DNA from: Escherichia coli
Lineage (GTDB): Bacteria; Pseudomonadota; Gammaproteobacteria; Enterobacterales; Enterobacteriaceae
Assembly (NCBI RefSeq): GCF_003334785.1
Contig: NZ_QOWV01000006.1
Length of the DNA: 64,000 nt
Direction: 5' to 3' (one strand)
In this document: positions 1-64,000 of the stretch, in pieces
How the letters are laid out: each line of letters begins with the position of its first letter
Numbering within the stretch: position 1 is the stretch's first letter
The notes under the pieces: model-generated
Seen by the model: only the letters and a program-made list of their open reading frames with translations
The model's database searches: none
What the model was told of the DNA's origin: nothing
Made by a program: the position numbers and the translations under genes

Positions 1-10700: not shown

Positions 10701-11839
10701 TCTTGTTCCAGCGCATTTACCCAACCTGCGTGCGGTTCAGCCAGTACCGGCGGCAGATCCTGCGGCATTCTTGATTGCAATGATTCGCGCTGCCCGTCAG
10801 GCAGTTTTTGCGGATCGAGAACAGAAGGATCGCCCCAGACAGCGGGATCTGCTTTACGCAGTTGCGCATCGGGTGAGAGCAGGAAATTGGCAACTACCTT
10901 CGCCGCAGCACTGGCATTCGCGTTGGCAGGAATGGTGACGAAATGCACGTTGCCAATCATCCCCTCGCGAAAGCCAAAACTGTAACTGCTTGCAGGCAAA
11001 TCGCCGCTGGCGATTTTTTGCTGCGCATGCGCGGGGTTAAAGGTCAGCGACAGGCGCAATGTGCCGGCTTTCAGCAGAGCATCCATCCGCGCGGGTGAAG
11101 GCGGGAAATCCTTTCCTTCGCGCCACAAATACGGATGCAGCACATCAAGATATTGCCACAAGGGAGCAGTGACACGGGCGAAAGTCGCATCGTCCGGCGC
11201 TTCTTTTAATGCGGCGGGATCGGGCGTCAGCATAATCAGCAACTGTTCAAGAAACGCCGTGCCGGTAAAGTCCGGTGGGCGCGGATAGGTAACCGTGCCG
11301 GGATTGGCTTTAGCAAACTCCAGTAAGGCTTGCGGCGTTTGTGGTGGCTGTGGCGTAACATCGCGGCGGGCGATAAACGTCAGTTGTGCGCCGCCCCAGG
11401 GCGATTCCGCACCTTGTGTCGGCACAGAAAAATCTTCCCGCACCGGCAGCTGTGTGTCGACATAGCGCCAGTTGGGCAGAGTCTCCGCCCAGCCCGTTTG
11501 TAATAAATTGGCCTCTTTTAAGGTGCGGAAGTTTTCGCCGTTCACCCAGAGCAGATCCACCGAGCCGCCCGTTTTACGTCCGGCTGCGGCTTCGGTCTGA
11601 ATGCGCTTCACCGCGTCTGCGGCATCCGCCAGACGGACAATCTTCAGGTTTATAGCGTAATGGGTTTTCATCTCGCCGCTCACCCAGTCGAGATAGCGGT
11701 TAATTGCGGTATCGCCGCCCCAGGCGTTAAACCAGACGGTTTGCCCTTTGGCCTCATTTTTAATTTCTTGCCAGTCACTGGCATGTGTTGCCAGAGAAAA
11801 CAGCGATAACAATCCCAGCAACCACCCACAATGGCGCAT
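10673..11839 (-). CDS. ynjB: ABC transporter periplasmic substrate-binding protein
   Basis: 388-aa product with signal peptide; position within ynjBCD transporter cluster. Confidence 0.85.
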   Translation of the reverse strand: MRHCGWLLGLLSLFSLATHASDWQEIKNEAKGQTVWFNAWGGDTAINRYLDWVSGEMKTHYAINLKIVRLADAADAVKRIQTEAAAGRKTGGSVDLLWVNGENFRTLKEANLLQTGWAETLPNWRYVDTQLPVREDFSVPTQGAESPWGGAQLTFIARRDVTPQPPQTPQALLEFAKANPGTVTYPRPPDFTGTAFLEQLLIMLTPDPAALKEAPDDATFARVTAPLWQYLDVLHPYLWREGKDFPPSPARMDALLKAGTLRLSLTFNPAHAQQKIASGDLPASSYSFGFREGMIGNVHFVTIPANANASAAAKVVANFLLSPDAQLRKADPAVWGDPSVLDPQKLPDGQRESLQSRMPQDLPPVLAEPHAGWVNALEQEWLHRYGTH

Positions 11840-11848
11840 CATCTCTCC

Positions 11849-12397
11849 TTAAGAACGTTTTTCAGGAATACGGCACAGCCCCTGAGCGGGAATGTCCATG
11901 GCAGAATTAAAACGGGCTGACAGATTTTGCAGGCCGATCAATGCCGTCAGTTCGGTGAGCGCCTGAGCGTCAAAATGCGCAGCCAGTCGGGTACGCAGGG
12001 CATCATCGACCGTTGGCGGCGTTACGCTTGCGGCTTCGGCGTACTCCAGCGCCAGCCGTTCTTCATCGCTAAAGAGCGGGCTTTGCCGCCAGTCAGCCAC
12101 TGCCAGCAGTTTATCGCTGCTGCCGGTGCGCTCGGCGACTTTCATACTGGTGATATCCACACAAAACTCACACAGGCACATTTGCGCAATGCGCGCGCTG
12201 ACAAGCGATCGTACTACCGGATCGAGCGGTGAGCGTTTGCGCTCCAGCCAGCCAACAAACATCGACACCAGATAAAAGATAAACGGGATCCGCCCCCACC
12301 AGCGAATGGGGCTTAGCACCTCGCCGTAATGGCGACGATGCAGCCACGCCTGTGGACGTAAAATTAAAGGAATTTTGCTAAGCGGCGGTAAACCCAT
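11849..12397 (-). CDS. ynjA: Carboxymuconolactone decarboxylase / AhpD-like family protein
   Basis: 182-aa ORF recognised as YnjA. Confidence 0.85.
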   Translation of the reverse strand: MGLPPLSKIPLILRPQAWLHRRHYGEVLSPIRWWGRIPFIFYLVSMFVGWLERKRSPLDPVVRSLVSARIAQMCLCEFCVDITSMKVAERTGSSDKLLAVADWRQSPLFSDEERLALEYAEAASVTPPTVDDALRTRLAAHFDAQALTELTALIGLQNLSARFNSAMDIPAQGLCRIPEKRS

Positions 12398-13104
12398 CAG
12401 GCATTCCTCTTCTGGCGTTCAAGCCATATTTTCTTCGCCATAAAAATCACCACGGTCAGGGCAAACAGAATAAACAGTCCGGTGACAAACCAGAAAGTAC
12501 CGCCTGTTAACATGCTGCCCGCCCAGGAATAAACAATAGTTGCCGGTAACTGACCAAGCCCGGTGGCGATAAAAAACGAGCGAAAACGTATTGAAGTCAA
12601 ACCGGCAGCATAGCTGATTGGATCGAAAGGGACAAAAGGCAATAACCGACAGACCAGAATGGTGTGTTTGCCGTAGCGAGTGAAAAAGCCGTCCATACTG
12701 TCAAGCACGGTTTTGCCGGTTAATTTTTCCACCACTTCGCGGCCCATCACTCTGGCGATAAAAAAGCACAGCGCCGCGCCGGCCATCGAACTGGTCCACG
12801 ACAGCAAGCCGCCCCAGAACGCGCCAAACAGCGACGCATTGGCAAAGGTGATCAAAAACGCAGGTAGCGGTGCAGCAATGGCCTGCAAAATCATCAACAA
12901 GAACGAGACAACTGCCGCCAGTGCGCCGTAAGACTGAATAAAGCGTTCTATACCCTGTTGGTCCACGGCGGCAAACGCCGCAACGCTGCGATTGATAAAC
13001 TCATGGACGCCGGGAAGCAGCGCCCATGCCAGCAGCATAGCGAACAACAGGATGATGAGGGTTATACGGTAGTACCAGATTTTTCGCGATTGCATCATCA
13101 TCAT
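12397..13104 (-). CDS. ydjZ: DedA / TVP38-TMEM64 family inner membrane protein
   Basis: 235-aa multi-TM ORF; stop overlaps ynjA start. Confidence 0.85.
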   Translation of the reverse strand: MMMMQSRKIWYYRITLIILLFAMLLAWALLPGVHEFINRSVAAFAAVDQQGIERFIQSYGALAAVVSFLLMILQAIAAPLPAFLITFANASLFGAFWGGLLSWTSSMAGAALCFFIARVMGREVVEKLTGKTVLDSMDGFFTRYGKHTILVCRLLPFVPFDPISYAAGLTSIRFRSFFIATGLGQLPATIVYSWAGSMLTGGTFWFVTGLFILFALTVVIFMAKKIWLERQKRNA

Positions 13105-13118
13105 CCTTTATCCTGGCT

Positions 13119-13796
13119 TTATTCGGCGATTTTAAAGGTAACCGTTGCCAGCGTGTTATCCGCCGGGAGAACTGAGGCATTGCCTTTGAATTTAACTTCA
13201 CCACGTTTTTCAACCGCACCATAAGTGTATGTTGCATTGCTGACGATGCCGACCGGGCAGCTATCCAGACACACCAGGCAACCCGTTTTCTTCTCTTCTG
13301 CTGCCGTTAAATTACCGCCAAAGCGCATGTCCAGTTTCTTGCCATTACTGTCAACAATCACTTCATCGAAGGAATACGCTTTTGCCGCCCCTTGCCAGTT
13401 GACCGAAATATCCAGTTTGCTGCCTGTGACATGAGTCGTTTCTTTATTATCCATCGTCATGTTTTCGCCCGGCGTACCACCTGCCTCTTTCAGGGCTTCA
13501 TAAAATGCTTTCGGGGTCGCATAACCCATAAACAGCGATTTATGTCCGTTGGAGCCATCTTTAAACACAATACCGTGACGAGTGTCGTCGGTGAGGAAAC
13601 GACCATTAATTTGCACCAGCATGGTTACCGTATGGTTATTGGCATCGACACGCAGCGGTTGGCTGTTCGAAAGTCCGTCGTATTCCACTTTTGCCGCCGC
13701 ATTCTCTTGTTGATCGCAGCCGCTAAGCCCAGCAACAGCCAGTAAACAGAGTGCAGCCAGTCCTTTTTTCCATGACACTGAATAATGTTGCAACAT
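13119..13796 (-). CDS. ydjY: Putative lipoprotein, function unknown
   Basis: 225-aa product from internal ATG (MLQHYSVSWKKGLAALCLLAVAGLSGC lipobox) within ORF 13119..13958. Confidence 0.8.
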   Translation of the reverse strand: MLQHYSVSWKKGLAALCLLAVAGLSGCDQQENAAAKVEYDGLSNSQPLRVDANNHTVTMLVQINGRFLTDDTRHGIVFKDGSNGHKSLFMGYATPKAFYEALKEAGGTPGENMTMDNKETTHVTGSKLDISVNWQGAAKAYSFDEVIVDSNGKKLDMRFGGNLTAAEEKKTGCLVCLDSCPVGIVSNATYTYGAVEKRGEVKFKGNASVLPADNTLATVTFKIAE

Positions 13797-13800
13797 CGTT

Positions 13801-14511
13801 CTATCCTTCATTTTTTGGGTGAGTAAGTGGGCTGCGGCGCGAAGCAGACAGATCCACATGTTTGTGTCGGGCGTAGAGTTTTGCGAGCTGGACGAGAATA
13901 AACAGCGCCAGGCCCGCCAGACAGAGTTGTAAAATAAAGCGCAGCGTAATGCCTTCATTGGCGAGATCGCTTGCCATCACGGTATAAATAACAATACCGG
14001 GTAGGGTCGTGAGTGCCGAAATAAGGGTATAAGGCCAGAAGGCGATTGTGGTTAATCCGTAAGCGTAATTTTGAATATTGTAAGGAAACAACGGGATTAA
14101 GCGGGTCAGAATAAGAAAATCAATACCGTTACGCGCAATGCCTTTTTCAATGGCCTGGAAGGTATTGCTATGGCCAACGTATTTCAGCAGTAAATCACGT
14201 CCCAGCCAGCGCGCCAGCAGGAATGAGCACGAGGAGGCCAGCGTGGCGGCAATTAATGAGAGTAGTGTCCCTAAGAGCGGGCCAAAAACTATTCCTCCCG
14301 CGATCACCAGTATGCTTCCTGGTAACAGCAAGAGGGTGGCAATGATGAATAACAGAATATAGAGGCTATAGCCGAAAAATCCGCTCTGGCGGATGAGTGT
14401 CTGTAAGTGGGGTAAATCGGTGAGCAGATCGAATAAACCGAAAGCGTGGATAGCGTAAATGACCAGCGCAAAAATAAGACAGGCAAAAAGAAATTTACGC
14501 TCAGCGTTCAT
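13801..14511 (-). CDS. ydjX: DedA / TVP38-TMEM64 family inner membrane protein
   Basis: 236-aa product from internal ATG (MNAERKF) of ORF 13801..14559; multi-TM. Confidence 0.85.
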   Translation of the reverse strand: MNAERKFLFACLIFALVIYAIHAFGLFDLLTDLPHLQTLIRQSGFFGYSLYILLFIIATLLLLPGSILVIAGGIVFGPLLGTLLSLIAATLASSCSFLLARWLGRDLLLKYVGHSNTFQAIEKGIARNGIDFLILTRLIPLFPYNIQNYAYGLTTIAFWPYTLISALTTLPGIVIYTVMASDLANEGITLRFILQLCLAGLALFILVQLAKLYARHKHVDLSASRRSPLTHPKNEG

Positions 14512-14677
14512 CGTGGAGTTTCCTATATCAAACTTGATAATAGAGAAGTGGTCAGACAACTAAAAACGCAGAGACGGTATAACAAAGGACGGCAGGCAAC
14601 AAATCATTACTGACAGTTTGTTGATTTTTCTCAAGGTTAATTCTCCTGACCCAGTTTGAGCCAGGAGAGCTGCTAAA

Positions 14678-15484
14678 TTAGCGGCGGAAGGTCGCCCAGA
14701 CGGGGGCGTGATCGGACGGTTTTTCCATGCTGCGGATTTCATAGTCGATGCCGGTTTCTACGCAACATTCTGCCAGCGGTTGGCTGGCGAGCAGCAGGTC
14801 GATGCGCAGACCACGGTTATCGTCAAAACCTTTTGAGCGGTAATCAAACCATGAGAAACGATCTGCTGTTTGCGGATTCGCATGGCGGAAGGTATCGACC
14901 AACCCCCAGCTCATCAGCCTGTCCATCCATTCGCGCTCTTCCGGCAGGAAAGAGCATTTACCGGTACGCAGCCAGCGCTTACGGTTTTCTTCGCCAATGC
15001 CGATATCCAGATCAGTAGGGCTGATATTCATATCGCCCATAATCAGTACCGGATTATCACGTTTGAGTTCGGTTTCCAGGTAGTTTTGCAGATTCTGATA
15101 AAACTGCGCTTTTGCCGGGAATTTTATCGGATGGTCGCGGCTTTCACCCTGCGGGAAGTAACCGTTGATCACGGTGACATTACCCAGCAGTGAGGGGATT
15201 TCCGCCATAATAATCCGCCGCTGCGCCTCTTCGTCGTCACCGGGAAAGCCGCGACGCACGGCAATCGGCGTCTCTTTGGTCAGCAGCGCCACGCCATAAT
15301 GGCCTTTCTGCCCGTGATAAAACACGTTGTAGCCGAGCTTCGCCACCTCTTCGAGCGGAAACATATCGTCATGAACTTTTGTCTCCTGCAGGCCAATCAC
15401 ATCCGGTTGGTGCTTTTCGACGATGGCTTCAAGCTGGTGAGGTCTGGCGCGCAGGCCGTTGATATTAAAAGAGACAAATTTCAT
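14678..15484 (-). CDS. xthA: Exodeoxyribonuclease III (AP endonuclease VI)
   Basis: 268-aa product starting [13 protein letters not shown] inside ORF 14678..15496. Confidence 0.96.
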
Positions 15485-15841
15485 AGTCGCTGCCATTTAT
15501 TCAGATAAAGAGTGCGTGGATGGTAGCAGAATTTCGCGTTGCTTACCGCCTGTTGTTAAGTGATTTGATCGATGGTTGTTAATGATGTCAACGATGGCGC
15601 AAAAAATGCCCGCTTTTAGTGCGCGCTGCGTCAGAATGGCGCAGTAATTTCCAGTAAATTTCGTCAATGATCACAATTCCAGAATTATATTTTACTTCTG
15701 CATAACATTGCGTTTTTTATTCTTTTTATTCACCCACATCGCAAACGTATTCACTTTATATGCACTTTAAATGCATATGGTTTGGTTATAACTCCTTGAT
15801 TTCCAGTTAGCCTCCGCCGTTTATGCACTTTTATCACTGGC

Positions 15842-15858
15842 TGGCACGAACCCTGCAA
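15842..15858 (+). promoter_or_regulatory. sigma54 (-24/-12) promoter of the ast operon
   Basis: TGGCACGaaccCTGCA matches TGGCACG-N4-TTGCA with one mismatch, about 72 nt upstream of astC ATG. Confidence 0.6.
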
Positions 15859-15893
15859 TCTACATTTACAGCGCAAACATTACTTATTATTAA

Positions 15894-21957
<6,064 letters not shown>

Positions 21958-22202
21958 TACTTACCCGCAGAAATCATTCTGCGGGTATTAAGTTGCTTTC
22001 TTATAAATTAATACAGATTAATCCTGGTTATTTGCTTTATTTATCACCAGTCATCCGGTATAGTTCTTCATAATCTCTGCAAAATCATCGTGTTGTAATA
22101 TTCTCTCATCACTCTCCATCAAATTTTCTTTTTTTCTCCATAATTGGCGCAAAAGTGTTTTTTACACTTTCATTGTTTTACCGTTGCTCTGATTAATTGA
22201 CG

Positions 22203-22217
22203 CTAAAGTCAGTAAAG
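22203..22217 (+). promoter_or_regulatory. Possible CpxR-type direct repeat upstream of spy
   Basis: cTAAAgtcaGTAAAg resembles the GTAAA direct-repeat half-sites but spacing is not canonical. Confidence 0.3.
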
Positions 22218-22286
22218 TTAATCTCGTCAACACGGCACGCTACTTAAGAAAGCCGTAATAAATAACTGAAAGGAAGGATATAGAAT

Positions 22287-22772
22287 ATGCGTAAATTAAC
22301 TGCACTGTTTGTTGCCTCTACCCTGGCTCTTGGCGCGGCTAACCTGGCCCATGCCGCAGACACCACTACCGCAGCACCGGCTGACGCGAAGCCGATGATG
22401 CACCACAAAGGCAAGTTCGGTCCGCATCAGGACATGATGTTCAAAGACCTGAACCTGACCGACGCGCAGAAACAGCAGATCCGCGAAATCATGAAAGGCC
22501 AGCGTGACCAGATGAAACGTCCGCCGCTGGAAGAACGCCGCGCAATGCATGACATCATTGCCAGCGATACCTTCGATAAAGTAAAAGCTGAAGCGCAGAT
22601 CGCAAAAATGGAAGAACAGCGCAAAGCTAACATGCTGGCGCACATGGAAACCCAGAACAAAATTTACAACATCCTGACGCCGGAACAGAAAAAGCAATTT
22701 AATGCTAATTTTGAGAAGCGTCTGACAGAACGTCCAGCGGCAAAAGGTAAAATGCCTGCAACTGCTGAATAA
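22287..22772 (+). CDS. spy: Periplasmic ATP-independent chaperone Spy
   Basis: 161-aa ORF with signal peptide recognised as Spy. Confidence 0.96.
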   Translation: MRKLTALFVASTLALGAANLAHAADTTTAAPADAKPMMHHKGKFGPHQDMMFKDLNLTDAQKQQIREIMKGQRDQMKRPPLEERRAMHDIIASDTFDKVKAEAQIAKMEEQRKANMLAHMETQNKIYNILTPEQKKQFNANFEKRLTERPAAKGKMPATAE

Positions 22773-22793
22773 TCTTTCAGCCAAAAAACTTAA

Positions 22794-22860
22794 GACCGCC
22801 GGTCTTGTCCACTACCTTGCAGTAATGCGGTGGACAGGATCGGCGGTTTTCTTTTCTCTT
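22794..22860 (+). terminator. Rho-independent terminator downstream of spy
   Basis: long imperfect hairpin (accgccggtcttgtccac ... gtggacaggatcggcggt) followed by TTTTCTTTTC. Confidence 0.6.
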
Positions 22861-22896
22861 CTCAAACAGTTGTAAAAAAAGCCTGATCACCACTAA

Positions 22897-24397
<1,501 letters not shown>

Positions 24398-24494
24398 TGT
24401 TGACTCCGAATGCTGGTTATCTATCCAGTGTAACAGGCGGGAAGCGATTAAAAAAGAGGCGGGTCGATGACAAAGGTTACACCGTCTGACGTGC

Positions 24495-24590
24495 TACGCC
24501 TGTCAGGCCTATTCGACTCCTGCAATGTATTGAATTTGCATAGTTTTATAGGTCGAATAAGGCGTTCACGCCGCATCCGGCGTGAACAAA
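24495..24590. repeat. REP/BIME palindromic repeat cluster
   Basis: about 60-nt core nearly identical to 31665..31727; contains perfect palindrome gttcacgccgcatccggcgtgaac. Confidence 0.65.
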
Positions 24591-24626
24591 TTACTCTTTT
24601 TCGCACAATCCAATATGTGCAAATTA

Positions 24627-25454
24627 TTACTTTTTCCAGAAATCATCGAAAACGGTAATTGGCGGACGGCGTTTATGTTCGGTTTTCAGATACCAGTTCT
24701 CTATTGTTCTGGCGACCTGTTGAGGTACGTTTTTCCCTTCCAGATAGTCGTCGATATTGTCATAGGTCACGCCGAGTGCCACTTCATCTGGCAGAGAAGG
24801 GCGATCATCTTCCAGATCGGCCGTTGGCGCTTTCTTATAAAGGTGTTCCGGGCAAGCTAATGCCGCCAGTAACTGTTTACCCTGACGTTTGTTGAGACGA
24901 TACAGCGGATTAATGTCCGTACCGCCGTCACCATATTTAGTGAAGAATCCGGTAATGGCTTCTGCTGCATGATCGGTGCCCACCACGACACCGCTGGTCA
25001 TACCCGCAATGCTATATTGTGCTTTCATCCGCTCACGCGCTTTTTCATTGCCACGGACAAAATCGCTCAGTTCAATGCCTGCTTCCCGCAATGCCTGTTC
25101 GCTGGCCAATACCGCGCCCTTGATATTAACGGTTAATACGCGATCCGGTTGAATAAAGGCAATGGCATCCTGGCAATCTTGTTCGTCGGCCTGAACACCA
25201 TAGGGCAGGCGTACGGCAATAAATTGCAGTGATTCGTTGCCGGTTTCCAGGCGCAGCTCATTAATCGCCATCTGGCACAGCTTTCCGGCAAGCGTGGAGT
25301 CCTGACCGCCGCTGATCCCGAGCACCAGTGATTTAATGAACGGATAAGTTTGCAGGTAGCTTTTCAGAAAATCGACACTACGACGAATTTCCTCTTCAGC
25401 ATTAATCTGCGGTTTTGCGCCCAGCGCCTTTATTATTTGTTGTTGCAATGTCAT
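24627..25454 (-). CDS. nadE: NH3-dependent NAD+ synthetase
   Basis: 275-aa ORF recognised as NadE, with SGGQDS PP-loop motif. Confidence 0.96.
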
Positions 25455-25655
25455 TGAACCCCTCCAGACAGAAAAGACAAAACTTCCTTAAAGCTAACCC
25501 GTTGCTACTGAAACGACAAGCGACAGCGGGCTGAATGGTGGTTAAAACGTCATACAGGAATCCTCTGAAAGCGGAGCCGTTTCGTTCACGGGCTTGAAAA
25601 AGCGCCCAATGTATTCCAGGCTTATCTAACACGCTGATAAACAAGAGGACGGAAT

Positions 25656-25994
25656 ATGAACAAGAATATGGCAGGAATTCTGAGTGCAGCGGCGGTATTA
25701 ACCATGCTGGCGGGTTGTACGGCTTATGATCGTACCAAAGACCAGTTTGTACAGCCTGTGGTGAAAGACGTCAAAAAAGGCATGAGCCGGGCGCAGGTTG
25801 CACAAATTGCGGGTAAACCTTCGTCTGAAGTGAGCATGATCCATGCTCGCGGTACTTGCCAGACCTACATCCTGGGTCAACGTGATGGTAAAGCAGAAAC
25901 CTACTTTGTCGCGTTAGATGATACCGGACATGTCATCAACTCCGGTTATCAGACCTGTGCTGAATACGACACTGATCCACAGGCTGCGAAGTAA
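25656..25994 (+). CDS. osmE: Osmotically inducible lipoprotein E
   Basis: 112-aa ORF with lipobox LAGC. Confidence 0.9.
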
Positions 25995-26016
25995 TCAATT
26001 CGTCTGAAAGCTTGAG

Positions 26017-26045
26017 TAACAACGGAAACCGGCCATTGCGCCGGT
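26017..26045 (+). terminator. Rho-independent terminator downstream of osmE
   Basis: hairpin aaccggc-cattgc-gccggtt followed by T8. Confidence 0.6.
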
Positions 26046-26094
26046 TTTTTTTGGCCTGAGTTCTTAATTATCTTCGCGAATTATTTGCCCGAAA

Positions 26095-26110
26095 TGTGAA
26101 GAGGGTCATA
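26095..26110. promoter_or_regulatory. Candidate CRP (cAMP receptor protein) site in chb promoter region
   Basis: TGTGAagagggTCATA resembles TGTGA-N6-TCACA. Confidence 0.35.
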
Positions 26111-26292
26111 ACCACAGGTCAAGGAGAAACAATTTATAAGGTCAAAGAAATACTATTGCTCAGGTCTATACCGTATACTCCTTTCAGCCACAAAAAAAGT
26201 CATGTTGGTTTCGCAAGTTACCCAGAGCATGGAAGCAGGTTAAGGCTTGCGGAGTGTCTGGCTGACAGATAATCGTCGATGAGGGCAGTTTT

Positions 26293-26613
26293 ATGGAAAA
26301 GAAACACATTTATCTGTTTTGTTCTGCGGGCATGTCTACCTCTTTACTGGTATCAAAAATGCGCGCACAGGCAGAAAAATATGAAGTTCCGGTCATTATT
26401 GAAGCATTTCCGGAAACACTGGCTGGTGAAAAAGGTCAGAATGCCGATGTCGTGTTATTAGGGCCGCAGATTGCTTATATGTTGCCCGAAATCCAGCGTT
26501 TGTTACCCAACAAACCGGTTGAAGTAATTGACTCGCTGCTTTATGGCAAAGTCGATGGTTTAGGCGTGCTTAAGGCTGCGGTTGCAGCGATTAAAAAAGC
26601 CGCAGCAAATTAA
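26293..26613 (+). CDS. chbB: PTS chitobiose-specific EIIB
   Basis: 106-aa ORF with active-site Cys in [10 protein letters not shown]. Confidence 0.95.
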
Positions 26614-26697
26614 TTTATTTTAAATTTTCCCGTCAAAGAGTTATTTCATAAATCAATACCGCAATATTTAAATTGCGGTTTTTAAGGGTATTTTTCT

Positions 26698-28056
26698 ATG
26701 AGTAATGTTATTGCATCGCTTGAAAAGGTACTCCTCCCTTTTGCAGTTAAAATAGGAAAGCAGCCACACGTTAATGCAATCAAAAATGGCTTTATTCGCT
26801 TAATGCCGTTAACCCTTGCGGGGGCCATGTTTGTATTAATTAACAACGTTTTTCTAAGCTTTGGGGAGGGGTCGTTTTTTTATTCCTTAGGTATTCGCCT
26901 CGACGCCTCAACCATTGAAACACTTAATGGTCTGAAAGGTATTGGCGGCAACGTATATAACGGAACATTAGGAATAATGTCTTTAATGGCACCGTTCTTT
27001 ATTGGCATGGCGCTGGCAGAAGAGCGTAAAGTCGATGCGCTGGCGGCTGGGTTGTTATCCGTTGCAGCATTTATGACCGTCACCCCATATAGTGTCGGTG
27101 AGGCCTATGCGGTTGGTGCAAACTGGTTAGGTGGGGCGAATATCATCTCCGGGATTATTATTGGCCTGGTGGTGGCAGAAATGTTTACCTTTATTGTCCG
27201 CCGCAATTGGGTCATTAAACTGCCCGACAGCGTACCTGCTTCAGTATCGCGTTCCTTCTCGGCATTAATTCCCGGCTTTATTATTCTTTCCGTGATGGGG
27301 ATTATTGCCTGGGCGTTGAATACCTGGGGCACCAACTTCCATCAGATCATTATGGATACCATCTCAACCCCACTGGCATCGTTGGGTAGCGTGGTGGGCT
27401 GGGCCTATGTGATCTTTGTTCCACTGCTCTGGTTCTTCGGTATTCATGGCGCGCTGGCGCTGACCGCACTGGACAACGGCATTATGACGCCGTGGGCACT
27501 GGAAAATATCGCGACCTATCAGCAATATGGTTCCGTCGAAGCGGCGCTGGCAGCCGGTAAGACCTTCCATATCTGGGCCAAGCCGATGCTGGACTCCTTT
27601 ATTTTCCTTGGGGGCAGTGGTGCGACTTTAGGCCTGATCCTGGCTATCTTTATCGCCTCTCGCCGTGCTGATTATCGTCAGGTGGCAAAACTGGCGCTGC
27701 CGTCCGGCATCTTCCAGATTAACGAACCGATTCTGTTTGGTCTGCCAATTATCATGAACCCGGTGATGTTTATCCCGTTTGTACTGGTACAACCGATTCT
27801 GGCGGCAATCACCCTCGCAGCGTACTACATGGGCATTATTCCTCCGGTGACCAATATTGCACCGTGGACCATGCCAACCGGTCTGGGAGCCTTCTTTAAC
27901 ACCAACGGTAGCGTCGCCGCATTGCTGGTCGCACTCTTCAACCTTGGCATCGCAACGTTAATTTATCTGCCCTTTGTTGTGGTGGCTAACAAAGCACAAA
28001 ATGCGATTGATAAAGAAGAGAGCGAAGAAGATATCGCTAACGCCCTGAAATTTTAA
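26698..28056 (+). CDS. chbC: PTS chitobiose-specific EIIC permease
   Basis: 452-aa polytopic membrane ORF recognised as ChbC. Confidence 0.95.
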
Positions 28057-28106
28057 TCGATGCCGGTACGGGTAATCGTGCCGGTAAGAAAAGAGAGGAA
28101 CGATGT

Positions 28107-28457
28107 ATGATGGATCTCGATAACATTCCCGATACGCAAACGGAAGCTGAAGAGCTGGAAGAAGTGGTGATGGGGCTGATCATCAACTCCGGGCAAGCGC
28201 GCAGCCTGGCGTATGCGGCACTGAAACAGGCGAAGCAGGGCGATTTTGCCGCAGCAAAAGCCATGATGGATCAGTCACGGATGGCATTGAATGAAGCGCA
28301 TCTGGTACAGACGAAACTGATTGAAGGCGATGCGGGCGAAGGTAAGATGAAAGTGAGTCTGGTGCTGGTCCACGCTCAGGATCATTTAATGACGTCCATG
28401 CTTGCGCGTGAACTGATTACTGAATTAATTGAGCTTCATGAAAAACTGAAGGCATAA
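28107..28457 (+). CDS. chbA: PTS chitobiose-specific EIIA
   Basis: 116-aa ORF recognised as ChbA. Confidence 0.93.
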
Positions 28458-28464
28458 GGAGTCG

Positions 28465-29307
28465 ATGATGCAGCCAGTGATTAACGCGCCGGAAATTGCC
28501 ACTGCCCGAGAACAGCAGTTGTTTAATGGCAAAAACTTCCATGTGTTTATCTATAACAAAACTGAGAGTATCAGCGGACTGCATCAGCACGACTATTATG
28601 AATTTACTCTGGTATTAACCGGGCGTTATTTCCAGGAGATTAACGGTAAGCGCGTGTTACTGGAACGGGGCGATTTTGTTTTTATTCCGTTAGGTTCGCA
28701 CCATCAAAGTTTTTATGAGTTTGGTGCCACGCGCATATTGAACGTTGGGATCAGTAAACGCTTTTTTGAGCAGCATTACCTGCCATTGTTGCCTTATTGC
28801 TTTGTCGCTTCGCAGGTATACCGGACCAATAACGCTTTTCTCACCTATGTGGAAACAGTGATTTCTTCATTGAATTTCCGCGAAACAGGGCTGGAAGAGT
28901 TTGTTGAGATGGTTACTTTTTATGTCATTAACCGTTTACGTCATTACCGCGAAGAACAGGTGATTGATGATGTACCGCAGTGGCTGAAAAGTACGGTAGA
29001 AAAGATGCATGATAAAGAGCAGTTTAGTGAATCGGCGCTGGAGAATATGGTGGCGTTGTCAGCCAAATCACAGGAATATTTGACGCGAGCGACTCAACGA
29101 TATTATGGCAAAACGCCAATGCAGATTATTAATGAAATCCGTATTAATTTTGCCAAAAAACAACTGGAAATGACCAACTATTCAGTGACGGATATTGCGT
29201 TTGAGGCCGGTTATAGTAGCCCGAGTTTGTTTATTAAAACGTTTAAGAAATTAACGTCCTTTACGCCTAAGAGCTATCGTAAGAAATTGACTGAATTTAA
29301 TCAGTAA
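28465..29307 (+). CDS. chbR: AraC-family dual regulator of the chb operon
   Basis: 280-aa ORF with C-terminal AraC-type HTH. Confidence 0.93.
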
Positions 29308-29411
29308 GTCGTTATACCTGACAATTCACATATCTGTCCTGTTGCTGGATTATTTATGTCCGGGGGGGCAGATATGCCAGATATCAGTATTCTGTACTGA
29401 AGGGAGAAATT

Positions 29412-30764
29412 ATGAGCCAGAAATTAAAAGTCGTCACTATTGGTGGCGGGAGCAGCTATACCCCGGAGTTACTGGAAGGATTTATTAAGCGTTATCACGA
29501 ATTGCCGGTCAGCGAATTATGGCTGGTGGATGTCGAAGGTGGTAAAGCGAAACTGGATATTATTTTCGATCTCTGCCAACGGATGATTGATAACGCTGGC
29601 GTCCCGATGAAGCTTTATAAAACGCTGGATCGCCGCGAAGCATTGAAAGATGCTGATTTCGTTACTACCCAACTGCGCGTTGGCCAATTACCGGCGCGTG
29701 AACTGGATGAACGTATTCCATTAAGTCATGGTTATCTTGGTCAGGAAACCAACGGCGCGGGCGGTTTGTTTAAAGGTCTGCGTACCATTCCGGTGATTTT
29801 TGACATCGTAAAAGATGTCGAAGAACTTTGTCCGAATGCATGGGTGATTAACTTCACTAACCCGGCGGGAATGGTCACTGAAGCCGTTTATCGTCATACC
29901 GGATTTAAACGCTTTATCGGCGTGTGTAATATTCCGATCGGCATGAAGATGTTTATTCGCGATGTTCTGATGCTGAAAGACAGCGATGATTTATCTATCG
30001 ATTTGTTCGGCCTCAACCATATGGTGTTCATTAAGGATGTGCTGGTAAATGGCAAGTCGCGCTTTGCCGAATTGCTTGATGGTGTGGCGTCAGGGCAGTT
30101 AAAAGCGTCCTCTGTAAAAAATATTTTCGATCTGCCATTTAGTGAGGGCTTAATTCGTTCGTTGAATCTGCTGCCATGTTCTTATCTGCTGTATTACTTC
30201 AAGCAGAAAGAGATGCTGGCTATTGAAATGGGCGAATACTACAAAGGCGGCGCACGAGCGCAGGTAGTACAGAAAGTCGAGAAACAACTTTTTGAGCTGT
30301 ATAAAAATCCTGAGCTGAAAGTTAAGCCGAAAGAACTGGAACAGCGCGGTGGGGCTTATTACTCTGATGCAGCATGCGAAGTGATCAACGCTATCTACAA
30401 CGACAAGCAAGCAGAACATTACGTTAATATCCCGCATCATGGGCAGATTGATAATATTCCGGCAGACTGGGCAGTAGAAATGACCTGTAAGCTGGGGCGC
30501 GATGGCGCGACGCCACATCCGCGCATTACGCATTTCGATGATAAAGTAATGGGGCTGATTCACACCATTAAAGGCTTCGAGATTGCTGCCAGTAACGCCG
30601 CACTTAGCGGAGAATTTAACGATGTGTTACTGGCGCTAAACCTTAGTCCGTTGGTGCATTCCGATCGCGATGCTGAGCTGCTGGCACGCGAGATGATTCT
30701 GGCGCACGAGAAATGGCTGCCAAACTTTGCCGACTGCATCGCAGAGCTTAAAAAAGCACATTAA
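29412..30764 (+). CDS. chbF: 6-phospho-beta-glucosidase (GH4, NAD/Mn dependent)
   Basis: 450-aa ORF recognised as ChbF. Confidence 0.95.
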   Translation: MSQKLKVVTIGGGSSYTPELLEGFIKRYHELPVSELWLVDVEGGKAKLDIIFDLCQRMIDNAGVPMKLYKTLDRREALKDADFVTTQLRVGQLPARELDERIPLSHGYLGQETNGAGGLFKGLRTIPVIFDIVKDVEELCPNAWVINFTNPAGMVTEAVYRHTGFKRFIGVCNIPIGMKMFIRDVLMLKDSDDLSIDLFGLNHMVFIKDVLVNGKSRFAELLDGVASGQLKASSVKNIFDLPFSEGLIRSLNLLPCSYLLYYFKQKEMLAIEMGEYYKGGARAQVVQKVEKQLFELYKNPELKVKPKELEQRGGAYYSDAACEVINAIYNDKQAEHYVNIPHHGQIDNIPADWAVEMTCKLGRDGATPHPRITHFDDKVMGLIHTIKGFEIAASNAALSGEFNDVLLALNLSPLVHSDRDAELLAREMILAHEKWLPNFADCIAELKKAH

Positions 30765-31526
<762 letters not shown>

Positions 31527-31540
31527 GTGAGGATGTTTGC

Positions 31541-31783
31541 CAGATGCGGCGTGAACCTTGCATCCGGCGATTAATTCCTACAAAGGCGGCGTAACTGCGC
31601 CGCTTGAGACTGCTGACAAACGCAAAACTGCCTGATGCGCTTCGCTTATCAGGCCTACGTGTTTCCTGCAATATATTGAATTTGCACAGTTTTGTAGGCC
31701 GGATAAGGCGTTCACGCCGCATCCGGCATAAACAAAGCGCACTATGTAAATCATTTGAGGCGGCGCAATTGCGCCGCCTCCCA
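31541..31783. repeat. REP/BIME cluster with several palindromic units between convergent chbG and katE
   Basis: multiple GCCGGATG / GCCTGATG type palindromes; core 31665..31727 paralogous to 24529..24581; perfect palindrome gaggcggcgcaattgcgccgcctc at 31757..31780. Confidence 0.7.
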
Positions 31784-34045
31784 TCAGGCAGGAATTTTGT
31801 CAATCTTAGGAATGCGTGACCACACGCGGTGTGCTGCCATCAGCGTTAGCAGTTCATCCATAAAACTACCGTCAGCGCTGTCAGCTTCCACAATCCCTTC
31901 TTCACCCTGGTCAGCGACCTTGATTGTTGCTTTAAACTTGCGCGCGTCACCCGCCAGCGCAATCGGTTTAAGGTGTTTGTAGGCTTCCATCAGGTAGTAG
32001 TTGGCATCGCCGTTGTCAGCGATATCCGCGATATTGCCGCAAGGGACAATGACCGCATCGACCGTCAGCGAAGGTGCACCGGCAAAGGTAGCGGCTATAG
32101 GCAACACCGTACCGTCATCCGCAGTCACTTCACCCATTCGGGAGTAGAGCAGTTTGGCATGAACGCCTTTGGCCTTCAGCGCCTTGAGAATGGCCAGAAG
32201 GTCTGCCGATCTCACTTCATCATTAAGTAAAATCGCTACCACGCGACCTTTCACATCACCGTCAGGAATGGCGTACAAACTTAAGGATGGATCCTTTTTC
32301 AGACCGTTGACGTCCGGAGGTGGGGTGATATTCAGCTGGTCGTCAGTCAGTTCGATACCGAGATTTTTCGCCACCGCCTGGGCCAGAGTGAGATCAATAT
32401 GCGCCAGCTGGTCAACAACGCGCTCACGAATATACGGACGAACGACTTTGCTTAACTCAAAACTGAAACCATCGACAATATGGCGCTGCTCAAATGGCGT
32501 CTGACTTAGCCAGAACAGACGCGGATGGGAATAATATTCGCCAAACGATGGGCTGCGCTCGCGAACTTTATTGCCTTCCACGCGCTCCTGGTATGATTCA
32601 AAACCGCCGCGTTTCGGCCCCGGCGGTGTTTCGCGCGGCCAGTTATCGTTAATCGAGTTCGGTTCGTAATTCGCCGGGTTAGTGTCGATCCCCATGCGAT
32701 GCATGCCGTCACGCTGGAAATTATGGTAAGGGCAGGTCGGACGGTTAATCGGAATCTCATGGAAATTCGGCCCACCAAGACGACTGATTTGTGTATCGGT
32801 ATAGGAGAACAAACGTCCCTGCAACAGCGGATCGTTGGTGAAGTCCAGTCCCGGCACGATATGCCCAGGATGGAAAGCCGCCTGTTCGTTTTCAGCAAAG
32901 AAGTTATCCGGGTTGCGATTGAGCACCATTTTGCCGACACGCTGAACGGGCACCAGTTCTTCCGGGATAAGTTTGGTTGGATCGAGAAGATCGAAGTCGA
33001 ACTTGAATTCATCTTCTTCAGGAATCAACTGGAAGCCCAGTTCGTATTCCGGAAAATCGCCTGCTTCAATGGCTTCCCACAACTCGCGGCGGTGGAAGTC
33101 CGGGTCACGTCCGGTGAGTTTTTGTGCTTCATCCCAAACGAGTGAGGCTTTACCTGCCAGTGGTTTCCAGTGGAAACGTACAAACGTTGCCTTCCCTTCG
33201 GCATTAATCAGGCGGAAGGTGTGAATACCGAAGCCTTCCATGGTGCGGTAACTGCGGGGGATGCCGCGATCCGACATCGCCCACATCACGTTGTGCAGAG
33301 TTTCAGGTTGCAGAGAAACATAATCCCAGAAAGTATCGTGGGCACTTTGCCCTTGTGGAATTGCCCAGTGCGGTTCTGGTTTTACCGCATGAACAAAATC
33401 GGGGAATTTATGCGCATCCTGGATAAAGAAGATTGGCGTGTTATTGCCAACGAGGTCAAAAATACCCTCTTCGGTATAGAACTTGGTGGCAAAGCCACGG
33501 ATATCACGCACGGTATCAGCAGAGCCAGCACCACCCTGAACGGTAGAGAAACGTACAAATACTGGGGTGATTTTGTTCGGATCTGAGAGGAAATCCGCTT
33601 TGGTAATATCGCTTAAGCTTTTATATGGCTGGAAATAACCGTGAGCGGCTGATCCGCGTGCATGAACAATACGTTCCGGAATGCGCTCATGGTCAAAGTG
33701 GGTGATTTTCTCGCGCAGAATAAAATCTTCCAGCAGCGTTGGACCACGGCTACCGGCACGCAGTGAGTTTTGATCGTCGGCGATGCGCACGCCCTGATTA
33801 GTGGTCAGCGCATAATTTTCACTGCCTTTGCGTACGTCTTCCAGAGAATTAAGTTTTTCGTTACGCGTATCAGGGGCTTTCAGGCTCCCTGGGGCGGTAG
33901 GTTGTGCACCTGGCGGTGTTGGTTCAGCCGCTGGACGATGAGAGCCGTCCTCAGGTGCCAGTGAGTCCATCCCCGGTTTCGCTTCGCTGGAATCGTGTAG
34001 TGGTGACTGGTGCTGATGTGGGTTCTTTTCGTTATGTTGCGACAT
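31784..34045 (-). CDS. katE: Catalase HPII (large-subunit monofunctional catalase)
   Basis: 753-aa ORF recognised as KatE. Confidence 0.97.
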
Positions 34046-34248
34046 TGAACTCGTCTCCTTAATTTATTACTGAAAGGGCCGCTGTTTTGGTCAAAAAACT
34101 CTCTAACTATAGACCACCAGCCAGATCCCGCTTCGGAGACTATTCTGGAAACGGTGTTATGAAATACACGCAAAGCGGGACGTACAGGGGCTAAATCGGC
34201 TAAACTACAGTTTTTCTGATTTTTAATATGCGTTTAGTGAAGCCAGTA

Positions 34249-34491
34249 ATGAAGAAACCGCTCCGCCAGCAAAACCGCCAGATTATTAGCTATGTCCCAC
34301 GCACGGAACCCGCGCCGCCAGAACATGCGATAAAGATGGATTCGTTTCGTGATGTCTGGATGCTGCGTGGCAAATATGTTGCGTTTGTACTGATGGGAGA
34401 GTCATTTCTGCGCTCACCGGCGTTTACTGTGCCTGAATCTGCCCAACGTTGGGCAAATCAGATCCGCCAGGAAGGGGAAGTGACTGAGTAA
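34249..34491 (+). CDS. cedA: Cell division modulator CedA
   Basis: 80-aa product from ATG 34249 (MKKPLRQQNRQIISYV) within ORF 34228..34491. Confidence 0.85.
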   Translation: MKKPLRQQNRQIISYVPRTEPAPPEHAIKMDSFRDVWMLRGKYVAFVLMGESFLRSPAFTVPESAQRWANQIRQEGEVTE

Positions 34492-34779
34492 GGATTACAT
34501 ACCTCCCGGTTTTGCCGGGAGTTACATGACCTGAAATTCTGTATTTCGTTGCTACATTCATTCAAACCACCTGTAACAAAAAGCTGCCTTTGACGATCTA
34601 TTGCTATAAATAAGTGATCTTTTTTCTTTAATTGTTTATTTATTTTAAAATGGTTAAGTTTTGCTAATCATGATGAGCTATTTTTGATAGTTCATCCTGT
34701 GGCGTCGCTCTTAAACTTATATTGTAAATGACTTAGATTTAAATGAGATAATAATTTTGTTAACAATATGAGGCGGGAG

Positions 34780-35583
34780 ATGTTTTCTACAAACTTAATA
34801 CAGAGTAATTATGGTGATTTAAATATTAAAAGCCTGGCTTTCGACTCTTTTAAAGAAAGGCTGCAGTCTACTATGACAGCACTCACTTTCTTTATATCAA
34901 CGGGTCAATGTGACTGCGATGAAATAGCAGAATCAAACTTTAATTATATGATTGCCTATATGTCTAACATTAACTATGATGCCTCAAAGCCAGGAGCGCC
35001 AGCACTTAGTTTTGATACATATCTGCAGGACAATGTTAAATATAGAGTAATAATTAATAATCTTTATGGTAGTGAAATTCGGATAAGAGGTATAAATAAA
35101 GATTTTATTGGAATGGATGTCACTTCTGTATTTCGCCCAGAAAAAATGACCAATTTGATCAGTATAAAAAACAGGTTGGTTATTCACTATTTAAGGACTA
35201 TATACTATGAACAAAATTATATACATCCTGTCGGGAGCATTTTTGCTGCGATTCAAAAAAATGAGAGTCTCCTAAAGTTTCCTTCGATAATATCAATGCT
35301 TAATATCAATCTTCTTTTTAATCCACTAAATCTTCCGGGAATGGGAAGTGGTGTGCTTGAAGATATTATGAGTATTCCAGATAGTTCACTTAGAAAACGT
35401 CTCGGGTATGAGGTTTTAAGCTTCTCGCTACAGGCACATTCATTGAGCCAGGAATGTATTGATAAGTTGGACATTTTTTTCGCTGACGATCTGTTTAAAT
35501 ATGAGTCAGTATGCATCGCCGCGATGGAACATTTAAAAAGTAAGGCAACGGCCCCTATACAAAACGGACCGTTGCCAGCATAA
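34780..35583 (+). CDS. ydjO: Uncharacterised protein YdjO (AT-rich orphan)
   Basis: 267-aa product from ATG 34780 (MFSTNLIQ); very AT-rich with AT-rich 288-bp upstream region. Confidence 0.75.
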   Translation: MFSTNLIQSNYGDLNIKSLAFDSFKERLQSTMTALTFFISTGQCDCDEIAESNFNYMIAYMSNINYDASKPGAPALSFDTYLQDNVKYRVIINNLYGSEIRIRGINKDFIGMDVTSVFRPEKMTNLISIKNRLVIHYLRTIYYEQNYIHPVGSIFAAIQKNESLLKFPSIISMLNINLLFNPLNLPGMGSGVLEDIMSIPDSSLRKRLGYEVLSFSLQAHSLSQECIDKLDIFFADDLFKYESVCIAAMEHLKSKATAPIQNGPLPA

Positions 35584-35586
35584 GAA

Positions 35587-36978
35587 TTAATGGTGTGCCA
35601 GTTCGGCGTCGTCTTCGCTATCCAGAATGGCTTTATCGGTTTGCTTCAGCCACTGGCTGGTCAGCGTGCCAGCTGTCATCGAGCCACTAACGTTTAACGC
35701 CGTACGGCCCATGTCGATAAGCGGTTCAACGGAGATTAACAGCGCCACCAGGGTTACTGGCAGGCCCATCGCAGGCAGTACAATCAGTGCGGCGAAAGTT
35801 GCACCACCACCGACACCGGCAACGCCTGCGGAACTAACGGTAACAATACCGACCAGCGTCGCAATCCACATCGGGTCCAGCGGGTTAATGCCAACCGTAG
35901 GCGCAACCATCACCGCCAGCATTGCCGGATACAAACCGGCGCAGCCGTTCTGACCAATGGTTGCACCGAAAGAGGCGGCGAAACTGGCGATGGATTCAGG
36001 AACGCCCAGACGACGCGTTTGTGCTTCCACATTCAGTGGGATAGACGCAGCACTGGAACGGCTGGTAAAGGCAAACGTCAGCACAGGCCATACCTTACGG
36101 AAGTACTTCAGCGGACTCACGCCATTAATGCCCAGCAGAATGCCATGCACTGCAAACATAATCAGCAGACCGAGGTAGGACGCGACAACGAAACTTCCCA
36201 GTTTGATGATGTCTTGCAAGTTAGAACCTGCAACCACTTTGGTCATTAGAGCCAGAACGCCGTAAGGGGTCAACTGCATGACCAGGCGAACCAGTTTCAT
36301 CACCCAGCTTTGTAGGGTATCGATAGCGGCTAAGACGCGTTCACCTTTCGGCGCATCATCCTTCAGCAGTTTCAATGCAGCTACGCCGAGGAATGCGGCA
36401 AAAATTACCACGCTGATAATTGACGTCGGATTGGCTCCGGTAAGATCGGCAAACGGGTTTTTCGGGATAAAGGACAAGACCAGCTGCGGAACGCTCAGAT
36501 CAGAGACTTTACCAACATAGTTACTTTCAATGGCGTTCAGACGTGCAGTTTCTGCACCACCCTGAACCAGACCTTCAGCCGTCAAACCAAACAGGTTGGT
36601 GACCAGCACACCGACCAGCGCCGCAATCAGCGTGGTAAACAAAAGCGTACCGATGGTCAGAAAACTGATTTTGCCTAACTGAGATGCGTTATGCAGACGG
36701 GCAACCGCGCTCAGAATAGAGGCGAAGACTAACGGCATAACGATCATTTGCAGCAGTTGAACATAGCCGTTACCAACGATGTTAAACCACTGTACAGAAT
36801 CTTTAAGTACCTGGCTGTCAGAACCATAAATGGTATGCAGGGCAAGGCCAAAAACCACACCCATCACCAGACCCACCAGCACTTTTTTCGCCAGACTCCA
36901 CTGTTTATGGCGGGTCTGAGCCAGCGCAAACAGCAGTACAACGAACACCACGATGTTCGCAATTAATGGAAAGTTCAT
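35587..36978 (-). CDS. tcyP: L-cystine / dicarboxylate:cation symporter family transporter
   Basis: 463-aa polytopic ORF recognised as YdjN (TcyP). Confidence 0.93.
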
Positions 36979-37110
36979 CCCCGTTCTCCTGATCTTATTA
37001 TTTCTATCACTGCGTAGCAGTCATAGTGTTGGCGCAAGATTAACAGAACTGTGAGCTGGCTCTTATATTCAAATGGAATTGCTTATTCCAGAAAGGTGAT
37101 TTTTGCCTTT

Positions 37111-37701
37111 TTAGTATTCAACCTGATGCTTAATAAGCCGATGAAACTGGATCTGCAAGGTATTGATCATTTGCGATGACCAACGAACAGCGCTGTTCTC
37201 GGGTAATGAATGGGGCATCCATACCGACCAGACAAATAATGCCATGCAGATAAAACGTTCCAGTTGGTTGCCCTTTTGGGGAACCAGGATAGGCAAGCGG
37301 AAACGCCAGCGGCATGGCCAGAGCAGGGGAACACCGGCGGGTGTCAGCATATCGGCAAGTATGTGGCTCAAATAACCCAGCACCATTCCTTGTAGCGCAT
37401 CAGCCGGAATGAACCAGCCTTCCGGAACCTTAAGGTAAAAGGTTGCCAGCAGCGCAAATACCGCCAGCAGACTGTGGGTAAAACCACGATGCCCAAAAGC
37501 GCGGGCGATCGGTTTTGATATCCATTTTAATCGCTGCCCAAGAAACGACTTTGGGTGATCGATGTCCGGTAACAAACACGTCAGGATTGCGGAAGGGACA
37601 ATATGCCACCAGTCACCCTGTGCCAGCACGGGCGTCAGCTCGGCATTTTTGGCAAATACCGCACAAGCAATAGAAAAGAGAAGGTGACCTTCCGCCGTCA
37701 T
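37111..37701 (-). CDS. ydjM: LexA-regulated inner membrane protein (metal-dependent hydrolase-like)
   Basis: 196-aa product from ATG at 37701 (MTAEGHLLF) within ORF 37111..37713; LexA boxes immediately upstream. Confidence 0.85.
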   Translation of the reverse strand: MTAEGHLLFSIACAVFAKNAELTPVLAQGDWWHIVPSAILTCLLPDIDHPKSFLGQRLKWISKPIARAFGHRGFTHSLLAVFALLATFYLKVPEGWFIPADALQGMVLGYLSHILADMLTPAGVPLLWPCRWRFRLPILVPQKGNQLERFICMALFVWSVWMPHSLPENSAVRWSSQMINTLQIQFHRLIKHQVEY

Positions 37702-37715
37702 GATAAAACTCACTA

Positions 37716-37753
37716 AACTGTCGATACGTACAGTATAGGATTTTTATACAGTG
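37716..37753 (-). promoter_or_regulatory. Tandem LexA (SOS) boxes upstream of ydjM
   Basis: CTGTcgatacgtACAG at 37718..37733 is a perfect CTGT-N8-ACAG; adjacent second box (minus-strand cactgtataaaaatcctata, 37734..37753) has a degenerate distal half. Confidence 0.65.
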
Positions 37754-37863
37754 CACGGAAGTGGTGACGGTGTAACTCTTTCTCTTAAATTGACGATTAA
37801 TCCGTCAGTTGAATGCAATTTCAGATAAAGAACCAGGGGCAGCGAGATCACTGCCCCTGGTCA

Positions 37864-38532
37864 TTAACCGAGAAGGTCTTTTGCGGTGAGTTCTGTCAGC
37901 GATGAGAGTTTGACGTCTGCTAATACAAAACGTGGATCATTTTGCGCTTCTGGCGCAGGAACGACGATGGAACGCATGCGGGCTGCTTTAGAGGCGATCA
38001 TGCCATTTACCGAATCTTCCAGCGCTACGCAGGTCAGAGGGTCAACGCCCAGTTTTGCTGCGCAGTCGAGATATACTTGCGGATGCGGCTTGCTGTAAGG
38101 CAGTTTTTCGGCCGAGGCGAGGGCATCGAAACTGTCGCGTAAGTCAAACATGGTCAACACTTTTTCCAGCATATGTAGTGGTGACGCGGAGGCCAGTCCC
38201 ACCAATAAACCTTGTTCTTTGCATAACGCAACGGCTTCGCGCACGCCTGGTAATAATGGACGTGTCTCTTCAACCAGTGAAATGGCACGGGCAATAACCC
38301 GTTCTACTACTTCCTGACGGCTTGGCCCATTCCACGGTTGCCGGGCGTACCAAAGATCGACCACCATATCGATGCGTAAACCTAAGGTGTCCGGCAGCTC
38401 GTTACGACGGGAGATATCCACCCCCAGGCTTGCCATCACATCCAGTTCGGCTCGATCCCATAAAGGTTCTGAGTCGATAAGTAATCCATCCATATCAAAA
38501 ATTGCAGCAAGAATCTGACGCGGGGTTGACAT
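37864..38532 (-). CDS. yniC: HAD-family sugar phosphatase (2-deoxyglucose-6-phosphatase, hexitol phosphatase B)
   Basis: 222-aa ORF with HAD motif I (FDMDGLLIDSEP). Confidence 0.92.
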   Translation of the reverse strand: MSTPRQILAAIFDMDGLLIDSEPLWDRAELDVMASLGVDISRRNELPDTLGLRIDMVVDLWYARQPWNGPSRQEVVERVIARAISLVEETRPLLPGVREAVALCKEQGLLVGLASASPLHMLEKVLTMFDLRDSFDALASAEKLPYSKPHPQVYLDCAAKLGVDPLTCVALEDSVNGMIASKAARMRSIVVPAPEAQNDPRFVLADVKLSSLTELTAKDLLG

Positions 38533-38678
38533 TACAACCTCTCCTTTAGAGCATTATGTGTAAGGTATTAAGCCGTGCTTATGATTAAGCGCCTATCATA
38601 TCGCCTTTAAAGAATGGGCGAAAACAGATATCTACAGGTAAACTAAGTGAAACGACGCGTCTTAATCAAGGAGAACTC

Positions 38679-39215
38679 ATGACGTATCAACAAGCTGGAC
38701 GCATTGCTGTTTTGAAAAGGATTTTGGGTTGGGTGATTTTTATACCTGCATTGATCTCTACATTGATTTCTTTGCTGAAATTTATGAATACCCGGCAGGA
38801 AAACAAGGAAGGCATTAATGCGGTCATGCTCGACTTTACTCATGTCATGATCGATATGATGCAGGCGAATACGCCTTTTTTGAATTTATTCTGGTATAAC
38901 TCCCCGACGCCCAATTTTAATGGTGGCGTGAACGTTATGTTCTGGGTGATTTTCATCCTGATTTTTGTCGGACTGGCGTTGCAGGATTCCGGTGCCCGGA
39001 TGAGTCGCCAGGCGCGCTTCTTGCGGGAAGGTGTTGAAGATCAACTCATTCTGGAAAAAGCCAAAGGGGAAGAGGGGCTAACGCGTGAACAAATTGAGTC
39101 CCGTATTGTTGTTCCGCACCATACTATTTTCCTGCAGTTTTTCTCACTGTATATCCTGCCGGTTATTTGTATTGCTGCAGGTTATGTGTTCTTTTCTCTG
39201 CTTGGGTTTATTTAA
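38679..39215 (+). CDS. yniB: Uncharacterised inner membrane protein
   Basis: 178-aa ORF with predicted TM helices; position as in K-12. Confidence 0.85.
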   Translation: MTYQQAGRIAVLKRILGWVIFIPALISTLISLLKFMNTRQENKEGINAVMLDFTHVMIDMMQANTPFLNLFWYNSPTPNFNGGVNVMFWVIFILIFVGLALQDSGARMSRQARFLREGVEDQLILEKAKGEEGLTREQIESRIVVPHHTIFLQFFSLYILPVICIAAGYVFFSLLGFI

Positions 39216-39255
39216 TCAAAAGGCCGCACGGAGCGGCCATTATCCTCAACCCATA

Positions 39256-40116
39256 TCATGCTGCTAATAATCTATCCAATGACTGCTGAGCAATAACCAA
39301 ATGCTGACCGCCAAATAACCTTGCACGATTTAACAGCGTGTAGAGTTGGTAAACCGGTTGACGTTCAAGGAAATCGGCAGGTAGCGGGGATACTGACTGA
39401 TAGCCGTCATAGATTTGTGGCGGCTGTTCAGTATGCAGCGGTAACATCGCCAGGTCGCACTCTCGGTCACCCCAGTAGCAGGCCGGGTCGAAAATGTACG
39501 GGCCATCCGGACCCAGTGCACAGTTGCCGGACCATAAATCGCCGTGCAACAGAGAAGGCTGCGGTTGATGTGAGGCCAGACGCTGCTGAATATGCTCGAC
39601 GATGGCGTCGATATTGCCGAAAGCGATCCCTTTTTCTGCAGCCAGTTCCAACTGCCAGCCAATCCGTTGTTCAGCAAAAAACGTTGACCAGCGACGTTGC
39701 CAGGTGTTGGGCTGTGGAGTTGTGGAGAGCGCGTTATCGAAATCAAGGCCAAATTGTGGTTGGTCGCTCCATTGATGTAAACGCGCAATTTGCTGACCAA
39801 GAATAAATGCGCTATGCGCATCCAGCGGACGAGGTGGGAGATAATCCATCACCAGAAAACTGTAGTCACGGTCAGCGCCAACTGCCCAAACCTTAGGCAC
39901 GGTGACGGTTTTACTACGCGACAGTAACTCCAGTTGGTCGGCTTCGGCGGTAAAACCGGGAAGCAGTTCCCTTTCATCACATTTGACGAAAAAATCATGT
40001 CCTGCATAGCGCAAATGCCATGCGGCATGGACTTCTCCGCCAGGCAGTTCATTACGCAGTTCGATTTCGCCTTCACCTAACTGCTCGCTCAAAAGACGAC
40101 TGATTGCCTGCCACAT
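39256..40116 (-). CDS. yniA: Fructosamine kinase family protein
   Basis: 286-aa ORF recognised as YniA. Confidence 0.88.
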   Translation of the reverse strand: MWQAISRLLSEQLGEGEIELRNELPGGEVHAAWHLRYAGHDFFVKCDERELLPGFTAEADQLELLSRSKTVTVPKVWAVGADRDYSFLVMDYLPPRPLDAHSAFILGQQIARLHQWSDQPQFGLDFDNALSTTPQPNTWQRRWSTFFAEQRIGWQLELAAEKGIAFGNIDAIVEHIQQRLASHQPQPSLLHGDLWSGNCALGPDGPYIFDPACYWGDRECDLAMLPLHTEQPPQIYDGYQSVSPLPADFLERQPVYQLYTLLNRARLFGGQHLVIAQQSLDRLLAA

Positions 40117-40221
40117 GATGTCTCTCCCATGTTGTCTGCCAGATCATAAGGTTAGCGCAAGAATGCGGTGTAAAAACACGAGCTAACGCACACCACAGAC
40201 TGATTATTGCCCAAAAACCAT

Positions 40222-40512
40222 TTATTTTCTGTTGCTATTCCATTCCTCCCAGGTCGTGATGGTGATTTCAGGATCTTTGCCGGTTGCACTTTGGGTAAGC
40301 CCCGAAACCAGTTCTCTAATTTCTTCTTCACTTTGGGTACTGATAAGTCCAAAAGTGTTAGTTCCCAGCTCATGGATATTTCCCTCATCATCCGTCATAG
40401 TGAGCAAAAAACCGTCGCGAGTCAGGTAATTATTCAACTCGTTAATTTCAGTCAATGTATCCTCATGCAACATGACGGTTATGACATAACGGACAAGATC
40501 GCCACTGGCCAT
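40222..40512 (-). CDS. ydiZ: Uncharacterised protein YdiZ
   Basis: 96-aa ORF recognised as YdiZ. Confidence 0.8.
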   Translation of the reverse strand: MASGDLVRYVITVMLHEDTLTEINELNNYLTRDGFLLTMTDDEGNIHELGTNTFGLISTQSEEEIRELVSGLTQSATGKDPEITITTWEEWNSNRK

Positions 40513-40612
40513 AGTTCACCCCTTTGTTATCACATGACTTTTGAGCATAGTCGGAGAAACGCGTTGCCGACAGGTTGGTGATGATTCCCCCAATGCTGGG
40601 GGAATGTTTTTG

Positions 40613-64000: not shown

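Follow-up and report, generated by a model that had tools for sequence, protein, structure and literature searches.

ydjO of Escherichia coli lies on an AT-rich, H-NS-bound segment that probably replaced a shared terminator between cedA and tcyP

The gene ydjO is an already annotated y-gene of E. coli K-12, and our analysis makes it likely that it arrived on an AT-rich accessory insertion of about 1.1 kb that replaced an intrinsic terminator, that this DNA is silenced by H-NS, and that ydjO encodes a real but dispensable protein that has been lost repeatedly. A sequence-only reading had taken ydjO and its upstream region for xenogeneic DNA silenced by H-NS, and that interpretation is supported. 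We propose that in an ancestor within Escherichia a segment corresponding to approximately 34474-35590 took the place of a bidirectional terminator between cedA and tcyP, and that it would have brought a single protein-coding gene, ydjO, along with a sigma-70 promoter region of its own and, for each neighbour, a hairpin in place of the terminator. In K-12, H-NS would occupy the AT-rich promoter region and ydjO, nucleating on AT-rich, TpA-rich DNA and spreading from there, and the promoter island would stay transcriptionally unproductive. On this model ydjO would be a silenced, conditionally expressed accessory gene, which carriers would lose repeatedly by frameshifts in homopolymers, by insertion of IS1 and by deletion between repeats. 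The parts of this account that concern composition, insertion, taxonomic restriction, selection and decay come from the comparisons made here.

The DNA analysed (the window; 64,000 nucleotides) is E. coli K-12, with 100% identity to K-12-derived chromosomes, and carries in order chbG, katE (31784-34045, minus strand), cedA, ydjO, tcyP (ydjN) and ydjM. The features at the centre of the analysis are:

34228-34491, plus strand: cedA, the left flanking core gene
34492-34779, plus strand: AT-rich ydjO upstream region, GC 0.326, in overlap with the promoter island of 320 bp described in the literature and with the site bound by H-NS and RpoD in SELEX
34780-35583, plus strand: ydjO coding sequence, 267 amino acids, 30 kDa, pI 5.6, with a GAGG Shine-Dalgarno sequence at 34770-34773
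35587-36978, minus strand: tcyP (ydjN), the core gene flanking ydjO on the right and convergent with it

The coordinates previously assigned to ydjO (267 codons plus a stop) hold. Of the two neighbours that had been named, ydjN stands, whereas the gene immediately to the left is cedA and not katE.

Composition and H-NS binding

Both ydjO and the 288 bp between the cedA stop codon and the ydjO ATG had been described as markedly AT-rich relative to the neighbouring genes, with long A/T runs, of which the one quoted lies at 34620-34653. Windowed GC analysis bears this out, with values of 0.326 for the upstream region and 0.351 for ydjO compared with 0.515 in cedA, 0.521 in katE, 0.524 in tcyP and 0.502 for the window. 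Taken together, positions 34492-35583 have a GC content of 0.344 (z = -3.43), essentially the minimum for a stretch of 1092 bp in the window: the lowest value is 0.342, for the stretch starting at 34511, and just 0.08% of stretches of this length fall below the ydjO segment. Codon usage departs from that of the surroundings in the same way. ydjO has a GC3 of 0.315 where its neighbours have 0.53-0.57. Its codon-adaptation index, with the other long ORFs of the window as the training set, is 0.534, and all 19 of those ORFs score higher (mean 0.692, sd 0.061). Rare codons show a three-fold excess (12% versus approximately 4%), and TpA steps occur in the segment at twice the window frequency. GC content and codon usage are therefore both distinguishable from those of the neighbours.

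For the binding of H-NS and RNA polymerase we draw on the literature. The ydjO/cedA spacer is one of 78 K-12 "promoter islands", stretches of at least 300 bp with a very high density of transcription start points predicted by PlatProm, in which it appears as entry "1811053_320 ydjO/cedA" (Panyukov & Ozoline 2013, PMC3661553). By our own, approximate coordinate conversion this island maps to about 34563-34882. In that study the island is H-NS-bound in the ChIP data of Kahramanoglou and of Oshima, and is classed as foreign by two methods, the predictions of Nakamura and of Lawrence and Ochman (PMC3661553). Genomic SELEX (Shimada/Ishihama) likewise found that RpoD holoenzyme and H-NS both bind the ydjO/cedA spacer, and ATGACT-16-AATAAT was predicted to be a constitutive ydjO promoter (PMC3946193). 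The H-NS binding expected from composition had thus already been published in two kinds of experiment, and the foreign-looking composition and the E. coli specificity of ydjO are likewise already in print.

Our own scan of the upstream region returned the same promoter-like site as the SELEX study, and alignment of alleles brought out a second element:

34673-34696, plus strand: invariant 24-nt block ATGAGCTATTTTTGATAGTT(C/T)A (= ATGAGCTATTTTTGATAGTTCA), with the dyad AGCTAT-N5-ATAGTT
34728-34755, plus strand: sigma-70 promoter-like site ATGACT-16-AATAAT

Every E. coli allele examined, and E. albertii too, has the 24-nt block unchanged, and the sequence on either side of it has diverged. It is a new detail of this analysis and a candidate for a specific cis-regulatory element. 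A search of Rfam gave just a sub-threshold chance match.

We infer that silencing by H-NS is the operative state of ydjO in K-12. The main texts of the literature that we searched contained no report of ydjO derepression in an hns mutant. In a serum transcriptome ydjO was down-regulated along with ydjN and the CysB regulon (PMC4145685). Silencing may therefore be incomplete, or this signal may reflect convergent read-through, because the stop codons of ydjO and ydjN are separated by just 3 nt.

The segment resembles the H-NS-silenced islands and promoter islands of K-12 in its AT- and TpA-rich DNA, its atypical codons and its absence from relatives. It differs from them in being minimal (one gene in approximately 1.1 kb, with no integrase, tRNA or repeats) and in having replaced, as we read the locus, a bidirectional terminator while supplying hairpins to both convergent neighbours. 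It differs also in that simple consensus scans showed no excess of sigma-70-like sites (4 found, 5.0 expected, in a hexamer scan cruder than PlatProm) and no enrichment of the 10-bp high-affinity H-NS motif, of which the three matches at up to two mismatches were equalled in 30% of equal-sized windows.

The cedA-tcyP junction

We scanned one genome per species with CedA as the anchor, which gave 54 loci from about 50 species of Enterobacteriaceae, and placed KatE, CedA, YdjO and TcyP in each locus by tblastn. A convergent cedA-tcyP pair occurs in Citrobacter, Salmonella, Enterobacter, Kluyvera, Leclercia, Atlantibacter, Pseudocitrobacter and other genera. In about 45 non-Escherichia species the spacer between the two genes is mostly approximately 50-110 bp; a few species have longer spacers, the longest of these being 357 bp, and that of Siccibacter is 911 bp. 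No non-Escherichia locus of the scan contained a tblastn match to YdjO. At the five non-Escherichia junctions that we printed out, the spacer consists of an A-run, a GC-hairpin and a T-run, the arrangement of a shared bidirectional intrinsic terminator. Within Escherichia, E. whittamii and three further genomospecies (L010-L012) also have an empty site, with a terminator in a spacer of 51-53 bp.

Among 5,426 complete E. coli genomes, ydjO DNA is present in 4,301, of which 4,240 cover at least 80% of the query, and exactly the other 1,125 (21%) have a contiguous empty junction. The empty-site genomes that we inspected were those of Nissle 1917, 83972, O25:H4/ST131, BEN2908 and MS7163, all of which we take to be phylogroup B2 strains. 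That a short terminator spacer joins cedA to tcyP in about 45 species and in these 1,125 E. coli genomes argues that the ydjO segment is an insertion, as the description of this DNA as foreign implied.

Comparison of occupied junctions (K-12, the Escherichia sp. MOD1-EC7003 locus and E. albertii) with empty ones (B2 E. coli, E. whittamii and the three genomospecies) placed the boundaries within narrow zones, and two hairpins lie just inside them:

34474-34491, plus strand: boundary zone on the left side of the insertion or replacement, within the 3' end of cedA
34503-34521, plus strand: GC-rich hairpin CTCCCGGT-TTT-GCCGGGAG just past the cedA stop, dG -17.9 kcal/mol, z -3.35
35532-35576, minus strand: hairpin with an 11-bp stem (35544-35554 / 35566-35576), dG -22.4 kcal/mol, z -4.3
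35584-35592, no strand assigned: right boundary zone, in which the last tcyP sense codon is His at occupied and Arg at empty sites

The last five codons of cedA (34474-34488) track occupancy, the protein ending in QEGEVTE* where ydjO is present and in QENEVEE* at empty sites, and approximately 1,117 bp (34474-35590) substitute for about 64 bp of the empty allele. The ydjO segment thus appears to be an insertion that replaced the ancestral short terminator spacer. Such a replacement would deprive both neighbours of their shared terminator, and the two hairpins are placed where substitutes would be needed. The hairpin past cedA has a weak T tail and could be a substitute terminator-like element for that gene. 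The second is embedded in the last ydjO codons, its stem at 35544-35576 being followed on the minus strand by UUACUUUUUAAA (also given as UUACUUUUU), and is likely to be the intrinsic terminator of tcyP. The function of both as terminators is put forward from their structure and position; both are kept in a deletion remnant in MOD1-EC7003 (L007). If this is correct, the locus offers a clean, minimal case in which an insertion took over from a shared bidirectional terminator and had to give both neighbours new ones.

We considered whether ydjO might instead have been present in the enterobacterial ancestor and then have disappeared from most lineages. Its presence at the same site in both E. 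coli and E. albertii would fit such a history, but all sampled non-Escherichia species have the short spacer with a bidirectional terminator of homologous style and no YdjO match, a precise loss that restored a terminator and left different cedA end codons is implausible, and the composition of the segment is strongly atypical; we regard this possibility as effectively refuted. One strain, HH97, at first resembled an ancestral empty site, but it carries an odd C-rich filler of 110 bp between K-12-type junctions, and we treated it as an assembly artefact or an odd deletion and excluded it as an ancestral state.

Although an insertion accounts best for the junction, its source left little trace. 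We found no boundary repeats, integrase, transposon-type repeats or mobility gene at the segment, and searches of phage, plasmid, IMG/VR and PHROG sequences returned no donor. The term xenogeneic therefore rests on inference from the indel and the composition, which together point to a horizontal origin of the segment. A signature of mobility or of a donor is a supportive but not strictly defining feature of xenogeneic DNA.

The YdjO protein and its relatives

YdjO had been described as an orphan without a recognisable motif, and every search that we made agrees. YdjO had no match at permissive thresholds in Pfam-A, NCBIfam, PADLOC or the sequences of the PDB, and a single meaningless one in PHROGs (a PHROG of unknown function, E = 0.37). 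A word-indexed search of 5.8 billion clusters matched E. coli proteins alone, at 74% identity or more, and phmmer, run exhaustively over 1.84 billion representatives, returned E. coli YdjO fragments and one protein with 26% identity. The latter (P0034, E = 1.5e-36) is an artefact rather than a remote homologue, in that its contig reproduces the K-12 DNA at positions 34177-36218 with A exchanged for G and vice versa (588 A>G and 450 G>A changes relative to K-12). Across 15 billion proteins there was no relative outside Escherichia, and the cluster and representative searches turned up Escherichia/Shigella sequences alone. Nor was there a tblastn match in 50,697 phage genomes or a relative in IMG/VR, and three matches among 72,556 plasmids are mislabelled chromosomes.

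No transmembrane segment or signal peptide is predicted in YdjO. Its AlphaFold model, which is of moderate confidence (pLDDT 67, pTM 0.57), has an N-terminal alpha/beta domain (approximately residues 14-145) followed by a C-terminal half that is helical, and on this basis we propose that YdjO is a soluble 30-kDa protein with these two parts. The model gave no informative fold match. A Foldseek search of AFDB50 found YdjO itself, an E. albertii protein of 257 aa that is 32% identical to it and, weakly, three entries of the protein YhiS, while a viral fold search found nothing. Remote homology searches and structure prediction, which had been suggested as checks, therefore assign YdjO to no family, housekeeping or otherwise.

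YhiS is of interest for comparison, being an AT-rich orphan confined to E. coli/Shigella that is split by IS5 in K-12. The two genes are alike in GC content (0.32-0.35), taxonomic restriction, deep intraspecific alleles (62-92% identity) and the absence of a Pfam domain. Homology between them is unsupported, however: the best Foldseek match has E = 4.4e-3, with TM-scores of 0.28-0.35 over the three entries, BLASTP gives E = 0.17, and hhalign gives a probability of 0.6%. Two other proteins, YahL and YjfZ, have been grouped with YdjO as "conserved signature proteins" and used as qPCR markers for E. coli/Shigella (PMC11057252). Like these and other E. coli ORFans, YdjO is short, AT-rich, of unknown function and published as restricted to E. 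coli/Shigella. All three are E. coli-specific proteins of about 265 aa, but BLASTP shows no relationship that would make them paralogues.

The lack of relatives might be taken to mean that ydjO was born within Escherichia, de novo or by extensive divergence in situ, out of AT-rich, non-coding sequence where cedA meets tcyP, rather than imported. The absence of homologues from the protein, phage, plasmid and IMG/VR collections searched would be expected of such a gene, as would the lack of mobility signatures and of an informative fold match, and divergence is very fast, YdjO of E. coli and E. albertii sharing 39% of residues where CedA shares 92%. Against this, a 1.05-kb segment needs a source and the ancestral spacer offers just about 50 bp, the model has regular secondary structure in two domains predicted with moderate confidence, purifying selection is already clear across alleles (see below), and AT-rich ORFans without matches are commonly ascribed to phage or mobile-element gene pools that have not been sampled, as Daubin and Ochman reportedly did in 2004. 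We consider birth in place unlikely and favour import of the segment.

Alleles, selection and decay

The type strain of E. albertii carries a ydjO-like ORF at the same site, with the 39% amino acid identity extending over 114 residues of an ORF inside which the contig ends, and its cedA C-terminus is of the occupied type. A search with this partial ORF for the full E. albertii protein returned just a 79-aa fragment. The presence of this copy beside an occupied-type cedA indicates that the insertion, or the allele class, predates or crosses the boundary between E. coli and E. albertii.

Ten pairwise comparisons among intact ydjO alleles gave dN/dS values of 0.15-0.28, which indicates that ydjO encodes a real, translated and constrained protein. 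Intact alleles are under moderate purifying selection, with constraint much weaker than in tcyP. Consistent with translation, a Shine-Dalgarno sequence and start codon are conserved, as GAGG-N6-ATG in the aligned E. coli alleles and, at the corresponding place in E. albertii, as AAGGA-N6-ATG.

Synonymous divergence in ydjO exceeds that of its flanks, and one allele stands out. Between K-12 and this allele (P0006, at locus L005) dS is 0.79 over codons 1-170 and 0.05-0.15 in the flanks, while the last 97 codons of the allele differ from the common P0001-type allele by one residue, with dS of 0.07-0.09. Locus and geometry are the same, and the promoter-distal half of the upstream region is nearly identical. 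This allele is a recombinational mosaic that involves a much older or a foreign Escherichia lineage.

Such allelic depth raises the possibility that ydjO is phage or mobile-element cargo with a function in conflict, for example defence against phage by a single gene, toxicity or action as a secreted effector, that is silent until triggered and whose presence/absence and deep alleles reflect balancing or diversifying selection. The deep lineages and their N-/C-terminal mosaicism would accord with this, as would the presence/absence polymorphism, the H-NS-bound AT-rich context, which is typical of such cargo, and a weak Foldseek match of the model to a "putative type III effector" (E = 0.13). 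Searches of PADLOC, of PHROG and of viral folds were nevertheless all negative, the insert has no partner gene, and ydjO is often pseudogenised at no obvious cost. Moreover, dN/dS is about 0.2 in diverged and conserved parts alike, and the values of 0.19-0.22 in the hypervariable N-terminal two-thirds of YdjO do not support positive selection. We therefore judge conflict cargo to be improbable, and purifying selection on an accessory gene to be the better description of the alleles.

A related reading combines several of these features. In it ydjO would be an old trans-specific presence/absence polymorphism encoding a lineage-invented protein, a regulator acting on the dyad element at 34673-34696 would counteract H-NS, and the product would have a niche-specific secreted or conflict function, for instance as a protein exported by the type III system ETT2 or LEE. 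The distribution of these secretion systems is similar to that of ydjO. The occurrence of ydjO in E. albertii and in 79% of E. coli, and not in the B2 strains inspected, together with the Ser/Thr/Asn/Ile-rich N-terminus of YdjO, would fit a secreted or conflict function; we nonetheless give this combined scheme very little weight beside the silenced accessory insertion described above.

Loss of ydjO function among carriers can be traced to particular sites in the segment:

34591-34599, plus strand: left copy of the 9-bp direct repeat TGACGATCT, bounding an 893-bp deletion
35255-35261, plus strand: A7 homopolymer, a frameshift hotspot; A8 gives products ending ...AIQKK* (P0011, OkiPb01700) and A6 gives ...AIQKMRVS* (P0012)
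35474-35480, plus strand: T7 homopolymer, a frameshift hotspot; T6 in O157:H7 NE1127, annotated by PGAP as "frameshifted"
35484-35492, plus strand: right copy of the 9-bp direct repeat TGACGATCT, bounding the same 893-bp deletion

In MOD1-EC7003 deletion of the 893 bp between the two repeat copies (from 34591 to 35484) has removed the promoter and 235 codons. Length changes in the A7 and T7 tracts explain large clusters of shortened YdjO products, such as P0011 with its 2,273 member sequences, and frameshifted genes occur in the complete genomes of O157:H7 NE1127 and OkiPb01700. IS1 lies at different positions within ydjO in two unrelated strains. Of the eight annotated ydjO loci that we inspected, four are broken: IS1 accounts for two of these and homopolymer frameshifts for the other two. 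With about one-fifth of E. coli genomes lacking ydjO and carriers repeatedly losing its function, the gene appears to be dispensable.

This record of decay might suggest that the ORF no longer functions in present-day E. coli, being a decaying remnant on a segment that matters just as spacer, terminator and H-NS-binding DNA. Half of the inspected loci being broken, the abundance of shortened products, the absence of the segment from 21% of genomes and the retention in MOD1-EC7003 of just the two putative terminator hairpins could all be read in this way. A pseudogene would not, however, be expected to show dN/dS of 0.15-0.28 in alleles that include very divergent ones, to keep a full-length frame of 267 aa at dS of up to 0.8 and across recombinant alleles, or to conserve its Shine-Dalgarno sequence and start codon, and we think it quite improbable that ydjO is such a remnant. 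A real but dispensable gene, under purifying selection and yet repeatedly inactivated, agrees better with both sets of observations, and makes ydjO a tractable case in which to ask what purpose H-NS-silenced orphans serve.

The same distribution bears on the published use of ydjO as a marker. In contrast to its description as such, ydjO is not in all strains, 1,125 of the 5,426 complete genomes lacking it and many carriers having a broken copy, and it is not strictly specific to E. coli/Shigella, as a divergent copy exists in E. albertii. As a universal qPCR marker for E. coli/Shigella it would miss 21% of complete genomes, and major lineages of extraintestinal pathogenic E. coli (ExPEC) are among them, for example ST131, Nissle and 83972. 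These comparative details are of modest practical use, and the basic finding adds little to published knowledge. Variation in ydjO has also been seen in the laboratory, where a study of the LTEE recorded, anecdotally, ydjO SNPs in two isolates (PMC10997342).

Sequence upstream and at the ends of ydjO

Upstream of ydjO lies a 24-nt block (window 34673-34696) that contains the dyad AGCTAT-N5-ATAGTT. This block is unchanged between the E. coli alleles and the copy of the gene found at the same cedA-tcyP site in E. albertii, which is 39% identical at the amino acid level, while the neighbouring upstream sequence has diverged. The block is a candidate regulator-binding site. We note that the 3′ end of cedA (34462-34482; ATCCGCCAGGAAGGGGAAGTG) and an internal segment of ydjO (35330-35350) are identical at 17 of 21 positions; by a rough estimate, a match of this kind in a 1.3-kb self-comparison is compatible with chance.

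At the other end of the gene, the stop codons of ydjO and the convergent tcyP (ydjN) are separated by just 3 nt (window 35584-35589), and ydjO lacks a plus-strand terminator. Transcripts of ydjO, if produced, would run antisense into tcyP. In a serum transcriptome, the ydjO signal follows ydjN and the CysB regulon (PMC4145685).

Disruption and replacement of ydjO in other strains

Two independent IS1 insertions, at different positions, interrupt ydjO:

L072 (locus from strain C21) 1141-1908: IS1 after CDS nt 552, corresponding to ~35331 in the window
L073 (locus from strain 2 HS-C) 1240-2004: IS1 after CDS nt 651, corresponding to ~35430 in the window

In E. coli HH97 (NZ_CP116409.1; locus L002, 5053-5165), ydjO is replaced by ~110 bp of C-rich low-complexity filler (ccctccccacccccccacccgtccccccc...), flanked on both left and right by K-12-type junctions. 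The annotation of this genome lists the adjoining katE as a partial gene and includes an IS110 fragment there. The filler is probably an artefact of assembly or polishing, or else an odd deletion.

Other AT-rich genes and an apparent homologue of YdjO

Besides ydjO, the window contains another strongly AT-rich block (42500-45500; GC as low as 0.37 in 1092-bp stretches), which corresponds to the arpB pseudogene/yniD/ydiY region of MG1655. Its long ORF is of the same compositional class as ydjO. Like ydjO, yhiS is an AT-rich orphan (GC 0.32-0.35), confined to E. coli and Shigella.

42919-44088, minus strand: long ORF of the second AT-rich block; GC3 0.365, local codon-adaptation index 0.545
L069 (MG1655 locus) 2292-4714, genome 3,651,291-3,653,713: yhiS, split by IS5 in K-12

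Alleles of yhiS are as little as 62% identical, and the product has no Pfam domain. Foldseek weakly links the predicted structure of YdjO to YhiS, a link to which sequence and profile comparisons give no support.

The protein P0034 appeared to be a homologue of YdjO (26% identity, E = 1.5e-36) and was rejected because it is an ORF of L061, a contig from a public assembly (Logan SRR33321306) that consists of K-12 sequence (window 34177-36218) with A and G swapped throughout (588 A>G and 450 G>A substitutions relative to K-12). Contig and protein are thus a data artefact, and P0034, being present in protein databases, could misdirect homology searches.

Follow-up and report, generated by a model that had tools for sequence, protein, structure and literature searches.

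Upstream of ydjM in Escherichia coli lie two adjacent sequences that resemble binding sites of LexA, one a perfect palindrome and the other with a single good half, and the question raised by this locus is whether the two together form the SOS operator of the gene or whether the weaker one, or even the pair, has another explanation. The window analysed here, a stretch of 64,000 nucleotides, is E. coli chromosome, and the ~1.6 kb around the boxes matches 5424 of the 5426 complete E. coli genomes. Taken together, the evidence makes it very probable that the two adjacent LexA-binding sites are the SOS operator of the ydjM promoter. The tandem LexA operators of ydjM have been known since 2000 and are an ordinary feature; because both have already been published, neither the feature nor its interpretation is new. 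As a discovery, the finding thus has little weight, and recent transcriptomes confirm ydjM in the LexA regulon.

The ydjM gene and its two LexA boxes

The gene order hxpB (yniC)-ydjM-tcyP (ydjN) is that of MG1655 at 1.809-1.812 Mb, reverse-complemented. The ydjM coding sequence, defined by its open reading frame and by annotation, occupies 37111..37701 on the minus strand and encodes 196 amino acids from an ATG at 37701, which is the length of MG1655 ydjM (NP_416242.6, also 196 amino acids). A GAG-type Shine-Dalgarno sequence is located within 37709..37713 on the minus strand. An in-frame GTG at 37713 was considered as the start codon of ydjM and rejected; RefSeq takes the ATG, and because the GTG is not conserved in the orthologues, the ATG was retained as the start.

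The proximal LexA box, the 20-mer TACTGTACGTATCGACAGTT at 37716..37735 on the minus strand, ends 14 nt before the ydjM ATG. Its core, CTGTCGATACGTACAG at 37718..37733, is a perfect CTGT-N8-ACAG and the sole exact match to this pattern in the window; 16 nt separate the core from the ATG, the A of which is 17 positions away from the core edge. The distal, weaker LexA box is the 20-mer CACTGTATAAAAATCCTATA at 37734..37753 on the minus strand, which consists of a CTGT left half, an AT-rich spacer and a right half that reads CCTA where ACAG or CCAG would be expected, and it therefore holds a single consensus half-site. The two 20-mers share 2 nt (TA), with 18 bp between their centres; together, they take up ~38 bp, between 14 and 52 nt ahead of the ydjM start codon. 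On the gene strand, the sequence upstream of ydjM reads ...GAGTTACACCGTCACCACTTCCGTG CACTGTATAAAAATCCTA TA CTGTACGTATCGACAG TT TAGTGAGTTTTATC ATG. The preliminary description of this DNA had placed a perfect CTGT-N8-ACAG box at 37718..37733, 17 nt upstream of the ATG, within a feature spanning 37716-37753; this was borne out, in that the match is unique, the distance is that counted from the core edge to the A, and the span is exactly that of the two 20-mers. It had also stated that the perfect box was directly followed by a weaker one. The adjacent weaker box stands, both by its heterology index of 10.52 and by the literature, whereas "followed by" has to be read as further upstream, ydjM being on the minus strand.

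YdjM, described at that stage as a membrane protein of poorly known function, is still a poorly characterised inner-membrane protein, putatively a metal-dependent hydrolase by annotation. It belongs to its family by two profiles, matching Pfam PF04307 over residues 1-158 (E = 2.4e-35) and the NCBIfam equivalog NF008651 "metal-dependent hydrolase" with 374 bits, above the cutoff of 216. In the standard list of SOS genes, ydjM is entered as "inner membrane protein" (PMC6590174). A transcriptome study of TisB expression chose ydjM plus CpxR-dependent genes for follow-up, and after TisB expression, the CFU of the ydjM deletion were not significantly different from those of the wild type (bioRxiv 10.1101/2024.02.22.581605). 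The operator finding does not bear on the function of YdjM.

On the upstream side, the hxpB stop codon is at 37864, and the intrinsic terminator hairpin of hxpB (yniC) occupies 37831..37862 on the minus strand, with a 14-pair stem containing 9 GC pairs and a T-rich tail. In Escherichia, the control region of ydjM reaches upstream as far as this terminator. Among the loci aligned, the strong hxpB hairpin and a spacer of ~60 bp were seen in Escherichia only; in most other genera, the hxpB stop lies ~25 nt before the conserved block discussed below, and no matching hairpin is visible as judged by eye. Given this short spacer and the lack of a visible hairpin, transcription running on from hxpB into the LexA boxes is conceivable in those genera. 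IS903B (IS5-like) insertions in the top BLAST matches were considered as disruptions of the operator and rejected, since they sit inside hxpB. In several E. coli strains (e.g. T16R), IS903B splits hxpB at the equivalent of ~38180, and the ydjM operator is intact.

Box scores and published SOS control

The bare CTGT-N8-ACAG pattern is not significant by itself, as one exact match was observed against 0.67 expected per window and 53 of 100 shuffled sequences contained one or more; a position-weighted index was therefore used. The matrix for this heterology index (HI) rests on 19 classical LexA operators of E. coli, ydjM being left out, and on the Berg-von Hippel/Lewis formula. In the 16 MG1655 promoter regions concerned, each of the 19 reference operators was present without a mismatch ahead of its gene, and the computed HI correlated with the published HI quoted in PMC11228462 at r = 0.88. 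With an HI of 9.81 for the proximal and of 10.52 for the distal box, the pair takes ranks 2 and 3 among the ~128,000 20-mers on both strands of the window, rank 1 being the cho box. Scoring of both boxes by heterology index was among the checks proposed in the preliminary description, and the two values fall inside the leave-one-out range of the 19 accepted operators, from 1.06 (umuD) to 12.98 (polB), with ruvA (9.45), ftsK (9.46) and dinB (10.17) close by. The penalty of the distal box comes almost wholly from TA in place of the invariant AG, and the HI probably understates this half-site defect because the pseudocount caps the penalty.

In first-order Markov simulations, 0.27 sites with an HI of 9.81 or less and 0.5 sites with an HI of 10.52 or less are expected per window, and an adjacent pair (15-25 bp apart) occurred in 0 of 300 simulated windows. 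Real sequence was sampled as well: 102 kb of MG1655 DNA contained two sites with an HI of 10.53 or less outside known SOS promoters. In view of these two background sites, a lone site of such an HI is unconvincing; an adjacent pair beside a start codon, unlike a lone site, is convincing. The background sites, TGCTGTTTATTAAACCAGAA (HI 8.15, MG1655 ~1,228,203) and TGCTGTACGCTCATCCAGCG (HI 10.49, ~1,929,399), have scores like those of weak LexA sites, fall within ycgM and yebE by locus coordinates, and were taken as a gauge of false positives.

The ydjM pair is not the sole SOS operator of the window. The known cho/ydjQ LexA box, CACTGGATAGATAACCAGCA at 24411..24430 on the minus strand, has an HI of 7.99 and is separated by 13 nt from the GTG at 24397 with which cho begins. 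Like the proximal ydjM box, it is a gamma-type LexA box shortly before the start of an SOS gene; unlike the ydjM boxes, it is single, has CTGG and CCAG half-sites, and precedes a gene for a DNA-repair nuclease and not for a membrane protein.

Previous studies have already placed LexA at ydjM. A review of LexA motifs (PMC4951493) gives the tandem LexA sites at E. coli ydjM as "experimentally reported", after Fernandez de Henestrosa et al. 2000, and a regulon reconstruction (PMC4576408) quotes exactly the distal 20-mer as a further LexA site of b1728. The Salmonella ydjM (STM14_1605) is preceded by a pair of SOS boxes at 14 and 32 nt from its ATG, with HI of 9.12 and 12.85, and is induced 2.11-fold by nalidixic acid (PMC8072944). 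The published ydjM (b1728) operators are thus the same two 20-mers at the same gene, and the Salmonella distances of 14 and 32 nt match those found here. The published HI of the proximal box is 9.0 (PMC11228462) against 9.8 here; such small differences from published values arise because the reference matrices differ, and nothing of substance separates the two descriptions.

As for expression, AZT raised ydjM 2.5-fold, and the transcript was 8.6-fold lower in the non-cleavable lexA3 (PMC11228462). Under ciprofloxacin, ydjM mRNA rose by log2 1.59 at 10 min and by log2 2.61 at 50 min (PMC11002266). From these papers, ydjM is an accepted SOS gene, induced by damage via LexA cleavage. The preliminary description had spoken of tight SOS repression; SOS control agrees with the literature, whereas "tight" was an interpretation, as the measured induction ratios are moderate and the E. 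coli proximal box is weaker than those of most relatives.

Conservation and the standing of the distal box

The footprint was compiled from one genome per species and comprised 80 Enterobacteriaceae loci with YdjM 84-99% identical, or 81 loci with the window; Escherichia, Citrobacter, Salmonella, Enterobacter, the Klebsiella-group, Kosakonia, Atlantibacter and other genera were included. The alignment was anchored on CCTATACTG, which occurs once per locus, and contained 75 distinct promoter sequences. Across these sequences, conservation extends from ~75 nt to 14 nt before the ATG, while the third codon positions of ydjM are mostly free (mean majority fraction 0.64; 6 of 100 invariant). The anchor CCTATACTG is invariant in 81 of 81 loci, and so are the CTG(T/G) and CAG of the proximal box, whose central spacer is variable; fixed half-sites around a variable spacer are the pattern that would be expected of a LexA site. 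In keeping with this, the proximal box is a gammaproteobacterial LexA operator of the TACTG(TA)5CAGTA type, with CTG and CAG 10 bp apart.

The layout reaches beyond the Enterobacteriaceae. An Erwinia contig and one further contig keep both boxes, the proximal one with an HI of 7.8 and the distal one with values from 9.6 to 10.7, and a Pantoea contig keeps the proximal box together with a distal half-site (CTGG) that is 1 nt out of register. With half-sites that are fixed or vary between CTGT and CTGG, an invariant CCTATACTG and a layout found also in Erwiniaceae, the operator is conserved beyond neutral expectation.

Box strength is less uniform than box position. Orthologous proximal boxes have a median HI of 6.5, and that of E. 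coli, at 9.8, is among the weakest. The proximal spacer is ACGTATCG in Escherichia (HI 9.8) versus ATGAATTG in most other genera (HI ~6.1), and two G/C substitutions in the spacer explain most of the higher proximal HI of Escherichia. That the E. coli proximal box scores weaker than those of its relatives is of descriptive value. Within the species, 5423 of 5426 complete E. coli genomes carry the 111-bp promoter, 4278 of them with an identity of at least 99%. The complete genome of E. coli NIPH17_0036 (NZ_AP024561.1 96565..96668) has a 7-bp deletion (AAATCCT) inside the distal box and promoter spacer, at the equivalent of ~37738..37744 in the window. This deletion, which may be genuine or an artefact of assembly, would destroy the spacing of the TTCCGT-17-TATACT promoter candidate described below and place the distal CTGTATAA directly against the proximal box.

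The distal box lacks one of the two half-sites of a LexA operator, as CCTA stands on its right in 84 of 84 loci, and a second CAG half-site was found at this position in none of them. The best surviving alternative is accordingly that the proximal box alone is the operator, and that the distal "box" is promoter spacer and -10 element with a CTGT in it, conserved for RNA polymerase. The right half would fit this, being CCTATA in all 84 loci and never CAG, with its TATA part of an invariant TATACT, but the distal CTGTATAAAA, which carries the CTGT half-site, is in register in 79 of 81 loci. The CTGT is absent from the other two, and in the Pantoea contig it is shifted by 1 nt with the proximal box kept. 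RegPrecise apparently has just one ydjM site, whereas two boxes were counted in the Salmonella study (PMC8072944) and the review reports experimental tandem binding at ydjM (PMC4951493). Sites with an HI of 10.5 or less occur about once per 50 kb of real E. coli DNA, which favours a lone proximal operator; recN, which has a like strong-plus-weak pair with a 2-nt overlap, speaks against it. Weighed in this way, a lone proximal operator is unlikely.

Because CTGT is lost in 2 of 81 loci and shifted in Pantoea, the distal site would be dispensable or less constrained. In the Pantoea contig, the distance from GTTACA to TATACT is unchanged at 33 nt despite the shifted distal half-site, which suggests that the promoter frame may be more constrained there than the distal LexA half-site. 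In the preferred reading, that of two LexA sites in one operator, the distal box qualifies by score and by literature as a half-site operator that is probably neighbour-dependent, an auxiliary site probably helped by the proximal dimer. The conservation of a strong-plus-weak pair at an 18-bp offset, like that of recN boxes 2 and 3, argues that the weak half-site may well be functional.

The closest likeness is that of recN, whose boxes 2 and 3 are also a strong palindromic and a weak box with a 2-nt overlap and centres 18 bp apart. The recN boxes leave gaps of 26 and 8 nt to the start codon, those of ydjM gaps of 32 and 14 nt, and the weak box is gene-proximal at recN and distal at ydjM. At recN, moreover, a third box, a strong one, is located another 22 bp upstream, whereas ydjM has the pair only, and with AZT, recN is induced 19-fold versus 2.5-fold for ydjM (PMC11228462). 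The lexA gene, like ydjM, has tandem LexA boxes beside its start codon; unlike those of ydjM, they do not overlap but leave a 1-nt gap, at a distance of 21 bp, and each has two recognisable half-sites (leave-one-out HI 5.4 and 5.8). With 18 bp between its centres, the ydjM pair falls within the geometry of tandem operators (~21 bp or less). At colicin promoters, overlapping strong and weak SOS boxes cooperate (PMC4951493); these dual boxes, to which the ydjM pair may be likened, belong to plasmid-borne toxin promoters, unlike ydjM.

The promoter and the conserved upstream block

A candidate -10 element, TATACT (5/6), is located at 37732..37737 on the minus strand, where it spans the junction of the two boxes inside the invariant CCTATACTG; it is also kept in Erwinia and Pantoea. 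A candidate weak -35 element, TTCCGT, is found 17 nt upstream of it at 37755..37760 on the minus strand; in the 81 loci, most positions of CTTCCG reach 90% conservation or more, and Erwinia and Pantoea also have the leading TT. TTCCGT-17-TATACT appears to be the best candidate for the core promoter. A consensus sigma-70 scan of 37600..37900 returned no promoter at threshold, so that this assignment rests on hexamer matches and conservation. Neither ydjM nor a coordinate near 1,810,1xx is present in the text of the Cappable-seq and SMRT-Cappable-seq supplements. With no mapped start found and no promoter from the scanner, we infer promoter occlusion from the position of the boxes, which cover the TATACT candidate.

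In undamaged cells, a LexA dimer would occupy the palindromic proximal box (CTGT-N8-ACAG), and a second dimer would occupy the distal site with its one good half-site and AT-rich spacer. Occupancy of the distal site would probably be aided by contact with the proximal dimer, a cooperativity that we infer. The distal box would fill the promoter spacer and the first four -10 bases, while the proximal box would take in the last four -10 bases and then extend over the start expected near 37725; LexA on both sites would keep RNA polymerase off the ydjM promoter. Upon DNA damage, RecA filaments would bring about LexA self-cleavage, the operator would empty, and ydjM would be transcribed.

LexA could instead act as a roadblock, with the true promoter lying upstream and the boxes at or after the start; the promoter would then be CTGAAA-17-ATTAAT, GTTACA-17-CACTGT or read-through from hxpB. 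Genomic SELEX with RpoD holoenzyme pointed to a promoter between yniC and ydjM, proposed to be CTGAAA-17-ATTAAT at 37824..37796 (PMC3946193), but these hexamers are not conserved beyond Escherichia and ATTAAT is without the key -11 A. The highly conserved GTTACA (37776..37771) precedes (C/T)ACTGT by exactly 17 nt; the -10 of this alternative would lie within the distal box, and it is TACTGT in most other genera, whereas the CACTGT of E. coli is a poor -10. Read-through would be favoured in most other genera, where the hxpB stop is ~25 nt before the block and an Escherichia-like hairpin is not seen by eye, and it would be opposed in Escherichia by the strong hxpB terminator. As the TATACT (5/6) of the preferred promoter is invariant across two families, the roadblock arrangement is quite improbable. 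That the box match is chance with no regulatory role, for which the 0.67 exact matches expected per window might speak, is effectively refuted by the position of the box directly upstream of a start codon, by the second adjacent site with no such pair in the 300 simulations, by conservation in 80 species, and by the published LexA-dependent expression of ydjM (PMC11228462).

Just upstream of the LexA boxes, a conserved block of 16 bp, GAGTTACACCGTCACC / GAGTTACAnCGTCACC, is located at 37763..37778 on the minus strand. Its consensus is GAGTTACA(C/A/G)CGTCACC, at least 90% conserved at most positions in the 75 distinct promoter sequences. It is as strongly conserved as the boxes across Enterobacteriaceae and Erwiniaceae, with GTTACAGCGTCAC kept in Erwinia and Pantoea. 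The exact motif GTTACANCGTCAC occurs once in the window, and elsewhere in it only two matches with one mismatch were found, which fall inside coding DNA by conversion to MG1655 coordinates and which we take to be chance. In most genera other than Escherichia, TTGTGACAAAG precedes the block, and the two form the imperfect palindromes TGTGAC-N5-GTTACA and GTTAC-N3-GT(C/A)AC.

To our knowledge, the block fits none of the CRP, CpxR, OmpR and PhoB motifs. It may be a -35 or alternative -35 element (GTTACA-17-CACTGT/TACTGT) together with an upstream or UP promoter element. A more tentative and rather doubtful possibility is that it is the operator of a second regulator, in which case ydjM would integrate the SOS response with another signal, e.g. 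envelope or membrane stress.

For the LexA boxes themselves, the strong-plus-weak layout with its 18-bp offset is fixed across two enterobacterial families. In S. aureus, LexA also regulates a gene with a YdjM motif (PMC11442139), and SOS control of the YdjM family would therefore not be limited to enterobacteria.
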